Source of the DNA: an uncultured Pseudomonadales bacterium
GTDB lineage: Bacteria > Patescibacteriota > Microgenomatia > UBA1400 > Chazhemtobacteraceae
Assembly (NCBI GenBank): GCA_964618725.1
Contig: CAZUBK010000003.1
Location: forward strand, 81,018-145,017
Direction: 5' to 3'
DNA length: 64,000 nt
Part shown: positions 1-64,000 of the stretch, piece by piece
Layout of the letters: every line of letters starts with the position of its first letter
Numbering within the stretch: position 1 is the first letter of the stretch
Notes under the pieces: model-generated
What the model was told of the DNA's origin: nothing
Databases searched by the model: none
What the model saw: the letters and a program-made list of their open reading frames with translations, nothing else
Made by a program: the position numbers and the translations under genes

Positions 1-351
1 ACTTTCCGGAGTTGCTGCTGGAGGCACCGGTGACGCTGGTGGCGCTGTCGGTCCCGGTCTCGGCCCAAATGGCGTCGCCCATCTTCCACCCGCTATCCCT
101 CCATCCATCCATCCTGGCTGTGACCGTCTGCTCTCCCAGTGATTTCTCAACCACTCTTCTTCATCTAAGACTCTGGCCGTCATTTCCTCTTCTGCCCATT
201 CTGCCGCCGTCGCTCGACTCTTGATATATGCTGGCAAGATTATTCCCGCTCCCACCAATCCTGCTATCTTAAGAAAATCCCGCCGACTTGGGGGCTTTTT
301 CTCCACTTCACTACTTCCTCCCTCAATCTCCTCCTTCTGTTCTATCGTCAT
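1..351 (-). CDS. Partial CDS whose 3' end lies beyond the window start. The N-terminus carries a twin-arginine (Tat) signal-like motif, followed by a Glu-rich segment and a Pro-rich linker.
   Basis: I translated the minus strand by hand from the ATG at 351. It reads MTIEQKEEIEGGSSEVEKKPPSRRDFLKIAGLVGAGIILPAYIKS... with no stop codon through to position 1. The S-R-R-x-F-L-K stretch followed by a hydrophobic run matches the canonical Tat consensus. This ORF is absent from the supplied track, probably because it has no stop inside the window. Confidence 0.4.
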   Translation of the reverse strand, partial: MTIEQKEEIEGGSSEVEKKPPSRRDFLKIAGLVGAGIILPAYIKSRATAAEWAEEEMTARVLDEEEWLRNHWESRRSQPGWMDGGIAGGRWATPFGPRPGPTAPPASPVPPAATPES

Positions 352-498
352 CTTTTAAGGGTAGAAACATAGAACAATATTGCAACTATTTCTCCCTAAT
401 CTAGCCATTCCGTGCCTGTGACCAATTTGTTAAATTGTTAAAATTAAATTTCGGGCATTTTTTCATCCCTCCACCCAAGCAAGTTACAATAGCGTTGC

Positions 499-1767
499 AT
501 GACTCGTAAAACGTTTTTTCTTTTTTCCATCATCACCTCCTTCATTTTCTCCCTCTCTCTTCTCACCTACTCTTCTTTCCGTTCATCCAAACCTCTACTT
601 TCTCCCCTAAGTAGTCTTCTCGCCCCCGCCAACTCTCTCAACAATCCTCACTTGACTTCTCAAAAAGCCGTCTATGGTTTTCTCCCTTATTGGAATCTCA
701 AGGAGGTCAATAATCTCCATTACCCCCTAATCACTCACCTCGCTTATTTTGGTGTCGATTATGACACTAATGGTCGTATCCTTACTCGCCTTGAAGATAG
801 GACCGCCGAACCAGGCTTCCGCCGTCTCAATAGTGAATCCGTTAGTCACGTTCTTCGCCTCTCAAAGGCTTCGGGCAACAAAACCATCTTGGTTCTTCGT
901 GCTATGACCAACGAAATCATCGAAAACATCGTCAACGCCCCCGCCAAGCGTCAAACTGCCATTCAACAAACCCTTGACCTCGCCGTTTCCAAAAACTTCG
1001 ATGGTTTGAACATCGATTTTGAATACGTCGGCACCCCCTCGACTCAAACAAAAAATAATTTCTCCACCTTCGTCAAAGATCTAAGTATTAGCTGTAAACA
1101 AAAGATCAAAGGCTGTATTGTCTCCATCGATGTCTACGCAGACTCCGCCAGAGATAGCCTCTCAACTGGTAGATCTGATCGCATCTGGAATTACGCCAGT
1201 CTCAATCCATACCTTGATCACATCATCATCATGGCCTATGACTTCTTTCGACCATCTTCCACCCAGGCCGGCCCGGTTGCCCCTCTCCGCGGCTCCTGTA
1301 CCAAAAACAGTGCCAATCAGAGCAATTGTCTAGACTATGACATCTCTCAAAGTGTTACCGACTTCAGCCGCATTCTTCCCGCCAACAAAATCATTCTCGG
1401 CGTCCCTTTCTATGGATACCAATGGCAAACCGCTGGTAGCAGTTTCCTTGCCAATACATACGAAGATACTGGTCGACTTGCTAGTTACAAACGTATCCAA
1501 GAGATATTAAACAATCGCTCTAAAGTCCTAGGCATTCAATCATTGTGGGACAACCACACCCTGACTCCTAGAATAGTTCTAGAAAACAAAGGGATCACTG
1601 AACAGATCTACTACGACGACAACCGCTCATTGAGTCTTAAGTATGATCTTGTCAATCAATCCGGTCTTGGCGGTATTGCCATCTGGGCCCTAGGTTACGA
1701 AGGAGATGCCAAAAGTCCCTGGCAACTTATTCAGGCCAAGTTCTTCAATAGTACTCTTACCAAGTAA
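499..1767 (+). CDS. Glycoside hydrolase family 18 (chitinase-like or peptidoglycan-hydrolase-like) protein with an N-terminal membrane anchor.
   Basis: The GH18 catalytic motif is present as DGLNIDFEY (DxxDxDxE). The sequence also contains YGYQW and GIAIWALGYEGD. The N-terminus has a hydrophobic segment. Confidence 0.8.
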   Translation: MTRKTFFLFSIITSFIFSLSLLTYSSFRSSKPLLSPLSSLLAPANSLNNPHLTSQKAVYGFLPYWNLKEVNNLHYPLITHLAYFGVDYDTNGRILTRLEDRTAEPGFRRLNSESVSHVLRLSKASGNKTILVLRAMTNEIIENIVNAPAKRQTAIQQTLDLAVSKNFDGLNIDFEYVGTPSTQTKNNFSTFVKDLSISCKQKIKGCIVSIDVYADSARDSLSTGRSDRIWNYASLNPYLDHIIIMAYDFFRPSSTQAGPVAPLRGSCTKNSANQSNCLDYDISQSVTDFSRILPANKIILGVPFYGYQWQTAGSSFLANTYEDTGRLASYKRIQEILNNRSKVLGIQSLWDNHTLTPRIVLENKGITEQIYYDDNRSLSLKYDLVNQSGLGGIAIWALGYEGDAKSPWQLIQAKFFNSTLTK

Positions 1768-1794
1768 GTCAACCACTGTTAAAATTGACCTAAG

Positions 1795-4212
1795 ATGACG
1801 GCCAATGGACAGAGGCTTAAAAATTCCAGTTTAGTGGGTATTTCAACCCACAAAAAAACTTTTCAGAGCTTCATCCTGCATCTCCTAAAAAACACTTATT
1901 ATACAAAATCGCGCTCCACCAACAATAAGAAGACAAACAGAGTAATATCATTTGTCATTTCAATCGGCCGTCCCCTTTACCTTCTTGTCTTTAGTTCTCT
2001 CTTTATCATCACCTTTTTTTCCTCTTTTCTTTCTCGTCTCACCGAATATAAAATAATTCTTCCTCGTCCTCACTTCAGATTTAAGATTCCTCTACACTTC
2101 GGCTTTTTGATCTCTCTTCTTTGCCTCTTCTATCTTGGTTTTACCTTTTACTCTATTTTCCTTAAAGACCTACCTTCACCCAAAGTCCTCAAGGACCGAC
2201 AACCCAAACTTACCACCCAGATCTACGATCGTCATGGCAGTCTTCTGTATGAGCTCTATCAAGACGAAAATCGTACTCTCGTTAATCTAAATGACGTCCC
2301 TATTTTTGTTCGCCAAGCTACAATTGCCATCGAAGACAAAAGCTTTTACCAGCATCAAGGTCTCTCACTCTCCGGTATTGCCAGGGCCTTTAAACGCAAT
2401 CTCACCACCAAACATCTGGAAGGAGGTTCCACTATTACCCAACAACTTATAAAAAACACCCTTCTCACCAAAGAAAGAACCCTCATTAGAAAGGTCAAAG
2501 AGATCATCCTCGCCATCCACACCGAGCTGATCTTTGACAAAGATACCATTCTCTCTATGTATCTTAATCAAGTCCCTTACGGCGGCACTGCCTATGGCAT
2601 CCAAGCCGCCAGCCAGCAGTATTTCGGCAAAGACGTTCAGGATCTTACTCTTGCAGAAGCTGCTCTTCTTGCTGGTCTTCCCCAAGCTCCTACCCGATAT
2701 TCTCCCTATGGCATTAATCCACAACTCGCAATACAACGCCAACGCCAAGTCCTCGATCGCATGCTAGAGGACGGCTACATTTCAACATCAGAATACTCGA
2801 ATGCCCTTAACGAAACTCTCTCTTTCTCCCCTCCAGCAACCAATATCCTCGCTCCCCACTTCATCATGTATGTCAAGGATCTTCTTGTGAGACAGTTTGG
2901 TGAAACTCTTGTCAGTCAAGGGGGCCTTAAAGTCTATACCACGCTCGATCTCGATCTCCAAAAACAAGTTCAGACCATTGTTACAAACGAGGTCGACAAA
3001 CTTACCAATCTTCAAGTCAGCAACGGTGCCGCCCTGGTCCTCACCCCCAAAACTGGCGAAATCTTAAGTATGGTTGGTTCTCGTGACTATTTTGATCTCA
3101 AAAATGATGGCCAAGTCAATCTCACTCTTAGTCTTCGCCAACCCGGCTCCTCCGTCAAACCAATAAATTACGCTCTCGCCTTTGAAAAAGGTGTTTCCCC
3201 TTCTACTTTCATTAGTGATACTCCGATTACTTTCCATCTCGCCGGTTCTGATTCCTGGTCGCCCCAAAACTACGATGGCCGCTTCCACGGCAACGTCTCA
3301 CTACGAAACGCCCTGGCTAACTCCTACAATGTCCCTGCCGTCAAACTTCTCGCCAGCAATGGTATTTCTCAAATGGCCCAGCTGGGGACCAATCTCGGCT
3401 TGACCACCTGGAATGATCCGTCTCGTTTCGGTCTCTCTTTAACCCTTGGCGCCGTCGAAGTCAAAATGATCGATCTGGCCAAAGTCTATGCCTCTTTTGC
3501 CAATCTCGGCCTTACTACTACCCTTAGTCCTATTCTGTCTATCACCGACTATCAAGACAACTTACTTGCCTTTGATCCTTGTTTCACTCCTAGTGAAACA
3601 GGTGGAACAATTACCAAAGCCGCCGCCTCTACCTCTTGCCTACCTTATCGTGCCCTCTCTCCCCAAACTGCCTACATCATCAACGATATCCTCTCTGACC
3701 CCATCGCCCGCTCCAGCGCCTTTGGTCGTAACTCGATTCTCAATATTCCCCCTCATCAAGTCGCCGTTAAAACCGGTACGAGTAATAATCTTCGCGATAA
3801 CTGGACCTTTGGCTATACCAGCGACTTCGTTGTCGCCACCTGGGTAGGAAACAACGACAACTCCCCCATGCATCAAGTCGCCTCGGGTATTACTGGCGCC
3901 TCTCCAATCTGGGCAAAAATCATGGGCACCCTTCTCCGAAATACCACCTCTCACACTTTCCCCCTTCCCGATTCGCTTGTCAAAATCAACATCTGTACTC
4001 TTACCAATACCCTCCCTTGTACTACCTGTCCATCTGTCCGCCCCGAAGTCTTTCCCAAAGGTCAAGAACCAAAAATCCATTGCACTGATGATCAAATTAA
4101 GAAAATCATCGAAGAAAAACTCAAACAAGAGATTGAAAAAGGCTCGACTCTCACTCAGCAAACGATTACCCCCAACCCACAGATTCTGGATGGTGCAACT
4201 ACGAGTAGGTAG
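1795..4212 (+). CDS. Class A penicillin-binding protein (PBP1A-type) with transglycosylase and transpeptidase domains.
   Basis: GT51 motifs IEDKSFYQHQG and GGSTITQQL are present. The transpeptidase motifs are SSVKP (SxxK), SNN and KTGT. An N-terminal TM segment is present. The true start may be an internal Met. Confidence 0.9.
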   Translation: MTANGQRLKNSSLVGISTHKKTFQSFILHLLKNTYYTKSRSTNNKKTNRVISFVISIGRPLYLLVFSSLFIITFFSSFLSRLTEYKIILPRPHFRFKIPLHFGFLISLLCLFYLGFTFYSIFLKDLPSPKVLKDRQPKLTTQIYDRHGSLLYELYQDENRTLVNLNDVPIFVRQATIAIEDKSFYQHQGLSLSGIARAFKRNLTTKHLEGGSTITQQLIKNTLLTKERTLIRKVKEIILAIHTELIFDKDTILSMYLNQVPYGGTAYGIQAASQQYFGKDVQDLTLAEAALLAGLPQAPTRYSPYGINPQLAIQRQRQVLDRMLEDGYISTSEYSNALNETLSFSPPATNILAPHFIMYVKDLLVRQFGETLVSQGGLKVYTTLDLDLQKQVQTIVTNEVDKLTNLQVSNGAALVLTPKTGEILSMVGSRDYFDLKNDGQVNLTLSLRQPGSSVKPINYALAFEKGVSPSTFISDTPITFHLAGSDSWSPQNYDGRFHGNVSLRNALANSYNVPAVKLLASNGISQMAQLGTNLGLTTWNDPSRFGLSLTLGAVEVKMIDLAKVYASFANLGLTTTLSPILSITDYQDNLLAFDPCFTPSETGGTITKAAASTSCLPYRALSPQTAYIINDILSDPIARSSAFGRNSILNIPPHQVAVKTGTSNNLRDNWTFGYTSDFVVATWVGNNDNSPMHQVASGITGASPIWAKIMGTLLRNTTSHTFPLPDSLVKINICTLTNTLPCTTCPSVRPEVFPKGQEPKIHCTDDQIKKIIEEKLKQEIEKGSTLTQQTITPNPQILDGATTSR

Positions 4213-4215
4213 GAT

Positions 4216-7200
4216 CTAGTCAATATAGACCGGGTAGCCCATCCTTGACAATTTCTCTTTTACTTCCCATTCATCCACGACTTGCCTACCTACCCCCAAA
4301 ATATCTGCTTGATACAGTAACAACAGTCCCAAAAATAGCTGTTCATCCGTAAATGCATCTTCCAATTGCTTTATCTTCTTTTTTGCCTGACTACCTACTC
4401 TTACTCCTTCACCTTCAATCACCACATTCTTCAGTATTTCCCCAAACAACTCGTCATACTTAATCAACAAAAGTACTCGTCTTCTATCCTCGAGATTAAG
4501 ATCTTCAACTCGATCAAGGACCCGCGCTGCCTCTTGTACATTAGCCAGCTCCTGTAATCCAAGACCCTTTCCAACATCATGAAGCTTCCCGGCAGCCAAG
4601 ACAATCCTTGCAGTATCCTCATCAATTCCCATCTTTTCTACCATTGTCTCAATATGCCCAACTACAATATCCATATGCTCTGCCAACGTCTGAATGCCAC
4701 TTGAGTTCATTGTCTGCCTTACTCGATCATCAAAAGGCTTATCTGTTTGTATGAGTTCTTCTAAATTTGCAATCGTTTTGAAATTCCTATATGCCTCTTT
4801 ATATTCTTCAGGTGTGACCAACAACTCACTATCAACCGACAACACTGGTACATATATCCCTGCTGTCACCATTGATTCTTTATATTCCGATACCAAAGCC
4901 AAAAACTCTGCTTCCTCTTTGAATCCTGTCTTGTCAATCACAATGATCCGAAGACCTATCGAAGCTACACCTCCAAATACTAATTTATGCCCAAGATGGC
5001 GAGAGTCACCCCCTACATCAATCGCCCGTTCTCCCACCTCTTTACCGTATACCAGCATCGCCCCCGAAAAAGTCTTGTATCTGCCATTTGAATTAAATAC
5101 ACTGGCCACTCCCAGATCACCCCATCGTTCATCCAGTAGCTGTAAATCACAGTAGCCCGGGTAATTGTCTGATCGTGCATTAATTGTCCCCAGGCACTCT
5201 CCCGCCAGGTTTGCTGTTTTGATTACTGCCGGCACCACCCCATATCCAGTTGTATGAATTAAGACACCTTTTTCTAAATTGTAGTCAGCCCCTTCACGCC
5301 TCAGGGCTTCCGCTATCTCCATATTTCTCCGGGAAGCAGCCTCTTTCATTTTTCTATCTACCTTCCACACTCTTTCCAAGGCTTGCTCCATCTCTAGTTT
5401 TACTCTCTCCGCCAAGTCCTCTGTTAATTCCCTTCTCTCCCCCTCCCAAAAAATCTTATTTTCTTTCTTCAACACCTGATTCAACGCCATATCAGTTAGT
5501 CTTTCCCACTCGGGCTTGCTCCCACTTAGATATGAAGCATTTCGAACAATCATTTCAATCGTCACTTGCAAATCATCTGTCTGCAAAATTTCAAGTAGGT
5601 TCACCTCCGAAGATACCAGACTATCTCTTAATGCCGCAAAGAAGGGTTCTCTAAAACGTCCAAGTAGTAGCAACTTATTTCCAAGAACACCGGTCTGTAA
5701 TAGACCATCTACTGTTATCTCTAACCGACTTCCTCCCCTCTTTTTGTTTACAAACTCACTCGTCTCAATTATTAATTTTACTGTTTGTTCAGTTGTCATA
5801 CCTGTTCTCATCGAATTCCATCTAATCAATAAGTATCGCTTCGCCCACTTTTCTGCCACAAACCGCTCCTCATCACTCATTTTCTTTCCTTCGAATAGTT
5901 TGTTTATTGCCACCTCCGTTTCCCTTTTCTTATCTCCGATCAACCTTTGCAAGTCAATCATCATTCGATCTGGATTGCTTTCAATTTTTCTCCATAATAG
6001 CTCTAGTTCCTCTATCTCATTGTCCTTCAATTCTTCTCCTAGAAATAACCCCCTGTATTCAAAAATTGTCCCTCTAACTATTCCCGGAACCAACTTATCT
6101 GCCGCTACAAAAAAATCTAACCTTTCCAAGACCCGCCGGTCATCCATCAGGTTCTCTCCATTCGCCGCCATTTTTCTGAACTCATCAGAACCGACTCTGC
6201 GCCATATTTCAATCACCACCCGCAATCGCTCTACATTATAAAGATAATCACCCAGATTAAATCTCATCAAAGTCTGAAACTCGTCATAACTCTGAAATGC
6301 CCCCAAATGTTCATCTTTTTCTCTTATTTCCTTAAACAACTTTACCTTCTCTCTGTTCCCTCCTAAGTCCAGCTCAAATAAACAAGTTAACAAGACGTCA
6401 CCATTCGCCGCCATAACTATACTCAGCTGATTCTCTGGATTAATCATTCGGGCAAACTCCTTCAGACCCATTTCCCCGTCTTCAAATAGACTAACTTCAT
6501 TCACTAGATTATGTGAAACAACCATTTCTACCAACCGATTTGCCATCTCTACATCTCCCAACATTCCAATTCCCCTGGCAAGATTTCTAATCTCACCTAA
6601 ATAGTAGCCATTTTCCACTACCTCTTTGCCTGTTTCCAAATTATGACCCAACCTCTGAAGTTCTCTCCCAAACAAACCAATCAAAACTTCCCTTCGCTCT
6701 GTATCTAATCCCAAGTCAAACAACCGACTTGCCATGGATACCGAATAGTACCCCGGTTCAAGTCGCAAAACGCTATTAAGCAAAATAGCTTTCTCTACCT
6801 TATTCATTGCCTCAATGTCTAGATTTTCCAGTATCTCAAGCTGACCATCTCCAGTGACCCACGACATTACCACCTCTGCCGCTAATACCTGCAAACTCTC
6901 CTCCCTAATCCATTCATGTTTCTTACCCAAGTCATCTAAATATTTATCCAGGTCTCCTGCCAAGTCATATCCCATTCCCAGTTCGGAACCATATTGCTCA
7001 ACATACTTGTCTCTCCCCTCACTCACTATTTCTTCTATATCATCCGCCAATCTGGTACCCACCATTTCTCTTGTCATCTCAAAAGTGACCCTCTCCATTA
7101 CTTCACCCAACCTCAGTACCTTACTGTATTTGTAATGCAACAGCTTCACAGTCCTTTCCTCAATTGTTAGCCCCTCTAACTCTTGATCAAGTTTCCTCTG

Positions 7201-8211
7201 TAACAAAACCACTACCACATCTTGATTTCGACCCAGGAATTCTAGTAAGTGTTGTTTTCCTTCCAGACCACTCACCAATTCATCTAACGAAGTACCATCT
7301 ATATTTTGATACAGTATTTCCTTTATCACCTCCTCTTTGTTATCCATCATTGCCAGAAGCTTAAGTCCTCCAATTCCACCTCCGGCCAACAATGGTAATA
7401 CATCTTCCTGTTCAAGGATTCCTCGTTCAATTCCTTGGTACACCTCATCTGGCTCTACCTTAACCATTATCAACAACCATTCCTTTCCCACTTTTCCCTG
7501 ATCAATCAAGTCCATCACCCTTCCTGGATTAACTTTGATCAAAGCTGCTACCGCCGCTTGCTTCACTTGACTATTTTCTAACCAATCCTCCAAGTTCTCA
7601 GTTAATTTTTCTTTGATTTCCTCTATCTCAACTTCTCTACCCCCAAATTCCTTGTTTATCCATTTCGCTCTTGGTTGCCATTCCACATTTTCTCGAGTTT
7701 GTAGCTCCTCCACCACTAACCTCAACCGCATGTTCATAGCATTCAAAAACCGTTTCTGTTCCCACTCACTCATTTTTTCATAACTCGACGAGAATGCCTC
7801 TTGGGAATTATCGGCTCTCATTATCCCACGTGCCCTATCCCGCTGTTCATATTGATATTGATAGTTATCTTGTTTGTAATAGGGAACTCTTTCTTTTATC
7901 AGTCTCTCTATGTCACCACCACCACTTCTAAATATCGCCATCATTCTGACCGTTTCTTCTATTTTTGGATCATTCGGATCAACTTCAACCTTCTGTATTA
8001 GCAGCCTTGCTTCCTGACGTGTAATTCCTCCCATCCCAGATGTAGCAAATATCTCCTCATATCGACCCTGCTCAATCAACTCCTCCACACCGTCTCTCAC
8101 TCCTTCCCTATGCTGCGCACTAAATCTCAACTCTTCCCAATCCATTATCAATTCTTCCAATTCCCTTCCCTCTATTTCGATATGTGTCACACCCACCATT
8201 TCATCTGCCAT
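4216..8211 (-). CDS. Large (1331 aa) acidic, mostly alpha-helical protein with a C-terminal HD phosphohydrolase domain. Its function is unknown.
   Basis: This is a long uninterrupted ORF. An HD motif sits near the C-terminus (HMDIVVGHIETM ... AAGKLHDVGK). I could not recognise the rest of the protein. Confidence 0.6.
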   Translation of the reverse strand: MADEMVGVTHIEIEGRELEELIMDWEELRFSAQHREGVRDGVEELIEQGRYEEIFATSGMGGITRQEARLLIQKVEVDPNDPKIEETVRMMAIFRSGGGDIERLIKERVPYYKQDNYQYQYEQRDRARGIMRADNSQEAFSSSYEKMSEWEQKRFLNAMNMRLRLVVEELQTRENVEWQPRAKWINKEFGGREVEIEEIKEKLTENLEDWLENSQVKQAAVAALIKVNPGRVMDLIDQGKVGKEWLLIMVKVEPDEVYQGIERGILEQEDVLPLLAGGGIGGLKLLAMMDNKEEVIKEILYQNIDGTSLDELVSGLEGKQHLLEFLGRNQDVVVVLLQRKLDQELEGLTIEERTVKLLHYKYSKVLRLGEVMERVTFEMTREMVGTRLADDIEEIVSEGRDKYVEQYGSELGMGYDLAGDLDKYLDDLGKKHEWIREESLQVLAAEVVMSWVTGDGQLEILENLDIEAMNKVEKAILLNSVLRLEPGYYSVSMASRLFDLGLDTERREVLIGLFGRELQRLGHNLETGKEVVENGYYLGEIRNLARGIGMLGDVEMANRLVEMVVSHNLVNEVSLFEDGEMGLKEFARMINPENQLSIVMAANGDVLLTCLFELDLGGNREKVKLFKEIREKDEHLGAFQSYDEFQTLMRFNLGDYLYNVERLRVVIEIWRRVGSDEFRKMAANGENLMDDRRVLERLDFFVAADKLVPGIVRGTIFEYRGLFLGEELKDNEIEELELLWRKIESNPDRMMIDLQRLIGDKKRETEVAINKLFEGKKMSDEERFVAEKWAKRYLLIRWNSMRTGMTTEQTVKLIIETSEFVNKKRGGSRLEITVDGLLQTGVLGNKLLLLGRFREPFFAALRDSLVSSEVNLLEILQTDDLQVTIEMIVRNASYLSGSKPEWERLTDMALNQVLKKENKIFWEGERRELTEDLAERVKLEMEQALERVWKVDRKMKEAASRRNMEIAEALRREGADYNLEKGVLIHTTGYGVVPAVIKTANLAGECLGTINARSDNYPGYCDLQLLDERWGDLGVASVFNSNGRYKTFSGAMLVYGKEVGERAIDVGGDSRHLGHKLVFGGVASIGLRIIVIDKTGFKEEAEFLALVSEYKESMVTAGIYVPVLSVDSELLVTPEEYKEAYRNFKTIANLEELIQTDKPFDDRVRQTMNSSGIQTLAEHMDIVVGHIETMVEKMGIDEDTARIVLAAGKLHDVGKGLGLQELANVQEAARVLDRVEDLNLEDRRRVLLLIKYDELFGEILKNVVIEGEGVRVGSQAKKKIKQLEDAFTDEQLFLGLLLLYQADILGVGRQVVDEWEVKEKLSRMGYPVYID

Positions 8212-8214
8212 GTT

Positions 8215-8490
8215 TTATTTTTCATATTCATATTCTGCCGGTCCAAACAAAGAGCTTCCTCCTTTACTTGAATTAACTTTATTTTCTTCCCGCGGTACAC
8301 CTATCCCGTTCTTCATCGAAAAAACAAGGCTCACAATCACACTCACTATCAAAATCAACACTACCCATACTTTACTTCTCGATTCTTTCTCTCTTATTTC
8401 CTTTTTCCCTATCCCCCTTTCTCCCTCTATTCCCTCCCCACCGAATTTTAACCTTCTTTCTTCTATCGTTTTTTCTCCATTTCTCTCCAT
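8215..8490 (-). CDS. Small hypothetical membrane-anchored protein, low confidence.
   Basis: The 91-aa ORF is on the same strand as its neighbours, between pfkB and the 1331-aa gene. It has one TM helix (VWVVLILIVSVIVSLVF) and ends 4 bp before the next start. Confidence 0.3.
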   Translation of the reverse strand: MERNGEKTIEERRLKFGGEGIEGERGIGKKEIREKESRSKVWVVLILIVSVIVSLVFSMKNGIGVPREENKVNSSKGGSSLFGPAEYEYEK

Positions 8491-8499
8491 AAACCCATT

Positions 8500-9486
8500 T
8501 TACCATCGCTCTTCCACCACCTCTACTTTTCTCTTTAACCACCTCTCCATTCCTGCCCACCTTAACAGTCCCTTCTTCGCTCCTAGCTTTGTCACCACAC
8601 TGGCGCCAGATACTACCCCCATCTTTAGTGCCGTTTCTATTTCCTCACCTCTCATCAATCCTGCCACCAACCCCGCCACAAATCCATCCCCCGCCCCCGT
8701 ATCATCAACTGACTCCACCTTCACCGCACTACATCTAAGCAATCTACCCTGCTCTATCCACATCACTCCTCTCCGCCCATCCGTCACTACCGCCTGTTTT
8801 ATTCCTAAACCCATCAATCCCTTCGCTATCTCCTCCTCCTCTTCATATTCATGAGAAAGTAATATCGCCGCTTCCATCCTATTCACAATCAATACCTCAA
8901 TCTTAGATAGTAGTCCCTTGATTCTCTCCCTCTCTATCAACTCACCTTTACCCGGATTCCAACTCAATTTGATTTTTTTCTTATTAGCAAAATTAATCAC
9001 ATCCTCTACTAAACTTAAGTTTCCCCCCATCCCTGAAAGATGAATCCAGTTAGCCACACCTACCTTTTCCCAATCAATTCTTCCCGACTCAATTTCCTTA
9101 CTTACCCCTCGATATGTCAAGATCGATCTCCCTCCATCCGCTGCTACTAAAACTACCGATGTCCCCGTCCTTCTCCTCTCCTCGACTTGCACTTGACTGC
9201 TTTCCACTTTCTCTAGCGATAACTCATTCATGATTTGTCTCCCAAATAGATCATCACCCACTTTACACACAGATGCAGAAACGATCCTAAGCCTACTCAA
9301 ACCAACCGAGACATTAGTCCCCGCTCCGCCTGTAGCGATCTCCATCTCATCCACTCCCATCTTCCCTCCATATACCTCACACATCGCCACTCCACCCTGG
9401 ACCTGATGACTCTTAAGCACTCTAAAGTCCTTGCTTTTCATCAATATATCTATCACTGCCGAACCAAAACAAACAACTCTCTGCAT
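8500..9486 (-). CDS. PfkB/ribokinase-family carbohydrate kinase.
   Basis: The PfkB signature TGAGDGFVAGLVAGL is present. The N-terminus has the Gly-rich VVCFGSAVIDIL motif. Confidence 0.85.
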   Translation of the reverse strand: MQRVVCFGSAVIDILMKSKDFRVLKSHQVQGGVAMCEVYGGKMGVDEMEIATGGAGTNVSVGLSRLRIVSASVCKVGDDLFGRQIMNELSLEKVESSQVQVEERRRTGTSVVLVAADGGRSILTYRGVSKEIESGRIDWEKVGVANWIHLSGMGGNLSLVEDVINFANKKKIKLSWNPGKGELIERERIKGLLSKIEVLIVNRMEAAILLSHEYEEEEEIAKGLMGLGIKQAVVTDGRRGVMWIEQGRLLRCSAVKVESVDDTGAGDGFVAGLVAGLMRGEEIETALKMGVVSGASVVTKLGAKKGLLRWAGMERWLKRKVEVVEERW

Positions 9487-9512
9487 TCCTCCATCTTAAC
9501 CCATACAACTTC

Positions 9513-10268
9513 CTAAGAAAAACCAAACACTATCTCTCCCAACTTCTTCGCTATTTCAAGCGGCTCCTTTGCTTGCCAGATATTCCTCCCTATGGCGATC
9601 CCTCTCGCCCCCGCTGCCACTATCTCCTCAACGTCTTTTTTTAGGCTTTCCCAATCCGTCCTTGCCCCCCCTTGCGCCAGCACCCCCGTCTTCCCCGCCG
9701 ACTTCACTACCCACTCGAAGCTCTCTTTATCTCCCGTATAGTAAGTCTTTACATAATCTGCATTCAGCTCCATCCCTAGCCTCGCCGCATATGCCACTGT
9801 CTCCCTATCTTTCTCTTTCCCCTCTACCTTCTTACCCCTCGGATACATCCAGGCGATCACCACTAATCCGGCCCTGTGAGCTTCATCTTCGATCAACGAA
9901 AACTCCTGCATCATCTTCGCCTCATGTTCACTTCCTACATAAATTGTGTAACCTACTCCCTTCGCCCCCAACTTTATCGCCTTTTGCACTGTACATAATT
10001 GCGGACTATATGGCTCTTCTCCACTTCGATATGCCGTTCTCCCATTCAGTTTCACTATCAATGGCACTTTATGCTCGGAAACATCATAATACTTAGCCGC
10101 CACTCCCTCCTGAAAAATTACTCCCGTAAAAGGTCCCTCCTCTGCCAACTTTACAATAAAGGCAGGATCAACATTTCTCTCATCAAACTCTACCGGTCCG
10201 TGCTCGAATCCTTGATCGTAAGCCAAAAGAAAAACCTTCCCCTCTCTTTCTATAACTAAATTTTCCAT
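9513..10268 (-). CDS. Class I fructose-bisphosphate aldolase of the archaeal type (DhnA/FbaB, DeoC/LacD superfamily).
   Basis: The sequence contains VPLIVKLNG and DYVKTYYTGD, which holds the Schiff-base lysine, plus VLAQGGARTD. The length is about 250 aa. Confidence 0.75.
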   Translation of the reverse strand: MENLVIEREGKVFLLAYDQGFEHGPVEFDERNVDPAFIVKLAEEGPFTGVIFQEGVAAKYYDVSEHKVPLIVKLNGRTAYRSGEEPYSPQLCTVQKAIKLGAKGVGYTIYVGSEHEAKMMQEFSLIEDEAHRAGLVVIAWMYPRGKKVEGKEKDRETVAYAARLGMELNADYVKTYYTGDKESFEWVVKSAGKTGVLAQGGARTDWESLKKDVEEIVAAGARGIAIGRNIWQAKEPLEIAKKLGEIVFGFS

Positions 10269-10388
10269 GACTCTACTCTATACCCAAATAACCTCAATTT
10301 ATACACTCATCTGCAAACATTCTTCTTGACTAACTCATAGCATCAATGTTAAAATATATAAGACTTTACAAACAGGAGGAAATGGTCA

Positions 10389-10901
10389 ATGCTCTTTGTT
10401 GTTCTAGGATTTTTCGCTGGCATACCTCTCGCCCTATATCTATTCCGCACCAGCAATCGTCAATTTAATACAGGTGGCGGTTGGCTTACCTCACTAATGA
10501 TTGGTAGTATGTTCGCCGCCCTCGGCATAATTCCTGCCATGATTATTGGTGAATTTCTTCCTCTCGAATACCGACTTGATCAAAGCTACGAACTCTATAG
10601 CCTCCGTCAAGGAGATACTCTCGGCGGTCAATTCTTCCTCGGCTCGGGTTCCATTTCTGGACAGGAAATGTATTACTACAATATTGCTCACCCCGATGGC
10701 AGTTACTCGCCCGAGGAGCTGTCTACCAATAATTACATCCGCGTCCACGAGGAAGACCGTTCTGATGGCCGACTCGACGTCTATCGCACACACCTCATCA
10801 ACAACAACTTTATTTGGCTTGGTCTACCTCCTGATACCAGATACCAGTACCACTTTTATATCCCCAATGGTTCCCTAGAGCGAAACTACATTCTCCACTG
10901 A
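10389..10901 (+). CDS. Hypothetical membrane protein.
   Basis: The N-terminus has two TM helices. A strong RBS (AGGAGGA) lies about 8 nt upstream of the ATG. Confidence 0.55.
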   Translation: MLFVVLGFFAGIPLALYLFRTSNRQFNTGGGWLTSLMIGSMFAALGIIPAMIIGEFLPLEYRLDQSYELYSLRQGDTLGGQFFLGSGSISGQEMYYYNIAHPDGSYSPEELSTNNYIRVHEEDRSDGRLDVYRTHLINNNFIWLGLPPDTRYQYHFYIPNGSLERNYILH

Positions 10902-10939
10902 TTTCCCCAGAGGAAGGCATCCACCTTCCTCTTTTTCCT

Positions 10940-11713
10940 TCACAAAATCTTTTTCCCTTCTAACACTGGCTTACATTTCCCCGCCTTTATCAAATCGGGA
11001 ATGCTCAACACCTCCCCCTCCGACAAAGTCACCCTTGTCGCCATCCTCCCCACCAATTCCGCCTTATGAGCATCCGAATTGCCTACCATAGGCAAACTCA
11101 ATCGCCTCGCCAATCCAATTCTCTTTCCTGCCAACAGTCTCGCCGCCTCATTCATGGTATTACTCTTATCCAACATCTCTGTTGCATTACCCACTTCTAC
11201 TGCATGGATCAAATCTCTGTATTTCTCGATTTCACCAAAGCTTAGTGAGGTCATCCCAAACCCCGGCTGCGGATGTGCCGCAATTACCAGAGCCTCCGGG
11301 TATCCATTTACAAAATCCAAAAACGCCGACAAGGACGGTCTAACCGGATAAGGAAAGTGTCTTAAATACGAAACCAGCGGATCATAAGGAACATTAATCG
11401 CTAACACATGAGCCAAATGGACGAACGGCTTCCTGCTTGTCCTCGCGTATGTCGTCACCTCCGCTCCTGTCAATAATTGTATCTGATAGCCCTCAGCCAA
11501 AATACATGCCCGTGGATACGCACCGACGTTATCATGATCCGTTATCGCCAAACAGGCCAACCCACGCCTGGCCGCCATCTCAAATATTTTTTCTAGATAC
11601 GCACCACTATCAATGCTCAAATACGAGTGGATATGCAAATCCGCCAAGTAGTGCAATTCATGATTCACTACTTTCAATTTACCACTTTGTCTGACAAAAT
11701 CGTCCCAATTCAC
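10940..11713 (-). CDS. PHP-domain metal-dependent phosphoesterase.
   Basis: The sequence contains LADLHIHSYLSIDS and LACLAITDHDNV, the His-rich motifs typical of the PHP family. Confidence 0.8.
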   Translation of the reverse strand: MNWDDFVRQSGKLKVVNHELHYLADLHIHSYLSIDSGAYLEKIFEMAARRGLACLAITDHDNVGAYPRACILAEGYQIQLLTGAEVTTYARTSRKPFVHLAHVLAINVPYDPLVSYLRHFPYPVRPSLSAFLDFVNGYPEALVIAAHPQPGFGMTSLSFGEIEKYRDLIHAVEVGNATEMLDKSNTMNEAARLLAGKRIGLARRLSLPMVGNSDAHKAELVGRMATRVTLSEGEVLSIPDLIKAGKCKPVLEGKKIL

Positions 11714-11723
11714 AAAACTTCAC

Positions 11724-12692
11724 CTACTTAATTACTCCCCTCACTGCCTCAATAATTGCCTCTTTTGTCATTCCATATTTCCTCACAATCTCCTCCGGTT
11801 GCCCACTCTCCCCAAACACCCCCTTCATTCCCACAAATCTGCATCTCACCGGACACTCTTCCGTCAACACCTCGGCTACGCTACTCCCCAATCCCCCTAT
11901 TACCTGATGTTCTTCGGCTACAACAATCCGTTTGCACTTCTGCGCCACCCGAACAATTTCTTCTCTATCAACCGGCTTAATTGTGTGGATATTCACCACC
12001 TCACACTCTATCCTCGGAAAAAGCTCTTTCGCCGCCATCAACGCCTCATACACCATCGAGCCTGAGGCGATGATTCCTACATCCCTCCCTTTCCGCAGCA
12101 ACTGTGCCTTACCCAACTCAAACGGCGTCATGTGTGTCGTGATGACTGCTCGAGCCGGCTTCGTCATCCGCATGTATACCGGCCCCACTTGTTCACTTAT
12201 CGCCACCACCGCCTTCTTTATCTGCTCATAATCACACGGGACCACCACCATCAAGTTGGGTAATGCCCGCACCATCGCAATATCTTCAAACATTTGCTGA
12301 TTGGCTCCATCAACTCCATTCCCCACTCCCGCATGTCCTCCAATAATCTTCACATTAGCTTTGCTCAAACAGACCGCTGCCCTTAGTTGATCAAAGTTTC
12401 TTCCCGGACTAAAGCAGGCAAGAGAGTTCACAAATGGGATCTTGCCCGACAACGCCATCCCGGCCGCCACTCCCATCATATTTTGTTCCGCGATCCCCAT
12501 CTCAATACACCGGGCAGGGAACTCTTCACAAAAGTCAACAACCCGCAGACTTTCCTTGAGATCTGCCACTAACACTACTACCTCCGGATTGTTCTTCCCT
12601 AATTCTAAAAGCGTTTCACCATATCCATCTCTCATCGACTTCTTTTCTGTCTTCGTCAAATCTTCTACTAAATGCATCTGAGGATTAATCAT
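11724..12692 (-). CDS. Transketolase, C-terminal (pyrimidine-binding) subunit.
   Basis: The sequence contains EMGIAEQNMMGVAAGMALSGKIPF. The length, about 320 aa, is typical of a split transketolase subunit B. Confidence 0.9.
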   Translation of the reverse strand: MINPQMHLVEDLTKTEKKSMRDGYGETLLELGKNNPEVVVLVADLKESLRVVDFCEEFPARCIEMGIAEQNMMGVAAGMALSGKIPFVNSLACFSPGRNFDQLRAAVCLSKANVKIIGGHAGVGNGVDGANQQMFEDIAMVRALPNLMVVVPCDYEQIKKAVVAISEQVGPVYMRMTKPARAVITTHMTPFELGKAQLLRKGRDVGIIASGSMVYEALMAAKELFPRIECEVVNIHTIKPVDREEIVRVAQKCKRIVVAEEHQVIGGLGSSVAEVLTEECPVRCRFVGMKGVFGESGQPEEIVRKYGMTKEAIIEAVRGVIK

Positions 12693-12699
12693 CAGCTTA

Positions 12700-12732
12700 A
12701 TTAAAACAGAAAACCCGGCTAGAAAGCCGGGT
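12700..12732 (-). terminator. Rho-independent terminator downstream of rpsP, on the minus strand.
   Basis: There is a cccggct-agaa-agccggg hairpin. On the minus strand it is followed by TTTTCTGTTTT. Confidence 0.5.
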
Positions 12733-12743
12733 GACCAAACAAC

Positions 12744-13049
12744 CTACTCAAACGAATAATCCATCTGCTGCATCTGGCGCTTGAACTTGCGTGCCTTGCG
12801 CCGGCGCTCATGGCGAGCAACCTTAAAACGAGTCTCGATCGTAAACCCCCGATGATGAGAGTAGATCTCAATCTTCCGATGGGTCGGAATATCCGCCCAT
12901 TCCCCTTCACGGATTTCCCAGGCAATCGGGGAAAATACAGGAACAGTGATGTCCTGTCGGTGTTCCACCTTAGCGGCTGCCCATTCACGACGAAGTCCCA
13001 CGTGCTTGATCTGACGACTAAGCCGAACACGCGTGGAAGGATATGCCAT
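12744..13049 (-). CDS. rpsP: 30S ribosomal protein S16.
   Basis: MAYPSTRVRLSRQ...VPVFSPIA aligns with the S16 consensus (VTIRLAR...GFFNPIA). The likely start is an internal Met of the listed ORF 12744..13109. A basic C-terminal tail is present. Confidence 0.75.
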   Translation of the reverse strand: MAYPSTRVRLSRQIKHVGLRREWAAAKVEHRQDITVPVFSPIAWEIREGEWADIPTHRKIEIYSHHRGFTIETRFKVARHERRRKARKFKRQMQQMDYSFE

Positions 13050-13120
13050 GATTTCTCCTTTTTGCGTTCGATCTACCCTGATATTATCAAATTCAGATCC
13101 TCCTGTCAAGTGTTATAAGA

Positions 13121-13975
13121 CTAGTCATTTGATATTCTCCCTCCCAAGGTCCTTATATGCTTAATATCCGCCAGTGCCTCCACCGCTTCTCCCACACTCG
13201 GCGCCTTCCCATGCCACTCCGGCTCCCCTTCCATAAACTCAACTCCCTTGCCCGGAATTGTGTGCAATACTATCGCCGTCGTCTTCTCATATACAGCCTT
13301 AGCTTTGTTTAAGGCATCAAGTATCTCTTCAATATTGTGTCCATCTACCTCAATTACATTCAAGTTAAACGCCTCCAATTTCCGTCTCAAGGACTCAAGC
13401 GGCATCACTTCCTCCGTATGTCCATCAATCTGGATATTGTTTCTGTCGATCACAATCGTCAGATTGTTTAATCTCTCTTTCCCAAGAAACATGTATGCTT
13501 CCCAACACTGCCCCTCATCTTGCTCCCCGTCTCCCATAAAACAAATTGTCCGCCACTTTCTTCCATCCATCCTCGCCGTCAATGCCATTCCAACTGCTTG
13601 TGAGATCCCCTGTCCCAATGGTCCCGAAGTATTCTCTATTCCCGGTAGCCCCCTCGCCACCGGATGCCCCTGCATTCGACTGTTGATCTGCCTCAAGCTC
13701 TCTAGTTCTGTCTTGGGGAAAAAACCCGCCTCTGCTAAACAAGCATATTGTACTGGACAGTAATGCCCCGCTGACAACACCACCCTATCTCTCTCTTCAT
13801 TCCAAGGATCCAACACATCGTATCTAATGACATCTCCAAAGTACAAAGCTGAAAAGAAATCAGCTGAGCCCAATGGCCCCGCCGCATGTCCCGTCCCCGC
13901 ATTCACCAAAGTTTTAATTACCGTCCCCCTTATCTCATTCGCCTTCTCCTGGAGCTGATCAATCGTATATTTCAC
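13121..13975 (-). CDS. Transketolase, N-terminal (thiamine-diphosphate-binding) subunit.
   Basis: The sequence contains GHAAGPLGSADFFSALYF, GDGEQDEGQCWEA and GLPGIENTSGPLGQG. Confidence 0.9.
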   Translation of the reverse strand: MKYTIDQLQEKANEIRGTVIKTLVNAGTGHAAGPLGSADFFSALYFGDVIRYDVLDPWNEERDRVVLSAGHYCPVQYACLAEAGFFPKTELESLRQINSRMQGHPVARGLPGIENTSGPLGQGISQAVGMALTARMDGRKWRTICFMGDGEQDEGQCWEAYMFLGKERLNNLTIVIDRNNIQIDGHTEEVMPLESLRRKLEAFNLNVIEVDGHNIEEILDALNKAKAVYEKTTAIVLHTIPGKGVEFMEGEPEWHGKAPSVGEAVEALADIKHIRTLGGRISND

Positions 13976-14026
13976 CCTTCTAGTTTAACAAGAAAAGCCA
14001 GGTCTCTTCGATCTGGCTTCTTTCCA

Positions 14027-14383
14027 TCATTCTCCAACCAAAGTATCCGATATCTGCTTTAACTCCACCAAAGTCGTTTCCCGCTCAAAAAACCTTTTTT
14101 CCCGCTTGAAGCATCCATTTACTTTAGTCAATACTGTTCTAGATACCTTTACTGCTATCTTCCCTTCCAAATTCACAAACTCAAGCAAGGCGCTCTCACC
14201 GTATACAGTTGCGTCTAACTTGGCCCGCTTCTTAGTCAGTAGCGGCAAGACCACTTTCATCAAGAAATCCCGCTTCTCATCCTCCGTAAAAAAAATCATT
14301 ACCAGGTTCTCCTCATCCAGTTTAATCGATAAATATCGTGCATCCTCAATCCCAATGACTGTAACTAGTAGTTTCTCATCCAA
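14027..14383 (-). CDS. Hypothetical protein.
   Basis: This is an ORF on the same strand as its neighbours. I recognised no motif. Confidence 0.45.
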   Translation of the reverse strand: MDEKLLVTVIGIEDARYLSIKLDEENLVMIFFTEDEKRDFLMKVVLPLLTKKRAKLDATVYGESALLEFVNLEGKIAVKVSRTVLTKVNGCFKREKRFFERETTLVELKQISDTLVGE

Positions 14384-14416
14384 CTTGCGTCCTCCTTCTC
14401 AAGGTACATGGGTATT

Positions 14417-15127
14417 TTACCCCAACAAAAACCGTATTCCAATCACCAAAAGTCCTACCAACACTATTTTCTTAAACATCTCAACTGACACTTTTCTCAC
14501 AATCAGTTGTCCTAACCACACTCCTATTCCCGTCAACAAAATAAGTAACCATAAATATCCTTTGTAATCTTCGGGCAAAAACCCTTCGTTTAGATATACT
14601 GGTATCCTTACCAGATCCACTACTAAGGCAATCACCGCCATTGTCACTACGTATCTTTCTTTTACCAATCCATAAGCTGACAAGAACGCTCCCCGAAGGG
14701 CTCCACCCGTACCAATTAGTCCAGCCAAGAAACCAGACAGACTTCCCCCCAGAACCAAACTACCAACTTTTAATTTGATTCTTACCCCTTTCCTCAACAG
14801 ATTCCACCCTCCATATACAATCAGGAACACTCCCAGTATCTTCTTCAATAACTCTACATCGATAACTTTCACCATTTCTGCTCCAATAAAGCTTCCCATC
14901 ACGCTCGGCATACCAAAAATCAATAGTACCCTCCAATCAATACTTTTCCCGAACCAGCCCAACTTAAACAAGTTTCCCAAAATATGAACAATCGCTACCA
15001 ACACCAAGGCCAATCGAAAGTCAAAAAAGAATAACGCCACCGGTAATAGTATCGTTGACGAACCAAAACCCGCCACCGTTCCAACCACTTCAGCCAGTAG
15101 CACAAACAACAGAAACCAGAAATCCAT
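14417..15127 (-). CDS. TauE/SafE-family (sulfite exporter-like) membrane permease.
   Basis: The protein is polytopic. The Gly-rich TM repeats GTVAGFGSSTILLPV and GTGGALRGAFL are present. Confidence 0.75.
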   Translation of the reverse strand: MDFWFLLFVLLAEVVGTVAGFGSSTILLPVALFFFDFRLALVLVAIVHILGNLFKLGWFGKSIDWRVLLIFGMPSVMGSFIGAEMVKVIDVELLKKILGVFLIVYGGWNLLRKGVRIKLKVGSLVLGGSLSGFLAGLIGTGGALRGAFLSAYGLVKERYVVTMAVIALVVDLVRIPVYLNEGFLPEDYKGYLWLLILLTGIGVWLGQLIVRKVSVEMFKKIVLVGLLVIGIRFLLG

Positions 15128-15154
15128 ATCTCAATCTAGCATAATTGGGTCTCC

Positions 15155-15799
15155 TCAATTCATAAACGACTTCTCCAGATCCTGCCCACTTCCCGTCTGC
15201 AATCCTGATCCATGATCGCCGCGTAACATCTCTGTCTCGTAACTCCAAAGTGCCTCTAAGGCTCTTTCCGGAGTATTTACTATTCTATATACCCGCAACT
15301 CCTCCGGTCTCAGTTTCATTCCCGCCGCAAACGACTCCAAAATTGCGTGCCAGAAATCACCGTACAAGATCAAGGGTTTATGATGTCCGTAATACAACCT
15401 CGCCAAACCCCAGGCCATACCAAACTCAGAGATTGTCCCCGTTCCCCCATTAAAGATCATATATGCATTTCCCAGTTCCAATAGCTTCATCGTCCGATCT
15501 AAATAGTTATTCATAATCACTTCCTTGTCCGCTTTGTTAAGCGGATCTTTCCCTTCAAAATTCTCCATATGCTTGGGATAAAAGGTCGCCACATATGCCT
15601 TACCGTCTCCCTCATGCGCTCCCTCCGTTGCCGCCCGCATTATCCCCGGTCCCCCTCCATTAACCACCACTATGCCGTGTTCTGCCAAAACCCTCGCCGT
15701 CTCTTTGGCTGATTCGTACAGCTCATCTCCCATTTGAGCATCGGCAAAACCCAAAAATGATACCGCCTTAATTTTCTGGAACTTGCCCTTAATGTCCAT
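15155..15799 (-). CDS. LOG-family protein (Rossmann-fold nucleotide-binding; cytokinin riboside 5'-monophosphate phosphoribohydrolase-like).
   Basis: The motifs GGGPGIM and NGGTGTISE are present. Confidence 0.8.
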   Translation of the reverse strand: MDIKGKFQKIKAVSFLGFADAQMGDELYESAKETARVLAEHGIVVVNGGGPGIMRAATEGAHEGDGKAYVATFYPKHMENFEGKDPLNKADKEVIMNNYLDRTMKLLELGNAYMIFNGGTGTISEFGMAWGLARLYYGHHKPLILYGDFWHAILESFAAGMKLRPEELRVYRIVNTPERALEALWSYETEMLRGDHGSGLQTGSGQDLEKSFMN

Positions 15800-15800
15800 A

Positions 15801-16484
15801 CTATGCTTCTAAATATCTTAACTTTCTAAGCTTCTCTTCTAGGTTCTCTGCGTTAAGCAAATGCATCCCCACGGCAAACTCAATATCTAATAGATTCTCG
15901 TGTAACTCATCTTCCCGTATCTCCTCGGCCCATTCCGCCGCCACACATGCCTTCATTTCTGACACATCTAGTCCCCCATCAATACAAATCAAAATATCCT
16001 TTCGTAGTTTTCTCACTTCCTCAATTTTAGGTAACACTGCCTCACTAAATACTCCTCCGGTTTCTCCCACTTTCGCCGACATTAATAGCACAGCATTTAG
16101 ATCCTCAATTACTCCCGGCGCAATCCGTGAAACCGGTGTCTCTAAGTCCAGAGCCAAACCCACTCCGAAGCCTTTAACCTGAGCCTCAGCAATAAACAAG
16201 ATCTGATCCTCCATTTTTTCTATATGCCCAAACACCCGCTCCGCCCCAATTGCTCGGCATTGTTCCAACCACTCAATCGGTTCATCCACCATCAACTGCA
16301 CATCCAACTTAACTCCTCCAAAAGAAAATCCCACCAAATCCTGAGGGAATATTGTCTTATTTGCGGCAAACACGCCATCGACTACATCTAGTTGTACTCT
16401 CTCCACCAACTCCTTGACTTGGTCAAACTTTTCTTCCCATTCTTTCAAGTCTTTGGCCAGAATAGCCGGAATAACGTTTACCAT
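15801..16484 (-). CDS. rpe: Probable ribulose-phosphate 3-epimerase.
   Basis: A length of about 227 aa and the segments VIPAILAKDL, DVVDGVF and DVQLMVDEP resemble the Rpe TIM-barrel motifs. Confidence 0.6.
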   Translation of the reverse strand: MVNVIPAILAKDLKEWEEKFDQVKELVERVQLDVVDGVFAANKTIFPQDLVGFSFGGVKLDVQLMVDEPIEWLEQCRAIGAERVFGHIEKMEDQILFIAEAQVKGFGVGLALDLETPVSRIAPGVIEDLNAVLLMSAKVGETGGVFSEAVLPKIEEVRKLRKDILICIDGGLDVSEMKACVAAEWAEEIREDELHENLLDIEFAVGMHLLNAENLEEKLRKLRYLEA

Positions 16485-16511
16485 GACTTCAATAGTAACA
16501 CGGATCTGAGC

Positions 16512-16931
16512 TTATATCTCCAATTCTTTCAAGGATACACAATGTTTCTTAACTTTTAGCAAAGCCTTATCCTCGGTAATTAATCTGGCACGTTTCTTTA
16601 TAGCCAATAAAAGGTAATTCGCATCATAAGCCGTCAAGTCATATTTGAACATCAATTTGTTCAGCTTATACACCTCATTTGTTTCTAACTCGATGAATTG
16701 AAGCCCACTTTTCAACAGTTTCTTCATCGCCATATCAATTTCAACCATCGAGAACTTTTTTCCATTTTTTAAAGTATTTACCATCTCTATAACCAATAGT
16801 TTTGGCGAAAACGCCCTAACCTTCTGACCTCTTACCGCCACGTACAATCGCTTAACCTCTTCACTCCAGCTTTCAGTGACATCAAAAAGTTTTATTAACG
16901 CACTGCTGTCAATCACGACTTTATTTTCCAT
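16512..16931 (-). CDS. vapC: PIN-domain toxin (VapC-like).
   Basis: The N-terminal VVIDSSALIKLF motif carries the acidic PIN residue. Its start overlaps the upstream antitoxin stop by 11 bp. Confidence 0.75.
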   Translation of the reverse strand: MENKVVIDSSALIKLFDVTESWSEEVKRLYVAVRGQKVRAFSPKLLVIEMVNTLKNGKKFSMVEIDMAMKKLLKSGLQFIELETNEVYKLNKLMFKYDLTAYDANYLLLAIKKRARLITEDKALLKVKKHCVSLKELEI

Positions 16932-17172
16932 ATCGAGAATCCCTCATCTGCCTAATAAATTTGGTTGTATCTATTTGCTTTCCCTTCTTTGCCAGTTTAC
17001 GGAAAAAAGCCAGATCTTCTTCAGCAGAGGTCTCATCTTCTTTTCCTTGTAGATCAAACTTCTCCATTATCAATCTAGACAAACTCTTCCTTTCTCTTAA
17101 CGATTGCCATCTTAATTGTTCGTGAAAGTCTTGAGGAAAGCTAACTGTAGTTCTAACCATTTGTGTCTGCAT
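16921..17172 (-). CDS. vapB: Ribbon-helix-helix antitoxin (VapB/CopG-like).
   Basis: An 83-aa ORF sits immediately upstream of the PIN gene and overlaps it. The N-terminal TTVSFPQDFHEQL segment is RHH-like. Confidence 0.65.
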   Translation of the reverse strand: MQTQMVRTTVSFPQDFHEQLRWQSLRERKSLSRLIMEKFDLQGKEDETSAEEDLAFFRKLAKKGKQIDTTKFIRQMRDSRYGK

Positions 17173-17287
17173 ACTTGCATCATAGCATCATTGCATCACT
17201 TGTCAAGATCCCAACTGTACTTCTCCCACCTATCATTACAACTGTGTTAAGATCTCTCAACGCTCTTTCAAAACAGGAAGAAAATAA

Positions 17288-17809
17288 ATGTCCGTTCTGC
17301 CCCAATCTCGACCACTTGATACCCAAGAATTATTTGCCATCGCAAGATGCACTTATACCCTCACCTTCGACAAAAACAGCGGTGAATTTGTCATGTCGTT
17401 TCCTCGTGACCAAGGACACGGCAGCTACACTCGTCGTTTACCCGGACCATTTACCCTTGAGTGGCACTCCGTCGGAAACGTCATGCTGCCCTATCTTGGT
17501 TTCCCTCCAATCACCGACGGTGGTGATAGTGAATTAGAAAAGAGAGAAATGGTTCATCTCATCAATAAATCACTATTACTCATCTTTCCGTCCATCCCCA
17601 TGGATGAGCAAATGAAAGAAACGCTACTTTTTAAGACAATTCGTCAACAACGCCTCTCTTTAGAGACGGAAAGAATCACGCTCAAGAAAAGCTACCAAGA
17701 ACGTCTCAACCAGATCGACCAAGAACTACAAACACTACAGTCCAATTGTCCTCATCTTAATGTTGTTAGCTGGGGAACCTGCGAAGACTGTGGTCTGATG
17801 GACCCGTAA
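17288..17809 (+). CDS. Hypothetical protein with a C-terminal coiled-coil and a CxxC...CxxC end.
   Basis: The ORF is followed by a clear terminator. It ends in SNCPHLNVVSWGTCEDCG. Confidence 0.5.
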   Translation: MSVLPQSRPLDTQELFAIARCTYTLTFDKNSGEFVMSFPRDQGHGSYTRRLPGPFTLEWHSVGNVMLPYLGFPPITDGGDSELEKREMVHLINKSLLLIFPSIPMDEQMKETLLFKTIRQQRLSLETERITLKKSYQERLNQIDQELQTLQSNCPHLNVVSWGTCEDCGLMDP

Positions 17810-17823
17810 TCACAATCTGGCTC

Positions 17824-17857
17824 ACGTTTCAACGTGAGCCTTTTCTTTAACAACACC
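17824..17857 (+). terminator. Rho-independent terminator.
   Basis: There is a ggctcacgtt-tcaa-cgtgagcc hairpin. It is followed by ttttcttt. Confidence 0.6.
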
Positions 17858-18368
17858 CATCTCCATATCCCCCTCCACCACAACAGCCACCGCCGCATCC
17901 ACCACTATCACCAATCATTCCCATTTTAGCCACCCGTCGTTGATATCTTGTTTCATTACTAAAGTCTGTTTTCACAAATACTTCAATTAATTCTTTAGCT
18001 TTCTCTAAATCAATATAATCGGCCGGCAATGCCAGACAATTTATATTATCGTCCCTTCTCGCTCTCTCTATCTGTTTTTCGTCAAATCCAAGAGCACAAC
18101 GTGTTCCTGTATATCGATTGGCAGCGATACTGACCCCCACCCCGTTTCGACACAAAAGTATTCCTCTTGCCTCTAAGTCCCCCAACAATCCGTCCACAAC
18201 ATCCAAAGAATAATCAACAAAGTCATCCCCTTCTATCAATCTCTCTGCTCCCACATCTACCACTTCATGTCCTTTTCCCAATAACCACGTCTTTAACTCC
18301 TCTTTCATTTTGTACCCACCATGATCTGCACCAAGATAAATCTTCACCCTTCTATTGTAACAAAACAT
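17847..18368 (-). CDS. rpiB: Ribose-5-phosphate isomerase B, with an unusual Cys/Gly-rich C-terminal tail.
   Basis: The N-terminus KIYLGADHGGYKMKEEL matches RpiB/LacAB. The tail reads GDSGGCGGGCCGGGGYGDGCC. Confidence 0.85.
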   Translation of the reverse strand: MFCYNRRVKIYLGADHGGYKMKEELKTWLLGKGHEVVDVGAERLIEGDDFVDYSLDVVDGLLGDLEARGILLCRNGVGVSIAANRYTGTRCALGFDEKQIERARRDDNINCLALPADYIDLEKAKELIEVFVKTDFSNETRYQRRVAKMGMIGDSGGCGGGCCGGGGYGDGCC

Positions 18369-18425
18369 TCCTAGTACCCATAGTGTATAATATCTCTATC
18401 GCACTCATAACAGGAGAGATCAGTA

Positions 18426-18560
18426 ATGAGTAACAAACAAATCTACACCCTCACGACTGTACTTCTTGGTCTCATCGTCGTTTTCACTGGCTTCCCGCTT
18501 ATTGGTGTCATCATCTTTCTTTCCTGGCTTATCATCATCCCATTCATCCTCGGCAAACCA
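18426..18560 (+). CDS. Small (44 aa) hydrophobic protein, low confidence.
   Basis: An RBS (aggagag) precedes an ATG-initiated ORF, MSNKQIYTLTTVLLGLIVVFTGFPLIGVIIFLSWLIIIPFILGKPD. It is followed by a hairpin plus T-rich terminator. It falls below the size cutoff of the ORF track. Confidence 0.35.
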
Positions 18561-18576
18561 GACTAAATCGTTCAAC

Positions 18577-18610
18577 CAACCGGAATTATATTCCGGTTTT
18601 ACTTTATTTC
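18577..18610 (+). terminator. Rho-independent terminator (palindromic hairpin).
   Basis: There is an aaccggaat-tata-ttccggtt hairpin. On the plus strand it is followed by ttactttatttc. Confidence 0.5.
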
Positions 18611-19531
18611 TTCTATCACTTTCCTGACTACACTCGCCGCTTCCCTTAGACCCTCTTCTTCCTTAGCCGACAAGTCTACCTCAAGTATTTCCTCGACTCC
18701 TCCTCGTCCCAACTTACACGGCACCGATAGCGCCACCCCCTCCTGTCCCCGATATCCATCTAAGGGTACCGACAAAGGCAAAATCACTTTCTCGTCATTC
18801 GCAATCGCCTCTACAATCCGACTAATCACCATTCCAATCGCCCACCAAGTCGCCCCTTTTGCCTCAATGATTTTTCCCGCCGCATCTTTTGCTTTCTCAT
18901 ATGTCTCCTCCACCAATACCTTTTCTACTCCTGGATATGCTAATAGTTTCTGCCCTCCAATTGCTGCATTCTCATAAACCGGGAAGGAATGATCCCCGTG
19001 TTCTCCCAAAACGTATGCGTGAACATTATGTGGATCCACCTCCAATTCTCCTGCTAAATAATGTCTAAAACGCATTGTATCCAGCATCGTTCCCGAACCA
19101 AACACCCTACCTTGCTTCACCCCTTCTATCTCGTTTGCCTTGTAGACCAAAACATCAACCGGATTCGTCACAATCAAAATGACTGCCTCTCCCACCACTG
19201 CTAAAATCTTTGGCATTATCTCCTCAATTATTCTCGTGTTCTCTCGTGCCAAATCTAACCGACTCTGTCCCGGCTGTTGAGCTGCTCCAGCAGCCACCAC
19301 CACTACGTCGCTGGCTGCTAAATCCTCCCATTTATTAGTTGCTACAATCCTCGCTTTCGACATCAGTGGTTGTGCCTCATCCAGATCCATCTTTTCTCCC
19401 TCCACTTTCTCTATCTCCCTTCCCCATAAAATCATCTCCGTCACCACTCCCTTCATCAACATCGCAAATACTGCCGCCATCCCTACTCTGCCACACCCCA
19501 CCATCGCCACCTTAAACTTATTATCTTGCAT
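18599..19531 (-). CDS. L-lactate/malate dehydrogenase family.
   Basis: The NAD-binding motif KVAMVGCGRVGMAAVF is present. A catalytic-region GEHGDHSFPV motif is present. Confidence 0.85.
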   Translation of the reverse strand: MQDNKFKVAMVGCGRVGMAAVFAMLMKGVVTEMILWGREIEKVEGEKMDLDEAQPLMSKARIVATNKWEDLAASDVVVVAAGAAQQPGQSRLDLARENTRIIEEIMPKILAVVGEAVILIVTNPVDVLVYKANEIEGVKQGRVFGSGTMLDTMRFRHYLAGELEVDPHNVHAYVLGEHGDHSFPVYENAAIGGQKLLAYPGVEKVLVEETYEKAKDAAGKIIEAKGATWWAIGMVISRIVEAIANDEKVILPLSVPLDGYRGQEGVALSVPCKLGRGGVEEILEVDLSAKEEEGLREAASVVRKVIEEIK

Positions 19532-19664
19532 GACTTTAATATATGCCCCCTAATCGATATTTACCAATTTACCTTCCCTGTAATCCAAAATGTACTAACC
19601 CCGCCAAGATTAATCCGGCAATAAACAAAATCAAACTTTTCTTCATACCAATACTCATACTTCT

Positions 19665-20405
19665 TCATTTTATTTCATACCCCAATCTAAAGGCGATCTC
19701 AAATAACCATGCGTTCAAATATTTGTAGGTATCTGTCAGCAACAATACCCCCATCCCCGCCAACAGTAGCCCCGCTACTATACTAATCCAGTGAATATTC
19801 TTCGTAATCATCTTTAAGTATTGCGGCACCGAAGCCAGACTCATCGAAACAATCAAAAACGGCACCGATATCCCCAGAGAATATACAAACAAGAGCATCG
19901 CTCCCTGCCCCACTATCCCCGTATTTGCTGCCAATACCAAAATACTCCCTAACACCGCCCCGACACACGGTGTCCAGGCCAATCCAAAAATAAACCCCAA
20001 TAGTAACGGCCGAAGATATCCTGCATGTTCTGCCCAAGTCGGCAAAGTAAACTTTCGTTCATATGCTAGGAATCTGATTGGCAACAATCCCGCAAAATCC
20101 AAACCAAAGATAATCATAAGTATTCCTCCCACTCTTTGCAGAATCGTGGAGTAATGTCTGAGTGCCCCTCCTAACCCTGCCGCCGTTGCCCCCAAAATTA
20201 CAAATATGAGTGAAAATCCCAAGATATACAACAAACTTGAAATAAGTATCGTCTTTCGGTATCTATCCATCCCAAATCGCTTCAACTGATCAAGACTCAC
20301 TCCTGTTACATAACCAACATACGCTGGTAATAACGGCACCACACACGGAGCAAAGAAGCTCACCGCTCCAGATGTAAAGGCCACTATAAAGTTTAAATCA
20401 ACCAT
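19665..20405 (-). CDS. ccdA: Cytochrome c-type biogenesis / thiol-disulfide transporter of the CcdA/DsbD family.
   Basis: The sequence contains FTSGAVSFFAPCVVPLLPAYVGYVTG and a second conserved Cys (AWTPCVGAVLG). Confidence 0.85.
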   Translation of the reverse strand: MVDLNFIVAFTSGAVSFFAPCVVPLLPAYVGYVTGVSLDQLKRFGMDRYRKTILISSLLYILGFSLIFVILGATAAGLGGALRHYSTILQRVGGILMIIFGLDFAGLLPIRFLAYERKFTLPTWAEHAGYLRPLLLGFIFGLAWTPCVGAVLGSILVLAANTGIVGQGAMLLFVYSLGISVPFLIVSMSLASVPQYLKMITKNIHWISIVAGLLLAGMGVLLLTDTYKYLNAWLFEIAFRLGYEIK

Positions 20406-20418
20406 ATCTGTATTTTAA

Positions 20419-21441
20419 CTACCTCCCAAAAGTAAAGGCATAGGCCTCCAGGCCTTCACCGAAGAATAACTCCATTTCTCCTGTAACAAATTCCCCCTTA
20501 TACAAATTGTATAAATCCGCCTCCTTCACCTGCACCGTTTTGATCTCCTTTCCATCCACCAATACTCTCACTGTGTTATTTCCGCTTCCCGGATGTAATA
20601 CCAAGTTTACTTCTCCTCCAGTAAACTTGTATTTTAATTTCGCATTCTTCCCCGCCAAAGCAAACTCGGCATTTACTTTCCATTCGCCAGACAAATAGGC
20701 TAAGTTCCCCATCAATCCTCCTTTGATTACATACTCTTTCATCACGTCAGGCCCAATTTGCTCCCCATTACCAAATCTGCCCCTCTCCCATCCCAGATAT
20801 GTCTCCGGACTTACTCCTCCCCTCCTCCCTTCTCCCGTCTCTTCTGTTATCTCCATTCCAGACAGATCATAACCAAGCTTCACCAATTCATTCCTGATTA
20901 TCTTTTCTGTCTCTTCATATGCCCCCTCACCAAAGTGGGTATAGACGATCTTCCCTCCTCCTCTTTCGCTTGGCACTACTAAATACTTCGCTGGCCAATA
21001 GTGATTAGCATATGCACGCCAGATCTTCATCTCACTATCTAGTACCACCGGCCAACCCACTCCATATTTTGCTACCGCCGACGTAACATTCTCTTTTTTC
21101 TTTTCAAACTCAAACTCAGGACTATGTACCCCCACTATCACCAGTCCCTTCTCCTTGTACTTTTCCCACCACTGTTTAAGGTAGGGAATTGTTCTCTGAC
21201 AATTAATGCAAGAATATGTCCAGAAATCCACCAATATCACCTTTTTCTCCTCCATCAACTGCCTAAGGTCTAATGCCTCACTATTTATCCACTCTTCTCC
21301 TCCCTCAAATCCCGGTGCCCTCATCTCTCCCATGATTATCGATTTTGGAGATACTTGCAACCCTCCTTTTTTCTCAACTACATATTGGTACGTCACAGCT
21401 CCCACAAATACAACAATCAATCCATAAAATAACCACTTCAT
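20419..21441 (-). CDS. Thioredoxin-fold thiol:disulfide oxidoreductase (TlpA/ResA-like) with a C-terminal extension domain.
   Basis: The segment DFWTYSCINCQRTIPYL carries a CxxC motif. An N-terminal TM anchor is present. Confidence 0.8.
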   Translation of the reverse strand: MKWLFYGLIVVFVGAVTYQYVVEKKGGLQVSPKSIIMGEMRAPGFEGGEEWINSEALDLRQLMEEKKVILVDFWTYSCINCQRTIPYLKQWWEKYKEKGLVIVGVHSPEFEFEKKKENVTSAVAKYGVGWPVVLDSEMKIWRAYANHYWPAKYLVVPSERGGGKIVYTHFGEGAYEETEKIIRNELVKLGYDLSGMEITEETGEGRRGGVSPETYLGWERGRFGNGEQIGPDVMKEYVIKGGLMGNLAYLSGEWKVNAEFALAGKNAKLKYKFTGGEVNLVLHPGSGNNTVRVLVDGKEIKTVQVKEADLYNLYKGEFVTGEMELFFGEGLEAYAFTFGR

Positions 21442-21469
21442 AATTTATTCTACCAATGATCCATCTTCA

Positions 21470-21790
21470 TCAATCCAGCCCCAGTTCTGCCCTCATCTCC
21501 TCCGTTATCAACTCCACCGTCCAGGGTGGATCCCAAACCAACTTAAGTTCTATTTCTTCCACCCCCTCAATTGCGGATATCTCCGACTTCACCAACTGGT
21601 CAATTATCGGCGCCAATGGACATCCCGAGCTTGTTAGCGTCATTTCCACTATCACATCTCCCCCCTCTATTTTCACTCTATAAATCAACCCCAAGTCCAC
21701 AATGTTAATCCCGAGCTCGGGATCAATCACTTTTCTCAATGCTTGCCACACTTGCTCTTCGTGCACGGTCATCCCCATATTGTACTGCAC
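21470..21790 (-). CDS. DUF59 / SufT-family Fe-S cluster assembly protein.
   Basis: The sequence contains VIDPELGINIVDLGLIY...TSSGCPLA. Confidence 0.7.
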   Translation of the reverse strand: MQYNMGMTVHEEQVWQALRKVIDPELGINIVDLGLIYRVKIEGGDVIVEMTLTSSGCPLAPIIDQLVKSEISAIEGVEEIELKLVWDPPWTVELITEEMRAELGLD

Positions 21791-21794
21791 TCCG

Positions 21795-21974
21795 TTACCG
21801 GCTCACCTCCATATACACTGCCCAAGCTGCCAACAATATTCCCACTAGTATCCACTGAGTACTCGCCAGATACAAATCATATCCTAGTGCCCCAATAAAC
21901 GCCAATACTGCACAAAAAAGACTCAAGCTAAACAATACCAAAGCCATCGCCGGTTTATCTTTCCTTCTAATCAC
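21795..21974 (-). CDS. Small (59 aa) hydrophobic protein with a GTG start, low confidence.
   Basis: A perfect RBS (AAGGAGGTG) lies 7 nt upstream of the GTG. The protein reads VIRRKDKPAMALVLFSLSLFCAVLAFIGALGYDLYLASTQWILVGILLAAWAVYMEVSR. It ends 5 bp before the sufT-like gene. Confidence 0.3.
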   Translation of the reverse strand: MIRRKDKPAMALVLFSLSLFCAVLAFIGALGYDLYLASTQWILVGILLAAWAVYMEVSR

Positions 21975-22205
21975 TTTTGTTCACCTCCTTTCTCCATCAT
22001 CTATGCTAATTGTACTATTCGTGTTTCAGTCCGAGATAATAGGCAACAAATTTCTTGAAGCGTGAGCGTTAAATGAAAAATGACTGAATACCTCTAAAAA
22101 AGTGAGCATGCAAGCTGAACCTGAAGAAGCATTGTCCTGCGAACATAACATGAAGTCGTTTTGAATAGTGAACCTGAAATGAAATCTTTGCCTACTATTC
22201 GGTAA

Positions 22206-22466
22206 CTACTTTGGCCACACCTTTTCCCCTGTCGTTGTATCAATCACCTCAATGGCTCCCGTCGGACAACTCTGAGCCGCCAACATCTTCTCCTGATCAT
22301 TATTCCCGTCCTGACTTATCACCTCCGCCTTATTCTCCTGATTAAGTAAAAAAGTCTTTACCGCCACTGCCACACACGAAGCCGCCCCAATGCACTTCTC
22401 CACATCAACTTTCACTTGATATTTAGTCGTTACTGGCTTTCCTTCTGACCCCGCTGTGTATGTCAT
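22206..22466 (-). CDS. Small ferredoxin (single [4Fe-4S]-type).
   Basis: The cysteine pattern is CIGAASCV ... CPTGAI. The length is 86 aa. Confidence 0.7.
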   Translation of the reverse strand: MTYTAGSEGKPVTTKYQVKVDVEKCIGAASCVAVAVKTFLLNQENKAEVISQDGNNDQEKMLAAQSCPTGAIEVIDTTTGEKVWPK

Positions 22467-22564
22467 TTTTCCAATATATCATAAGGCCCGCTAGAATTAA
22501 TCTTTCCTGTATTCTCGCTTACTGTCATATATTATGCATCTCAATGTATCATTACACACTATAC

Positions 22565-23527
22565 CTATCTCGTCTTAAATATATCCAACAACCGTCTTCT
22601 GATTCGCTCAACCTGGCCACCATCGACTACTTCTGACCTTTTAGTTATTTCCGCTTCTTCAGCCATCATTTCCACAAAACTATTCCATTGTTCTGAAGAC
22701 ACCGAGAAGTTGCATCTCTTGTTGATCTTTTCACTGACCCCCTCATAAGAAAAATCACCTTTCTTGGATTTCACAATAAACGTATGTTCCTTAAACATTC
22801 CCAAAGGTCTACCACTGATCAATTCAAAAATGTCTTTAAGGTAATACCAGGCATCAACATTTCTTTGCGGACTATCTTGTTCCTCAGAATAGCCCAGGTC
22901 AACAATCTTCACATCTCCTTCGTTGCTATACATAATGTTCCCTGGATGCAAGTCCTGATGAGCAAGACCCTTACTTTGCAAATAAGACAAACCCCTACCT
23001 ACACCGTCAATCAAATTTATCAACTCATCCTGACATAACTGCCGATGACCACTACCGATTTCATTGAGCACATCATTAAGACTACCTCCACCAACCTCAC
23101 GCATAATTATTACTCCCTTCGGCCCCTGATTTGCTAAAAAGTCATAAACTGTCACCACATTTGGATGCTCGATTCTAGCCAGTTTTCTCGCTTCTTTAGC
23201 TAGATTTGTATACCCATGTTTATCAATCTTGGCCACTATCGCAACCCCCAAGTCAGAACATCCACGATGTAATCCTACTGGACCTCCTTCCCTAATCGTA
23301 TTGCTATCTAGAAGATATTTAGGCCTTTCTCTTTTAATCACCATTCCCTCTGGATCTTCTTGAAAAAAAGCCATTACTGTTGGTTCTAAATACTCACCAG
23401 TAGTGATTCTCCTCTGTTCATCCTGATAAATCTTCAGTAGTTTTTCATATCCATCTTCCCTCTCTGCCTCTTTTATCTCTATGCCTGAAACTTCATTAGA
23501 AATACTCACATTAATAGAACTTCTCAA
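22565..23527 (-). CDS. Atypical protein-kinase-fold protein (Kdo/RIO/APH-like).
   Basis: A catalytic loop HQDLHPGNIMY is present. A metal-binding VKIVDLG motif is present. Confidence 0.65.
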   Translation of the reverse strand: MRSSINVSISNEVSGIEIKEAEREDGYEKLLKIYQDEQRRITTGEYLEPTVMAFFQEDPEGMVIKRERPKYLLDSNTIREGGPVGLHRGCSDLGVAIVAKIDKHGYTNLAKEARKLARIEHPNVVTVYDFLANQGPKGVIIMREVGGGSLNDVLNEIGSGHRQLCQDELINLIDGVGRGLSYLQSKGLAHQDLHPGNIMYSNEGDVKIVDLGYSEEQDSPQRNVDAWYYLKDIFELISGRPLGMFKEHTFIVKSKKGDFSYEGVSEKINKRCNFSVSSEQWNSFVEMMAEEAEITKRSEVVDGGQVERIRRRLLDIFKTR

Positions 23528-24257
23528 AATAGATTTTCTCTTTTTCTATTCCTTTTGTCTGAAGTAGTGCTGCCACATCTAACACCATCTTTTGGCTTCC
23601 ACACAAGTATGCCTCCCAGCCACTCCAATTCTCTCCATGTCCCACCAAACAATCCTGCACGTGTCCCCGACAGTTGGCCCACTTCTCACTTGGCTGCGAC
23701 ATCACCACATCATATGAAAAATTTGGGAATCTTGCCTTCAAGTCATCTAACTCCTCCATCATAAACAACTCATCATCTGATCTCATCCCCCAATGCAGTC
23801 TCAGTAAACCTTTAAATCCCTTTGTCTCAAGTAAATCATGAATCATACTTCTGAGTGGCACTACCCCAGATCCCGTACCAACAAACAACAGTTTTCTTTC
23901 CTCACTCAAGTCTCCCTGATCAGCTATTACAAATCTTCCCATCACTCCCATTACCTCTATCTCTTGCCCCACTTCCAAACCAAACAAATATCCTGAACCA
24001 AGCCCGCCTGGCTTGACGTCAAAAATCAGTTCCAACTTCTCAGTTTGGTTTACCCCGTGCGAAGCTGTACGGGGCCAAGACGCCAGTGAGTAACTCCGCC
24101 TTTCTCCGCCATCCGCTACTAAAATACTTATATACTGCCCCGCTATATATTCAAACCCCTCTGGTTTGACGAACTTAATCGACCAAAACTTACCCACCAG
24201 GTTCTTTTTCTCGATTACTCTTAATTTAAAGCTTTGTACTGCCATCGCCTTGATCAT
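23511..24257 (-). CDS. Ferredoxin-NADP reductase-like oxidoreductase with an FAD/NAD(P)-binding domain.
   Basis: The FAD motif RSYSLAS is present. The NAD(P) motif GTGSGVVPLRSM is present. Confidence 0.75.
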   Translation of the reverse strand: MIKAMAVQSFKLRVIEKKNLVGKFWSIKFVKPEGFEYIAGQYISILVADGGERRSYSLASWPRTASHGVNQTEKLELIFDVKPGGLGSGYLFGLEVGQEIEVMGVMGRFVIADQGDLSEERKLLFVGTGSGVVPLRSMIHDLLETKGFKGLLRLHWGMRSDDELFMMEELDDLKARFPNFSYDVVMSQPSEKWANCRGHVQDCLVGHGENWSGWEAYLCGSQKMVLDVAALLQTKGIEKEKIYFEKFY

Positions 24258-24269
24258 ACATCGCTCAAG

Positions 24270-24305
24270 GCCATAAAAAAAGCGTCCCGATTATCGGGAC
24301 GCTCC
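24270..24305 (-). terminator. Rho-independent terminator on the minus strand.
   Basis: There is an agcgtcccgat-tat-cgggacgct hairpin. On the minus strand it is followed by TTTTTTTATGG. Confidence 0.55.
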
Positions 24306-24312
24306 AAAAAAA

Positions 24313-24636
24313 CTATTTGTCCTCAAGCCGAGAAGGTCTCTCGTCAAATGTCGTGAACTGGTTCTTTCTGAAAGACACTTTGTCGTCCCACAAGCCCATT
24401 TCAGTAAATGCCTCAAAAAGGAATTCTATCTGATCCACTTCACCCTCAGCTGTTACAAGTACCATAGTACCCTGACTGCACCAGCCAAACGAGTCGAGTA
24501 ATGGCGCAGGAGGTTCCCATATCTTCAAGAAACCAAGTTCTTTCATCCTTGCCACAATCTCACCCTGTCGTTCTCCCGGAACAATCACCTGCACATATTT
24601 CATTACTTGCCTCCCTAAAGCTAACTTTTCAAACAA
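24313..24636 (-). CDS. Hypothetical protein.
   Basis: This 107-aa ORF ends the suf transcription unit, before the terminator. Confidence 0.45.
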   Translation of the reverse strand: MFEKLALGRQVMKYVQVIVPGERQGEIVARMKELGFLKIWEPPAPLLDSFGWCSQGTMVLVTAEGEVDQIEFLFEAFTEMGLWDDKVSFRKNQFTTFDERPSRLEDK

Positions 24637-24646
24637 CCTATATATT

Positions 24647-25003
24647 CTAACTTACCAAAGATTTTATTGCAACCAGCGGCAACATTGCACACTTAATCCT
24701 CCCCGGTCCCACCTCGCCTACCAAAGAGAACACCTTCTTTTCATTCCATCCCTCCACCTCCTGCAAGGTCTCACCTTGCAAACACTCGCTTAACATACTC
24801 GCCGACGCCGTTGAAATAGCACATCCTTCTCCCCGCCATGCCACTTTCTCAATCACTCCACCTCCATTGACCTTCAAAAAAAATTCTACCTTGTCTCCAC
24901 ACGATGCATTCCCCTGAGATGCTTTATGCGTTGCATCCTTCATCTCCCCAAAATTGCGAGGGTATTTATAGTGATCTAGTATTTCTTCCTTGAGATCAAA
25001 CAT
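24647..25003 (-). CDS. sufU: SufU/IscU-type Fe-S cluster scaffold (NifU N-terminal domain).
   Basis: The conserved cysteines appear in GNASCGDKVEF ... GEGCAISTASASMLSE. Confidence 0.85.
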   Translation of the reverse strand: MFDLKEEILDHYKYPRNFGEMKDATHKASQGNASCGDKVEFFLKVNGGGVIEKVAWRGEGCAISTASASMLSECLQGETLQEVEGWNEKKVFSLVGEVGPGRIKCAMLPLVAIKSLVS

Positions 25004-25175
25004 ATGTAGGATAGTTATATTTCGGAAAGTAGTGGAACCGCAATGAAATGAGGACCACTAGCGACGAAATATAAGAGGAAGCACAGCGAAGAAGGGAAAA
25101 TATCGAAAGATATTCCTTCATAGCGAGCAAGCTCTTATAGTGATCTAGAATTTCCTCCTTCAGATCAAACATAGA
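24966..25175. repeat. Imperfect 40-bp direct repeat (24966-25006 and 25136-25175) flanking a ~130-bp insert between sufS and sufU.
   Basis: TTATAGTGATCTAGTATTTCTTCCTTGAGATCAAACATATG and TTATAGTGATCTAGAATTTCCTCCTTCAGATCAAACATAG differ at 3 positions. The first copy is the sufU start codon region. Confidence 0.6.
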
Positions 25176-25179
25176 AAAT

Positions 25180-26478
25180 CTACATTCTAAATACCTTTCT
25201 AATCTCTTCTATTTTCTCAAACATGAAATCGATCTCCTCTTTAGTTGTGTAGATATAAAAGCTTGCCCTTGTCGTTGCCATCACCCCCAAGCGTTCCGTA
25301 ATCGGCGCCCCACAGTGTTGCCCACTTCTCACCGCAATCCCAAAGCTATCCAGAATCTGTGCGCTATCATGTGCATGCACTCCTGTCACATTAAATGTAA
25401 ATACTCCCCCCCGATCAACTTGGCTTGCCCCGTGCGAAGTCATACGGGAACCATAAATCGTAATCCACCCCTTCTTCTCTAGCTCTCCCCCTTTCTCCAA
25501 TGCATATTCTATTAATTTCCGTTCATGTTGCCAGACATTCTCCATTCCCAAACTACTCAAATAGTCCACGGCTGCCCCTAGCCCAATCATTCCCTCTATA
25601 TGCGGTGTCCCCGCCTCAAACTTCCAGGGCAACTCATTCCACTTACTTTCTCCCCACTTCACCTCGGAAATCATATCCCCGCCATACATAAACGGGTCCA
25701 TCTCTTCCAAGACCTCCTGCTTCCCCCACAATACTCCGATTCCCGTTGGTCCTAGCATCTTATGTCCCGAAAAAACCATAAAATCACACTTAAGTTTCTT
25801 TACCTCTACTGGCATATATGGAACCGCTTGGCTCGCATCAACTAAAAACAAGGCGCTACCAACTAATTTCTTTTTCATCTCGTATACCCTCTCCAGATCA
25901 TTTACCGTTCCCAAAACATTACTTACTTGTGTCAATGCCAGCATCTTGACTTTTTCATCCAATAAAACTTCCAACGACCCTACTACCACTCCCTCAACTT
26001 GATGTCTTTCCTCTCCCCTCATTACCAATCTCCCTTGTTCATCAACGTTAATCACTCGAAGCTCCGCCCCTTTCTTTTTGCACAACATCTGCCAAGTCAC
26101 CAAGTTGCTGTGATGTTCCTGATATCCCACTACCACCGCATCTCCTTTAGAGATATTCTTCTCTCCCCACGAATACATCACCAGGTTAATGGCTTCAGAT
26201 GCATTCCGAACAAAAATGACCTCCTTCTCACTAGAAGCGCCAATAAATTCTGCTATTTTTTTTCTCGCCCCTTCTGACATTGCCGTTGCCTCCTCACTTA
26301 AAACATGAATTCCTCTATGAACATTGGCATTGTGATTTTCGTAGTAATCAACCAACGACTCAATCACTTGTCTTGGCTTTTGACTCGTCGCCGCATTGTC
26401 CAGATACACTAGCGGGTGCCCATTGACTTTTCTCCTTAAAATCGGAAAATCCTCTCTAATTTTTGCCACATCAAACAT
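25180..26478 (-). CDS. sufS: Cysteine desulfurase SufS (class V aminotransferase).
   Basis: The PLP lysine lies in FSGHKMLGPTGIGVLWGK. The active-site Cys region is HCGAP. Confidence 0.9.
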   Translation of the reverse strand: MFDVAKIREDFPILRRKVNGHPLVYLDNAATSQKPRQVIESLVDYYENHNANVHRGIHVLSEEATAMSEGARKKIAEFIGASSEKEVIFVRNASEAINLVMYSWGEKNISKGDAVVVGYQEHHSNLVTWQMLCKKKGAELRVINVDEQGRLVMRGEERHQVEGVVVGSLEVLLDEKVKMLALTQVSNVLGTVNDLERVYEMKKKLVGSALFLVDASQAVPYMPVEVKKLKCDFMVFSGHKMLGPTGIGVLWGKQEVLEEMDPFMYGGDMISEVKWGESKWNELPWKFEAGTPHIEGMIGLGAAVDYLSSLGMENVWQHERKLIEYALEKGGELEKKGWITIYGSRMTSHGASQVDRGGVFTFNVTGVHAHDSAQILDSFGIAVRSGQHCGAPITERLGVMATTRASFYIYTTKEEIDFMFEKIEEIRKVFRM

Positions 26479-26542
26479 GGCTACATTCTACCCTTTCTCT
26501 CCAATACATGCACAAATCATCCTTTTATCATAAAATGTAATA

Positions 26543-26824
26543 ATGAAACACTTTGAGCTTACTCCAGACGAGAAACAAGTCACTAGTGATTTTGAAAAAA
26601 GCGCATTAACTCCTGCAAAAAATCAATCTAAACTGCGATATCAAAAATACGCCAAAAATACTTTGAATCCTCAAATCTATATTGTCACAATTTCTAAAAA
26701 TGGTGTTATTACTCTTCCCAAACCACTACGTGATTTCCTTAAGGTTCAGCCAGGTGACAAGTTAGTCTTAAAAAAGACCAAAACAGGAGTCATCGTAAAA
26801 AAGTTTACCTTGAAAAATTATTAG
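26543..26824 (+). CDS. AbrB/MazE/SpoVT-type DNA-binding domain protein.
   Basis: The segment ISKNGVITLPKPLRDFLKVQPGDKLVL is swapped-hairpin-like. Confidence 0.55.
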   Translation: MKHFELTPDEKQVTSDFEKSALTPAKNQSKLRYQKYAKNTLNPQIYIVTISKNGVITLPKPLRDFLKVQPGDKLVLKKTKTGVIVKKFTLKNY

Positions 26825-27288
26825 TCCTTCAAAAACCCATCCACAATTAACTCCTCCGATCCTCCTCTACTTAGCCCTCGGCTTTGCAAATAGAACAACT
26901 GTTCTTCATCTATTCTTCCCACCGTCGCCGCATGCGACGCTTTAACCTCATTTGCTTCTATCTCCAACCTCGGTTCCGCCACTGCACTGCTTTTATCATC
27001 CAATAACAGTAACCTCATCTCTAAAAAGTCATCTACTCCTTGTGCCTGTCTATCTATCTTAATCATTCCCGTTACCGCCACCCTCGCCCCGTTCTTAGCT
27101 ATTCCTTTTATACTCACTTTCCCGTATGTCTTGCCTACTTTGTGGTCAACTAACACGTCCACTATATAGTCTCCCTTCTCTCTGCCCAGTATCTTCCCCG
27201 ACAGCTCTATCTCCTCCCCCTCCTTCTCAAAAGGAATCGTAATCTTTTTTGTCCCTGGCTTGTCCAAAATGAATCTTTTTTTCGTCAT
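26821..27288 (-). CDS. sufD: Short SufD-like (SufBD-fold) Fe-S assembly protein.
   Basis: The 155-aa ORF sits directly downstream of sufB. Its C-terminus carries a SufBD-like EEQLFYLQSRGLS motif that also occurs in SufB. Confidence 0.65.
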   Translation of the reverse strand: MTKKRFILDKPGTKKITIPFEKEGEEIELSGKILGREKGDYIVDVLVDHKVGKTYGKVSIKGIAKNGARVAVTGMIKIDRQAQGVDDFLEMRLLLLDDKSSAVAEPRLEIEANEVKASHAATVGRIDEEQLFYLQSRGLSRGGSEELIVDGFLKD

Positions 27289-27291
27289 AGA

Positions 27292-28752
27292 TTATCCTAC
27301 TGATCCCTCCATTTCTAATTCCACCAATCGATTCATCTCCACCGCATACTCCATCGGAATGTATTTCACGATTGGCTCCAAAAATCCATTCACAATCATC
27401 GCCTCTGCTTTATGTTCAGTAAGTCCCCGAGACATTAGATAAAATAACTGATCTTCTCCCACTTTACTCACCGTTGCCTCGTGTTCCAGTGTCACCCTGT
27501 TTTCCAATATCCTATTTGTCGGATACGTATCCGACCGACTCTTATCATCTAAGATCAGAGCATCACACACCACCTTACTCCGACTATTCATCGCTCCCTT
27601 GTTTATCTGCACCAACCCCCGGTAGGTTGCCCTCCCCCCTCCCTTACTAATTGATTTTGAAATTATCTGCGATGTCGTCTCCGGCGCCAAATGAATCATT
27701 TTTGCTCCCGTATCCTGGTGCTGTCCCGCCCCCGCCATCGCAATAGATAATGTCTCTCCTTTAGCTTTTCTGCCCGCCAAAATACACGAAGGGTACTTCA
27801 TTGTCAGTCTTGACCCGATATTGGAATCTAGCCACAACATCTCTCCCTCTTCTTCCACTCTTGCACGCTTTGTCACCAGGTTGTATACATTCCGATACCA
27901 ATTCTGAACCGTTGTGTATTGCACTCTTGCTCCCCTCTTCACCACTATCTCTACCACTGCCGAGTGTAACGACCCTGAAGAATATACAGGGGCTGAACAC
28001 CCCTCCTGATAATGCACCCTTGCCCCTTCTTCTACCACAATTAACGTCCTCTCAAATTGTCCTGCATTTTCCGAATTAATCCGGAAGTATGCCTGCAGGG
28101 GCAAGCCCACTTCCACTCCTTTTGGCACATAAACAAAACTCCCCCCACTCCATACTGCGCTGTTCAGCGCCGCCAACTTATTATCTCCCATCGGGATCAC
28201 CTTGCCGAAATATTCCTTCACAATTTCCGGATACTGCGTCAATCCTTCATCCATACTCAAAAACACCACCCCCTTCTTAGCCAACGATTCCTTCAGCGAC
28301 CCGTAGATAACTTCTGAATCAAACTGTCCCTTTACTCCAGCCAACATCTCCTTCTCTGCCTCCGGTACTCCAATCTTGTCAAATGTCTCTTTAATGCTTT
28401 TCGGCACATCCGCCCAGCTCTTGGCCGGCTTCATTGCCGGCCGAAGATAATAGTGGATGTTATCAAACTTTATCTCCCCTATATCCCCTCCCCACAACGG
28501 AATTGTCATCGCATTGAATCGCTTTAACGCCTCAAGCCTATATTCAAGCATCCACGAAGGCTCACTCTTTTGCCCCGACAAATTCCTCACCACCGCCTCA
28601 GACAAACCCTTCCCCGATTTATATGCGTATTCCACCTCGTCATGGTGTCCTAAAAAATAGTTATCCCCCACAGTAGATATATCTTCACCCCTCTGTCCTT
28701 GAATCGCTGCAAATCTAGTCATCTCTTTTCTTCTTCTCCAACAACTCCTCAT
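27292..28752 (-). CDS. sufB: Fe-S cluster assembly protein SufB.
   Basis: The ORF is 486 aa. It has the conserved C-terminal segment EDQLFYLMSRGLTEHKAEAMIVNGF. It shows SufB-like homology throughout. Confidence 0.9.
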   Translation of the reverse strand: MRSCWRRRKEMTRFAAIQGQRGEDISTVGDNYFLGHHDEVEYAYKSGKGLSEAVVRNLSGQKSEPSWMLEYRLEALKRFNAMTIPLWGGDIGEIKFDNIHYYLRPAMKPAKSWADVPKSIKETFDKIGVPEAEKEMLAGVKGQFDSEVIYGSLKESLAKKGVVFLSMDEGLTQYPEIVKEYFGKVIPMGDNKLAALNSAVWSGGSFVYVPKGVEVGLPLQAYFRINSENAGQFERTLIVVEEGARVHYQEGCSAPVYSSGSLHSAVVEIVVKRGARVQYTTVQNWYRNVYNLVTKRARVEEEGEMLWLDSNIGSRLTMKYPSCILAGRKAKGETLSIAMAGAGQHQDTGAKMIHLAPETTSQIISKSISKGGGRATYRGLVQINKGAMNSRSKVVCDALILDDKSRSDTYPTNRILENRVTLEHEATVSKVGEDQLFYLMSRGLTEHKAEAMIVNGFLEPIVKYIPMEYAVEMNRLVELEMEGSVG

Positions 28753-29059
28753 AGCCAGCTTCTCTCATGGCTCCCAACGAAGGATCACTTTTGACTAACT
28801 TGCGAACCCACTCCATACCTTCTCGTTCTTGTTTGTATTTTTCAATTAAGGTTTTGGCAATCCTTCGATTTTCCTCCGGAGAAGCTAAGAATTCCATATC
28901 AATAGCCATATTTATTCCAAACAAATCATTCTTCACCTCCTGCTCAACCACATCTACTCCTTCCATTACAGTTGCGCCTGGTCCTCTATGTCCTCGATTC
29001 CATCCTCTCAGATTCCTAACAAAGTCACTAAAACTAAACTCGGTTTGTACTTCTGTCAT
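28715..29059 (-). CDS. Hypothetical protein, possibly an N-terminal extension of the sufB region or a small adaptor.
   Basis: The 114-aa ORF overlaps the sufB start by 38 bp. I recognised no motif. Confidence 0.35.
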   Translation of the reverse strand: MTEVQTEFSFSDFVRNLRGWNRGHRGPGATVMEGVDVVEQEVKNDLFGINMAIDMEFLASPEENRRIAKTLIEKYKQEREGMEWVRKLVKSDPSLGAMREAGYEELLEKKKRDD

Positions 29060-29060
29060 C

Positions 29061-29792
29061 TTATTTCCCTAATAATTCGTAACCCTTCTCCTCTAACTCT
29101 CGCACCAACTCTTCCCCACCCTCTCTTTGTATTTTTCCTTCCCTTAATATTACCACTTTGTCAGGCTTAAGATACTTAAGCATCCTCTGGTAATGAGTAA
29201 TCACCAGTATCCCCACCTTATCTCTCTTCACCGCTTCCCTCGCTCCTTCTGCCACAATCTTTAAGGCATCAATATCCAGTCCTGAATCCGTCTCGTCCAA
29301 CACTGCATATTTGGGTTTCAAGATTCCCAATTGCAATATCTCCATCTTCTTTTTTTCTCCTCCGCTAAATCCTTCGTTTAGACCTCGATTCAGTAACTCT
29401 TTGTTCATTGACAACAACGCTGCCTCCTTCTCCACCCTCCTTTTCAACTCAATTGCCCTCCCCTTTCCTCCTCTTTCTCTTATCACCGCCAGTAGCATCT
29501 CCCTCACCGATACACCGGGGATCCCCACCGGATACTGAAAAGCCAAGAACAACCCTTTTTTGGCCCGCTCATCCACTGACAACTCAAGCAAATCATCTCC
29601 ATCTAACCTTATCTCCCCCTTCTTTACTTTGTAACTAGGATGTCCTGCCATCGTGTATGCCAAACTACTCTTGCCTGACCCATTTGGCCCCATTAACGCC
29701 ACTACTTCACCTGGACTAACCGTCAAATCTACTCCCCGAAGCACTGCTTTCCCCTCTATCGTTACCCAAAGCTCCCTAATCTCTAATGCCAT
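29061..29792 (-). CDS. sufC: SufC ABC-type ATPase.
   Basis: The Walker A motif GPNGSGKSSL is present. The ABC signature LSGGEKKK is present. Confidence 0.9.
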   Translation of the reverse strand: MALEIRELWVTIEGKAVLRGVDLTVSPGEVVALMGPNGSGKSSLAYTMAGHPSYKVKKGEIRLDGDDLLELSVDERAKKGLFLAFQYPVGIPGVSVREMLLAVIRERGGKGRAIELKRRVEKEAALLSMNKELLNRGLNEGFSGGEKKKMEILQLGILKPKYAVLDETDSGLDIDALKIVAEGAREAVKRDKVGILVITHYQRMLKYLKPDKVVILREGKIQREGGEELVRELEEKGYELLGK

Positions 29793-30214
29793 GTTCTTTT
29801 ATATCCCTCTTTACTTAAATCCGCGACCGTATACTTGGACAATAAATGACTCACCTCGTCCGCCAAGGAAACCATGAAATCCTTTTGAATACAGACTTCC
29901 TCTACCGGACAATTGTGATGTTCGATCACACAAGTCACGGGTCTTAGTTTACCCTCTATCGCCTCAATCACTTTTACCAACCCGATCTCTTTTGGATCTT
30001 CATCTAAGTAATAGCCCCCGTTCTTGCCCTCTTTTGACTTTATAATCCCCGCCCCAACCAAGTCTTTCCCAATACTCGCCAAGAAAGCCTTGGGCAACCC
30101 CCTCTCTCTTGCTAGCTTCTGTGTACTTAACACCTCACCTCGACCTAGTCTAGCCAGCTCCGCCACCAACAACAAACCATAGTCAGACTTCTTGGTTAAA
30201 GTAAAAAATGCCAT
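29783..30214 (-). CDS. Rrf2-family transcriptional regulator (IscR/SufR-like).
   Basis: An N-terminal wHTH is present (LTKKSDYGLLLVAELARL). A Cys cluster CVIEHHNCPVEEVC is present. Confidence 0.8.
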   Translation of the reverse strand: MAFFTLTKKSDYGLLLVAELARLGRGEVLSTQKLARERGLPKAFLASIGKDLVGAGIIKSKEGKNGGYYLDEDPKEIGLVKVIEAIEGKLRPVTCVIEHHNCPVEEVCIQKDFMVSLADEVSHLLSKYTVADLSKEGYKRTWH

Positions 30215-30248
30215 AACTCATATAATCTAGTCTAAGTTTGTGGAAAAA

Positions 30249-31334
30249 TCAATCCTTTCGGACTACCAACACGTCATGCGCTCCATTCTCTCTTGCCCCA
30301 GCATTGGTCACTCGAATAAACCGGGCTTTCGATACTAGCTCCGCTAAATTCCTCGCCCCGCAGTACGCCATTCCCGATCTGACCCCTGCTGTCAACCGAG
30401 TCACCAACTCCTCCACCGGTCCCTTACACGATACCAGGCTCTCTACTCCTTCCACATGCTTGATATACATTTTGTCTTTCCCTTTTTCGTCCCGCTCCAC
30501 CTGTCTTCTCTTCTCACTTTCCGACGCCGACCCATTATATCTTTTGTAACTCCCTCCATTTACCTCCACTATCTCCCCTGGCGCCTCATCCGTCCCGGCA
30601 AACAGCGACCCAGCGACTACTCCACACGCCCCCGTTGCCAATGCTTTGACGATATCTCCCGAATTTCTGATTCCCGCATCCGGCATAAATGTCCTTTTAT
30701 ATTTCTTCGCTGCTATCGCCACCTCCAGTAACGAAGTAAAACCTGGCACCCCACACCCTGTCTGAATCCGAGTCGTACATATCGACCCCGCCCCAATACC
30801 GACTAGCAAACAGTCCGCACCCGCTTCATACAAGTCCGCTGCACACTCATAAGTCGAGGCAATCCCGGAAATTATCACCAGTTTCTTGCCGAAGTGTTCC
30901 CGAAGTTTCCTTGTTGCCTCAATATTTTGTCGCATGTGTCCATGCGCCACATCGATATTGATTACAAAAGCTCCCGCCTTGACCAACATTTCCGCTCGCT
31001 CTAAGAAACCGTTCTTACACCCCACTGCTGCCGCGACGATAACCCCGGTCTTTGCTACCTCACTCACCTTTCCCGCCTGCACTTCCTCTTTATCAAATCG
31101 TGGCAATATCCCCATCCCGCCCAATTGACCCATCTTTATTGCCATCTCCACCCCCGTCACTGTATCCATCTTCGTACTCACCAAAGGAATCTTTAATTCA
31201 ACTCCTTCCGCAACCTTGGTGGTCAAATCCACCTCACTCCGGCTATCAATCTCACTGTACTGCGGTACAAGCAAGATGTCGTCGTAAGACAAAGCTAATG
31301 GAAAGTCGTGATTTGAATAAAAAATCCCGCTCAT
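30249..31334 (-). CDS. IMP dehydrogenase/GMP reductase-family protein, a short form without the CBS pair.
   Basis: The catalytic loop GIGAGSICTTR is present. The length is 361 aa. Confidence 0.8.
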   Translation of the reverse strand: MSGIFYSNHDFPLALSYDDILLVPQYSEIDSRSEVDLTTKVAEGVELKIPLVSTKMDTVTGVEMAIKMGQLGGMGILPRFDKEEVQAGKVSEVAKTGVIVAAAVGCKNGFLERAEMLVKAGAFVINIDVAHGHMRQNIEATRKLREHFGKKLVIISGIASTYECAADLYEAGADCLLVGIGAGSICTTRIQTGCGVPGFTSLLEVAIAAKKYKRTFMPDAGIRNSGDIVKALATGACGVVAGSLFAGTDEAPGEIVEVNGGSYKRYNGSASESEKRRQVERDEKGKDKMYIKHVEGVESLVSCKGPVEELVTRLTAGVRSGMAYCGARNLAELVSKARFIRVTNAGARENGAHDVLVVRKD

Positions 31335-31403
31335 TTTTGATCTGGGCGGGCTATATTTCCCTTTCTTAAGCTAACATATCCAAGGACTCTGTCAATACCT
31401 TGC

Positions 31404-32012
31404 TCAGAACAATCCCAGTTGAGGATCCTCTACCTTAGGTGGATATGAAAAATCAATTTCAAACTCCTTGATCTCATTCCATTTATCCTTAAACTTCAAT
31501 CTCCCATTTTTCATCACAAAATCGTATAGCTTCTTTGTCACCACTACATCCTGTTCACAATACATTTTTAGTTTACGTAAAGACTCCTCATTCCCCGCAT
31601 TCCACCAATCCACCGCATCAAGTCCCGATGCCAACTTACTCTCCGAAAGAGTCTCCTTCGCCAGAGCATCAAGCGATACCCGGTGCCCAAGTACCCCTTT
31701 AACCCGGTCCAGAATATCAAAATGTGGCAACTTCATAAAGTCTTTCTCATATAACGGATTAAGAATCGGGGCATCAAACTTCACTGAATTGAACCCCACT
31801 ACACGATCTACTCCCTCAAACCAACCCCACATTGAAGGCAGGTCCTTTTCCCAAAAACTCCTCATCTCTCCCTCAATCTCCTCAAAACCCTCATTCAACC
31901 TCCTTTTATACACCGAAACAATCGATACTCCCAGCTCTTCCACTTTACTTGGATCTGGTATCTGGTCAAACAACTTCTTTGTCTCAATATCAAAAATAAC
32001 CTCGGTATACAT
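31404..32012 (-). CDS. DEDD-type 3'-5' exonuclease (RNase H-like fold).
   Basis: The N-terminus EVIFDIETKKLFD carries the DxE motif. The length is about 200 aa. Confidence 0.6.
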   Translation of the reverse strand: MYTEVIFDIETKKLFDQIPDPSKVEELGVSIVSVYKRRLNEGFEEIEGEMRSFWEKDLPSMWGWFEGVDRVVGFNSVKFDAPILNPLYEKDFMKLPHFDILDRVKGVLGHRVSLDALAKETLSESKLASGLDAVDWWNAGNEESLRKLKMYCEQDVVVTKKLYDFVMKNGRLKFKDKWNEIKEFEIDFSYPPKVEDPQLGLF

Positions 32013-32022
32013 AAGGAAACTA

Positions 32023-35000
32023 TTACTCCGGAATTTCTAACGTATAGTACGCATCATACGCATAGTTCTTGTTCTGTGCCATCACCTCAAAGAAGTACTT
32101 ACCTCCCTTTTTAAGTCCCGTTAGTTTCGCCTTGTGTATCTTTTCTCGTTTAGGTAGATCTACTTCCTCACCATACGCGAGTGTCTCGCCATAGTTCACT
32201 TTTCCGTATGCAAAGTGGTTAGTCTTGAAGGAGATGATGGCGTAGCCGTCTCCTACCTCTTCAACCGTGACATCACTGATCTTAGTTGGCTCCTTGTCAA
32301 AGAAGACCGCCATCGCTGTACCATAAACAATTCTTACCCCCTCAACAAAACCATTTGTCTTGTCCACCGGCTTCCGTATCTCTCTTAAGACTAGATCCGT
32401 TGCCTCCACCAGCTTCTCTCCCGGCCAGAGGTCATTAGCTTTTTGAATTGTCCTGAGTCTCCCTTCCTCGTAGTTAGAGGCCAAGTCTTGACCTGATTGA
32501 ATAATTGTTGCCACACTGTTCTCGACAAAAGAGTCAATATTGTCTTTAAGCTCTCTGGCCGGACGGTTGATGCTCTCCGCCAATTCGGCGGAAGAGTCCG
32601 CTAAGTTCTCCGAAGTCTTCGTAATAGCGGTGTAGTCTACTTTGATAATAGGGAGGTTAATTCCTGGCAGCTTGACTTCCGGCAGATTGATCTCTGGCAG
32701 ATTAATTGCCAGTCTTGGCAGCTCAAGATCTAGGTTGGGGATCACTACCTCTGGTACCCTGACCTCTGGTAATCTCACTTCAGCCAGTGTCTCAAGAAGG
32801 GTCCCTCCTTGGTCTAACAGATTAGCCAGAAAGCCCGACACCGGAGACAGTAGCGTTAGTATCTGGTCTTTTAGATTAGTTAACTCCTTTGCCTCCAGTT
32901 CTCGTCTGATGATGGCCTGCTTCTCAAGGTCTGGGATGGAGATCTTGCCTTCTCCCTCCCCGGAGGTGGGTGTCTCTCCTTCCTGGGCCAACAGGAGGTT
33001 AATCTTGTCTAGAGTGAGAAGATTAAGCGAGAACTCTTGAGAAGACTGGTTACCTGCCTTGTCTAAAGCCGCCACTGTCGTCTTGTATTTACCTAAGGTC
33101 AAGTCTTTACTGGTCTTGAAGCTGTAGCTCCAGGAGGTGGCGGTATTAGTTGTGGAAGTGGTGGAGGATCGCGACAGCGTCTCTTGGTCCACCAGTTCCT
33201 CACTGGTAATGATTCCGAGGAAAAGGTTTTGTTTGTAGTAGGAGACGACTAGCTTCTCGATGTTAAGGTTGTCGGTGATGGTACCGGTAAAGGTGGGTTG
33301 GTTGGTGTTGATTAACTGGTATCCGTCAACACTCCCCTTGTCGTCACCGACAGTAGCGGTAAGAGTCGGACTGCTTTGATCAGCGTAGAAGATTCTGCTG
33401 TGGCTTCTGCCGTTACCGGCACTGTCATAGGCGGTTACCCTAAAGCTTCTCTCGCCTTCCTTTACCTTGCCGTCGTTTTGACTACTCTCCCATGACGAGG
33501 AACTCTTGGTATATACCGATATGTATCCTGAGGAGTCATAGTCAATTACGTACTTAGATGTTGTGTAGTCAGCGGTAAGGGGAATTGAATCAATTGTAAT
33601 ATCTCCGGTATCTCCGTTGTCAATGAACAACTGGTAGTGAGACAACCCACTCCCTCCATCTGAGGACACCTTCCACTTGAAGGTCGGTCGAGAGTTACTG
33701 GTGTATGAAGCGTCTCCCGGGGACTCCAGGTCAAAAGAGGCAGGAGCGGTAGAGTCCAAAGTAATCGAGTCCGAGTAAGTAGAGGACTCATTGGAGTTAG
33801 CGTCCCTAAACTTGACATACACTGTCTGACTCCCATCTGTAGTACTCGCAAGCGTCCACGATTTAGACGTTGCGTAGTCTTCGTAGGACCCCGTCGAGAA
33901 GTCTGAGTTGTTAGAGACAAACATATCAATACCGGAAGCCGAGTCCACATCATCGCTAGCCGACAGCGTCAAGGTAACGGCGGTACTTGTCGAGTAGGTA
34001 GCACCACCGCCAATACTGATTGAACCCGTTGGTGAGACTGCATTAGCAAAGGTGAGACCAAAGTCAGAGAAGGTGGGGGTACTCACTCCATCACTACTAC
34101 TCAGGGTTACGTAGTACTGGCCATACCGGTGGCCATCAGTGACACACCCATTACTGGATATATCACTTCCGGAACTAATAGCACTACAAGAAGAAAAGTC
34201 AGTCGCTCCAGACATACTGCTTGAATTACTGGTTCTCACCCTGACAGTGGCGGTGGTATTGGAAGGAGTAGTAGCGGTATATGTGAGTGTTCCCCAATTA
34301 CTACTCCAGCCTGCATCAAAAATGCTTGATGTAAAAGTTGCAGTGGGATAGTAAGCTTCTTCAGAAGCATAGGTATTAAAAGTATCCACCTCTGATTTGT
34401 ACTGAGCGGCGATTTGGGAAGCAGTGAGGGCTGTGCCTGAGAGCACAAAGATTTCATCCAATGTCCCACTCAAATTTACAGTTTCTGTATATCCAGATCG
34501 ATTTGCCAATACAAATGGCGCAGACACATCCGTCATGGCAGCACCTACCGAACTATCTGTAATTGTTTCAGTATTTCCTCCGTCAATATATAATTTGGCA
34601 GAACTACCCGAAGAGAATACTGCCGTCAGATAGTGCCAAGCATCATCTCCATATGAAGAGACAGAATCAGCCACAGAAGTAGCCCCTGGGCTATAAAATT
34701 CTAAACGTCCTGGAGAAAATAGATGAAGAAGATAACTTTGGGTAGTAGCCCCGCTACTGTCGTACTTTGAGATAATACCTTTTGATATCGACGTTGTCTT
34801 TACCCAACCTCCTATTGTCATAGTTCCTGTGATGTTAAAATCACTCTTCCTCACTTCATACCCCACCGGTGTTTTACCTGAGGGAGAAGTGCCATTAAAG
34901 CCTTCACTTCCTCCTGTACAGGCTTTTTTAGTATAAACTGCTGTTTGAACCCCCCCATCATTGGCACAGAAATAGCCCCAGGAAGTGGTGTTGTCTGAGT

Positions 35001-37407
35001 TGGTGACAACTATCATGTATTCTGCACTTCCTGCATCATCGTTGTCCCATTCTTCGAATTCCTGCCCAGTGTCACCGATATCTGTATTGGTGTCAGCATA
35101 TGTGAGAGTTCCTAGATTTATGTCATACGTTTTTTGACGAAGAAAGCCAGTTGCCCCATCAAAAGTATATGCATTGGCCACTTGTCCCGAGGTATTACTG
35201 CTTGCTCCGTCACTATCTCCCTGGACAGAGAGTGGATTATTTCCTACTGCATCAGTCACCGAAGTCCAGGACTGGAAACTACCTGCAATGTTATCCAGAG
35301 GGGTTATTGTTACGTCGTCAAACCAAACTATATCAGTGTTTGCTGATCCCCGAAGATATACCACCCCTGCTGTTCCCGTCGCCTTCACCACTCCCGACAA
35401 CCGTGTATATGAAGTAGCTGTTGAAGTAGTTATGTTTGAAACAGTCCCAGATCCCGGATCAAATGCCAAAACTGCAGTATCTCCGCTGGTTACTCTAGCC
35501 CAAGCCGAGACAAGATAATGATTGCCGCTCACCAAAGTCACACTTTGTTTTGCTCCGACGTTTGCCGCCCCTGCTGTTATTTTCATCTCCTGTGCGCCCG
35601 TATGCTCTGAAGTATCCGTTGCCATAGTGGCATTTGTTTCCTGTGTCCAGGAATCAGTTAGAGTGCCCTCCATACCGCCATCAAGTACTGAATTGGGGGT
35701 AAGCTGGATATTATCAAAATAGGTTATATCGCCTACAGTATTACCTGCATACAGGTAGATCCTGACTTGGGTTGTATTGGCCGCCGTTTTGAAACTCGAT
35801 TCATAGCGGGTTGGTGTATAGACCCTAACTTGAGCTAATGTCTCAATCGAGCTTGCATTGGTCACGTCATACACTAACACATACGAGGTACCCACAATGC
35901 TTGCGTCATCTTTTTTCCAAAATGAGACTGTGTAATTGGTGCTTGGTGTGACAGTTATAGTTTGCGTTATTGCCGCTCCGGCTCCCCCAACTCTGGTAAC
36001 TTTAATATCTTGGGTGTCAAACATGGGTGTCGTCGTATTTTTCTCGCCGGTTATGGCGGTTATAAGCTGACTTGGCCAGTTTGTAGTCCCAGCAGTTTCC
36101 ATATCCCAATCGGTTAACATCGTTCCGTTAGTATTAGTTGAAGAGTTGTAGGCAGTTTGGTCTACGTTTCCTCCCAGGTTATAGGTTACTGGAGACAAAG
36201 TGCCACTCCCATCCAGGGAAACATAGAATTTGAGTGACGGATCTGCTACATAGCCTGCTTGTCTGCCTGTTCCTGAGTTATATAGATTTGTTATTTCAGT
36301 TGTCGTAAGTACTCTGTCAAAAATGGCAAAGTCGTCTATGAGGGCCTGGGCTTGATTTGTACCCGTATACGTACTACCAATGTAGTTTTGTGCTGCCGGA
36401 GTGGGAGCCGTAAAGGCAGTGGAAGAAGAAATCACACTTGAGCCGTTTTGATAAACCGTATAGGAATCTGAGGTAAAGTTGAACAGAATGGTGATGTAAT
36501 AATAGGTACTGGCTGCAAACGTAATGCCAGTTGAGCTGGTTTCGGTGCCATTGATATTTAGGGTCAGATCATCTTCTGACGCATCCATATACAAGGCAAT
36601 CCTATTTGCAGTGCCGTCTCCAAAGTCAAACAGATATTGATCTTGGCTGATAGAGCCGATAGCTGTGGGAGACTTTACCCAAAAACTAATCGTGCCCTGG
36701 TTAGCGTTTATGTGTTCATAATTATTCCCCGATACCTGTGCTCCTCTGTTAAAGGTAAGTAGGGATCCACTCGTCCCCGCCGCATTGCCATACATTGAAA
36801 CGGCTTGTGACAATTTTCCTGTATCAAAGTAACCACTGGCTTTGAATTGGTTTACATCTGTTGAGGTTGTTTCTTTTAAGTGATATCTAATTTGTGATCC
36901 CCAGGTATTCGTGGCATCCTGGGCATCGGTAGCTCCCGTGTTACCATAGTACATATAGATGTAGTCAGTGGCCGAAGATGCGTCAATTTGGGGAACTTCT
37001 ACCCAGACAGTGGAGGTGCCCGATTCATCCCATTTTTCAATTTCATAACTCAAAAGTGTTGTCCCATCTGAATCTGTAAACCGAATGTCTTGACCACTAC
37101 CTTGGGTTTTGGCGTAATCTACTCTGGTACTGTCTAGTTTCACCATGACGACAAAGTTGGTCAGATTTTCTGCCTGAGAAGAGTTGTCAAAAGTAATCTT
37201 TCTTCTCGATGACCAACTAGCGTTGTACCAAGAAGAAGTGGGAGAGATGCTCATTTCCCCAGCTACACTGGTTTTGACATTACTCCCACTCTGCCCTGTC
37301 CAGTCTGTCTCATTCCAAGGACTGGTTGCTGCCAACACCCACCACGGGATACTATTTACCACCATCAACACCGCCAAAAGTAATCCCAAGAATCTTCGTA
37401 GTTTCAC
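32023..37407 (-). CDS. Giant (1794 aa) secreted or surface protein. It has N-terminal LamG/DUF2341-like jelly-roll domains, internal LPE(V/I)N-type short repeats and a C-terminal FN3-like domain.
   Basis: A signal peptide MKLRRFLGLLLAVLMVVNSIPWWVLA is present. A DUF2341-like segment (IRFTDSDGTTLLSYEIEKWD) is present. The repeat region reads LPEVRVPEVVIPNLDLELPRLAINLPEINLPEVKLPGINLP. Confidence 0.8.
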   Translation of the reverse strand: MKLRRFLGLLLAVLMVVNSIPWWVLAATSPWNETDWTGQSGSNVKTSVAGEMSISPTSSWYNASWSSRRKITFDNSSQAENLTNFVVMVKLDSTRVDYAKTQGSGQDIRFTDSDGTTLLSYEIEKWDESGTSTVWVEVPQIDASSATDYIYMYYGNTGATDAQDATNTWGSQIRYHLKETTSTDVNQFKASGYFDTGKLSQAVSMYGNAAGTSGSLLTFNRGAQVSGNNYEHINANQGTISFWVKSPTAIGSISQDQYLFDFGDGTANRIALYMDASEDDLTLNINGTETSSTGITFAASTYYYITILFNFTSDSYTVYQNGSSVISSSTAFTAPTPAAQNYIGSTYTGTNQAQALIDDFAIFDRVLTTTEITNLYNSGTGRQAGYVADPSLKFYVSLDGSGTLSPVTYNLGGNVDQTAYNSSTNTNGTMLTDWDMETAGTTNWPSQLITAITGEKNTTTPMFDTQDIKVTRVGGAGAAITQTITVTPSTNYTVSFWKKDDASIVGTSYVLVYDVTNASSIETLAQVRVYTPTRYESSFKTAANTTQVRIYLYAGNTVGDITYFDNIQLTPNSVLDGGMEGTLTDSWTQETNATMATDTSEHTGAQEMKITAGAANVGAKQSVTLVSGNHYLVSAWARVTSGDTAVLAFDPGSGTVSNITTSTATSYTRLSGVVKATGTAGVVYLRGSANTDIVWFDDVTITPLDNIAGSFQSWTSVTDAVGNNPLSVQGDSDGASSNTSGQVANAYTFDGATGFLRQKTYDINLGTLTYADTNTDIGDTGQEFEEWDNDDAGSAEYMIVVTNSDNTTSWGYFCANDGGVQTAVYTKKACTGGSEGFNGTSPSGKTPVGYEVRKSDFNITGTMTIGGWVKTTSISKGIISKYDSSGATTQSYLLHLFSPGRLEFYSPGATSVADSVSSYGDDAWHYLTAVFSSGSSAKLYIDGGNTETITDSSVGAAMTDVSAPFVLANRSGYTETVNLSGTLDEIFVLSGTALTASQIAAQYKSEVDTFNTYASEEAYYPTATFTSSIFDAGWSSNWGTLTYTATTPSNTTATVRVRTSNSSSMSGATDFSSCSAISSGSDISSNGCVTDGHRYGQYYVTLSSSDGVSTPTFSDFGLTFANAVSPTGSISIGGGATYSTSTAVTLTLSASDDVDSASGIDMFVSNNSDFSTGSYEDYATSKSWTLASTTDGSQTVYVKFRDANSNESSTYSDSITLDSTAPASFDLESPGDASYTSNSRPTFKWKVSSDGGSGLSHYQLFIDNGDTGDITIDSIPLTADYTTSKYVIDYDSSGYISVYTKSSSSWESSQNDGKVKEGERSFRVTAYDSAGNGRSHSRIFYADQSSPTLTATVGDDKGSVDGYQLINTNQPTFTGTITDNLNIEKLVVSYYKQNLFLGIITSEELVDQETLSRSSTTSTTNTATSWSYSFKTSKDLTLGKYKTTVAALDKAGNQSSQEFSLNLLTLDKINLLLAQEGETPTSGEGEGKISIPDLEKQAIIRRELEAKELTNLKDQILTLLSPVSGFLANLLDQGGTLLETLAEVRLPEVRVPEVVIPNLDLELPRLAINLPEINLPEVKLPGINLPIIKVDYTAITKTSENLADSSAELAESINRPARELKDNIDSFVENSVATIIQSGQDLASNYEEGRLRTIQKANDLWPGEKLVEATDLVLREIRKPVDKTNGFVEGVRIVYGTAMAVFFDKEPTKISDVTVEEVGDGYAIISFKTNHFAYGKVNYGETLAYGEEVDLPKREKIHKAKLTGLKKGGKYFFEVMAQNKNYAYDAYYTLEIPE

Positions 37408-37455
37408 AACTTAAGCATATGCAACCCAGCCACCAAATGCAACACACTGTAACCT

Positions 37456-38796
37456 TTATATCTCAATCTCCTCCCGTAACACTGGCAATACTACCGACAA
37501 TCCCAACTCTCTCTCAATTCTTTCCTTAAACACCATTCTTGCTCCATCTTCACCGTGAACCAGGATTACCTGCTTCACCCCTTTTATCGCCTTCAACCAA
37601 TCCATCAGTTGTTTTTGATCGGCGTGAGCACTCATACTGCTCACCTCAACAATTTTTGCCGCCACGGTTACCACTGATCCATCTATTATCACTTCTTTCT
37701 TACCCTCCAATAATTCCCGTCCCAACGTCCCAACTGCCTGATAGCCCGTTATCAATACAATCGTCTTTGAATCAGGTAACCACTTCTTTGAGTGAGACAC
37801 AATTCTTCCTCCCGTCATCATTCCCGACCCGGCAATAATGACCTTGGCTATACTCATCTCATCCACCTTTCTGCTTTTTTGCCCATTCTCTACCAAAACC
37901 AATCCTGGAAAATCAAACGGATCATCCCATTTCCGTTGGGATGATAACTCCTGATTGAACAACTGAGGATATTTCTCATAAATGATCGTTGCTTTGTTTC
38001 CCATCGGACTATCTAAATACACTGTCAATCCATTACTCACTCGCCCCTCCCTCTTTAGATGATCAAACAATAATAACAATTCCTGAGTCCTATCAAGGGA
38101 AAATGCCGGTAGAAGTAATGTTCCTCCACTACCCTCTATTTCTTTACATAGAGTCACCAACTTTTCTATTTCCTCTCCTCTTTCCGGATGACTCTTGTCT
38201 CCATAGGTACTCTCCATTATCACTACCTCTGCCTCAAGCGGTGCATCTGTCTCTCTCACTATTCGGCTCGGCGTATTCCCCAAGTCGCCTGAGAATACAA
38301 TCTTTCTCCCCTCACTCTCTATCTCCACACTACTGCTCCCCATTATGTGTCCCGCATCCCACAATCGGAATCTCAACCCTTCCCCAATCTCCCTCCACTT
38401 CTGGTAATCCACCACCTCAAAACGCCCCATCAACTGTTCCACACTATCCTCGTTGTACAAGGCCTTTATTCCTTCTTCTCTCGCGTTCAGTCCCGACACC
38501 TTCGCTGCATCTTTTAGAACTAAATATGCCAAGTCCATCGTCGGTTTGTTCGCAAATACTTTCCCTATGAAGCCCAAACTGGACAATAAAGGCAGTCTCC
38601 CGCAATGATCCAAATGAGCATGGGTTAGAACCACAGCTTCACACCCCTCTGCGATTAAGTCCTGATTTCGATTCTTCCCGCTCGACCCCGCCCCTTGAAA
38701 CATCCCCATATCTACCAACAATCTTCTCCCCCCACTCGTTAACAGAAAACTACTCCCCGTTACTTCTCCTGCTGCCCCCAAAAATCTAACTTTCAT
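37456..38796 (-). CDS. Metallo-beta-lactamase-fold beta-CASP ribonuclease (RNase J/CPSF-like).
   Basis: The HxHxDH motif is present as VVLTHAHLDHCGRLP. The length is 446 aa and a beta-CASP region is present. Confidence 0.75.
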   Translation of the reverse strand: MKVRFLGAAGEVTGSSFLLTSGGRRLLVDMGMFQGAGSSGKNRNQDLIAEGCEAVVLTHAHLDHCGRLPLLSSLGFIGKVFANKPTMDLAYLVLKDAAKVSGLNAREEGIKALYNEDSVEQLMGRFEVVDYQKWREIGEGLRFRLWDAGHIMGSSSVEIESEGRKIVFSGDLGNTPSRIVRETDAPLEAEVVIMESTYGDKSHPERGEEIEKLVTLCKEIEGSGGTLLLPAFSLDRTQELLLLFDHLKREGRVSNGLTVYLDSPMGNKATIIYEKYPQLFNQELSSQRKWDDPFDFPGLVLVENGQKSRKVDEMSIAKVIIAGSGMMTGGRIVSHSKKWLPDSKTIVLITGYQAVGTLGRELLEGKKEVIIDGSVVTVAAKIVEVSSMSAHADQKQLMDWLKAIKGVKQVILVHGEDGARMVFKERIERELGLSVVLPVLREEIEI

Positions 38797-38884
38797 TCCT
38801 CAATCCTACTACAGATTCACGCTTGAAGGGGTACTTTCGCCTTCTCAAGAAAAGCAAAAATACCCCTTCAAGTCTTCCCTACAT

Positions 38885-39148
38885 TTACACTCTCGGCTTG
38901 GCAATATTACATACCAATACTCGACCACTAACTTCGCGACCATTCATTTCTAAGGCTGCCCGCTCTGCATCTTCAGCAGAAGCCATGGTTACAAACCCAA
39001 AGCCCTTAGAACGATCCCGGTTACCCGGCTCCATCATCACCACTGCGTCTTCCACAGCGCCGAATGATTCAAACAATTGTTTCAAATCTGGAGTTCTCAA
39101 AGAATACGGTAGATTACCTACGTATAAACGATTATTTTGATCTTGCAT
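38885..39148 (-). CDS. RRM-domain RNA-binding protein.
   Basis: The RNP2 motif LYVGNL is present. The RNP1-like motif KGFGFVTM is present. Confidence 0.8.
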   Translation of the reverse strand: MQDQNNRLYVGNLPYSLRTPDLKQLFESFGAVEDAVVMMEPGNRDRSKGFGFVTMASAEDAERAALEMNGREVSGRVLVCNIAKPRV

Positions 39149-39289
39149 TAAACTCTCACCTCCTCACTCTAGAGTAAACTAACTTCTCCTTAAGGATCCT
39201 TACTCAAGCTCCTAAAGTAAGTATATTGTATCAAAAATATACCTTATTAGCTACTCGTTCATTAAAATTTCCCTGATAGAATCTAGATC

Positions 39290-40252
39290 ATGCTCCCATC
39301 CTTAACAAAACTCGGCCAACTGTCTCGTCAATCAATCATTATCAAAACTCTTCGTCGACTCCTTCCCACCCTTATTGGCCTTTTTATCATTGGCACTTTT
39401 CTCCAAACCAATCCCAAGCTTGCTGTCCAGTTTACTAATCAACTACTTGAGAAATTAGGTCTTTCCTCTCAACTCCCGCTCACACAAACTGATTACTTCA
39501 AAGAAATAAACGACTATCGTCAAGACAACTCCAAATCATCTCTTTCTCACACTACTACTCTTGACTCACTCGCACACATCCTTGCCCTCTCCACCGCCAA
39601 CACCAATGATCTAACCCCCCAAATAACCCTCGATCAGGCGGCCGGAATCGTCGGTTTCAATTTTTCCTCTCTCGAATCACTTATCTTCATCTCCCCCACC
39701 TTCAGTGTCACCAACAGTTGGTTAACTGAAAACCAAGACACTCTTCTCAATCCCAAATTTACTCAAATTGGCCTCAGTAGTCTTACCATCACCCAAGATC
39801 AACAGGAACAACTTTTAACCGTCGTTGTCCTGGCCAATCCTTCTTCTAGTCAATCAAGTAATCTGCCTAAAAAGACAACTCAAAACTACTACACCGGCGT
39901 TGAACTTTGGAACGAAATTCAGAAATACCGCACAGAACACGGCGTTCCCGAATTCAGACAGGACATCACTCTTTGCACTATCGCCTCAATTAGACTTAAT
40001 CAACTCATCGAACTCGGCAAACTCGACAACCACGACGGCTTCGCCCCGCTCGTCGATCAATTCCGTAACGACGGTCGCCTTATCCACACCAACATCGCTG
40101 AGAATATTCTCACTGGCTATTCCACCCCTGCCTCAGCCGTTACTGCTTGGGATGGCTCCCCGGGACATCAATCACTTCTCAAAGATGGTGCTTATGTCTT
40201 CGCTTGCACCGCCGCCAATCATGGCTTCGCCGTATTAGTCGCCGCTTTTTAA
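39290..40252 (+). CDS. Hypothetical membrane-anchored protein.
   Basis: An N-terminal TM helix is present. I recognised no motif with confidence. Confidence 0.5.
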   Translation: MLPSLTKLGQLSRQSIIIKTLRRLLPTLIGLFIIGTFLQTNPKLAVQFTNQLLEKLGLSSQLPLTQTDYFKEINDYRQDNSKSSLSHTTTLDSLAHILALSTANTNDLTPQITLDQAAGIVGFNFSSLESLIFISPTFSVTNSWLTENQDTLLNPKFTQIGLSSLTITQDQQEQLLTVVVLANPSSSQSSNLPKKTTQNYYTGVELWNEIQKYRTEHGVPEFRQDITLCTIASIRLNQLIELGKLDNHDGFAPLVDQFRNDGRLIHTNIAENILTGYSTPASAVTAWDGSPGHQSLLKDGAYVFACTAANHGFAVLVAAF

Positions 40253-40281
40253 ATTGTTTAGAAGCCTGCTAAACTGAAATC

Positions 40282-41064
40282 GTGACCTGCCCCTACTGTT
40301 CCACCCCTCTTAGTCCAACGGAAGTCCATACCAAATCCGATCAAATCGGAGAGATTCATGAGTGTTTCAACTGTGGTGGCCACTGGTTTCCTCGTTGGCT
40401 CGCCAATGATATTACCATCAGTGAAGCCAGCAACGTTGACGCCATCACCCCCACAACTGTGGTACAGTCTCCATCCCAACCACGTTGCCCTGTTTGTCAA
40501 ACCCGCCTCGCTCTCATCGCTCATGATCCAGTTCCTCGTGGCATCACCGTCTTTACTTGCCCGCAAGGGCATGGTAATTTTTTTCCCAAAGGACAACTCC
40601 TTCAATTCAAAAAGGCCCAGGACGCCAAGATCACCTATCATACCCTTTGGGGCATCCCACTTAAATCTATTTTCTCCGTCATGCTCCCAGTTGTTGCCGT
40701 CCTTACCATTGTCAGCGGCCTTCCTCTATTAGTTAGCCAACTCCAAGAGGCCACCCAAGAGACCAGAACCAAGGCCTCCTCACTCCATTCTCGTCCCATC
40801 GTTACTCAAATTAATCCAAGTGATGTCATCATTTCTTTTACTTCTCAAACCTCCTTAATCACTTCTGTCTCTCTTTATGAAGATAACCAACTACTTCTTA
40901 CGCAAATCATTTCTAGTTCCCCCCAAACCACTCATCAAATTATTCTCCGCGATCTAAATAGTAACTTTCCCTACAACTTCGTCATCAACTCTACCAATCC
41001 AAGCAATCAACAAACCATCACCAGCGAACGTTACCCAATTATCTTCACCCAAAAGAAACCATGA
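40282..41064 (+). CDS. Tandem zinc-ribbon protein with a C-terminal TM segment.
   Basis: Two zinc-ribbon patterns are present (CPYC...CFNCGGHWF and CPVC...CPQGHGNFF). A central TM helix follows. Confidence 0.55.
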   Translation: MTCPYCSTPLSPTEVHTKSDQIGEIHECFNCGGHWFPRWLANDITISEASNVDAITPTTVVQSPSQPRCPVCQTRLALIAHDPVPRGITVFTCPQGHGNFFPKGQLLQFKKAQDAKITYHTLWGIPLKSIFSVMLPVVAVLTIVSGLPLLVSQLQEATQETRTKASSLHSRPIVTQINPSDVIISFTSQTSLITSVSLYEDNQLLLTQIISSSPQTTHQIILRDLNSNFPYNFVINSTNPSNQQTITSERYPIIFTQKKP

Positions 41065-42233
41065 ACAAATCTCAATTTACCCACCACTTCTCTTTCTATA
41101 TCATGGGCGGCTTCGGCCACATCAAGCCGGCCCAAGCCCTAGCGGAACAATTCGGGAAACTAGGTCTCAACAGCCGTGCCTATGACCCAGCATCAACTGA
41201 TGGTACCCCCCATCACGAATCGGCCAACGTCTACAATTTCTTAGTCCGTTCTCCTTTATTGCTTCCCTTTTGGAATCTCCTTACTCGTCATGATCTTCTT
41301 CCTGCTTGGTTTTTCCAACCCGTCCACGTCCTCGAAGTTTTCTTTAGTCGCCACATCATTCACCGACTTCGTCAAGTTGTTCAGGAACCAGACAAGACCA
41401 TCTTCACCGCCACCCATTTTACCCCCGCCCTACTCGCCGCCAAAGCCTTCCCCCAACAAACCGTTTTTCTCTACGTTACCGACATTCACCCTCACGGTCT
41501 TTGGCGGATTCTTCCCAAAAATGTTCACTATCTTGCCCCGATGGAAGAAACAAAAATCGATCTGATGCGTTATGGCGTCCCCACCGACCGAATCAGTATT
41601 GCCAGTTTTCCAATCCACAATGAAATTATCAAAGACAACTCCTCCCGCTTTAAACACCGACTCACCGTCTTGAAAAGAAGAAACCCCCGCCGCATCGATG
41701 TCTTAATCGTCTCCGGCGGAGCTGGCACGGGTAGGGGTGAGATGCACCGCCTCCTCAAAAAATTTGCCCATCCTGCCAAAACACAGCAGGTTCGCCTCAC
41801 TTTTCTTGTTAGCACCCCCGAACTGAAAAACGACCTTATCTCCTACTGTACTCAAATCGAAACTCACAAAAAGGAAGTCTTTATCGACAACTACACCCCA
41901 GAATCTCTCTATCAAGCCTTCTCCAAAGCCGAAATCGTCATTACCAAAGCCGGCGGCGACATTACTTTCGAAGCCCTTGCCGAAGGACTTCCCGTCTATA
42001 CTCTTAATGATATAGGCGATCACGAACGTCTAAACCGCCAATATTTAGAACTAATCGGTGCTAGCAAACCCCTCTTCTTAAGCCAGGAACCTTGGCAACT
42101 CATCCTCAGTGATATCTTAAGCGGAGATATCCTGCTCCTCACCAAGGCTTCCCACAAAGCCGGAGAGATCCATCGCCAGTCCACCGCCCCCCAAACTATC
42201 CTTAAGATACTCACCACAAAAAATGCTCTCTAA
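41061..42233 (+). CDS. Glycosyltransferase of the MGDG-synthase/MurG-like (GT28) family.
   Basis: The N-terminal Gly-rich loop IMGGFGHIKPAQAL is present. The C-terminal GT-B motif ITKAGGDITFEALAEGLP is present. It overlaps the upstream gene by 4 bp. Confidence 0.65.
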   Translation: MNKSQFTHHFSFYIMGGFGHIKPAQALAEQFGKLGLNSRAYDPASTDGTPHHESANVYNFLVRSPLLLPFWNLLTRHDLLPAWFFQPVHVLEVFFSRHIIHRLRQVVQEPDKTIFTATHFTPALLAAKAFPQQTVFLYVTDIHPHGLWRILPKNVHYLAPMEETKIDLMRYGVPTDRISIASFPIHNEIIKDNSSRFKHRLTVLKRRNPRRIDVLIVSGGAGTGRGEMHRLLKKFAHPAKTQQVRLTFLVSTPELKNDLISYCTQIETHKKEVFIDNYTPESLYQAFSKAEIVITKAGGDITFEALAEGLPVYTLNDIGDHERLNRQYLELIGASKPLFLSQEPWQLILSDILSGDILLLTKASHKAGEIHRQSTAPQTILKILTTKNAL

Positions 42234-42254
42234 CTCTCATCGAGAGTCTCCCGT

Positions 42255-42560
42255 TCAGCTATAAACCAGCTCGAGCAGCTTTTCTACGTCGACAGCTTCA
42301 TCCTCTACTTCTCTCTCTAAACCAAACTCATCCATTAGCGCCTCGATTATCTCTTGTTTGAATCCCTTCTCCCACAACGTCTCTTCCATTTTTTCAATTT
42401 CCACCTCAAAACCCAATAGGGGGCATTTTAGTTTTCCCTTTTTCAAGTCAAACATAAGGCTACCAGATCCTACATATCTCTGTTCTTGATTTCTCCAGTA
42501 CCTAGAAATGGCCCCATTCTCACAATTCATCTCCCTACCATAGACCAAAAAAACTATCAC
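42255..42560 (-). CDS. Hypothetical protein.
   Basis: This is a 101-aa ORF. I recognised no motif. Confidence 0.35.
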   Translation of the reverse strand: MIVFLVYGREMNCENGAISRYWRNQEQRYVGSGSLMFDLKKGKLKCPLLGFEVEIEKMEETLWEKGFKQEIIEALMDEFGLEREVEDEAVDVEKLLELVYS

Positions 42561-42630
42561 AATCTCTCATAAACTCCCTCACCTTCTGCATTCTTGACGT
42601 CTCTTCTTTCCAAGCGCTATTATTCTCTCG

Positions 42631-43062
42631 ATGACTACTTCTCTAAAAATCAATCGTCTCATCTTTTTCCTCAGTCTCCTTGGCGTCCTTATCGCCATCT
42701 ATGTTCTTCAAAGTTTTCTACGTGATGCCCCCATCATCTGCGTCAACTCAGGTTGTGAGCTCGTCCGTAAAAGCCCCGCCAGCTACATACTTAGTATCCC
42801 CGTTCCCGCCTTTGGTCTAATTGGTTACTCGCTCATTACCATCCTCTCATTTATACGAACAGTAAAAGATAGTCCCAAATTGCCGATAGCCATTCTTAGC
42901 ATCTCCATTTTCGGTGTTCTTTTTGTCTCCTGGTTTACCTACACCGAGTTCTTCATCATCAAGGCCTTCTGCACTTGGTGCCTCATTTCTGCTATAATTA
43001 TGGTTACTATCTTTCTTCTCTCACTTAGAAGTCTCCAATATAAAAATGAACCTAACCTCTGA
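42631..43062 (+). CDS. Vitamin K epoxide reductase (VKOR)-family membrane protein.
   Basis: A loop Cys pair is present in CVNSGCELV. The TM4 motif FCTWCLISA (CxxC) is present. Confidence 0.8.
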   Translation: MTTSLKINRLIFFLSLLGVLIAIYVLQSFLRDAPIICVNSGCELVRKSPASYILSIPVPAFGLIGYSLITILSFIRTVKDSPKLPIAILSISIFGVLFVSWFTYTEFFIIKAFCTWCLISAIIMVTIFLLSLRSLQYKNEPNL

Positions 43063-43675
43063 ATCAAAATTCCTCTTCGGTATTACTGCCGCCACCTTGG
43101 CAATTGTCGCCATTGGACTATTTGCCTTTTCTAATAAGGGCGCCACTCTTTCCTCTATCCCCACCCTCTCCCGTCAAGAATTAGTTCTCGGCGACTCCAC
43201 CTCTCGTGGCAATAAAGAGGCCGAACACTTCCTTGTCGAGTTCTCTGACTTCCAATGCCCCGCTTGTAAGGCCTTTAAGCCCGTTGTTGATCAATTGATC
43301 TCTCAATATGTTGACAAGCTCTCCTTCACCTATCGTCATTTCCCCCTCGATCAACACCCAGCCGCTCTTCCCGCCGCTATAGCCGCTGAGGCCGCCGCCA
43401 AACAAGGCAAGTTCTGGGAGATGTATGATCTGCTTTTTGAAAACCAAGAAACTCTTTCAGAGGAAACCGTCATCAAGCTAGCTGAGAACCTTCCACTTAA
43501 CATGGATCAATACAGAACCGACTCCGCTGCTGCCAAAGAAGAAGTCCTTCAAGACCGCTCTTACGGCCTCCAGATTGGCATCAACTCCACCCCCACCTTC
43601 TATCTTGACGGCAAGAAACTCATCCTCAACAACCCAGCTGACCTAAAAATTGCAGTCGATAAACTCTTTCAATAA
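43046..43675 (+). CDS. DsbA-like thioredoxin-fold disulfide oxidoreductase.
   Basis: The motif FSDFQCPACKAF (CPAC) is present. An N-terminal anchor is present. It overlaps the VKOR gene by 17 bp. Confidence 0.8.
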   Translation: MNLTSESKFLFGITAATLAIVAIGLFAFSNKGATLSSIPTLSRQELVLGDSTSRGNKEAEHFLVEFSDFQCPACKAFKPVVDQLISQYVDKLSFTYRHFPLDQHPAALPAAIAAEAAAKQGKFWEMYDLLFENQETLSEETVIKLAENLPLNMDQYRTDSAAAKEEVLQDRSYGLQIGINSTPTFYLDGKKLILNNPADLKIAVDKLFQ

Positions 43676-44752
43676 CTTACCCCCATCAACTTTTCGTCCA
43701 CTTTTCTCATCAGACTTCTAATTTCCTTCTTCACGTTGAAACTGCTGGCATGCTTCAAAACTCCAAGATATGAATCCATCGAAGCTAATAAAGATTCTTT
43801 CTCCATCATTCCAAGCTCATATCCTTCTACTTTATTTTTCAATTTTCGTAGCATCCTTATTTTGGTTTTAATCCTGACAATCTTGTGATGCGGAAATATC
43901 ACATACCCCAAAAAATCGATTCCCTGCGTATATTTCCTAATTGTTACCTTCCCAGGATGCAGATTAAGCCTTAATTTTTCTCGCAAGAAAACACCTACTT
44001 GCTCTTTCCACTCAATCAACTCTTCTTCTGAAGAAGACAACATAATAAAGTCATCAGTGTAGCGATAATAATATCGAACCCTAAGTTTGTGCTTAACAAA
44101 TTGATCCAACTCATTCATGTAAATATTGGCAAATAATTGTGAAGTCAGATTGCCAATTGGAATTCCCTGCCGAAACTTTTTACTCTCTCTCTCTCTCTCT
44201 CTCTCTTGCCAATCCATGACTGTTAACCACCTGCTCCAACAATCTCAAAACTTTTTCATCATTTATTTTCCTTTCCAAAATCGCCATCAAGATGTCTTGA
44301 TCCACACTTTGGAAGAACTTTTTGATATCACACTTAAGGGCAAAACAGACTCTGGTGTTGTTCGTACTCACTTTTCCTAATCCTGTACTTAAGGAAGAAA
44401 TCCCTTTATGAACTCCTTTCCCCATCCGACATGAAAAAGAGTTTGCCATAAAAGTGGAGTCAAATATTGGACTTAAGGTGCAAAATAAAGCGTGGTGTAG
44501 AACTCTGTCTCGTACCGTTGCCTTGTGAATTAACCTCTGTTTAGGATCCTTAATGTAAAATGGCACATATTTACCATGCGCATATCTACCTGCAAGTAAG
44601 TCCCTATGCAAAGCAAAAAGGTTCTCCTCAAGCCTGAATTCAAAACGCCTTACATCTTTTTTTCTCGTTTTCCCAATCTTAAATTGCTCCCACGCAGCCA
44701 GGAGACTCGGCAGAGAAGTCACTTTCTCGAATAAGTTCGTATATACTTTCAT
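43669..44752 (-). CDS. Diversity-generating-retroelement reverse transcriptase (Brt-like). It is interrupted by a frameshift inside a (CT)12 tract. Fragment 1 is 44180..44752 and fragment 2 is 43669..44217.
   Basis: The N-terminus MKVYTNLFEKVTSLPSLLAAWEQFKIGKTRKK...KQRLIHKATVRDRVLHHAL matches the start of DGR RTs. The downstream fragment carries GIPIGNLTSQLFANIYMNELD and the YxDD box RYTDDFIM. The 60 aa upstream of MKVY in the listed ORF overlap avd and are probably not coding. Confidence 0.85.
44183..44206. repeat. (CT)12 dinucleotide microsatellite inside the RT coding region (read as ...RERERE...).
   Basis: The tract ctctctctctctctctctctctct is visible directly. The two RT fragments end and begin within the same codon context. 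Inserting one CT unit, or deleting two, would fuse the frames. Confidence 0.8.
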
Positions 44753-44755
44753 CCT

Positions 44756-45106
44756 ATGAATGAGTTTGATCTTCCTATTTTCAAGAAAGTCTACGACCTC
44801 TACAAAGTTTTTCATAGCTATCGAAAAACCATACCCAAACAAGATCGTCATACCCTTTGGCAAAGAGCAGATACTATCATTCTCGACATGCTTGAAACAA
44901 TAATGACTGCTGTCAACCTCCCTAAAAACCACAAGCTTCCATTTTTGGAAAAAACCAACGCCAAACTAAGCATCTTGAAAATCTTGTTTAGACTCTCCTA
45001 CGAAACCAAGGTAATAGATGACCGAAAGTATCTCACCTTGCAAGAACACCTTAATGAAATAGGCAAAATGCTCGGTGGCTGGATTAAAGCCAGCCGAGCA
45101 ATCTAA
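44756..45106 (+). CDS. avd: DGR accessory variability determinant (Avd), a four-helix-bundle protein of the 23S rRNA-IVS family.
   Basis: The 116-aa protein has a C-terminus LNEIGKMLGGWIKASRAI that matches the Avd/IVS consensus (...VGRILGSWIARVNRK in BPP-1 bAvd). The N-terminus reads LPIFKKVYDLYKVF. It is on the opposite strand to the RT, with its start 3 bp from the RT start. Confidence 0.75.
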   Translation: MNEFDLPIFKKVYDLYKVFHSYRKTIPKQDRHTLWQRADTIILDMLETIMTAVNLPKNHKLPFLEKTNAKLSILKILFRLSYETKVIDDRKYLTLQEHLNEIGKMLGGWIKASRAI

Positions 45107-45113
45107 ACCTAAG

Positions 45114-45231
45114 AAGGAGACTTCCGGCGGGCAACGCCAAGGTCGGAGAGGCGGTTGGAATCCCAGTTGTTGTTGACGTTGACCTGACCCTCGTTGACGC
45201 CTACATTGCAGCGGTTGCCATCGGAGTCAAC
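45114..45231 (-). repeat. DGR template repeat (TR). The sense strand is the minus strand.
   Basis: It is ~118 bp and near-identical to 45546-45662. At all 13 mismatches the TR has T on the plus strand, which is A on the minus strand. It is rich in in-frame AAC codons on the minus strand (GTT on plus) and lies outside any ORF. Confidence 0.85.
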
Positions 45232-45324
45232 CTAATTTTTGCCTACTTCCATCCTGTATCACCGGAGGTCGATAAACTCTTCCTCTTGAATTTAATTTCG
45301 AAGCAAGTCCAAAAGACTACCTTC

Positions 45325-45365
45325 TGAGGGAGTAGACAAGCAGTTCCCTCCTTTCTTTTTCACTC
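45325..45365 (+). terminator. Possible hairpin plus T-tract, a plus-strand terminator candidate downstream of avd/TR.
   Basis: The sequence gagggag-tagacaagcagtt-ccctcc is followed by tttctttttcac. The stem is short (6 bp) and the loop is long. Confidence 0.3.
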
Positions 45366-45490
45366 TCTATTATGATCCGTAAATCACAATACTCTGGTCC
45401 TATTAAAGACAGTGGTTCTGCGAAACCAAAGCCGTACTCTGATTCACATCTGCAGAACAAATTCATAATACCAAATCAAAAAAGAAAGTC

Positions 45491-45512
45491 CCGCTTACAA
45501 TTGTAAGCGGGA
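45491..45512 (-). terminator. Perfect 22-bp palindrome hairpin about 35 bp downstream of the VR and target-gene stop. It is a candidate for the DGR target-recognition stem-loop, a minus-strand terminator, or both.
   Basis: cccgcttacaattgtaagcggg is its own reverse complement. On the minus strand it is followed by ACTTTCTTTTTTG. Confidence 0.55.
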
Positions 45513-45530
45513 CAAAAAAGAAACAAAAAA

Positions 45531-46367
45531 TCAAGAGGTCAAGCCAAGGAACTGCCGGCGGGCAACGCCAAGGCCGGAGAGGCGGCAGGAACCCCAGCTG
45601 AAGCTGACGTAGACCTGACCCTCGATGACGCCTACAACGCAGCGGTTGCCACCGGAGTCAACGTCACGGCAACGAAGATAGTTGCTGAACAACTCGCCGT
45701 GCCCTAAGGCCAAATAGCCCGCAGCCGCGTAGGCCAGCTCAACAACTAGCGAGACTTGGAATCCAGCCTCATCGACAGCCTTCTCTTGGTCAAGCCAAAT
45801 CATGTTGGTTGAGTCAGGGAGAGCACCAATGAGATAGTAGCCCGGTTCTGAGTAGTTAACCTCCGAAAAAAGCTCTCGTTCTTCCCGACGAAGATACCAA
45901 TTGCTTGGATACAGATAGCGTGGCGCTGCTTTTTCCCGAAGCTGAACCTGATTCAGTCTTGGTATCGCTGCCAAACATAAACCATCATCCCTAGCTTCTT
46001 CAAGACTACCCTCTCCGCACGGAACCAATCCGTACCGAGCAATCTCAATTTTAGAAAGGCGGATTCCCAGCTTGCTGGCCACCTCAATCCCAATTGCTTT
46101 CTTCCCCATGATCTTGGCAGCGCGTGCCCAGGTCACAGAAGAAGTAGAAATCCCCTTCCAGTGCGAGATCACATCACGCCTTTTGTTCGGATCATCAATC
46201 ATTCTCTGGAGATCATCCAACGTGATTCCCATCTCCTCAGCTCGCCGAAACCATTCGCTCAGCGTGCCAACTATCTGACTTGGAGATTTACCTTGGTTCG
46301 CGATATTCATCGCACACCTCTTCCTTTTTTGAGATATTTGTATCCCGAATGCGGGACTCAGTTGCAT
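45531..46367 (-). CDS. DGR target (variable) protein, 278 aa, with a C-terminal VR-encoded hypervariable patch. The fold is probably CLec/FGE-like.
   Basis: The VR falls in the last ~40 codons (...NRCVVGVIEGQVYVSFSWGSCRLSGLGVARRQF). TR AAC codons are in frame with VR codons TGC, AGC, TTC, AGC, TAC and ATC. I see no obvious signal peptide. Confidence 0.8.
   Translation of the reverse strand: MQLSPAFGIQISQKRKRCAMNIANQGKSPSQIVGTLSEWFRRAEEMGITLDDLQRMIDDPNKRRDVISHWKGISTSSVTWARAAKIMGKKAIGIEVASKLGIRLSKIEIARYGLVPCGEGSLEEARDDGLCLAAIPRLNQVQLREKAAPRYLYPSNWYLRREERELFSEVNYSEPGYYLIGALPDSTNMIWLDQEKAVDEAGFQVSLVVELAYAAAGYLALGHGELFSNYLRCRDVDSGGNRCVVGVIEGQVYVSFSWGSCRLSGLGVARRQFLGLTS
45546..45662 (-). repeat. 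DGR variable repeat (VR) within the 3' end of the target gene.
   Basis: It pairs with the TR at 45114-45231. There are 13 substitutions, all at TR adenines (7 A-to-G, 6 A-to-T in minus sense). The 3' end in minus sense is GC-rich (CCTTGGCGTTGCCCGCCGG), which resembles an IMH. It ends 15 bp before the TGA stop. Confidence 0.85.
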
Positions 46368-46446
46368 TAATGTGCCTGCCTAGTATACCAAAGGAACAAA
46401 CCAAAGTCAACTATAGGATCAACATCAGCCTCATATTTTCCCCTTT

Positions 46447-46737
46447 CTATTTAACCAAGTATCTCTTTACCTGCTTCTCCACTTCTTCTCGAACCGACAC
46501 ACACGCCTGTACCAAGCTCTCGTTAGCCGATTTAGCAAAGATGTGTTCCGCCAATAGTTGCATATCAAATCTGACCTCAAACCCCCATCGACTCCGTTTT
46601 TCAATTCTGACATCCGCCTCTTTCTGATCCTCGTTCACGTGACCAAGTAATAAATCTAAAGACGAAAACTTTTCCGCCACCTCCTCCTTCTCTGCGTCAC
46701 TGGGGTCATAACCCTTCCACGATATCTGTATTCTCAT
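46447..46737 (-). CDS. hpf: Ribosome hibernation-promoting factor / RaiA (S30AE family), short form.
   Basis: The 96-aa protein has an N-terminus MRIQISWKGYDPSDAEKEEVAEKFSSLDLLL typical of HPF/YfiA. Confidence 0.75.
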   Translation of the reverse strand: MRIQISWKGYDPSDAEKEEVAEKFSSLDLLLGHVNEDQKEADVRIEKRSRWGFEVRFDMQLLAEHIFAKSANESLVQACVSVREEVEKQVKRYLVK

Positions 46738-46833
46738 TCACTCCAATATACAAACTCACCGCCATCGTTGTAAACTAAGAGGTAATTTGATGCCTGACAA
46801 CAAAATTCTTGAAGTGTGAGCGTTAAATGAAAT

Positions 46834-47496
46834 ATGGATGTCAAAATAGAGCCATCTTGGAAACAAGCCCTCCAAAACGAATTCAACAAACCTTACTTCG
46901 AGGCTCTCGCCAACTTTGTCAAATATGAATATCTCACCAATACCGTCTACCCCCCCGGCCGCTTCATTTTCAACGCCTTCAACTCTTGCCCTTTTGACCA
47001 AGTCAAGGTCGTCATTCTAGGTCAAGATCCTTATCACGGCCCCAAGCAAGCCCACGGGCTGTCTTTTTCCGTTCCCGAAGGCATCTCTCTCCCCCCTTCA
47101 CTTCAAAACATCTACAAGGAAATTCACTCCGACCTAAGTCAGCCCATTTCTAAAACCGGAGATCTAACTCGCTGGGCCAAGCAAGGCGTCCTTCTCCTCA
47201 ATGCCACTCTCACTGTCAAAGCTAACCAGGCTGCTTCACATCAGAATCAGGGCTGGGAAGCTTTCACCGACGCCGTTATTAAAACTCTTTCCGACCAAAG
47301 ACGGCATCTCGTCTTTCTCCTCTGGGGCGGCTACGCCAAAAAAAAGGTTCTCTTAATTGATCTCAAAAAACACTTCATTTTGACCGCCGCCCACCCCTCC
47401 CCTCTTTCTGCCCATAACGGCTTCTTTGGCAGCAAGCCCTTCAGTCAAACCAATCAATACCTTAAATCCCATCACTTAGAACCGATCAATTGGTAA
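46834..47496 (+). CDS. ung: Uracil-DNA glycosylase (family 1).
   Basis: The water-activating loop GQDPYHGPKQAHGLSF is present. The sequence also contains GVLLLNATLTV and the AHPSPLSAHNGFFG leucine-loop region. Confidence 0.9.
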   Translation: MDVKIEPSWKQALQNEFNKPYFEALANFVKYEYLTNTVYPPGRFIFNAFNSCPFDQVKVVILGQDPYHGPKQAHGLSFSVPEGISLPPSLQNIYKEIHSDLSQPISKTGDLTRWAKQGVLLLNATLTVKANQAASHQNQGWEAFTDAVIKTLSDQRRHLVFLLWGGYAKKKVLLIDLKKHFILTAAHPSPLSAHNGFFGSKPFSQTNQYLKSHHLEPINW

Positions 47497-47519
47497 CCAC
47501 TAAATTTTGTTCTTCCCTG

Positions 47520-47921
47520 TCAATCAATTAACTTTCTTTCTTCTAACACTGTTCGTGTCAACAACATCGGCAGTAGTACGAATAAACTGAATAACAACCC
47601 CCAGAGAGATCGATTGGCTAGACTCAATCCCACAAAGGTCGACTCTATCCCTAAATACATCGGATGCCTGACTAAACTATATAGCCCACCTGTCACCCGC
47701 TTTTTCTTTCCCGGCAGTATCCCAAAAGCCGATCTCAAATACCAGTAACTTAGTCCCCACAACACTATTCCAACCAAAACTAATAACAAACTCATTCCTC
47801 TTACGATGTCAGAGACGATCAGTCCGCCTGACCTACTTATCAACCACAAATTGATTCCATATATCAACGGCACACAAAGCATCAGGTAGAACTCCCCTAT
47901 CTCTTTCAGATTAATTTTCAC
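47520..47921 (-). CDS. Isoprenylcysteine carboxyl methyltransferase / phospholipid methyltransferase-family membrane protein.
   Basis: The motif LVRHPMYLG is present. The protein is polytopic. Confidence 0.65.
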   Translation of the reverse strand: MKINLKEIGEFYLMLCVPLIYGINLWLISRSGGLIVSDIVRGMSLLLVLVGIVLWGLSYWYLRSAFGILPGKKKRVTGGLYSLVRHPMYLGIESTFVGLSLANRSLWGLLFSLFVLLPMLLTRTVLEERKLID

Positions 47922-47930
47922 TCTTTCAGT

Positions 47931-48977
47931 TTACCAACCCAAACAATTAAAGTACGCTCCCAGTTGACCTTCCTCAAGAAACCCTGGAAGCAGCCGCTTC
48001 TCGATTCCTCTCTTCTTCATCTCTTTTTTTATCTGAGACAAATACTCTCCCGCCTCTCGATAACCCAATCCGACATCCGTTTTCTCAAACCGCGTCATCT
48101 CTCCTAACCCATTTCTTTGATGTAAACATGGCTCTATTCTCACTTCAGGTTGAAAAAAAGGATATTTCAACTTTGTCCTCGATCCTGCCAAACTCACGCT
48201 TATCACCATTGCCTCCGGTGCAATTATCTTCGCTACTCCTACTGGTTCACTTCCAAAAGCCACCGCACCACCATCCCACAGACGATACCCCGCTAACCGA
48301 GTCGGAGTCATCCACAAAGGAACCGAACAAGATGCCTCCACCATTTGCCCCCAACTCGTTCCCTCAATCGGCGACCACTGCACCCGCAATCTTTGTTTCG
48401 GGAACTGCCCAATATCTACCATTGTTAACATCGTTGGTATTGGCTCTACTCCCAAACCTACTTCGTTTAAATTGCCGTCAATAAACTCTGCCAACAATCC
48501 AAGCGACCACAATCCCCCTTCTTTTACCCTTGCCATCGTTCGTATTCTCTCCCACCCCACATTCTCCGCCAATCTCTTTGCCTTTAGCCAGGACTGAAGT
48601 GATTCTACTCTCGACGCTGTTACAGCTCCAATTGCCCCTGCACTCGTCCCGACTACCATATCTATTGGTATCCCCGCCTCCAAAAGTGCTCCGATTACAC
48701 CTATATGTATCGGTGCCAACGCCCCACCACCCGACAAAACTAGGATTATTGCCTCCTTTCCTTTTCGCCTCACTTCCATTATTTCCTTCGGCAAATAATC
48801 CACTATATTTTCTCCCAATCTTAAAATCGTCTCAAACTCTCCCCCGTTTTTGTCAATTTCCTGAGGCCTAGCCGTCTCCCACCATACAAAGGTTCCCGTC
48901 AGAAGGCTCTCCGCCAATTTAAGAGATTCTATTCTCATTCTCAGGCTTAACTCCCGACACCCGTCCCTCTCCAACAT
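47931..48977 (-). CDS. Patatin-like phospholipase.
   Basis: The oxyanion loop VLSGGGALAPIHIG is present. The GxSxG motif is present as GTSAGAIGA. Confidence 0.8.
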   Translation of the reverse strand: MLERDGCRELSLRMRIESLKLAESLLTGTFVWWETARPQEIDKNGGEFETILRLGENIVDYLPKEIMEVRRKGKEAIILVLSGGGALAPIHIGVIGALLEAGIPIDMVVGTSAGAIGAVTASRVESLQSWLKAKRLAENVGWERIRTMARVKEGGLWSLGLLAEFIDGNLNEVGLGVEPIPTMLTMVDIGQFPKQRLRVQWSPIEGTSWGQMVEASCSVPLWMTPTRLAGYRLWDGGAVAFGSEPVGVAKIIAPEAMVISVSLAGSRTKLKYPFFQPEVRIEPCLHQRNGLGEMTRFEKTDVGLGYREAGEYLSQIKKEMKKRGIEKRLLPGFLEEGQLGAYFNCLGW

Positions 48978-49064
48978 CTTGACTCAGTATTTTAACATTA
49001 TTTTCTACTACCGTGATAAAATTATCCCACTTTCGTTCTTTAACTAGTTGCAAAGGCTCAAGAA

Positions 49065-49742
49065 ATGTCACCACTAAGGAGTGCCATCGTTTTACTTATT
49101 GTCATCACTCTCTTCGCTCTTGCTAGTTGTTCCCCTGTTTCAACCGATAGTTCAACAACTCCCTCTCTCTCCTCTCCCTCCTCCACCCCTCCACCTCTCT
49201 CTACTTTCTTCTACGCCCCACCACTACCCACTCCAACTCTTGCCCCATACTGGAGTGTCACAATCAAACCCCACTCCTTTAACTCATTTAAGTACTTCAC
49301 AATTGATAATCAGACCGACCTCCTCGTCTACTACAATCCACGTGACGATGGTCGACCAATCAATGAGTATCTCCTAGATCTCAACTTGTCTTCTGATACC
49401 ACGGATCAGTATTCATTCGTCTTTGTCCCAGACACAGACTTCAATCCTGCTTTAGAAAACATTCAGCATGTTCGCTTAAAGGAGCTCAACCCCAACCACT
49501 GGCAAATCAAGATCGCCATAGGCTTCTATCTTCATTCTCTCTCCACTGACCCCTCTTATGCTAACGGCGATTACATCGCCAGATCCTTAAGCTATCTTCT
49601 CATCGAAGGCTTAACCGAAATCGGTCTCGTCAAAGACATCTACACCATCGAACAGATCATCGATATCAGAGATGATTACTCTGGATTCACTCAGCACTAC
49701 TCCAACATGATTTATTTTGCACAACCCCAACTTTCTCACTAA
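49065..49742 (+). CDS. Hypothetical secreted protein with a Ser/Pro-rich N-terminal linker.
   Basis: A signal peptide (MSPLRSAIVLLIVITLFALASCS) with a lipobox-like ASC is present. A terminator follows the gene. Confidence 0.55.
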   Translation: MSPLRSAIVLLIVITLFALASCSPVSTDSSTTPSLSSPSSTPPPLSTFFYAPPLPTPTLAPYWSVTIKPHSFNSFKYFTIDNQTDLLVYYNPRDDGRPINEYLLDLNLSSDTTDQYSFVFVPDTDFNPALENIQHVRLKELNPNHWQIKIAIGFYLHSLSTDPSYANGDYIARSLSYLLIEGLTEIGLVKDIYTIEQIIDIRDDYSGFTQHYSNMIYFAQPQLSH

Positions 49743-49745
49743 TGC

Positions 49746-49785
49746 CAATAAGCACTCCCAAACAAGGAGTGCTTATTCTTTGAAC
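49746..49785 (+). terminator. Rho-independent terminator.
   Basis: There is an aataagcactcc-caaacaa-ggagtgcttatt hairpin with a 12-bp stem. It is followed by ctttgaa. Confidence 0.5.
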
Positions 49786-49860
49786 CTACGGTCTATCAAA
49801 AATCGCCCCATTTTCTTATAAGGCATTGACAACTCCACCCTAATTAATTAATTCTTAACT

Positions 49861-51825
49861 ATGGGAGCAGAACAAGACAAAGAGCGCCGGTCGCGCTTTC
49901 TTGAGGGTCTTCAAAAACACCAGAAAGAACAAGAAAGCAAGCAGTGGGAAGGAACCTTTTCTGAGTTCCTCGATTTAGTAGCTGAAAACCCATCAGTTAG
50001 CTGCACCGCCCACGAGTACCTTCGTGATAGTATCCTCCATTTTGGTGTTGAAAAATTGCCCAACGGTACCAAGCGATATGGTCTCTTCGAAAACGGCCCC
50101 TATGCCCTTTACGGCATCGAAGAAACACTCGAGGAAGTCGTTGACATGATTATCAAGGGCACCGAGAACGAAAAGGCCCGCGAATTAATTGGCCTTCTCG
50201 ATGGACCCCCCGGATCAGGTAAAAGCACCATCGCCGACGCCATTAAATGGGCCATGGAGCAGTATAGTCAAACGCAAGAAGGCGCTCGCTATGTCATCTC
50301 AACCTGTCCTCGATTTGACGACCCACTTTGGTTAGTTCCCGAAACCCTAAGACCCCAATTCCAACAGGAATTTGGCATTAGAATCGATGGTCGAGTTTGC
50401 CCAGATTGTCAACTCAAATATGGCGACAAACCCGACTGGACTGAAGAAAAAGGACTAGTCAAACGTATTTTCATCTCCGAAAAAGACCGCATTTGCATCG
50501 GTACCTTTTGGGCCACTGATCCTAAAACGCAAGATATCTCCGAGCTCCTCGGTACCGTCGATCTTACCGGTTACGCCGCACACGGTGTCACCACCCATCC
50601 CGATGCCTACAGTTTTGATGGGGAATTGAACCGAAGCAATCGCGGCTTCATGGAATTTGGTGAAATGTTCAGGGCCGACGAGGTTTTTCTCCGCCCGCTT
50701 CTCAATATCAGCGAACAAGAGCTAAAAGTGCCCAACTTCGCCAACCTTCATTATGACGCCTTCATCCTCGGTCATACCAACATCGAAAGTTACAAAAAAC
50801 GCCTCGTCAATGATAAAGAGGCCGAAGCACTTCGTCGCCGTCTTCGAGTCATCGATGTTCCCCTTAACAAAAAAGTCTCTGCCGAAATTAGAATCTATGA
50901 AAAACTAATTAAAGAAAAGGGTCAGATCACTAGTCGAGTCCACATCAATCCCCTTACCCTTCGTATCGCCGCCATCTGGACAGTTCTCACTCGTCTTAAA
51001 CCATCTCAGCTGCTAACCGATCCTCTCAACAAAATGAAGTTTTACGATGACCAACCCATCTCTCTAGCCGAATCTAACCGTCCTCCAACCATGGACGAAA
51101 TCAAGAAAGAAGCCGGTCGAGACGAGTGTATGAGTGGTATCCCGCCGACATATACCGTCATCAGTCTTGTCGACGCAATGATCAAAGATGACCGCCACTG
51201 CCTTAACCCCTATGACGCCCTTACTGCTCTTAAAAACAATCTCGATCACAACACCGACACCAAGGAAATGCCTGCCAAGGAACGTGAACACGTCCTCAAC
51301 ATGATCGCCTATGCCGAACGTGAATACAATGCCACCATTAAGCGAGAAGTCCAAGCTGCTTTCGTCTATTCTTTTGAAGAATCCGCCCAAGCTCTTTTTG
51401 ACAAATATATGCAACACGTTGAGGCATATATCCAAAAAAGAAATCTTACCGATCCCTTAACTGGTCGTGACCTCTCTCCAGATGAAAAGTTCATGAGAAG
51501 CCTTGAAGAACGCATCGGTATCGTCGAAAACGCCAAGAAAGAAAAGCGTCTCACTTTCCTTGCCGAACGAGGCATGGTTACCATTGATCGCGATCGTTAT
51601 ACTTCCTACCCCCGTCTTCGTGAAGCTATCGAAGCCAAGCTTTTTGCTGATATGCGCGATTATATTCAAGTCGCCACTAGTGTCACCACTCCCAACGAAG
51701 AACAACTCAAACGTATCAACACCGTCGCCGCTACTCTGATTGAAGAACACGGCTTCTGCTCCGAATGCGCCAATCACGCCATCCGTTACGTCGGAGACCT
51801 CCTCAGCAAGGAGAACTCTAAATAA
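49861..51825 (+). CDS. prkA: PrkA-family serine protein kinase with an AAA-type ATPase domain.
   Basis: The Walker A motif LLDGPPGSGKSTIADAI is present. The protein is 654 aa, with PrkA-type N-terminal and C-terminal domains. Confidence 0.9.
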   Translation: MGAEQDKERRSRFLEGLQKHQKEQESKQWEGTFSEFLDLVAENPSVSCTAHEYLRDSILHFGVEKLPNGTKRYGLFENGPYALYGIEETLEEVVDMIIKGTENEKARELIGLLDGPPGSGKSTIADAIKWAMEQYSQTQEGARYVISTCPRFDDPLWLVPETLRPQFQQEFGIRIDGRVCPDCQLKYGDKPDWTEEKGLVKRIFISEKDRICIGTFWATDPKTQDISELLGTVDLTGYAAHGVTTHPDAYSFDGELNRSNRGFMEFGEMFRADEVFLRPLLNISEQELKVPNFANLHYDAFILGHTNIESYKKRLVNDKEAEALRRRLRVIDVPLNKKVSAEIRIYEKLIKEKGQITSRVHINPLTLRIAAIWTVLTRLKPSQLLTDPLNKMKFYDDQPISLAESNRPPTMDEIKKEAGRDECMSGIPPTYTVISLVDAMIKDDRHCLNPYDALTALKNNLDHNTDTKEMPAKEREHVLNMIAYAEREYNATIKREVQAAFVYSFEESAQALFDKYMQHVEAYIQKRNLTDPLTGRDLSPDEKFMRSLEERIGIVENAKKEKRLTFLAERGMVTIDRDRYTSYPRLREAIEAKLFADMRDYIQVATSVTTPNEEQLKRINTVAATLIEEHGFCSECANHAIRYVGDLLSKENSK

Positions 51826-51826
51826 T

Positions 51827-52990
51827 ATGTCTTCAAAAGAAGTCGGATCTTTTTCCATCTCCCGTAAAGACTGGAGTCTTCATCGCAAGGCTCCAATTGA
51901 CGTCTCCCGGCATGACGAAAAAATCAAAGAAGTCATCCGCGAGAATCTCCCTGACATTATTGGTGACTACGACATCATTACCTCCGATCCCGACACCAAA
52001 CAAATTGTTCGCATCCCCATGCGAACCCTGGAGCTACCTCGAATCCGTTATGGCGACCCAACCAAGGGTATTGGTAGTGGAGAAGGCAAAAAGCCCGGCG
52101 ATATTTTAGGTCAAATCCCCAAAAAAGGTGAAGGCAACGAACCCGGCGCTGGTGACCAACCCGGAGAAGAAGGCTATTACGAAGTCGAGTACGATATCCT
52201 TGAGTTAGCCTTCGAAGAGTTAGGCCTCCCTTATCTTAAACCCAAACAAACCGCTGATCTAGAACAAGTCGATATCATCTACGACCGACTTCGCAAGAAA
52301 AAGCAGCTCACTAACATTGACATCACCAGAACTGTTTTAGAAAACATGAAACGCAACGCCAAACAAAAGGGACAAGTAGTTTTTGGTGATCTCAAACTCG
52401 ACGATCTGGTAAATCGCGACAGCCGTGAAAAACCTCACCCCAGCACAAACGCCCTCCTCATTCTCATGGCCGACAACTCCGGTTCAATTGGTAAGAACGA
52501 ACAATACATTATTCGTATTACCTGTCGTTGGATCCTCGGCTTACTCCGTCGCCGTTACCAACAGGTCGAGGTCCTTCTTATCAATCATACGTCTGATGCC
52601 CGTGAGGTTGACGAAAAAGCTTTTTTTAGCCAAAACGCCTCTGGAGGTACCATCTGTTCTTCTGCCAACGAACTTGCTCTGAAAATAATCCATGACCGTT
52701 TTCCCGTTTCCCAATACAACATCTATCCACTTCACTTTTCCGATGGTGATAATCTTAGCTCCGACAATGATCACTGCGTCAACACCGTCAAGGCCCTCCT
52801 CGAACTTGGAGTCAACCAATACGCCTATTTTCAAATCGGTCGAAACAATTATGGTATGTTTTCCTCCAATCTATATGACATTTACAAGAAAAAAATCCAG
52901 CACGAACGCTTTCACGCTCTCTCAACCCCCGACAAAAAGGATATCTATCCCGCCCTTCAAGAAATATTTAACGCTGAATTGAATGAATAA
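51827..52990 (+). CDS. yhbH: YeaH/YhbH (DUF444) vWA-domain protein.
   Basis: MSSKEVGSFSISRKDWSLHRKAP matches the family N-terminus. A vWA-like MIDAS region (LILMADNSGS) is present. The likely start is the ATG at 51827, rather than the listed 51740, which overlaps prkA. Confidence 0.8.
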   Translation: MSSKEVGSFSISRKDWSLHRKAPIDVSRHDEKIKEVIRENLPDIIGDYDIITSDPDTKQIVRIPMRTLELPRIRYGDPTKGIGSGEGKKPGDILGQIPKKGEGNEPGAGDQPGEEGYYEVEYDILELAFEELGLPYLKPKQTADLEQVDIIYDRLRKKKQLTNIDITRTVLENMKRNAKQKGQVVFGDLKLDDLVNRDSREKPHPSTNALLILMADNSGSIGKNEQYIIRITCRWILGLLRRRYQQVEVLLINHTSDAREVDEKAFFSQNASGGTICSSANELALKIIHDRFPVSQYNIYPLHFSDGDNLSSDNDHCVNTVKALLELGVNQYAYFQIGRNNYGMFSSNLYDIYKKKIQHERFHALSTPDKKDIYPALQEIFNAELNE

Positions 52991-54455
52991 AGAACTACTT
53001 CAGCTACCCGAAGGACACAGACATCCTCTTTCACTTGAACAAGGACTTACCCACATCTATGAAATAGGTGCGGAGTTTCAACTCGACCCCTTCCCCACCC
53101 ATTTTGAAGTCGTCCCTTCTCACATTCTCTACGAGTTCGCTGCCTATACCATTCCCAATCGCCCTCATCACTGGACTCACGGTCGCACCTATCAAATTCT
53201 CAAATCCCAGTACGACCACGGTCTCTCCCGAATTTATGAAATGGTCGTCAACAGTAATCCCGCCTTCGCCCTCCTCCTGGAAAACAATCCCGACACTGCC
53301 AACATTCTTGTCTGTGCCCACGTCAGCGGCCACGTTGACTTCTTTAAACACAATTTTCTCTTCAAACAAACTGATCGCGACATGCCCCATCTCTCTTCCC
53401 TTCGCTCCGACCGGATTCAAATTTATGAAAGCCAGCACGGAAGTCTTCAAGTCGAGAGATTCTTAGACGATGTCCTCACTCTTGCCGACCATGTCGATCC
53501 TCAAACCCCTTTCCGCCTCTCCAAAGAAGAACAGTTGACCTTATGGAGAGAGGAATTAAAAAAAACACCTCTTCCGCGACCTCCTCTTCAAATTCCGTTT
53601 CGTGAAGACAAAGATATCTTGGGCTTTCTCCATGACTTCTCCCCTGATCTGGAGGAGTGGCAAAGAGATATCCTCGATATCGTCAGGCTTGAATCCATCT
53701 ACTTCTATCCCCAAAAACGCACCAAGATAATGAACGAAGGTTGGGCCAGCCTTTGGCACAAAAACATCATGTTGGAACTAAACCGTCGTAACCTCATCTC
53801 CGCCTCTCAACACGAAGACTGGACTGATCTCCATTCACCCATCGTCTCTCCACGAGAACAAGGACTCAATCCCTATTGGTTCGGACTAGTGATGTGGGAG
53901 TATCTCATCGACTACTTTAACGGCAATCTTACCCCTAATGAAAACAATTGGCTAAAAGACAATCGTTGGCCCATTTATCCTCGCTTCGAAGGCCCCCTTC
54001 GCTACTCTCCCGCGATTCCCAAAATTCGTGACATCATGATGACCAACGACGACCAAAGTTTCATCTTTAACTACTATAATTCCATCTCTCACAACCGCAT
54101 GAATAACTATCTCTACGACACTCATGATATGGGTGATAAGGATCTGATCTATGTCAGCACGACGCAGTGGCAGGACGTCCGCGAATACCTAATTAACAGT
54201 CTTACTAACTGCGGTGACCCCTATCTAGTCGTCACCGACGCCAACTATAATGATAATGGACAACTTCTCATCGAGCATCGCTTTGACGGCACCTATCTTG
54301 ATATCGACTACCTAGAAAAAACCCTTCCCTACCTCTACAAGCTCTGGGCCCCCATCAGTCAGCGCGACGTCCATATCAAGACCATGTTGCCCGGAAGGAA
54401 TGGTCCAGAAGAAGTCATCTACGGCTATGATGGCGATGACGTCTATTATGACTAA
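52983..54455 (+). CDS. spoVR: SpoVR/YcgB-family protein.
   Basis: The 490-aa protein follows prkA and yhbH. It overlaps yhbH by 8 bp. Confidence 0.8.
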   Translation: MNKELLQLPEGHRHPLSLEQGLTHIYEIGAEFQLDPFPTHFEVVPSHILYEFAAYTIPNRPHHWTHGRTYQILKSQYDHGLSRIYEMVVNSNPAFALLLENNPDTANILVCAHVSGHVDFFKHNFLFKQTDRDMPHLSSLRSDRIQIYESQHGSLQVERFLDDVLTLADHVDPQTPFRLSKEEQLTLWREELKKTPLPRPPLQIPFREDKDILGFLHDFSPDLEEWQRDILDIVRLESIYFYPQKRTKIMNEGWASLWHKNIMLELNRRNLISASQHEDWTDLHSPIVSPREQGLNPYWFGLVMWEYLIDYFNGNLTPNENNWLKDNRWPIYPRFEGPLRYSPAIPKIRDIMMTNDDQSFIFNYYNSISHNRMNNYLYDTHDMGDKDLIYVSTTQWQDVREYLINSLTNCGDPYLVVTDANYNDNGQLLIEHRFDGTYLDIDYLEKTLPYLYKLWAPISQRDVHIKTMLPGRNGPEEVIYGYDGDDVYYD

Positions 54456-54469
54456 ATCCCACTTTCTCC

Positions 54470-55756
54470 CTATTCTGTCTTAAACTGTTCTTCTTCTGTC
54501 GACCCCTTCAAGGCCGTCGTTGAAGACCGCCCCTTACTAACAGCCATGCTGATTCGGTCAAAGTACCCCGCTCCCACCTCTCGTTGATGCTTTGTTGCGG
54601 TGTACCCGTTTTCTTCTGCTGCAAATTCTGCATCTTGAACCTCCTCTATATACGCCGCCATCCCTCTCTCCTGATATGCCAAAGCTTCATTAAAGCTATG
54701 TAAGTTGTTACTGTGCCACTCCCACAGCGTTACAAAATTGAACTTGTACCCCATCTTTCCCAACTCTTCCTGAAATCCCAATATTTCATCAATGCTCATG
54801 TACTTTCTCCAATTAAATGACGGGCTACAGTTATATGCCAGCTTCTTTCCCGGAAACTGCTCATGGATTGCCTCTGCAAACTTCCGTGCCTCTTCCAAAT
54901 TAGGCGTTTTTGTCTCACACCACACCATATCGGCATATGGAGCATAAGCCAGCCCCCTCGCAATCGCTGACGTAAGCCCATTGCGAACCAGATAGTAACC
55001 TTCTTCAGTACGTTCTCCGGTAATGAATGGCAGGTCATATGGATCAATATCAGAAGTCAGTAATGTTGCTGATTCTGCATCGGTCCTCGCTACTAAAATC
55101 GTCGAAGTTCCCATCACGTCCGCCGCCAATCTAGCTGCGCGAAGTGTCTTAACAAACTGCGAAGTAGGAACCAACACCTTACCCCCCAAATGACCGCATT
55201 TTTTCTCCGCTGCCAACTGATCTTCAAAATGCACTCCTGAGGCGCCTCCCTCAATCATTGCTTTCATCAACTCATATGCTTGTAAAGGTCCTCCAAAGCC
55301 CGCCTCTGCATCAGCCACAATCGGCACCAGCCAATCTCGACTCACCTCTCCTTTTTCCTCCCATTCAATTTCATCCGCCCTTCGCAATGCCTTGTTCAAT
55401 CTGTTCACCACCTCTGGTACACTATTTGCCGGATATAAGCTTTGATCTGGATATGTCTGACCAGCCAAGTTTGCATCAGCAGCCGTTTGCCAACCGGATA
55501 AATAAATTGCTCTCATTCCTGCTCGCACCATTTGTACTGCCCTTGACCCCGTGTATGTCCCAAAAGTAAACACATACCCATCTTCATTCAACATCTGCCA
55601 TAGTTTTTCTGCCCCCGCTTTTGCCACTGAATACTCAATCTCCTTCGATCCCCTCAAAGCAACTACATCCTCAACCAAATAATCCCTCGTGGTATTTTTC
55701 CATCGATCACTTTCCCATTGATTACTAATCATCTCAATCATTTCCAATTTGTTCAT
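54470..55756 (-). CDS. aceA: Isocitrate lyase.
   Basis: The catalytic signature KKCGHLGGKVLVP is present. The length is 428 aa. Confidence 0.9.
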   Translation of the reverse strand: MNKLEMIEMISNQWESDRWKNTTRDYLVEDVVALRGSKEIEYSVAKAGAEKLWQMLNEDGYVFTFGTYTGSRAVQMVRAGMRAIYLSGWQTAADANLAGQTYPDQSLYPANSVPEVVNRLNKALRRADEIEWEEKGEVSRDWLVPIVADAEAGFGGPLQAYELMKAMIEGGASGVHFEDQLAAEKKCGHLGGKVLVPTSQFVKTLRAARLAADVMGTSTILVARTDAESATLLTSDIDPYDLPFITGERTEEGYYLVRNGLTSAIARGLAYAPYADMVWCETKTPNLEEARKFAEAIHEQFPGKKLAYNCSPSFNWRKYMSIDEILGFQEELGKMGYKFNFVTLWEWHSNNLHSFNEALAYQERGMAAYIEEVQDAEFAAEENGYTATKHQREVGAGYFDRISMAVSKGRSSTTALKGSTEEEQFKTE

Positions 55757-57422
55757 CTTCTTTCTTACGTAAATAGTAATAGGCTGGTAACGTCAGAAAC
55801 TCTTCCAAGCTCTCCTTCATCGTTAGGTTGTAGAAAATCTCCACTGCCTCCAAGAGCTCCCCTCTCTCCCCTTTTTCCTCTATCAACCTATCTACTTCCT
55901 CTTCGAATATGTTTTCAAATAAGTCTCGCTCCATCTTCCGCCCATCTGCCAAAGTCGCTCCGTGCCTTAACCACTGCCACAACTGTACCCGACAAATCTC
56001 TGCCGTTGCCGCATCCTCCATCAAGTTGTACAATGGCACACAGCCGTTCCCAGACAACCACGACTCTAAATATAGGAGTCCCACATTTATATTTCTTCTT
56101 ATCCCCGCTTCTGTTACCCTTCCCTTATCCATCTGCAACAGTTCCTTCTCAATAACAACATTCTGTCCTCTTCTCTCAATTTGATTTGGTTTCCCATCTA
56201 ATCCCTTTTCAAAGATCTCTTTGGCTAATACCACCAATCCTGGATGGGCTACCCAAGTCCCATCAAGACCCAAGGCTACTTCCCTTCTCTTGTCTTCCCT
56301 CACCTTCTCCATCGCCATTTCATTTGCTTGAAAATCACCCTTAATCGGAATCTGTGCTGCCATCCCCCCCATCGCGTGCGCTCCCCGCCGGTGACAGACC
56401 TCTATTAGTTTTCGCACATAGGCCTCCATAAAGGAGGCCTTCATTGTTACCTCACTTCTATCCGGTAACACCATTTCCGAATTATTTCTAAACGTCTTAA
56501 TCAACGAGAAAATATAGTCCCACCTGCCACAATTAAGCCCAAGACTGTGCTCTCTCAATTCCCACAAGATCTCATCCATCTCAAACGCCGCCAACACGTG
56601 TTCTATTAACACCGTCGCTTTAATCACCCCCCTCTCCGTCTCCAACCGATCCTCTGTCCACTTGAAGATATCGTTCCACAACCTCGCTTCGTCATGGCTT
56701 TGAAGTTTGGGAAGATAAAAATAGGCTCCTCTTTCACTCTCCACCAACTCTCGCCCATTCAAAAGCATGTACAAACCGAAATCAAACAACGTTGCCCTCA
56801 TCGGCCGCCCTTCCATCCAAACATGATCCTCAATCATGTGCCACCCCCTTGGCCTCACCATCAATACAACCGTCTTCTCATTCAATCGATATTCCTTGCC
56901 CTCTGGACTAACATACTCAATCTCCCTCCTGATCGCATCCATCAAGTTAATCTGGCCGTTCACCACATTCTCCCAAGTAGGCGAAAGACTATCCTCAAAG
57001 TCCGCCATAAATACATTTGCCCCACTATTTAGGCCATTGATTATCATTTTCCGATCTACCGGCCCCGTTACCTCCACCCGTCGATCTCTTAAGTCATCTG
57101 GTGCCTCTGCTATCTGCCACTCACCCTCCCGTATCCATCTTGTCTCCTCCAAAAAAGAGGGGACTGCCCCTCCATCAATTTCTCGCTGTTTTTGTACCCG
57201 TTTCAATAACAGTTCATTTACCCTGGGACCAAACACTTTCTCCATCTCCACTACAAATTCAATCGCCTCTGAAGTTAACACCTCCTCAAATCGCTCACCC
57301 CACTTACCTCTCATCTCTACCCCCTTGGCCGCAAACCCCCTTCTCAATTCCTCATCATTTCCCCTCCTTGGTGCCTGTTCCTTTCGATCTGCCATATTCC
57401 CCTTTTTAAGAGTTCTCTCCAC
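55734..57422 (-). CDS. aceB: Malate synthase A.
   Basis: The 562-aa protein shows malate-synthase-A family similarity. Its stop overlaps the aceA start by 23 bp. Confidence 0.85.
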   Translation of the reverse strand: MERTLKKGNMADRKEQAPRRGNDEELRRGFAAKGVEMRGKWGERFEEVLTSEAIEFVVEMEKVFGPRVNELLLKRVQKQREIDGGAVPSFLEETRWIREGEWQIAEAPDDLRDRRVEVTGPVDRKMIINGLNSGANVFMADFEDSLSPTWENVVNGQINLMDAIRREIEYVSPEGKEYRLNEKTVVLMVRPRGWHMIEDHVWMEGRPMRATLFDFGLYMLLNGRELVESERGAYFYLPKLQSHDEARLWNDIFKWTEDRLETERGVIKATVLIEHVLAAFEMDEILWELREHSLGLNCGRWDYIFSLIKTFRNNSEMVLPDRSEVTMKASFMEAYVRKLIEVCHRRGAHAMGGMAAQIPIKGDFQANEMAMEKVREDKRREVALGLDGTWVAHPGLVVLAKEIFEKGLDGKPNQIERRGQNVVIEKELLQMDKGRVTEAGIRRNINVGLLYLESWLSGNGCVPLYNLMEDAATAEICRVQLWQWLRHGATLADGRKMERDLFENIFEEEVDRLIEEKGERGELLEAVEIFYNLTMKESLEEFLTLPAYYYLRKKEDEQIGND

Positions 57423-57518
57423 CCTATCAATCTTCTAAAACTCATGTCAACTACCATTTTAGTCTGAGTTCAATCTCGTAATATTTACTTTTGATCTCTC
57501 AACTTCTACACTTAACCC

Positions 57519-58136
57519 ATGCCCAATATCGATCCTCCATTGGTTGATCTTAAGGTCAATAATCCCGTCACCTACCTTAAAAAATGGTGGGCTAAAATCA
57601 TCGGCAATGAAGGTATCGACTTCCGTCTTCACTTTCATCCTCTCACCGCCATCGCTATGGCACTCGCCATCGCCAGTGTCGGCTTTGGCGTTGGCCGCTT
57701 CGTCTTCCCCTTCTCTGTCCCATTCTTTAAGTATGTCGAAGATCCTGTAAGGGTCGAAGATCCTGTAAGGGTCGAAGATCCTGTAAGGGTCGAAGATCCT
57801 GTACCAGTCTCCTCTACTGACATTCTCAAAGACACCGCCTTCGTCGGCACCCTTCACTACTCCGACACAACAAAAAAGTACTACCTCGTCACCACCTCTT
57901 CCGAAGCCATCACTCTACAAATCCCCAATAATATTGATCTTGAACCCCTCATCAGTAAACGCATCCTCGCCGCCGGACAATATAATAAAACGAAACGACT
58001 ACTAGAAGTCGACGACGCCAAAGATATGGAAGTCCTTCCCAAGAAACCTTCTCCTGTTCCCACCGCTGCCCCCACACCAACCCCCACTACCACTCCCGTT
58101 CCTACCGAGACAATCCCCTCTGGGTCTTCTCTCTAA
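57519..58136 (+). CDS. Hypothetical membrane-anchored protein with tandem DPVRVE peptide repeats and a Pro/Thr-rich C-terminus.
   Basis: A TM helix is present. The repeat EDPVRVEDPVRVEDPVRVEDPV is present. A PTPTPTTTPVPT tail is present. Confidence 0.5.
   Translation: MPNIDPPLVDLKVNNPVTYLKKWWAKIIGNEGIDFRLHFHPLTAIAMALAIASVGFGVGRFVFPFSVPFFKYVEDPVRVEDPVRVEDPVRVEDPVPVSSTDILKDTAFVGTLHYSDTTKKYYLVTTSSEAITLQIPNNIDLEPLISKRILAAGQYNKTKRLLEVDDAKDMEVLPKKPSPVPTAAPTPTPTTTPVPTETIPSGSSL
57735..57803 (+). repeat. Perfect 18-bp tandem repeat, about 3.8 copies.
   Basis: gtcgaagatcctgtaagg occurs three times, followed by a partial copy. Confidence 0.85.
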
Positions 58137-58967
58137 TTACTTCCCCTTCCCAACTCCATTCTTTTTCCCCACCATTCTTGGTGCCACCACCAAAACCCCT
58201 ATCCCCACCACTGCCACTACAACCCCAACCATCAACCCTAGATTCATAAACTCACTTACCAACTCGGGTATCAATTTAGCTACTAAAGGCTGCGTTGCTA
58301 CTGCTTGCGACAAAACTATTCTCAACCCATTGCTCGCTCCCAAGGCGATAACCACTGCCAACAAACCGGAGACAGTCAAAAGAGTCCCCGTCCCCTTCAT
58401 TTTCCCCATCTGAGTTGATCCCATTGCATAGTGTCCAATACCCAAAAGAATTAGCAACACCACCAGCCCTCCCCAAACTAGGCCAAACACTCTCCACCAA
58501 CCGGGGATCTGATTGATTTGTTCCAACACCGTCTCAACTTGTTCTGTCGGCATTGATGCCCTCAATAGTACCTCCACCTTCACTTCCCCTTTGAGTTGCG
58601 AGAAAGGCGGCCTACTCAACAATGACGCTGGCAAACCTAGCTTGTCTAAAGGCAAGAACAATACCAATTCTTTCTCTCCCCCCTTGATGAAACCCAAAAA
58701 TCTCTCAAGATTTATCTCGATTATTTTCTGTATCTCCTCTGCCGTCAACACTTTATCCAAACCCTTCACTGCTTTCTTGTCCATCGTCAACCCCGCCATC
58801 ATCTCCCCTGCTCCGCTCTGCAACTCCTCATATACTCCCGATTTCTCCAAAACCCCACTCCAGAAAACCGTTTCCGATACCCTGAATTTAACTGCACTCA
58901 ATGCCAGAAAGACAAGAAACACCCCTACAAAAATCCCTCCCACAACCAATCTAAAAAAACGCTTCAT
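58137..58967 (-). CDS. Hypothetical membrane protein.
   Basis: Hydrophobic helices are present at the N-terminus and the C-terminus. Confidence 0.5.
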   Translation of the reverse strand: MKRFFRLVVGGIFVGVFLVFLALSAVKFRVSETVFWSGVLEKSGVYEELQSGAGEMMAGLTMDKKAVKGLDKVLTAEEIQKIIEINLERFLGFIKGGEKELVLFLPLDKLGLPASLLSRPPFSQLKGEVKVEVLLRASMPTEQVETVLEQINQIPGWWRVFGLVWGGLVVLLILLGIGHYAMGSTQMGKMKGTGTLLTVSGLLAVVIALGASNGLRIVLSQAVATQPLVAKLIPELVSEFMNLGLMVGVVVAVVGIGVLVVAPRMVGKKNGVGKGK

Positions 58968-58988
58968 TTTTCAAGTAATGATTACTAT

Positions 58989-59708
58989 TTACGAGTTTGT
59001 CTCGGTTTCTCCTTCATCCTTTAGTCTAATAGACTCAAGCGAATCCTTCAGAACCTGGGAATATTTATCCCATGACTCGCTTGGAGCAGATGCCGTCGCC
59101 ACTAGGTAATAGGCATCATTTAGATAATAGACATATTGGATTTGGTGAACTACCAACCCGTCTGGACGAGTATTCAGCATTTCCAAGACAACCACATCCA
59201 CCCCGTTTACTTTCTTAGAATAACTACTCACTTCTTCCATGCTGGGACTACCCGCTAACGTTTCTTTTGTCCAACCTGCTTCATAATCAGCAAAAGAAGT
59301 TATTCCCACTGGATGTTTTGCCGCCGAAGAGTTCAGGTTAACCGTAAACGTTCCCCCGCCCGGCAACTTCTCCGAAATCTGCGATCCCGCCACAAAGTCA
59401 ACCTGTTCATTGGACCCAATTGACCAGCCAATCGGTAGTTTAATCCCCACCGTCAACGCTCCCTCTGCCGCCTTAAAAGTGGTTTCTTTGGTCATTAGCT
59501 GTTGACTTTGAGCCACTCCCTTCGATTGAGTAGGGGTTTCCCCTTCCGCCGATCCCCCTCTTGTCTTAGTTACACTAAAGTTCATCTTCAAAGCACCTGT
59601 CACCGCCAGAATCACAATAATTAACACCACCACCACCAAACCAATCAGAAACTTGTTTTTGAGCAGGTTTTTCATTTTATTCAACAGATTTATTAATACC
59701 TCCAACAT
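58989..59708 (-). CDS. Hypothetical membrane-anchored extracytoplasmic protein.
   Basis: A signal-anchor helix is present at the N-terminus (FLIGLVVVVLIIVILAV). Confidence 0.5.
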   Translation of the reverse strand: MLEVLINLLNKMKNLLKNKFLIGLVVVVLIIVILAVTGALKMNFSVTKTRGGSAEGETPTQSKGVAQSQQLMTKETTFKAAEGALTVGIKLPIGWSIGSNEQVDFVAGSQISEKLPGGGTFTVNLNSSAAKHPVGITSFADYEAGWTKETLAGSPSMEEVSSYSKKVNGVDVVVLEMLNTRPDGLVVHQIQYVYYLNDAYYLVATASAPSESWDKYSQVLKDSLESIRLKDEGETETNS

Positions 59709-60069
59709 TTAATAGAGTTTGAGATAGAAGCACACCCATCGTCACCAACACCACACCCACCGACATCGCCATGAGACCAGAGTAATTAGCACTCGTCGCC
59801 ACCCCCGCCACCTGGCCCAAATTCAATGCATCCATCCCTATTGCCAAACCATTAGTGCTTAACTCCCCCCCCGCTCCAAGCACAAGGGGGCTAGGACTTA
59901 ACTCGAAGTTAGCTCCCAGCACCAAAGCACTCAGTTTCCCCAAAAAAACATTTATCCCCAGCTCAATCGACAAAGCCGCCAGTTGCGTCATTACCTATAT
60001 TTTCATCACCTCGCTCCTCACTGTCAATAGTTAGTTGCAATCATCCTTTCAATAACCAATACTCAATCT

Positions 60070-61125
60070 ATGCACAAAATCAAACTCCCTCTTCTTGTGT
60101 TCACCAACCTCCTCTTTTTCTATTCTGCCGCCACCAACGTACATGCCGTAAACCTCACCGGTGAATGGTTGACCTCATCAGGCCTGCAATTGGAGGCCGA
60201 ACAAACCGGTAACACTTTTTCACTCATCGTCATTGATCCCGACGTACCAGAGAAATATCAGGGTATCGCCGAATTAAAGGGGGTCATTAACGGCAATACT
60301 TTTACCGGCCAAAGTTTTATCGTTGCGCAGGGGTGCCCCAATCTCGATGGTTACAAACCCGCCAGCGGTACCATAACCAACACTAGGATTGAAGCCACAA
60401 CCGTCCTCTCAACATTCGATCTTGAGACTTGTACGAGAGACCCTGGTACCGAAGTTGAAACTACCGGCATTTATACCAAGGTCCTTTCTCCCGAGGAAAA
60501 AGCCCTTCTAGACTATCAGGATCGACTCAAAGACGACTTCGCCAACCGTTCCGGACCAATTATCGACTCCTCCACCACTACTATTATCAGCACCTCCCCC
60601 GTTGTTCAAAGCAGTGAAAAATACCCTGTTAACGTGGGTGCCGACACCAGACCCAATCCTTCCACTTATATTGACTATCTCGATCAACTGCCCAACATTT
60701 CAGTTCCTGACTTTGGTCAAGAAGTTGCCCGCATCAGCAACTTCGCAGGCAACCTTACCCTCCATCAATCATACAAAGGACAAGCCCGTGATCAGACACC
60801 CTATAAAACCGGCACCAGCATTCACCACAACACTCTTTATGCCAACGATACCTTTAGTTTCAAAGGTGACGGCTTTATCCAATATCATGGTATCGACGGC
60901 TCAACCAAACAGTTCATGACTGCCGGCTACGCCAAGGAACATGGGTTTGGCGACCAAATCAAACCCGGCCAAGCGGGCCTCGAAATTGTTCTCAAATCGG
61001 CTGATACCTTGCCTATTCCGGTCCCTCCCCCCGGACCAATTAGGCAATTTTTTAACTGGCTCGGCGAGTTACTTACCCCCGAACCGCAACCCACTCCTTA
61101 CGGGATTGTCGGCGTCAAAGGCTAA
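60070..61125 (+). CDS. Hypothetical secreted protein.
   Basis: A signal peptide MHKIKLPLLVFTNLLFFYSAATNVHA is present. Confidence 0.55.
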   Translation: MHKIKLPLLVFTNLLFFYSAATNVHAVNLTGEWLTSSGLQLEAEQTGNTFSLIVIDPDVPEKYQGIAELKGVINGNTFTGQSFIVAQGCPNLDGYKPASGTITNTRIEATTVLSTFDLETCTRDPGTEVETTGIYTKVLSPEEKALLDYQDRLKDDFANRSGPIIDSSTTTIISTSPVVQSSEKYPVNVGADTRPNPSTYIDYLDQLPNISVPDFGQEVARISNFAGNLTLHQSYKGQARDQTPYKTGTSIHHNTLYANDTFSFKGDGFIQYHGIDGSTKQFMTAGYAKEHGFGDQIKPGQAGLEIVLKSADTLPIPVPPPGPIRQFFNWLGELLTPEPQPTPYGIVGVKG

Positions 61126-61128
61126 CAT

Positions 61129-61869
61129 ATGAAATTCACAGAAAAACTTCTCCAAATTAAAGACCAAGTCTCTCACCATCCAATCACCCTTCGGTTAGTA
61201 AAACGCCGTCGCCCTCTCCTCATCTTTCTTAGTATTGTCCTGCTCACCATCCTCGCTCTAACTCTTTTTTTGACACTAAAATCAACAAATGTTTCTCCCT
61301 ACACCGCTACTTATCAAATTGAAACTCAAATCACATTCGGCGATGTCTACAACCAACAAACAGAAAAAGTAATCGTCAACCACTTAAATGGCCTCTATAA
61401 ATCACAGCGGTTTGTCAATGATATTGTCCTTTTAGAAAGTATGCATAATACTCCTGAGGGTTTTGTCCGCTGCTCCCTCAACGAAGATGAGGTCTTTGAT
61501 TGTCAGCGGTTAGGCGAAGCTTTAACCAAAAACATCGGCCGTCCTCCTAAGGTCAAGGGCTTGCAAAAAAGCTCCCCCACCTCCCAAAAAATTAACCTTG
61601 CCGGCCAAGACCGTCCCTGCCAAGAAACTACCTACACCCTCCCCTCAGCACCCGACCCCAACGATCCAGTTCAAGGCCTTACCGCTACCGTCTGTATTGA
61701 CGAACAACTCCACATTCCCCTAACCGCCAGCTTCACTATTCACTACAAAGTGAATGACATCACACAGATCAAAGACCTCACCGTCGAGCAAACTCGAACT
61801 ATCACCGAACTTAATACCACTCCCAACCTCTCAATTTCCGATTTTGCTGCCCCCACCACCACCAACTAA
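61129..61869 (+). CDS. Hypothetical membrane-anchored protein.
   Basis: An N-terminal TM helix is present (LLIFLSIVLLTILALTLFLTL). The gene starts 3 bp after the upstream stop. Confidence 0.5.
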   Translation: MKFTEKLLQIKDQVSHHPITLRLVKRRRPLLIFLSIVLLTILALTLFLTLKSTNVSPYTATYQIETQITFGDVYNQQTEKVIVNHLNGLYKSQRFVNDIVLLESMHNTPEGFVRCSLNEDEVFDCQRLGEALTKNIGRPPKVKGLQKSSPTSQKINLAGQDRPCQETTYTLPSAPDPNDPVQGLTATVCIDEQLHIPLTASFTIHYKVNDITQIKDLTVEQTRTITELNTTPNLSISDFAAPTTTN

Positions 61870-61883
61870 AGCAGCTCATTCAG

Positions 61884-62816
61884 TTGACAACTCTTTATTC
61901 AAACGCCGATACTACTAATATGTCCAAAGCTCATCCCAAGAATCTCATCTTCGTCCCTCTTATTGCCGCCTTCAGCATCTTTAATATGCCCAGTATCACT
62001 CTGCAACTGCCACGTATCGAATTCAAAATGCCCGATACTACTTCAAGAATGCCTAGATTTGAGATTACCATGCCTGACACAACCCCGAGAATGCCAGATA
62101 CCACCCCCCGAATGCCTGATACAACTCCCGTTATGCCCGACACAACTCCGAGAATGCCCGGACTACTCAACTATTTTTACAATTTCTATACCGGCATACG
62201 CAAATTCCTTGCTCCTCCTACTCCCTCCAATATCCCCATGCCCCTTGGTCAATGGCAGCAAGACGCCCCCACCCCAACCCCGACTCCCATCTACAAAACT
62301 CCCGCCGGCACTCTTCAAATTGGCACCTATAAGTCTCCCGCTCCCTCAGTCACCCTCACACCCAACCAACCAGTTCTTTCTTCTTTCTCTATCAATGCTC
62401 CCTCCGGTTGGTATCGTAGTAATGGTTCCGGCACTCTCCTTGTTCGTTTCGATTCACCCAAAGTCGATATTCAAAAAATCGAAGACGGCAGTCTAACCAC
62501 CAATGCTTTCATTATCGTCCGCGCCACTGACGCTTACTCAAGCCTCGATGATTTTGTCACTCAATACAAGTCATCTAACTCTGCTGCTACTCTGCTTAGT
62601 TCTTCCAATACCACCGTTAACGGCCAGACCGCCTCTTCCCTCGAATTCACCTATACCACTACTATCGAGACAAAGAAGCTTCTTACTCACGAAATGGACC
62701 TTCTTCTCTTCAAAAATGGCTATAGTTTCCTCATAAAAGGGACCTCCGCCGACTCCGCCTGGAATGAAAACAGCAGTGACCTTCGCTCTGCTCTTTATTC
62801 TTTCAAATTTAACTAA
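61884..62816 (+). CDS. Hypothetical secreted or membrane protein with tandem MPDTTPR heptapeptide repeats.
   Basis: The repeat run MPDTTSRMPRFEITMPDTTPRMPDTTPRMPDTTPVMPDTTPRMPG is present. An N-terminal hydrophobic segment is present. Confidence 0.5.
   Translation: MTTLYSNADTTNMSKAHPKNLIFVPLIAAFSIFNMPSITLQLPRIEFKMPDTTSRMPRFEITMPDTTPRMPDTTPRMPDTTPVMPDTTPRMPGLLNYFYNFYTGIRKFLAPPTPSNIPMPLGQWQQDAPTPTPTPIYKTPAGTLQIGTYKSPAPSVTLTPNQPVLSSFSINAPSGWYRSNGSGTLLVRFDSPKVDIQKIEDGSLTTNAFIIVRATDAYSSLDDFVTQYKSSNSAATLLSSSNTTVNGQTASSLEFTYTTTIETKKLLTHEMDLLLFKNGYSFLIKGTSADSAWNENSSDLRSALYSFKFN
62028..62162 (+). repeat. 21-bp tandem repeat, about 6.4 imperfect copies, each beginning with ATGCC.
   Basis: The units start at 62028, 62049, 62070, 62091, 62112 and 62133. 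Confidence 0.75.
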
Positions 62817-62824
62817 ACAAGCCT

Positions 62825-63685
62825 TTATTCGTTTTCAAATTCCTTGGTCACTTTTAGAGTTTCTTTGTTCACCCTATACCAATTAAACGTCGCTGTGTGC
62901 GACGAACCATCTCTCTCCACTATAATTTCGTATACCTGAACCAACCACACATCTCCCCCATCTTCCAACCCAAAAGTTACCTCTTTGCCCTCAGCAGATA
63001 ATCGTTTCGTGTATTTCTTCACCTCTTTCTCCGCTTTAACAGTGTCAAAAGCCTCGCGTCTACCCGCCACCGGATCAAATGATCCCATTATTTTATTTAT
63101 CATCTCCTGATATTCCTTTATCACATCTTCATGGATCGCTCCCTTGATGTTTACCCAAGTCTCGTCCCCCAAAGGTACTCCATATTCTTGAAAAACATAG
63201 AACTTCCCCTTATCTTCCATTGCTCCCCGGGCCAAATATCCACTCACCGTCGCCGGTGTCCCATCGTTCTCGAATCGCGACTCAAATGAACTCAAGACAT
63301 ATGCCTTGTCCTTTCTGTAACCTTCTTTAATATCTGCCACCACCTGTTCCTCTCCACCTTCTTCTAAAAGTCGAGGCTCAACCAGGAATTGTATTGCCAC
63401 AAACGTTTTTCCGTCCGAACTCTTAGCAATATCTGCCGGCTGCTCTTTTTGTGAATCATCCATTACCCAACCAGATGGCATTTTGATTACATATCCAAAC
63501 TTAACACTTCTGAATATCTGCCATCCCCGATACGGATCTCTGAACCACCGTCCCCCTAAGACTATCCCCACCACTAAACCAATCGATACTACTAACATTA
63601 ATCCCATCAACCATAATCGCCTTGGTCTTTTATCTTGTCTCACCTCTTTACCATAACATTTCTCTAAACCCCACTTAATCGACAA
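62825..63685 (-). CDS. Hypothetical membrane-anchored protein.
   Basis: An N-terminal TM helix is present ([21 protein letters not shown]). Confidence 0.5.
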
Positions 63686-64000
63686 ATGTCAAAGCCGTTC
63701 CCTTTTTATCTGCTCGCCCAGTTCTCCCGATTCGGTGAACATAGTCTTCATAAGACTCTGGTACATCAAAGTTGATTACGTGAGTCACATTCTGGATATC
63801 AATTCCTCGACTGGCCACATCGGTCGCTAAAAGAATCTTCACTTCGCTCGCCTTCAGCTGTTGAAGCGCACGTTGCCTTTGCCCCTGGCTCTTGTTGCCA
63901 TGGATTGACGCCACCTTGAAACCCCGCTTCATTAAGGCTATCTCCAGCTTGTCTACTCCCCATTTAGTTCGTCCGAATATTAGTACCCGATCAAATCCCT
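63675..64000 (-). CDS. DEAD/DEAH-box helicase, C-terminal part only. The 5' end of the gene lies beyond the window end.
   Basis: The helicase-C motif [11 protein letters not shown] and the [13 protein letters not shown] segment are present. The ORF runs off the window. Confidence 0.65.

Follow-up and report, generated by a model that had tools for sequence, protein, structure and literature searches.

We analyzed a 64-kb stretch of DNA (the window), in which positions 43669 to 46410 hold the parts of a diversity-generating retroelement (DGR). These are a target gene that ends in a variable repeat (VR), a template repeat (TR), the accessory gene avd, and a reverse transcriptase (RT) gene that is divided between two open reading frames (ORFs). 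Read along the minus strand, the order is target with VR, a terminator-like hairpin, TR, avd (inverted), and RT. No rRNA or tRNA was found in the 64-kb window. The features are as follows.

43669-44217, minus strand: C-terminal RT ORF (182 aa, +1 frame) with GIPIGNLTSQLFAN, YTDD, and the thumb, from the ORF list, motifs, and a profile match
44180-44752, minus strand: N-terminal RT ORF (190 aa, MKVYTN...LARERERERE and then a stop), encoding about half of the RT domain, from its start to the tract that immediately precedes GIPIGNLTSQ
44183-44206, minus strand: microsatellite in which the RT frameshift lies, (AG)12 on the coding strand and (CT)12 on the plus strand
44756-45106, plus strand: avd (accessory variability determinant, 116 aa), on the opposite strand to RT, TR, and target, from Pfam and NCBIfam profiles
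45120-45231, minus strand: TR, noncoding, with 25 adenines and 8 AAC codons in the VR register
45232-45487, minus strand: spacer from the target terminator to the TR, presumed to contain the start of the TR-containing transcript
45488-45513, minus strand: GC-rich hairpin with a stem of 11 bp and a loop of 4 nt, then TTTCTTTTTT; DNA fold of -12.7 kcal/mol, z of -6.8, flagged as terminator-like
45531-46310, minus strand: gene for the target (variable protein) of 259 aa; as a mechanically called ORF it runs to 46367 (278 aa)
45551-45662, minus strand: VR of 37 codons, ending 6 codons ahead of the target stop, with 14 A-templated differences from the TR
46382-46410, minus strand: promoter-like site upstream of the target gene (TTGACT-17-TATACT plus TG extension), a pattern match from a consensus scan with a putative function

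Gene order, relatives, and target protein

The avd product scored above the cut-offs of both Pfam bAvd (PF22296; E 7.9e-18, 65.4 bits, cut-off 40) and NCBIfam DivGenRetAVD (NF033474; 89.7 bits, equivalog cut-off 80). A preliminary description of this DNA had recognized the Avd homolog while overlooking that it lies on the plus strand. The start codons of avd (ATG at 44756, plus strand) and RT (ATG at 44752, minus strand) stand head to head, 3 nt apart, and 14 nt separate the avd stop from the end of the TR. This layout, with the TR upstream of a reverse-strand avd that faces the RT gene, is architecture B3, which makes up 90% of the CPR DGR set (Wu et al. 2018, PMC5758913). Of 80 related Patescibacteria loci, nearly all had avd and RT arranged head to head in this manner.

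CPR DGRs (architecture B3, PMC5758913; clade 2, PMC8144416) likewise have TR, inverted avd, and RT in this order and orientation, and they share the adenine-only mutation pattern described below; the window RT differs from theirs in being interrupted by (AG)12. Roux et al. 2021 (PMC8144416) defined clade 2 as restricted to Patescibacteria, with small targets that lack recognizable Pfam domains and transmembrane segments. The window target is likewise small, with neither a recognizable Pfam domain nor a transmembrane segment. In one scan of species-representative genomes, 567 RT relatives were confirmed, and identity to the RTs of dozens of Patescibacteria metagenome-assembled genomes (MAGs) was 45-56%. 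The two closest relatives (loci L083 and L085) have an RT 74% identical to that of the window, the same gene order, and homologous TRs. As a class, then, the element is ordinary: it is another example within a very large known group of DGRs and carries little weight alone.

In a high-confidence predicted model, the VR region is part of a C-terminal FGE/C-type-lectin-fold domain of the target, with the variable residues lying on the C-type-lectin fold. Compared with Treponema denticola TvpA, an FGE-type DGR variable protein (PDB 2y3c), the target lacks an FGE-sulfatase Pfam match, differs in its N-terminal helical region, and has no lipoprotein or signal sequence evident to the eye. Only one version of its VR occurs in the protein collection. 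The hairpin begins 18 nt past the target stop codon and 38 nt downstream of the gapless repeat core, and a T-run follows it. It had been counted as a DGR component; the hairpin is real, but with its T-run it matches an intrinsic terminator of the target as well as it does a DGR cruciform, and it may serve as a terminator, as a homing hairpin of the DGR, or in both roles. A consensus scan found no promoter-like site on the minus strand of the spacer (45232-45487).

Template and variable repeats

TR and VR align without gaps over 112 nt (45120-45231 and 45551-45662, an offset of 431). They differ at 14 positions, each of which is T in the TR on the plus strand (A on the minus strand), and every other base is unchanged. 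With 25 A among the 112 positions, the chance that 14 of 14 mismatches would fall on A is about 1.9e-11. Read in the frame of ORF 45531-46367 (minus strand), all 14 occupy the first or second position of a codon, and the codons hit are AAC, AAT, GAT, GAC, or AAG. The TR itself lies within no ORF of at least 50 aa, and stops interrupt its reading frame just past the repeat. In the two closest relatives, the VR differences again fell on adenines (19/19 in L083 and 16/17 in L085).

The 3'-most difference, at 45123, is A in the TR and C in the VR. The same A-to-C change is present in the VRs of both closest relatives, so it looks like a fixed boundary difference of the IMH/IMH* type and not an outcome of mutagenesis. 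The putative IMH/IMH* region would be a GC-rich 3' stretch common to TR and VR, followed by divergence, and the A (TR) versus C (VR) difference is kept in all three orthologous elements. With 45123 set aside, 13 adenine-templated substitutions remain, recoding 10 codons within the last ~40 codons of the 259-aa target.

These results bear out the central claim of the preliminary description, a DGR with an adenine-specific TR-to-VR signature, which repeats, DGR-type RT, Avd, and C-type-lectin-fold target together confirm. Its placement of two near-identical repeats (45114-45231 and 45546-45662) also holds, but the gapless core is shorter, and homology reaches 45114/45546 only if a 1-nt indel is allowed. 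The absence of mismatches outside adenine positions, the position of the VR in the last ~40 codons of a minus-strand gene, the in-frame AAC codons of the template, and the separation of the template from any coding gene were all correctly described. Two counts need amendment: 13 differences, rightly placed on template A, become 14 (13 without 45123), and 23 template adenines become 25 in the TR core. The idea of recent or ongoing diversification goes further than the sequence shows: the 13 substituted adenines record past retrohoming only, and the RT is out of frame. There is essentially no chance that the repeats are an ordinary duplication or paralogous segment, a reading that accounts for the existence of a direct repeat and nothing else, whereas the 14 differences are confined to a single base in one of the copies (P about 2e-11), one copy is noncoding, RT and Avd adjoin the repeats, and orthologous loci show the same pattern; the adenine-only differences and their recurrence in L083 and L085 rule it out.

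A reverse transcriptase split at a dinucleotide tract

The RT belongs to the DGR clade, with both IGNLTSQ (domain 4) and YTDD present, and it matched Pfam RVT_1 with an E value of 1.8e-23. Its best solved relative was a 328-aa reverse transcriptase (8ub7_A; E 1.5e-46), a far better match than group II intron (2e-22) or retron RTs. Judging from its length, PDB 8ub7, an entry named just "Reverse transcriptase," is probably the RT of Bordetella phage BPP-1. The alignment covers residues 3-324 of the repaired window protein, with IGxLTSQ and YxDD conserved. Other likenesses to the BPP-1 DGR (Brt, Avd, TR, Mtd) are an Avd of the same family and repeats that are GC-rich at the 3' end, followed by a hairpin. 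In contrast to BPP-1, the window element has its avd on the opposite strand and its TR upstream of avd, not between avd and RT; its target is not a tail fiber, and it appears chromosomal, flanked by housekeeping-type and not phage genes. The window RT also carries a 15-residue insertion that includes the repeat tract, just before the motif, where 8ub7 has a gap.

We found no intact translatable RT gene in the element. The 190-aa and 182-aa ORFs are separated by a frameshift inside the (AG)12 tract at 44183-44206, so the DGR is not "complete" as had been claimed. The Brt-like RT with a YxDD box reported earlier does have these motifs, but the split was overlooked. Apart from the frameshift the gene shows no lesion, with both halves open and every catalytic motif kept. 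A single ORF is restored by adding one AG unit (361 aa) or removing two (357 aa). Because the RT is out of frame just upstream of GIPIGNLTSQ (RT domain 4), a full-length product requires a one-unit change in the DNA or slippage in expression, and the element may be off at present.

The tract is the sole dinucleotide run of at least 6 units in the 64-kb window. Whichever of the three frames is read, it encodes Arg-Glu repeats without a stop. Of 80 species-representative loci, 7 had a perfect (GA)n at this site of the RT; elsewhere in those loci (~510 kb) there were five dinucleotide runs of at least 6 units, none of them GA/AG, and 423 kb flanking the metagenome hits contained none. All seven species-representative tracts were in frame, in a sample ranked by full-length tblastn score and thus biased toward intact genes. 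Among 104 distinct metagenome loci with the tract, 19 were in frame, 47 were shifted by 1, and 38 were shifted by 2. Out-of-frame RT genes, each split into two ORFs, therefore numbered 85 (82%). The in-frame share of 18% compares with 33% expected under a neutral random walk (binomial P of 8e-4, with loci that are not independent), and in a wider sample it was about 20% for short tracts (16-19 nt) and longer ones alike.

Frame state differs between close relatives, and tract length varies with it while the gene is otherwise intact; the tracts of one pair of loci at 95.7% identity measured 18 and 24 nt. Identical out-of-frame tract lengths, within identical flanks, were found in four pairs of metagenome loci whose members came from different datasets. 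The RT halves of 49 near-full-length out-of-frame relatives were open and conserved like in-frame genes, with ~50% identity to the query in each class. Adenine-biased TR/VR pairs were present at 36 of 47 out-of-frame loci, 14 of 16 in-frame loci with a tract, and 51 of 65 loci without one. For the window element, an independent Logan assembly also gave (CT)12 with both unique flanks, and the 190-aa product was called on a Logan contig as well (L001). Two Logan contigs of run SRR12113420 meet this tract, one ending and the other beginning at (AG)12.

A possible switch, recoding site, or lesion

By analogy with the Bordetella phage paradigm, a TR-containing RNA would be copied by the RT with Avd, adenines would be miscopied in the cDNA, and the cDNA would then replace the VR. 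We favor a view of the tract as a slipped-strand contingency locus, one that would toggle the RT, and so hypermutation, on and off, with this genome caught in the OFF state. Several observations point this way: no other long dinucleotide run occurs in the window, and the tract sits at the same RT site in relatives; all three frame states occur among loci, with both RT halves open and conserved; and out-of-frame loci have diversified VRs, while close relatives differ in frame. Positions 43669-46410 very probably represent a chromosomal DGR of the Patescibacteria (CPR) type and architecture B3, its RT out of frame at (AG)12; the reading of the tract that we prefer is an RT switch, which would here be OFF. 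As to the tract, we consider both slipped-strand switching and recoding plausible, though neither is proven.

Phase variation by simple sequence repeats (SSRs) is known in Haemophilus, Neisseria, and Campylobacter, and oipA of Helicobacter pylori is an SSR contingency locus switched by CT dinucleotide repeats. Like such loci, the window RT contains a perfect tract within an ORF, unusual for its surroundings, at which a one-unit change toggles the frame, and its relatives occupy all three frame states with the flanking coding sequence intact. The tract differs in lying in midgene and not near the 5' end. The switched gene would also be of another kind, the RT of a hypermutation system and not a surface structure or restriction-modification gene. 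Two features of the data constrain a switch. An in-frame share below 33% implies that simple on/off switching is insufficient without added selection for OFF, and identical out-of-frame lengths across datasets argue against very fast switching.

It is also possible, if unlikely, that the tract serves recoding and not DNA switching. A one-unit slip by RNA polymerase or the ribosome (-2 or +2) re-pairs perfectly, so that some full-length RT could come from any allele and the out-of-frame gene would be the normal low-expression state. Such recoding would fit the depletion of in-frame genes relative to one third, the reproducible out-of-frame lengths between datasets, and the diversified VRs still present in out-of-frame DGRs. 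In several relatives, hairpins with a TTCG loop and (CT)n(GA)n palindromes adjoin the tract and could stimulate slippage. However, no hairpin adjoins it in the window itself, a canonical slippery heptamer is absent, and the occurrence of both shift classes (47 and 38 loci), with close relatives differing, means that no single frameshift direction is conserved. To our knowledge, efficient transcriptional slippage is established for homopolymer runs and not for dinucleotide runs.

PCR and sequencing tend to stutter at dinucleotide repeats, and the frameshift could instead be a consensus error that conceals a true (AG)13 allele, leaving the DGR intact and constitutively active as the preliminary description assumed. 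One added unit does give a clean 361-aa RT, and the break of Logan contigs at the tract means that reads of differing length may exist. We nevertheless regard an error as quite improbable. The (CT)12 tract with both of its unique flanks is the same in two assemblies, and independent datasets repeat identical out-of-frame lengths at four pairs of loci; from these we conclude that the frameshift is real and not noise. Errors confined to long repeats would not produce the same in-frame share in tracts of 16-19 nt.

We give still less credence to the view that the interrupted RT is a decaying pseudogene, the DGR dead, and the VR a frozen relic. The frameshift would then be the sole lesion, with both halves open around all catalytic motifs and Avd, TR, and target intact. 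Differences between TR and VR at non-adenine positions, expected to build up after inactivation, number zero, and the halves of the 49 out-of-frame relatives are conserved like those of in-frame genes.

Beyond this locus, we propose tentatively, with somewhat more doubt than conviction, that a sizeable fraction of Patescibacteria DGR RTs carry a conserved perfect (GA)n just before RT domain 4 that leaves most natural populations with the gene out of frame. The tract could provide built-in stochastic control, by phase switching or slippage recoding, that confines hypermutation to a subpopulation or a low level; the window element would be an out-of-frame case. The DGR literature that we searched contained no mention of such RT tracts; the main CPR DGR paper (Paul et al. 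2017) lay outside that search and may already note them.

As far as we know, the regulation of DGR activity is poorly understood; RT activity left uncontrolled presumably carries a cost. A hypermutable tract gating a hypermutator would, if real, add a second layer of bet hedging over the first. It would also mean that DGR surveys based on gene calls systematically miss or mis-score tract-bearing elements. With 85 of 104 tract-bearing RT genes split into two ORFs, a pipeline that accepts an element only with an unbroken RT ORF or a full-length HMM hit will undercount CPR DGRs.

Repeat pair and components of the element

The locus comprises the following features.

45120-45231, minus strand: template repeat (TR), an ungapped 112-nt direct repeat with the VR at an offset of 431
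45551-45662, minus strand: variable repeat (VR), the second copy of that ungapped 112-nt repeat
44752-43669, minus strand: reverse transcriptase (RT) gene, from its ATG (MKVYTNLFEKV...); Pfam RVT_1, E = 1.8e-23
44183-44206, minus strand: (AG)12 tract on the coding strand, (CT)12 on the plus strand, with the RT frame break inside it
44756-45106, plus strand: avd (accessory variability determinant), 116 aa; NF033474, 89.7 bits (cutoff, 80); PF22296, 65.4 bits (cutoff, 40)
Start at 46310, minus strand: target gene, behind AAGGAAGAGG, most likely encoding 259 aa; the same start is called on the Logan contig
45488-45513: hairpin with an 11-bp stem (-12.7 kcal/mol, z = -6.8), followed by a T-run

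Within the gapless repeat, TR and VR differ at 14 of 112 nt, and in every case the upstream copy (45120-45231) has T on the plus strand, which is A on the minus strand; the VR carries G, T, or C there on the minus strand. Given 25 adenines among the 112 minus-strand bases of the TR, the probability that 14 random differences would all fall on A is ~1.9e-11. In the frame of the minus-strand open reading frame (ORF) that holds the VR (45531-46367), all 14 mismatches occupy codon position 1 or 2. The substituted TR codons are AAC, AAT, GAT, GAC, or AAG, and the resulting changes are N to V, I, Y, S, F, S, and C, D to G three times, and K to Q. The TR lies in no ORF, and its reading frame meets stop codons shortly beyond the repeat. 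At 45123, the 3'-most mismatch, the TR has A and the VR has C. The VRs of both nearest orthologous elements share this difference, and a fixed boundary difference of the IMH/IMH* type is a better reading of it than a mutagenic substitution. The preliminary description had claimed an adenine-only pattern with 13 differences and 23 template adenines. The pattern stands, the adenines number 25, and the figure of 13, one short of the mismatches in the gapless core, is correct for mutagenic substitutions once position 45123 is set aside.

The RT contains the motifs GIPIGNLTSQLFAN and YTDD. Against solved structures, its top match is a 328-aa reverse transcriptase (PDB chain 8ub7_A, E = 1.5e-46); the top-scoring group II intron RT reached E = 2e-22. 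The target has no match in Pfam or NCBIfam. An exhaustive profile-free search recovered ~200 remote homologs of similar size, and a word-based search found only one relative. A structure model of the target built from 50 homologs reached a pLDDT of 93.4 and a pTM of 0.83, and Foldseek, taken alone, gave weak matches. The palindromic hairpin that had been proposed as a component of the element is present and stable; with its T-run, it is equally compatible with an intrinsic terminator for the target gene.

The identity of the locus as a diversity-generating retroelement (DGR) is secure, and the element belongs to the DGR family within the CPR B3/clade 2 group, an ordinary and known class. The only defining feature of the family that it lacks is an intact RT ORF, which lowers the claim of present activity and leaves the claim of DGR identity where it was. 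The observation in the preliminary description was confirmed, and its interpretation was supported only in part.

Orientation of avd and surroundings of the locus

The profile matches also bear out the earlier assignment of an Avd, which had overlooked that the gene is on the plus strand. The ATG of avd is 3 nt from that of the RT on the opposite strand (44750-44758, cat cct atg), and the TR is located past the stop codon of avd. The promoter and ribosome-binding site of each gene must thus lie inside the other, and a TR transcript that reaches the RT would have to cross all of avd in antisense.

The same head-to-head avd was found in almost all of 80 related loci. These come from species-representative genomes, all but a few of which are labeled as Patescibacteria/CPR groups and the others differently. 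The TR-(avd)-RT architecture, B3, makes up 90% of the CPR set of Wu et al. 2018 (PMC5758913), and a Patescibacteria-restricted DGR clade whose targets lack recognizable domains was described by Roux et al. 2021 (PMC8144416). The closest relatives (three Logan contigs, RT 74% identical) share the gene order of the window, and their TR/VR differences fall on adenine in 19 of 19 and 16 of 17 cases. Judged by these gene orders, the plus-strand avd is not an anomaly.

Two repeats were considered as traces of rearrangement. A 16-nt inverted repeat (94% complementary) joins 44103-44118, where ATGAATGAGTTGGATC encodes MNELD in the RT, to 44756-44771, where ATGAATGAGTTTGATC encodes MNEFD at the start of avd. 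We dropped it as an inversion site, since inverted avd is the normal state of the clade and no inversion event is needed. An exact 14-nt direct repeat, GTCGATAAACTCTT (43655-43668 and 45268-45281), brackets RT, avd, and TR, and one copy forms the last codons of a DsbA-like gene. We rejected it as the target-site duplication of a mobile cassette: it has no counterpart in the closest relatives and is probably a chance match, of which we estimate that ~0.1 would be expected in 7 kb.

The RT and a DsbA-like thioredoxin gene (43046-43675) are convergent, and the stop codon of the RT extends into the 3' end of the latter, an overlap of 7 nt (43669-43675). A VKOR homolog (42631-43062) precedes the DsbA-like gene, such that a disulfide-bond-formation pair adjoins the DGR. 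There are no rRNA or tRNA genes in the 64-kb window, and homologs of PrkA pointed to no close organism. In the related locus L009 (~485-1900), a second divergent avd-RT pair lies in the same orientation upstream of a B3-type DGR; its avd is on the plus strand, and the product shares 27% identity with the Avd of the query. Two adjacent DGR-like cassettes, different in architecture, are thus present in that genome.

A dinucleotide tract in the RT gene

As assembled, the RT is not a single ORF. Translation proceeds from MKVYTN to LARERERERE and then a stop, and GIPIGNLTSQ onward is in the +1 frame. The break falls inside (AG)12, and the element as assembled is not complete, as it had been called. 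Adding one AG unit yields a clean RT of 361 aa, and removing two yields 357 aa. No other dinucleotide run of at least 6 units occurs in the 64-kb window, and in the alignment the tract sits in a 15-residue insertion relative to 8ub7. On either side of the tract, an independent Logan assembly of run SRR12113420 matches the window at 100% identity, and one of its contigs spans the full (CT)12 plus both flanks. The two contigs, L001 and L002, break at the tract, one ending at 44205 and the other starting at 44177, with a 29-nt overlap across (CT)12. The break fits branching or low k-mer support and proves nothing; that it could reflect heterogeneous tract length in the reads is only a hint. With a k of 31, which we take to be the Logan setting, the overlap is not cleanly that of a simple branch.

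A perfect (GA)n tract of 12 to 55 nt recurs directly before the GIPIGNLTSQ motif in DGR RT genes of Patescibacteria (among the matches listed, L012, L016, L018, L030, L040, L051, L078, and L086-L205), even at the same site in RTs only 45 to 56% identical (e.g., P0006 and P0026). It occurs in 7 of the 80 species-representative loci, the rest of which (~510 kb) contain only five other runs; the closest relatives have merely GGAGAGAGT at the site. All seven of these tracts are in frame; the full-length tblastn score by which this sample was ranked biases it toward intact genes. When metagenome contigs were scanned for (AG)8 followed, after 4 to 34 nt, by DNA encoding the IGNLTSQ motif, at least 120 stretches matched. 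Frame state at 104 distinct loci was assigned by comparing, in tblastn, the frame of the N-terminal half of the RT with that of the C-terminal half. Among these matches listed, 19 were in frame, 47 were shifted by 1, and 38 were shifted by 2, so that 85 of 104 RT genes were out of frame, and explicit translations bore these states out. In-frame genes make up less than one third (binomial P = 8e-4, with loci that are not independent), and their share is ~20% for short (16- to 19-nt) and medium tracts alike among the matches listed. On a neighbor-joining tree, tract presence was clustered but labile (18 changes versus 46 in shuffles), and close relatives differed in frame state.

Within the ~100 nt between the RT halves of several relatives, GC-rich TTCG-loop hairpins flank the tract, e.g., GGCCTTCGGCC, GGCGCTTCGCGCC, and CAGCCTTCGGCTG (L116, L119, L096, L122, L157, L189, L108, and L176); in L190, L109, L174, and L146, a (CT)n run before the tract creates a long (CT)n(GA)n palindrome in that interval. 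These arrangements suggest that the RT ORF of those relatives contains a structured element of RNA or DNA. The tract in the window has no such hairpin or palindrome.

Possible roles of the tract

We favor a reading in which the tract would be a slipped-strand contingency locus that toggles the RT between on and off; on this reading, the genome is in its OFF state. The main rival is slippage during expression, by which out-of-frame alleles would give a little RT. Whatever the frame, the tract specifies Arg-Glu repeats, and it re-pairs perfectly after a one-unit slip, so such alleles might still yield some enzyme; this would account for both the depletion of in-frame genes and the stable out-of-frame lengths. 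Against it, the shifts have no conserved direction and the site has no known slippery motif.

Pseudogene decay is less likely than the favored on/off switch. Both halves of the out-of-frame genes are open, and their similarity to the query is about that of in-frame genes. Adenine-biased TR/VR pairs accompany 36 of the 47 out-of-frame loci with enough flank (among the matches listed), 14 of 16 in-frame tract-bearing loci, and 51 of 65 tract-free loci. By these comparisons, the out-of-frame genes are not decaying. An error in the consensus at the tract is also less likely: in four pairs of loci whose flanks match exactly and whose members come from different datasets, both members have an out-of-frame tract of the same length. 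The lengths are thus not assembly noise.

Full-text literature searches, PMC5758913, and PMC8144416 yielded no description of a microsatellite or frameshift in DGR RT genes; Paul et al. 2017 falls outside this scope, and prior notice is possible. The recurrent and mostly out-of-frame tract is the regularity that raises the locus above a routine DGR.

Three further explanations were rejected. A split RT, with a second polypeptide restarting upstream of the tract, is possible in the window, where an ATG 11 nt upstream is in the right frame for the second half; among the matches listed, the open downstream frame has a start codon in only 35 of 86 out-of-frame relatives (ATG in 20 of 86), which rejects it as a general mechanism. 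A programmed frameshift in one direction is not supported, since shifts by 1 and by 2 are both common and the frame state changes between close relatives. Collapse of long repeats during assembly does not fit the ~20% in-frame share of even the 16- to 19-nt tracts among the matches listed or the lengths reproduced across datasets. Long (CT)n runs also adjoin related DGR loci outside the RT gene, at or near the contig ends of L076 (position 1) and L077 (position 52); they comprise 28 and 9 units, respectively, and the contigs may have broken at a microsatellite there too.

Follow-up and report, generated by a model that had tools for sequence, protein, structure and literature searches.

The DGR of Bordetella phage BPP-1 comprises the target gene mtd with its variable repeat (VR), the accessory gene avd, a template repeat (TR) and the reverse transcriptase (RT) gene brt. 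The DGR found in the 64-kb stretch of DNA analysed here (64,000 nucleotides, hereafter the window) resembles it in having a DGR-type RT with GIPIGNLTSQ and YTDD motifs, a bAvd protein, TR/VR differences that fall only at adenines and a VR at the 3' end of the target gene. It differs from the BPP-1 element in the inverted orientation of avd, in a target protein that falls into no recognisable family and in an RT gene interrupted by a frame-setting repeat tract, which lies in an insertion that Brt lacks. The compact architecture of the window is also seen in relatives among the DGRs of CPR/Patescibacteria. Wu et al. (2018, PMC5758913) handle the CPR DGRs as a group, and clustered CPR RTs appear in a further study (PMC11661182). 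The DGR surveys consulted (Wu 2018, Roux 2021 and a 2024 study in BMC Genomics) contain no mention of a repeat tract or of split RT genes. We likewise found no description of a repeat tract or of phase variation in a DGR RT in the full-text literature searched; Paul et al. 2017 (Nature Microbiology), which concerns CPR DGRs, lies outside that scope.

A DGR RT that is not encoded in one frame is described for Quimbyvirus. According to Benler et al. (2021, PMC8008677), this RT occupies three overlapping ORFs and the associated VR shows adenine-specific variation; two programmed frameshifts are proposed, and no repeat tract is reported, in that paper. The RT gene of the window differs in that its break is a single shift, located in a long, perfect dinucleotide repeat that differs in length from one genome to the next.

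Simple-sequence-repeat contingency loci and phasevarions, such as the phase-variable mod and hsdS methyltransferases of Neisseria and Haemophilus (PMC5909438, PMC7383803), offer a second comparison. As in those systems, an intragenic repeat count sets the frame of an enzyme, with downstream consequences at the population level, and repeat number differs between otherwise identical sequences. The RT tract departs from phasevarions in that the switched enzyme would be a targeted mutator, one hypermutable site controlling another, in that its hosts are uncultivated CPR bacteria, not host-adapted pathogens, and in that reversibility is here something we infer. Repeat-number switches are also known in mutator genes, for example the tandem-repeat changes in mutL of Salmonella. 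There, too, the copy number of a repeat inside a mutability gene turns mutability on or off. The mutL switch acts on the genome-wide mutation rate via mismatch repair, whereas a switch in the RT gene would act on site-directed retro-mutagenesis of a single gene.

Organisation of the DGR in the window

The window contains a complete DGR (target gene with VR, TR, inverted avd and RT) of a Microgenomates-like CPR bacterium. The genome's SufB, which has a 100% identical counterpart on an NCBI contig, groups it with Microgenomates/Collierbacteria-like CPR bacteria. The target gene, an ORF at 45531..46367 on the minus strand, encodes a 278-aa protein with the VR at its C terminus; the protein matched no Pfam family even at E-values up to 5. 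TR (45120..45231, minus strand) and VR (45551..45662, minus strand) form a 112-nt direct repeat. In the target ORF the VR is located 3'-terminally, with 20 nt between its end and the stop codon. The two copies differ at 14 positions, 14 of 14 at TR adenines on the minus (coding) strand, which read as T on the plus strand; the adenine-only pattern reported in the earlier note is thus borne out. A terminator-like hairpin with an 11-bp stem followed by a T run (45488..45513, minus strand), a pattern match from a consensus scan, lies just after the target gene and separates it from TR, avd and the RT gene. A search of the whole window against Rfam gave no matches.

The accessory variability determinant bAvd is encoded at 44756..45106 on the plus strand (Pfam PF22296, E = 7.9e-18). 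Its gene is inverted relative to that of the RT, the two start codons lying 3 nt apart. The closest relative (L362) has the same avd/RT arrangement and a 278-aa target homologue in the same position; its RT is intact and has no tract, only GGAGAGAGT being present at the tract site. The best homologues of the window's RT, with 51-57% identity, are RTs of CPR metagenome-assembled genomes and are typically 349 aa long.

A dinucleotide tract divides the RT gene

The RT is encoded on the minus strand by two ORFs that overlap across a perfect (CT)12 tract at 44183..44206, which corresponds to (AG)12 on the coding strand. Both the 24-nt tract and the pair of ORFs meeting in it are as the earlier note described: the tract was read directly from the sequence and was also returned by Tandem Repeats Finder (period 2, 12.0 copies, 100% matches). 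It lies about 1.4 kb from the VR and is the sole dinucleotide run of five or more units in the 64-kb window, in which the longest homopolymer is 8. In any frame the (AG)12 tract encodes (RE)n, with no stop codon within it.

The N-terminal RT ORF spans 44180..44932 and encodes 190 aa from the ATG at 44752 (44180..44752). This half contains motifs 1-3, including LKCDIKKFF, as identified from the ORF list, Pfam RVT_1 and an alignment to 8ub7_A, and ends ...NSHGLARERERERE*, a TAA following the tract directly in the present frame. The C-terminal half (43669..44217, 182 aa), delimited from the ORF list and RVT_1, begins MDWQERERERESKKFRQGIPIGN in a frame offset by 1 nt, stays open to its natural stop and carries motif 4 (GIPIGNLTSQ), motif 5 (YTDD) and the thumb. 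An exact-protein look-up with the C-terminal half found no protein on record. RVT_1 profile positions 7-108 fall in the N-terminal ORF and positions 110-205 in the C-terminal ORF, a division that indicates a single clean frameshift inside one RT. Apart from the frame at n = 12, all RT motifs are intact, and the gene has the signature of the DGR clade: GIPIGNLTSQ fits the motif-4 pattern [I/L/V]GxxxSQ and YTDD fits YxDD.

Of the RT alleles rebuilt in silico with 8-16 units, only three form one continuous ORF: n = 10 (359 aa), n = 13 (361 aa) and n = 16 (363 aa). The expectation that adding one CT unit or removing two would restore an RT of about 360 aa is therefore correct, and a one-unit change in the tract is enough to move the RT between an intact and a truncated frame. 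The proposed position of the tract, before RT motif 3, has to be revised. The best relative with a solved structure is the Bordetella-phage-type DGR RT 8ub7_A (E = 1.5e-46), and in the alignment to it the tract sits in an insertion that follows LKxDxxKFF (motif 3) and directly precedes GIPIGxLTSQ (motif 4); this insertion is absent from Brt. An AlphaFold2 model of the fused n = 13 RT has a pLDDT of 92.2, with a dip only at residues 181-200. Together with the absence of the insert from Brt and from the closest relative, this points to a permissive surface loop, with motif 3 before it and motif 4 after it, as the site of the tract.

Distribution of the tract among related RTs

A perfect (AG)7-35 tract is present at the same RT loop in at least 119 loci of species-representative genomes, mostly CPR MAGs; a few of these loci are from nanopore assemblies, in which repeat lengths are less reliable. 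Among the matches listed, 26 of the 112 assessable tract loci are in frame (binomial p = 0.027 against one third). A separate count, covering 113 loci among the matches listed, assigned 47 and 40 loci to the two shifted frame classes, and the frames of 11 loci were verified by eye. In an unbiased metagenome sample, 4 tract loci are in frame and 14 out of frame, and all 86 tract-free loci are in frame (86/86). Within the RT clade, the gene is out of frame in 14 of 17 loci with a tract against 0 of 40 without one (Fisher p = 9e-11), and the tract-free DGR RTs from viruses are all in frame (92/92). When the samples are pooled, 29 of 128 loci are in frame (ON) and 99 are OFF. The in-frame share lies below the one third expected by chance, which hints that the genomic frame matters. 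On the evidence of these reading frames, most of the sampled tract-bearing genomes appear to sit in the OFF state. Contingency loci resemble the tract-bearing RTs in this respect, many of their alleles being OFF in sequenced genomes.

Close relatives in the metagenome sample have a repeat tract in the loop in 17 of 57 cases (~30%). Other repeats occur at this loop among the metagenome relatives, namely G10, G11, (CT)16 and (CT)21. No other dinucleotide run of seven or more units was found in 823 kb of DNA flanking related loci. A single origin of the tract was considered and rejected: tract-bearing RTs are interspersed with tract-free RTs, the nearest neighbour being tract-free in 7 of 16 cases, and three repeat types are represented. 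Two pairs of loci are identical over 1060 nt of flanking sequence (100%) and differ in the tract, with n = 14 and 13 in L066 and L085 and with (CT)16 and (CT)21 in L290 and L294, from which it follows that repeat number changes faster than point mutations accumulate. L066 and L085 also carry an in-frame TAG, so the RT encoded there may be dead.

Out-of-frame alleles retain the features of functional RT genes

Among the matches listed, both RT halves are open in 73 of 75 OFF loci and 21 of 22 ON loci, and YxDD is kept in 83 of 86 OFF loci and 25 of 26 ON loci. For out-of-frame alleles dN/dS is 0.07-0.11, the part downstream of the shift included; in the pair L001/L041, in which both members are OFF, it is 0.085-0.108, and this again includes the downstream half. 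ON and OFF alleles are equally divergent from the RT family. Both halves of the gene are under purifying selection. The repeats of the DGRs themselves are similar in the two states: A-biased TR/VR pairs are present in 49 of 86 OFF loci and 14 of 26 ON loci, and the median number of A-mismatches is 18 in OFF loci and 17 in ON loci (all among the matches listed).

A proposed switch of DGR mutagenesis

We propose, with a probability of roughly 0.6, that the tract is a slipped-strand contingency switch that turns DGR mutagenesis on and off, the window having been captured in the OFF state, one unit short of ON. Slipped-strand mispairing at replication would add or remove AG units of 2 nt each, and the RT gene would thereby cycle through three frames. 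One of these (reached here at n = 10, 13 or 16) would yield the complete RT, its (RE)n insert doing no harm, and the DGR could rewrite the VR. In the other two, translation would end at or soon after the tract, yielding only the N-terminal 190 aa without YTDD, and the VR would be frozen. The tract would be a contingency locus in the usual sense, by which a lineage switches targeted hypermutation on and off stochastically. Switching would probably be reversible within populations and act at the DNA level, and the ON or OFF state would be expected to track turnover of the VR.

Several properties of contingency loci are found here. The window has a long perfect intragenic repeat, far above background. 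Among relatives other than the window's own species, ON and OFF alleles both exist in nature, and repeat number varies among close relatives. The gene is kept under selection, as judged from the two intact halves and the dN/dS of ~0.1, and OFF alleles would probably be able to return to ON. Of the explanations put forward in the earlier note, a phase-variable switch is strongly favoured by the comparative data: at least 119 species-level genomes have a long perfect tract in this loop, the repeat number is near-random modulo 3 and frameshifts are confined to tract-bearing genes (14/17 against 0/40).

Weighing of other explanations

The earlier note also allowed for an assembly error and for a decaying element, and neither fares well. 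Were the repeat count an assembly or sequencing error, the true number of units would be in frame (10 or 13) and the RT simply intact. Dinucleotide repeats are prone to PCR stutter, and an independent Logan assembly, of run SRR12113420, which alone gave matches to the window's Avd and to the neighbouring DsbA-like protein, splits into two contigs at the tract; this contig break is indirect evidence for frequent switching in a clonal population, but could also stem from PCR stutter. The same k = 31 assembly nevertheless has exactly 12 units with both flanks (contig L240 starts tttttA(CT)12tgcc), and the tract, at 24 nt, fits within a typical read or k-mer. Frameshifts are absent from the 178 tract-free RT genes that went through the same pipeline (92/92 and 86/86 in frame), and at least 100 independent assemblies, from many groups and assemblers, likewise have an out-of-frame count; an error is consequently very improbable. 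A search for a second allele of the window locus, in which its flanks were allowed a variable gap, found no match in the species-representative genomes and JGI metagenomes. Under decay, the tract would have expanded, with neutral or deleterious effect, in a loop that tolerates it, and the out-of-frame copies, the window's included, would be dead RTs in the course of being lost. It would account for the preponderance of out-of-frame copies among tract-bearing loci, for the intact, tract-free RT of the closest relative and for the additional lesions in L066/L085 and L096. It is difficult to reconcile with OFF alleles of which 73 of 75 have both halves open and full length with catalytic motifs retained, with a dN/dS of ~0.1 downstream of the shift in an OFF/OFF pair, or with ON and OFF alleles that have diverged equally from the family and have equally diversified VRs. 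Nor would it explain why long perfect tracts of different repeat types recur at one site and nowhere else in 823 kb, and the window itself has a full set of intact RT motifs and a TR/VR pair that differs only at adenines (14 of 14). For the RT family as a whole we reject decay, and we consider it a poor explanation overall, if marginally less so than an assembly error.

The main rival to the switch is recoding at the level of expression, which we judge unlikely, but appreciably less so than decay. RNA polymerase or the ribosome would slip by one unit (2 nt, in either direction) on (AG)n, some full-length RT would be made whatever the genomic frame, the tract would tune RT output to a low level and repeat variation in the DNA would be largely a neutral by-product. 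Bacterial RNA polymerase and ribosomes are, to our knowledge, not established to slip on dinucleotide repeats; from the sequence, a tRNA that reads AGA or GAG would re-pair perfectly after a 2-nt shift, and so would an RNA:DNA hybrid. Near-uniform frames, with 47 and 40 loci in the shifted classes, are also expected if the genomic frame is unimportant, and recoding would likewise fit the purifying selection on RT halves whose consensus sequence is out of frame. A precedent is the frameshifted yet apparently active RT of Quimbyvirus, ascribed by its authors to programmed frameshifting (PMC8008677). Tract-bearing loci more often have a GC-rich hairpin directly behind the tract (MFE ≤ -4 in 41% against 12.5%, p = 0.0015), a geometry that resembles a recoding stimulator, but the window's own post-tract linker folds weakly (-2.2 kcal/mol, z = -1.0) and contains no convincing hairpin. 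Programmed recoding is marked by a fixed direction, a conserved slippery site and a stimulatory structure; what was found is two shifted classes of comparable size, which one-directional frameshifting cannot both rescue, no classical slippery heptamer and, in the window, that weak fold. A TAA or TAG stands immediately after the tract in one frame in 39 of 112 loci among the matches listed, the window included, and the shortfall of in-frame alleles (29/128, below one third) suggests that the genomic frame is not neutral. Another way to obtain activity from an OFF allele would be a split enzyme, with the halves translated separately and then joining as a functional RT of two pieces. The C-half frame of the window does have an ATG 11 nt upstream of the tract, with AGGTGG before it. 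Across the 86 OFF loci, however, the C-half frame has a start codon in 54, an ATG in 27 and an SD-like motif in 10, so the split arrangement is not conserved, and the product of an in-frame allele is one continuous chain. With only 10 of 86 OFF loci combining a start codon and an SD-like motif, separate translation of the C-terminal half was rejected as a mechanism of general reach, and of all the explanations weighed here the split enzyme is the least credible.

Implications for DGRs of CPR bacteria

Extended to the family, the switch model holds that about 30% of CPR-clade DGRs carry a maintained and repeatedly evolved tract, whether (AG)n, (CT)n or poly-G, at one permissive RT loop, and that this tract serves as a stochastic, heritable and reversible switch of hypermutation. 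Most populations would be parked OFF, with their VR variant locked in, and would be invisible to surveys that look for intact RTs. We lean towards this wider reading, with slightly less confidence than for the switch itself. Annotation pipelines are expected to label tract-bearing RT genes as frameshifted pseudogenes. Surveys that enter via intact RT proteins probably arrive at too low a number of CPR DGRs, and where an intact RT is required most tract-bearing elements would escape them.

If recoding were to operate instead, it would involve an unusual 2-nt slippage on a dinucleotide repeat, which would also be notable. If the tract is a switch, repeat-tract contingency loci extend beyond host-adapted pathogens to uncultivated ultra-small bacteria, and the RT gene would provide a clear example from nature of a hypermutable site under the control of a second one. 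To keep rewriting a binding protein that is of use carries a cost, which raises the question of how DGR mutagenesis is held in check. A heritable and reversible switch in the RT gene itself would be a simple answer to it in a large group of organisms.

Organisation of the split RT locus

The window encodes its reverse transcriptase (RT) on the minus strand as two overlapping ORFs. The N-terminal ORF (44180..44752 from its ATG, 190 aa) ends in ...NSHGLARERERERE followed by TAA, and the C-terminal ORF (43669..44217, 182 aa) starts MDWQERERERESKKFRQGIPIGN. Common to both is (AG)12, the minus-strand reading of a (CT)12 tract at 44183-44206, for which Tandem Repeats Finder and direct sequence reading agree on a period of 2, 12.0 copies and 100% matches. 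Together with the ORF coordinates, this confirms the earlier note's account of two ORFs meeting in a perfect 24-nt CT tract. The tract is the only dinucleotide run of at least 5 units in the 64-kb window, in which the longest homopolymers are no longer than 8. Positions 7-108 of the Pfam RVT_1 profile match the N-terminal ORF and positions 110-205 the C-terminal ORF, and the pair is therefore one RT with one frameshift. Among in-silico alleles with n=8-16, a single ORF is present only at n=10, 13 and 16 (359, 361 and 363 aa, respectively), so that, as had been claimed, adding one CT unit or removing two yields one RT of about 360 aa.

The fused RT contains both GIPIGNLTSQ and YTDD, and its best solved relative is the diversity-generating retroelement (DGR) RT 8ub7_A (E 1.5e-46). 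In the alignment to 8ub7_A, tract and linker form a 15-residue insertion directly before motif 4, not before motif 3 as previously placed. Modelled with AlphaFold2, the n=13 protein scores pLDDT 92.2 and pTM 0.87, a confident prediction in which pLDDT dips (to 68-74) only at residues 181-200, where the (RE)n insert and its linker lie.

All parts of a DGR are present at the locus. Its template repeat (TR, 45120-45231) and variable repeat (VR, 45551-45662) are minus-strand copies of a direct repeat of 112 nt; they differ at 14 positions, 14/14 of them at minus-strand TR adenines, which upholds the adenine-only pattern noted earlier. The VR ends 20 nt ahead of the stop codon of a minus-strand target ORF (45531..46367, 278 aa), which has no match in Pfam and is followed by a terminator-like hairpin. 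bAvd (44756-45106, PF22296, E 7.9e-18) lies on the plus strand, its start codon 3 nt from that of the RT (44752-44756), and the same inverted layout occurs in the window's closest relative, L362 (1674-1678). As avd is inverted relative to RT and TR, any TR-RT transcript would cross it antisense.

The window's SufB groups the genome with Microgenomates/Collierbacteria-like CPR bacteria, and the Logan assembly of run SRR12113420 encodes an identical protein. Plus-strand GC skew across the window is extreme (-0.35 as a whole, between -0.3 and -0.6 in 2-kb bins) and independent of gene orientation; in related CPR loci the absolute skew reaches at most 0.18 (median 0.06). A plus strand so rich in C and T may also promote CT runs. 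Three islands of near-zero or weak skew, at 32023-37407, 45531-46367 and 49852-52987, contain respectively a 1794-aa LamG and DUF2341 protein, the DGR target gene and an ORF pair at ~50-53 kb, and may be recently acquired DNA. Two other tandem repeats are present: a perfect one with an 18-nt unit and 3.8 copies (57735-57803), and another with a 21-nt unit, 4.2 copies and 72% match (62070-62158). An Rfam search of all 64 kb yielded neither a family at gathering score nor a tRNA.

Repeats at the same site in related RTs

Homologues of the fused RT number thousands of CPR DGR RTs, with a typical length of 349 aa. Many divergent ones (52-57% identity) carry a variable-length in-frame (RE)n run in the same loop, as do 21 of the 120 best intact homologues. 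Species-representative genomes were scanned for at least 7 AG units with the PIGNLTSQ coding motif 6-36 nt further on, giving at least 119 loci, nearly all from CPR MAGs; tracts among the loci listed are perfect and 7 to 35 units long. Other repeats occupy this loop in L270, L306, L290 and L294: G10, (AG)8 then G11, and coding-strand (CT)16 or (CT)21. At the tract site, the window's closest relative (353 aa and intact, 74% identity) shows only GGAGAGAGT, tract-bearing RTs are scattered among tract-free ones, and no other dinucleotide run of at least 7 units occurs in the 823 kb flanking the 119 loci listed. Taken together, the multiple repeat types, the intermixing, the bare closest relative and the absence of flanking runs indicate that long repeats arose repeatedly at one RT site.

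The frame of each locus was assigned by comparing the tblastn match frames of its N- and C-terminal halves. Among the matches listed, 26 of 112 assessable tract loci are in frame (ON), and a separate count over 113 loci gives 47 and 40 for the two shifted (OFF) classes. Three-frame translation of 11 loci revealed clean frames on either side, changing only at the tract. A motif-only scan of viral contigs, used as a control, returned 120 DGR RTs, all without a tract; 109/110 are in frame, and 92/92 under stricter criteria. Metagenome contigs were scanned with a motif downstream of the loop, a search that takes no account of the tract. Of its 104 assessable loci, all 86 without a repeat are in frame, and 14 of the 18 with one are out of frame. 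A repeat is present in 17 of the 57 close relatives in this sample (N-half identity at least 45%); 14 of these 17 are out of frame, compared with 0/40 of those lacking one (Fisher p=9e-11).

Four locus pairs share 1060 nt of 100% identical flanks, and in two the repeat number differs: 14 and 13 units in L066 and L085, and (CT)16 and (CT)21 in L290 and L294. Repeat number is thus the fastest-changing feature of these loci. L066 and L085 also have an in-frame TAG 46 codons ahead of the tract, where the RT has its conserved ALKCD; either a nonsense mutation or codon reassignment could explain it.

A proposed frame switch and its alternatives

A slipped-strand contingency switch in the RT gene, the phase-variable option of the earlier note, is the best-supported reading of these sequences. 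Each AG unit gained or lost would move the gene among three frames, one giving a full-length RT that tolerates an (RE)n insert and the other two an RT cut off ahead of motif 4 and YTDD. The window would be OFF at n=12, one unit from ON. With both samples pooled (listed matches included), the in-frame share of dinucleotide-tract loci is 29/128, a little under one third; the deficit for the 112 loci alone, among the matches listed, has a binomial p of 0.027. This is a hint that the genomic frame matters, with OFF often the favoured state.

An assembly error at the tract is disfavoured, being contradicted by the confirmed tract, the in-frame tract-free controls and the k=31 Logan assembly of SRR12113420, in which the tract again has exactly 12 units. 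That assembly is broken in two at the tract (L240 1-31, L241 5130-5160): one contig ends inside it and the next opens with 6 nt of flank and (CT)12. The break implies that the assembly graph branches at the repeat, and fits length heterogeneity or stutter in the reads alike. Decay of out-of-frame RTs, also suggested earlier, is disfavoured too. Both halves are open at full length in 73/75 OFF and 21/22 ON loci, YxDD is retained in 83/86 and 25/26, and divergence from the window RT is equal in the two groups. L001 and L041 (n=35 and 17, both OFF, 91% identical) have dN/dS of 0.108 in the N-terminal half and 0.085 downstream of the shift; for L002 and L092 the two halves give 0.074 and 0.085. 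A-biased TR/VR pairs adjoin 49/86 OFF and 14/26 ON RTs; the median number of adenine mismatches is 18 for OFF and 17 for ON. Out-of-frame alleles are thus alive rather than decaying. Given the intact halves, low dN/dS and diversified VRs, the downstream half must be read in the correct frame at a frequency sufficient for selection to act on it.

Such reading could also come from slippage in transcription or translation, the main rival, and DNA- and expression-level models may coexist. An AG repeat regains perfect pairing after a 2-nt shift, and could rescue both shifted classes. GC-rich hairpins directly 3' of the tract are enriched in tract-bearing loci relative to tract-free relatives (41% against 12.5% with MFE of -4 kcal/mol or lower in length-matched 22-nt linkers, p=0.0015), but the window's own linker folds weakly. 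The hairpins, between repeat and PIGN motif, are short, many have a TTC(G)-type loop, and they reach -17 kcal/mol in 29 nt; loci with them include L039, L027, L115, L067, L086, L070, L028, L042 and L088. Benler et al. (PMC8008677) describe a phage DGR RT encoded in three ORFs, for which they proposed programmed frameshifts, and state that predictions of DGR RTs had up to then been of single ORFs. Separate translation of the C-terminal half is disfavoured, as the arrangement is not conserved.

Both DGRs and phase variation by repeat tracts are well known on their own. A literature search, which did not cover the main paper on DGRs of CPR bacteria (Paul et al. 2017), found no paper joining the two. 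What would be new here is a DGR RT with a built-in hypermutable frame switch, apparently common across CPR bacteria.

What the first reader, a model, noticed from the sequence alone, without database searches (positions are those of the whole stretch)
44700..45240. Atypical DGR architecture: avd is antisense to RT, TR and target
The adenine-bearing (sense) strand of the TR is the minus strand. The RT and the target gene are also on the minus strand. The Avd homolog, however, is on the plus strand. Its ATG at 44756 is 3 bp from the RT ATG at 44752, and its stop is 8 bp before the TR.

In canonical cassettes avd, TR and RT are co-directional. Here the TR-RNA would have to be transcribed through avd in antisense, and both divergent promoters would have to sit inside coding sequence.

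Either this is an unusual regulatory layout, with antisense coupling between Avd expression and TR-RNA/RT expression, or the Avd-like gene is a 23S-IVS-family bystander.
Basis: inference. Interest (0 to 1): 0.55.

Follow-up and report, generated by a model that had tools for sequence, protein, structure and literature searches.

The report
Ordinary CPR-type DGR with reversed avd
The reversed accessory gene (avd) is real, but it is the normal, already published layout of diversity-generating retroelements in Candidate Phyla Radiation bacteria; the more unusual things in this cassette are a slippery (AG)12 run that breaks the reverse transcriptase gene and a conserved structured RNA upstream of the template repeat.

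Summary
The TR sense strand is the minus strand: 14 of 14 TR/VR differences sit at TR adenines.

The layout is not atypical for this lineage. It is architecture B3, "TR-(avd)-RT", of Wu et al. 2018, which they found in 90% of CPR DGRs. In my survey RT and avd were divergent in 77 of 79 related genome loci (median start-to-start gap 4 nt) and in all 70 repeat-bearing loci where avd could be scored. The closest relative (L082) has the same 3-nt gap. This rules out an inversion or assembly artefact. The gene is a true Avd (NF033474, 89.7 bits, cutoff 80), not a 23S-IVS bystander.

The TR RNA need not cross avd. It has its own promoter-like site about 230-285 nt upstream. A covariation-supported structured leader follows, and most relatives have a hairpin between TR and avd.

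Two side findings may be new:
- The RT is frameshifted by an (AG)12 run. This run recurs at the same site in many CPR RTs with variable length, which suggests phase variation.
- The leader RNA has no Rfam match.

The parts
45531..46367 (-). DGR target gene (278 aa, no Pfam or NCBIfam match) carrying the VR at its 3' end
   Evidence: ORF; no family hits; a 278-aa counterpart is present in the closest relative L082.
46382..46410 (-). Sigma-70-like promoter candidate for the target gene (TTGACT-17-TATACT with TG)
   Evidence: This is a consensus match only.
45551..45662 (-). Variable repeat (VR)
   Evidence: 112 nt, 88% identical to TR; 14 of 14 differences lie opposite TR adenines, all at codon positions 1 or 2.
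45488..45513 (-). GC-rich 11-bp hairpin plus T-run just after the target stop. It could be a terminator, the DGR hairpin found downstream of the VR in other elements, or both.
   Evidence: L082 keeps a hairpin here with different stem bases, followed by the same T-run.
45463..45471 (-). Extended -10-like element TGGTATTAT, the candidate promoter of the TR RNA
   Evidence: Conserved as TGATATTAT in L082. It lies 231 nt upstream of the TR. In relatives, stringent promoter-like sites cluster 233-285 nt upstream of the TR on this strand, in roughly two thirds of 46 loci. Function is inferred.
45232..45458 (-). Conserved structured 5' leader of the TR RNA (8 helices)
   Evidence: Alignment A5 of 44 loci. 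RNAalifold predicts 55 pairs, 48 with compensatory changes. 91.9% of cells are paired, against 68% in shuffles and 37-50% in slid controls; 0 of 500 shuffles reach the observed values. The window's own minimum-energy fold reproduces the helices. A profile hit covers window 45487-45218 (-), E = 3e-36. No Rfam hit.
45120..45231 (-). Template repeat (TR); the sense strand is the minus strand
45070..45099 (-). Hairpin GCUCGGCUGG-CUUUAAU-CCAGCC(A)CCGAGC followed by AUUUUG, inside the last 12 avd codons when read on the TR-sense strand. It may stand in for the hairpin that relatives have between TR and avd.
   Evidence: Sequence; fold. It is not conserved in L082, so this is weak.
44756..45106 (+). 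avd (116 aa), the DGR accessory variability determinant
   Evidence: NF033474, 89.7 bits (cutoff 80); PF22296, 65.4 bits (cutoff 40); 114 homologues, those with source names from Patescibacteria/CPR MAGs.
44750..44758 (.). Head-to-head start codons CAT-cct-ATG (RT on the minus strand, avd on the plus strand)
   Evidence: The same arrangement, with a median gap of 4 nt, is seen in 78 loci.
44180..44752 (-). N-terminal half of the RT (190 codons, then TAA)
   Evidence: RVT_1 profile positions 7-108; TIGR04416-like.
44183..44206 (-). (AG)12 dinucleotide run that shifts the RT reading frame. 10 or 13 units would be in frame.
   Evidence: the only period-2 array in the 64 kb window. The closest relative has GGGAGAGAGT here and an intact 353-aa RT. 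The same 12 units are in Logan contig L081, which ends 6 nt past the run.
43669..44184 (-). C-terminal half of the RT (SKKFRQGIPIGNLTSQ... to the stop), one base forward of the N-terminal half's frame
   Evidence: RVT_1 profile positions 110-205; frames from tblastn.

Best explanation
This is an ordinary member of the CPR/Patescibacteria type of diversity-generating retroelement, architecture B3: target-VR ... TR-(avd)-RT.

Shown:
- The components are a target gene with a C-terminal VR, a TR whose adenines account for every TR/VR difference, a genuine Avd, and a DGR-type RT.
- avd lies on the opposite strand, between TR and RT.
- This order, these orientations and the near-zero avd/RT start-to-start gap are conserved across the lineage.

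Inferred working model, with several transcription units:
1. The target gene, ending at a hairpin terminator.
2. A non-coding TR RNA of roughly 350-420 nt. It starts at its own promoter just after that terminator. It has a conserved, structured leader of about 230 nt, then the TR. In most relatives a GC hairpin follows just before the avd stop codon, so the TR RNA and the avd mRNA are convergent.
3. avd, transcribed from a promoter that overlaps the first RT codons. It may be leaderless, because there is no room for a Shine-Dalgarno sequence.
4. RT, transcribed from a promoter inside avd or by read-through.

Avd and RT would then bind the TR RNA and make adenine-mutagenised cDNA, as in the Bordetella phage element. 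The difference is that here the large structured RNA domain is 5' of the TR rather than 3'.

In this particular genome the RT is out of frame at an (AG)12 run, so the assembled allele is most likely OFF.
For: Literature:
- B3 = TR-(avd)-RT with avd on the reverse strand. [quoted passage not shown] Components on different strands need at least two transcription units (PMC5758913).

Components in the window:
-.

Synteny:
- 77 of 79 GTDB loci have a divergent RT.
- The median start-to-start gap is 4 nt, and 14 loci read CATATG.
- In 66 of 80 loci a TR follows the avd stop, with mismatches mostly at T on the avd strand, that is, at A on the other strand.
- In an RT-selected set, 70 of 70 scorable loci have a divergent avd.
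- The closest relatives L082/L083 (84% Avd identity) have the same layout and the same 3-nt gap.

TR RNA unit:
- Promoter-like sites cluster 233-285 nt upstream of the TR on the sense strand. 36 of 46 loci have a site on the sense strand, against 17 of 46 on the antisense strand.
- The window's TGGTATTAT is conserved in L082.
- Leader covariation. Near-invariant G-U pairs make the fold strand-specific.
- The leader profile hits 76 of 80 loci, with 76 of 77 hits on the strand opposite avd.
- A hairpin lies within 25 nt of the avd stop in 51 of 67 loci. It has a T-rich tail on the TR-sense strand in 30 and on both strands in 20.
Against: - No transcript data exist, so every promoter, terminator and RNA end is inferred.
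- No positionally conserved sigma-70-like promoter was found for avd or RT.
- The window and L082 lack the hairpin between TR and avd. The substitute hairpin inside avd is not conserved in L082. In this genome the TR RNA and the avd mRNA may therefore overlap.
- The hairpin in relatives could be an Avd-binding stem-loop rather than a terminator (bioRxiv 10.1101/2023.10.23.563531). 19 of 51 hairpins have no T-rich tail on either strand.
- Both locus samples are biased. One was chosen by similarity to this Avd, the other by the repeat in RT.
- The RT frameshift means this copy may be inactive.
Confidence: 0.85

Rival explanations
1. Antisense regulatory coupling. Transcription of the TR RNA and RT runs through avd in antisense, and avd transcription runs into the TR, so Avd and TR-RNA/RT expression repress or tune each other.
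For: - The 3-nt gap forces the avd and RT promoters to overlap the partner's 5' codons.
- The window and L082 lack the hairpin between TR and avd. avd ends only 13 nt from the TR, so convergent transcripts could overlap here.
- An A/T-rich TTTATAAATTTTCAT block is conserved upstream of the avd ATG, with moderately biased RT codons 2-5.
Against: - The TR RNA has its own upstream promoter-like site and leader.
- 51 of 67 relatives put a hairpin between TR and avd, and 30 of these are terminator-like on the TR strand.
- Synonymous sites of avd vary freely along the whole gene, so there is no sign of an overlapping sequence constraint.
- No conserved promoter positions were found inside avd or RT.
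- The codon bias at the RT 5' end is also what ordinary 5'-end A/T enrichment would give.
Confidence: 0.2
2. Local inversion or assembly artefact: avd was originally co-directional and was flipped in this assembly or strain.
For: None found. The only assembly oddity is that an independent Logan contig (L081) breaks at the (AG)12 run inside RT, not at avd.
Against: - The same orientation and near-zero gap are seen in 77 of 79 genome loci from many studies and assemblers.
- The same holds in 70 of 70 scorable RT-selected loci and in the closest relatives L082-L084.
- The layout is published as architecture B3.
Confidence: 0.01
3. The plus-strand ORF is a 23S-rRNA-IVS-family (four-helix-bundle) bystander and not part of the DGR.
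For: Weak sub-threshold matches to PF05635 (17.6 bits, cutoff 33.8) and TIGR02436 (17 bits, cutoff 24). These reflect the known kinship of the two families.
Against: - It scores above the cutoff on the Avd equivalog NF033474 (89.7 bits, cutoff 80) and on PF22296 bAvd (65.4 bits, cutoff 40).
- It sits in a fixed position between RT and TR in essentially every related cassette.
- In the two loci where RT sits elsewhere (L063, L070), avd still lies next to the TR leader on the opposite strand.
Confidence: 0.02
4. This particular cassette is a dead remnant: the RT frameshift at (AG)12 is an inactivating mutation and the DGR no longer works.
For: - The RT is split by an in-frame TAA after (AG)12.
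- The closest relative has an intact 353-aa RT without the expansion.
- No in-frame allele of this species was found among 5.8 billion clustered proteins; the best hit is 74% identical.
Against: - Both RT halves are otherwise intact.
- The TR/VR pair has 0 non-adenine differences out of 14.
- Across relatives, repeat-bearing cassettes look no more decayed than repeat-free ones. Adenine-site differences are 17.0 against 17.3, and the median of non-adenine differences is 1 in both.
- Both halves are intact in about 70 of 75 repeat-bearing loci.
- One unit gained would restore the frame.
Confidence: 0.3

Closest known systems
CPR/DPANN DGRs of architecture B3, TR-(avd)-RT (Wu et al. 2018, NAR 46:11, PMC5758913)
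   Same: Same order and strands: target-VR, TR, reversed avd, RT. Same Avd and RT families. Relatives are Patescibacteria MAGs. The mismatch pattern is adenine-specific.
   Different: Nothing differs in layout. Locally, the TR abuts avd (13 nt) without the hairpin seen between them in 51 of 67 relatives. The RT carries an out-of-frame (AG)12 run; Wu et al. discarded elements with premature stops.
Bordetella phage BPP-1 DGR (mtd-VR, avd, TR, brt; architecture B1)
   Same: Same four components. Mutagenesis is restricted to adenines at codon positions 1 and 2. A GC-rich hairpin follows the VR. Avd plus RT are presumed to act on a TR-containing RNA.
   Different: In BPP-1 avd is co-directional and upstream of the TR. 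There the structured RNA needed for priming (Sp, about 140 nt; the RT-10 motif) lies 3' of the TR. Here avd is reversed and lies 3' of the TR, and the large conserved structured domain is 5' of the TR.
Simple-sequence-repeat contingency (phase-variable) genes, for example the CT-dinucleotide tracts in Helicobacter pylori outer-membrane protein genes (from my own knowledge)
   Same: A perfect dinucleotide tract inside an ORF. The unit number differs between near-identical loci and moves the reading frame. The gene is otherwise intact.
   Different: The tract sits mid-gene in the enzyme of a mutagenesis system, not near the 5' end of a surface-protein gene. Switching has not been observed directly.
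23S rRNA intervening-sequence protein / four-helix-bundle family (PF05635, TIGR02436)
   Same: A distant sequence relative of Avd that shares the C-terminal EIGKML-like motif.
   Different: The window protein fails both curated cutoffs and passes the Avd-specific ones.

Membership tests
Diversity-generating retroelement (DGR) | TR/VR repeat pair whose differences are confined to adenines of one copy (the TR) | tested here: met
   14 of 14 differences are at TR adenines on the minus strand.
Diversity-generating retroelement (DGR) | VR at the 3' end of a protein-coding target, with variable sites at codon positions 1 and 2 | tested here: met
   The VR (45551-45662) ends 20 nt before the target stop. 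All 14 sites are at codon positions 1 or 2.
Diversity-generating retroelement (DGR) | Adjacent RT with the DGR-typical motif-4 signature (I/L)GxxxSQ | tested here: met
   GIPIGNLTSQ is present in the C-terminal half. RVT_1 matches both halves. More than 6,500 homologues score E <= 1e-30; those with source names come from CPR MAGs. Caveat: the gene is frameshifted.
Diversity-generating retroelement (DGR) | Demonstrated mutagenic retrohoming (cDNA synthesis, VR turnover) | not testable with these tools
   This needs read-level VR heterogeneity or an experiment.
Architecture B3 of Wu et al. 2018 (CPR type) | Core order TR-(avd)-RT with avd on the reverse strand and no other accessory gene | tested here: met
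   TR 45231-45120 (-), avd 44756-45106 (+), RT 44752-43669 (-). Definition from PMC5758913.
Architecture B3 of Wu et al. 2018 (CPR type) | Occurs in CPR/Patescibacteria-type genomes | tested here: met
   The nearest Avd and RT relatives that carry a source name, and the related loci, come almost entirely from Patescibacteria/CPR MAGs. The window's own taxonomy was not determined independently.
Avd (NF033474 / PF22296 bAvd) | Score above the curated whole-protein cutoff of the family model | tested here: met
   NF033474: 89.7 bits against a cutoff of 80. PF22296: 65.4 bits against a cutoff of 40.
Avd (NF033474 / PF22296 bAvd) | Pentameric four-helix-bundle barrel that binds RT and the DGR RNA | not tested
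   No structure prediction was run; sequence membership was judged sufficient.
23S rRNA IVS protein (PF05635 / TIGR02436) | Score above the curated cutoff | tested here: not met
   PF05635: 17.6 bits against 33.8. TIGR02436: 17 bits against 24.
SSR-mediated phase-variable (contingency) gene | Uninterrupted short-unit repeat inside the ORF whose unit number sets the reading frame | tested here: met
   (AG)12 at 44183-44206; 10 or 13 units would be in frame.
SSR-mediated phase-variable (contingency) gene | Unit-number polymorphism between otherwise near-identical loci, giving both in-frame and out-of-frame alleles | tested here: met
   Shown in relatives, not in this species. L086 and L118 have 18 nt (out of frame) against L107 with 20 nt (in frame). 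L148 has 15 nt against L160 with 17. L123 has 23 nt against L125 with 29. Frames across 79 lineages are 17 in frame and 62 out of frame. In-frame (RE)n occurs in 17 of 120 full-length homologues.
SSR-mediated phase-variable (contingency) gene | Gene otherwise under purifying selection (not a decaying pseudogene) | tested here: met
   The N-terminal half is intact in 70 of 75 loci, and the C-terminal halves run 135-172 codons to their stop in nearly all. TR/VR signatures are as clean as in repeat-free cassettes.
SSR-mediated phase-variable (contingency) gene | Reversible ON/OFF switching observed within a population | not testable with these tools
   This needs read-level or clonal data.
Any Rfam 15 RNA family (for the TR leader) | Covariance-model match | tested here: not met
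   No hit in window 45218-45470 at E <= 1. No hit in the leader regions of six relatives at E <= 0.1.

The most novel reading that the evidence does not exclude
In about a fifth of CPR DGRs, this one included, the mutator itself is phase-variable. A hypermutable (GA)n tract sits in a surface loop of the RT, just upstream of the GIPIGNLTSQ motif. Replication slippage at the tract turns the RT ON and OFF, so only a subpopulation diversifies its target protein at any time.

A second, independent novelty: CPR DGRs use a previously undescribed structured RNA domain of about 230 nt, placed 5' of the TR. In the Bordetella phage the structured domain (Sp) is 3' of the TR.
Probability: 0.4. Interest if true: 0.75.

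Novelty: already known. Interest (0 to 1): 0.25.

Why it matters
The flagged feature does not change anything. It is the standard CPR DGR layout, already classified in 2018, and the finding should be filed as ordinary.

What could matter lies next to it.

1. No CPR DGR appears to have been studied experimentally; none turned up in the literature I could search. The model here gives concrete coordinates to test. It proposes that the TR is the 3' part of a discrete non-coding RNA with its own promoter and a covariation-supported 8-helix leader, convergent with avd. It also suggests that the RNA elements needed for priming are arranged differently from the Bordetella paradigm.

2. A (GA)n tract of variable length recurs at one site of the RT in at least 83 distinct lineages. 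Their RT halves are otherwise intact. If this is a switch, it would be a second layer of stochastic control placed on top of a targeted hypermutation system. It also means that surveys which discard "frameshifted" RTs systematically miss these elements.

Tried and rejected
1. Overlapping RNA constraint on avd. I looked for suppressed synonymous variation at the avd 3' or 5' end. None was found; third positions vary freely, including in the invariant EIGKMLGGW block.

2. Hairpin inside avd (45070-45099) as a conserved element. It is not conserved in the closest relative L082.

3. Conserved sigma-70-like promoters for avd and RT inside each other's coding regions. No positional clustering was found. 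There is only an A/T-rich TTTATAAATTTTCAT block and modest codon bias, which ordinary 5'-end effects can explain.

4. Programmed ribosomal frameshifting on (GA)n.
   - The first 15 cases looked skewed (14 out of frame, mostly one base forward). With 79 lineages the frames are 17, 38 and 24, which is too mixed for an obligatory shift.
   - A downstream GC/UUCG hairpin occurs in only about 20 of 88 loci and in all three frame classes.

5. A split RT with independent initiation of the C-terminal half. An upstream in-frame ATG is present in 14 of 38 loci of one out-of-frame class and in 0 of 24 of the other.

6. Rfam. Only sub-threshold terminator-like hits (isrL, anti-hemB) at the hairpin after the VR.

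7. Paul et al. 2017 (Nat Microbiol) could not be retrieved.

8. A search for an in-frame allele of this species' RT found none; the best hit is 74% identical.

9. Remote VRs. The window contains no second VR.
Full report
**1. What is there**

The window holds a complete DGR cassette on the minus strand, with one gene reversed.
- The target ORF is 46367..45531 (-), 278 aa, with no Pfam or NCBIfam hit. It ends in a 112-nt VR (45551-45662).
- The VR is 88% identical to a TR at 45120-45231.
- All 14 TR/VR differences are at adenines of the minus-strand TR, which has 25 A. All 14 fall at codon positions 1 or 2 of the target. No second VR exists in the window.
- The plus-strand ORF 44756..45106 (116 aa) passes the curated cutoffs of the Avd equivalog NF033474 (89.7 bits, cutoff 80) and of Pfam bAvd PF22296 (65.4, cutoff 40). 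It fails the 23S-IVS models PF05635 (17.6, cutoff 33.8) and TIGR02436 (17, cutoff 24).
- The RT starts at 44752 on the minus strand, and the junction reads CAT-cct-ATG.

The one addition is that the RT is not a single ORF. An (AG)12 run at 44183-44206 brings a TAA into frame and separates an N-terminal half (44752..44180) from a C-terminal half (to 43669), one base forward of the N-terminal half's frame.

**2. Is the layout unusual?**

No, not for this lineage.
- Wu et al. 2018 (PMC5758913) define architecture B3 as "TR-(avd)-RT", the parentheses marking the reverse strand. [quoted passage not shown] They also note that components on different strands require at least two transcription units.
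- I checked this independently. A scan of one genome per GTDB species with an Avd alignment gave 573 confirmed loci, of which the best 80 were kept. Nearly all are Patescibacteria/CPR MAGs.
- RT lies divergent from avd in 77 of the 79 loci that have an RT.
- The distance between the two start codons has a median of 4 nt. It is 0 nt (CATATG) in 14 loci, and in a few the start codons overlap.
- In 66 of the 80 loci a TR of 100 nt or more follows the avd stop. Its mismatches to the VR are mostly at T on the avd strand, that is, at A on the other strand.
- A second sample was selected through the RT rather than through Avd (see section 5). Of the 75 repeat-bearing loci that could be scored, 70 have a divergent avd, none has a co-directional avd, and 5 are contigs too short to contain one.
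- The closest relatives (L082/L083, 84% Avd identity) have RT, avd and a 278-aa target in the same order with the same 3-nt gap. L084 (61%) has a 19-nt gap.

Inversion, misassembly and "bystander" are therefore excluded. The avd protein is under ordinary purifying selection: residues are invariant while synonymous sites vary freely.

**3. Does the TR RNA have to cross avd?**

The evidence says it does not have to.

*Promoter.*
- Stringent promoter-like sites were scored in the spacer between VR and TR. On the TR-sense strand 36 of 46 loci have at least one; on the antisense strand 17 of 46 do.
- The sense-strand sites cluster 233-285 nt upstream of the TR boundary (31 of 39 sites).
- The window has an extended -10-like TGGTATTAT at 45471-45463, 231 nt upstream of the TR. 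It lies directly after the target's terminator hairpin (45513-45488). L082 conserves it as TGATATTAT, and the L082 hairpin has different stem bases.

*Structured leader.*
- The roughly 250 nt between this site and the TR are strikingly conserved in 44 divergent loci.
- RNAalifold predicts 55 pairs in 8 helices, 48 of them with compensatory double changes.
- 91.9% of cells are paired, against 68.1% in column shuffles and 37-50% when partners are slid by 1-3 columns. There are 643 doubly changed cells against 187. The covariation score is 0.763 against 0.294. None of 500 shuffles reaches any observed measure.
- Several near-invariant G-U pairs make the fold specific to the TR-sense strand.
- The window's own minimum-energy fold reproduces the helices. 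By alignment, 40 of 55 pairs form; helices 1 and 2 are displaced by the aligner.
- A profile of this leader hits 76 of 80 genome loci. 76 of the 77 hits are on the strand opposite avd. It also hits the window at 45487-45218 (-).
- No Rfam 15 family matches it in the window or in six relatives. Weinberg et al. 2017 described RT-associated motifs, including RT-10 in the Bordetella Sp region, but none of the Rfam models hit.

*Hairpin between TR and avd.*
- 51 of 67 relatives have a GC-rich hairpin within 25 nt of the avd stop.
- It carries a T-rich tail on the TR-sense strand in 30, on both strands in 20, and on the avd strand only in 2.
- 14 of the stems share GGYATCC. The hairpin may therefore also be the "Avd-binding stem-loop just downstream of TR" that Handa et al. 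predict for many DGRs.

The typical B3 cassette is thus best read as convergent avd and TR-RNA units plus a divergent avd/RT pair. In the two loci where RT sits elsewhere (L063, L070), avd still lies next to the TR leader on the opposite strand.

**4.

- The head-to-head geometry does force the avd and RT promoters into each other's first codons. With gaps of 0-5 nt there is no room for a Shine-Dalgarno sequence, so avd may be leaderless.
- A conserved TTTATAAATTTTCAT block (the antisense of the RT codons MKIYK) lies at the right distance for a -10 element. RT codons 2-5 are moderately biased towards A/T. This is also expected from generic 5'-end effects.
- A stringent scan found no positional clustering of promoters for either gene.
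- The window and L082 lack the hairpin between TR and avd; the TR ends 13 nt from the avd stop. A hairpin plus AUUUUG inside the last avd codons (45070-45099) could substitute, but it is not conserved in L082.

So some antisense overlap between the avd mRNA and the TR RNA is possible in this genome. I rate real regulatory coupling at about 0.2.

**5. Side finding: a hypermutable tract in the RT**

*In the window.*
- The (AG)12 run is the only period-2 array in the 64 kb window.
- The closest relative has GGGAGAGAGT at that spot and an intact 353-aa RT.
- An independent Logan contig carries the same 12 units and ends 6 nt beyond them.

*In relatives.*
- The run is not private. In the genome sample, 15 of 69 RTs carry a perfect (GA)n run of 13-71 nt at the same place, 8-33 nt upstream of the PIGNLTSQ codons.
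- These RTs are scattered over the RT similarity tree. The nearest neighbour lacks the run in 13 of 15 cases.
All but one of the 80 loci returned match this RT family.
- Together the repeat-bearing loci form 83 clusters at 95% nucleotide identity.

*Evidence bearing on function.*
- Both RT halves are intact ORFs in nearly all loci (N-terminal half in 70 of 75; C-terminal halves of 135-172 codons).
- The frame relation between the two halves is mixed: 17 in frame, 38 with the C-terminal half one base forward and 24 with it two bases forward (deduplicated; chi-square p = 0.013 against uniform).
- Near-identical loci differ in unit number. L086 and L118 have 18 nt (out of frame) and L107 has 20 nt (in frame). 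L148 has 15 nt and L160 has 17. L123 has 23 nt and L125 has 29.
- Several contigs begin or end at the run.
- Among 120 full-length homologues, 17 carry an in-frame (RE)3-5 at residue ~183, so intact RT ORFs with the tract in frame exist.
- Repeat-bearing cassettes have TR/VR signatures as clean as repeat-free ones.

*Interpretation.*
- The pattern fits a simple-sequence contingency switch better than decay.
- It fits better than obligatory ribosomal frameshifting, because the frames are too mixed and the downstream UUCG hairpin is found in only about 20 of 88 loci, in all frame classes.
- It fits better than a split enzyme, because there is no conserved restart codon.
- I found no paper linking DGR RTs to repeats or phase variation. 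Wu et al. discarded elements with premature stops. The literature search is limited to the held library.

**6. Verdict**

The flagged feature is real, conserved and functional-looking, but already known. It is the normal CPR (B3) DGR architecture, and I score it low.

The novelty in the neighbourhood lies in three inferences that only experiments or read-level data can settle:
- the 5' structured leader of the TR RNA;
- the convergent arrangement of avd and the TR RNA, with a shared hairpin in most relatives;
- the recurrent (GA)n tract that currently puts this genome's RT out of frame.

Noticed in passing
window 44183-44206 (minus-strand RT); also L001-L080 and L085-L164: An (AG)12 run splits the RT. 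A perfect (GA)n run of 13-71 nt lies at the same site, just upstream of GIPIGNLTSQ, in 15 of 69 related genome RTs and in at least 120 metagenome stretches (83 clusters at 95% identity). The RT halves are otherwise intact, the frames are mixed (17, 38, 24), and the unit number differs between near-identical loci. In-frame (RE)n is seen in 17 of 120 full-length homologues. This suggests a phase-variable RT.
   Followed up: yes
window 45232-45458 (minus strand); alignment A5: A conserved structured RNA of about 230 nt lies immediately 5' of the TR. It has 8 helices and 55 pairs, 48 with compensatory changes; 91.9% of cells are paired against 68% in shuffles. It is present in 76 of 80 related loci on the TR-sense strand. 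No Rfam 15 family matches.
   Followed up: yes
window 45463-45471 (minus strand); spacers of 46 related loci: Promoter-like sites cluster 233-285 nt upstream of the TR on the sense strand. The window has an extended -10-like TGGTATTAT, conserved in L082.
   Followed up: partly
L001-L080, 0-25 nt after the avd stop; absent in the window (45107-45119) and in L082: A GC-rich hairpin lies between the TR 3' end and the avd stop in 51 of 67 relatives. Its tail is T-rich on both strands in 20 and on the TR-sense strand only in 10. 14 stems share GGYATCC. It could be a terminator, an Avd-binding stem-loop, or both. The window lacks it and has a non-conserved hairpin inside avd at 45070-45099.
   Followed up: partly
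L001, L006, L030, L079, L094, L098, L126, L133, L141, L159, L163 and others, 0-9 nt after the (GA)n run: Short GC-rich hairpins follow the RT repeat in about 20 of 88 lineages, mostly with a C(UUCG)G-type loop. The stems and the encoded amino acids differ. They occur in all frame classes. Function unknown.
   Followed up: partly
avd/RT junction: window 44735-44758 and the equivalent in 78 loci: A conserved A/T-rich block TTTATAAATTTTCAT lies upstream of the avd ATG (it is the antisense of RT codons 1-5). There is no room for a Shine-Dalgarno sequence. RT codons 2-5 are biased to AAA, ATT and TAT. avd may be leaderless.
   Followed up: partly
L063 and L070 (Peribacteria MAGs): These are the only two loci where RT is not divergent from avd. 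RT lies about 1.45 kb downstream on the avd strand, while the leader (and by implication the TR) still sits next to avd on the opposite strand.
   Followed up: partly
L081 positions 1-30 (Logan contig of SRR12113420); also L108, L138, L139, L141, L154: Independent assemblies break at or within a few bases of the (GA)n run. This fits length heterogeneity within the sample or trouble in the assembly graph at the repeat.
   Followed up: no
L022 3710-3837 (+) and L045 7128-7257 (+): LOOT RNA (RF03000) matches well above the gathering score (80 and 78 bits against 46.4), within a few kb of the DGR cassette in two relatives.
   Followed up: no
L011, RT gene at the repeat site: The (GA)6 run is directly preceded by (CT)6C, giving an inverted repeat CTCTCTCTCTCTC/GAGAGAGAGAGAG.
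   Followed up: no
window 57735-57803 and 62070-62158: Two longer tandem arrays lie elsewhere in the window: an 18-nt unit x 3.8 copies (100% identical) and a 21-nt unit x 4.2 copies (72%).
   Followed up: no
window 45260-45345 (minus strand) against L082: An AGGAGG-like box followed by a TTG opens a 15-codon ORF in the window's leader and a 36-codon ORF in L082. The length is not conserved, so it is probably not a gene; the sequence conservation is explained by the RNA helices.
   Followed up: partly
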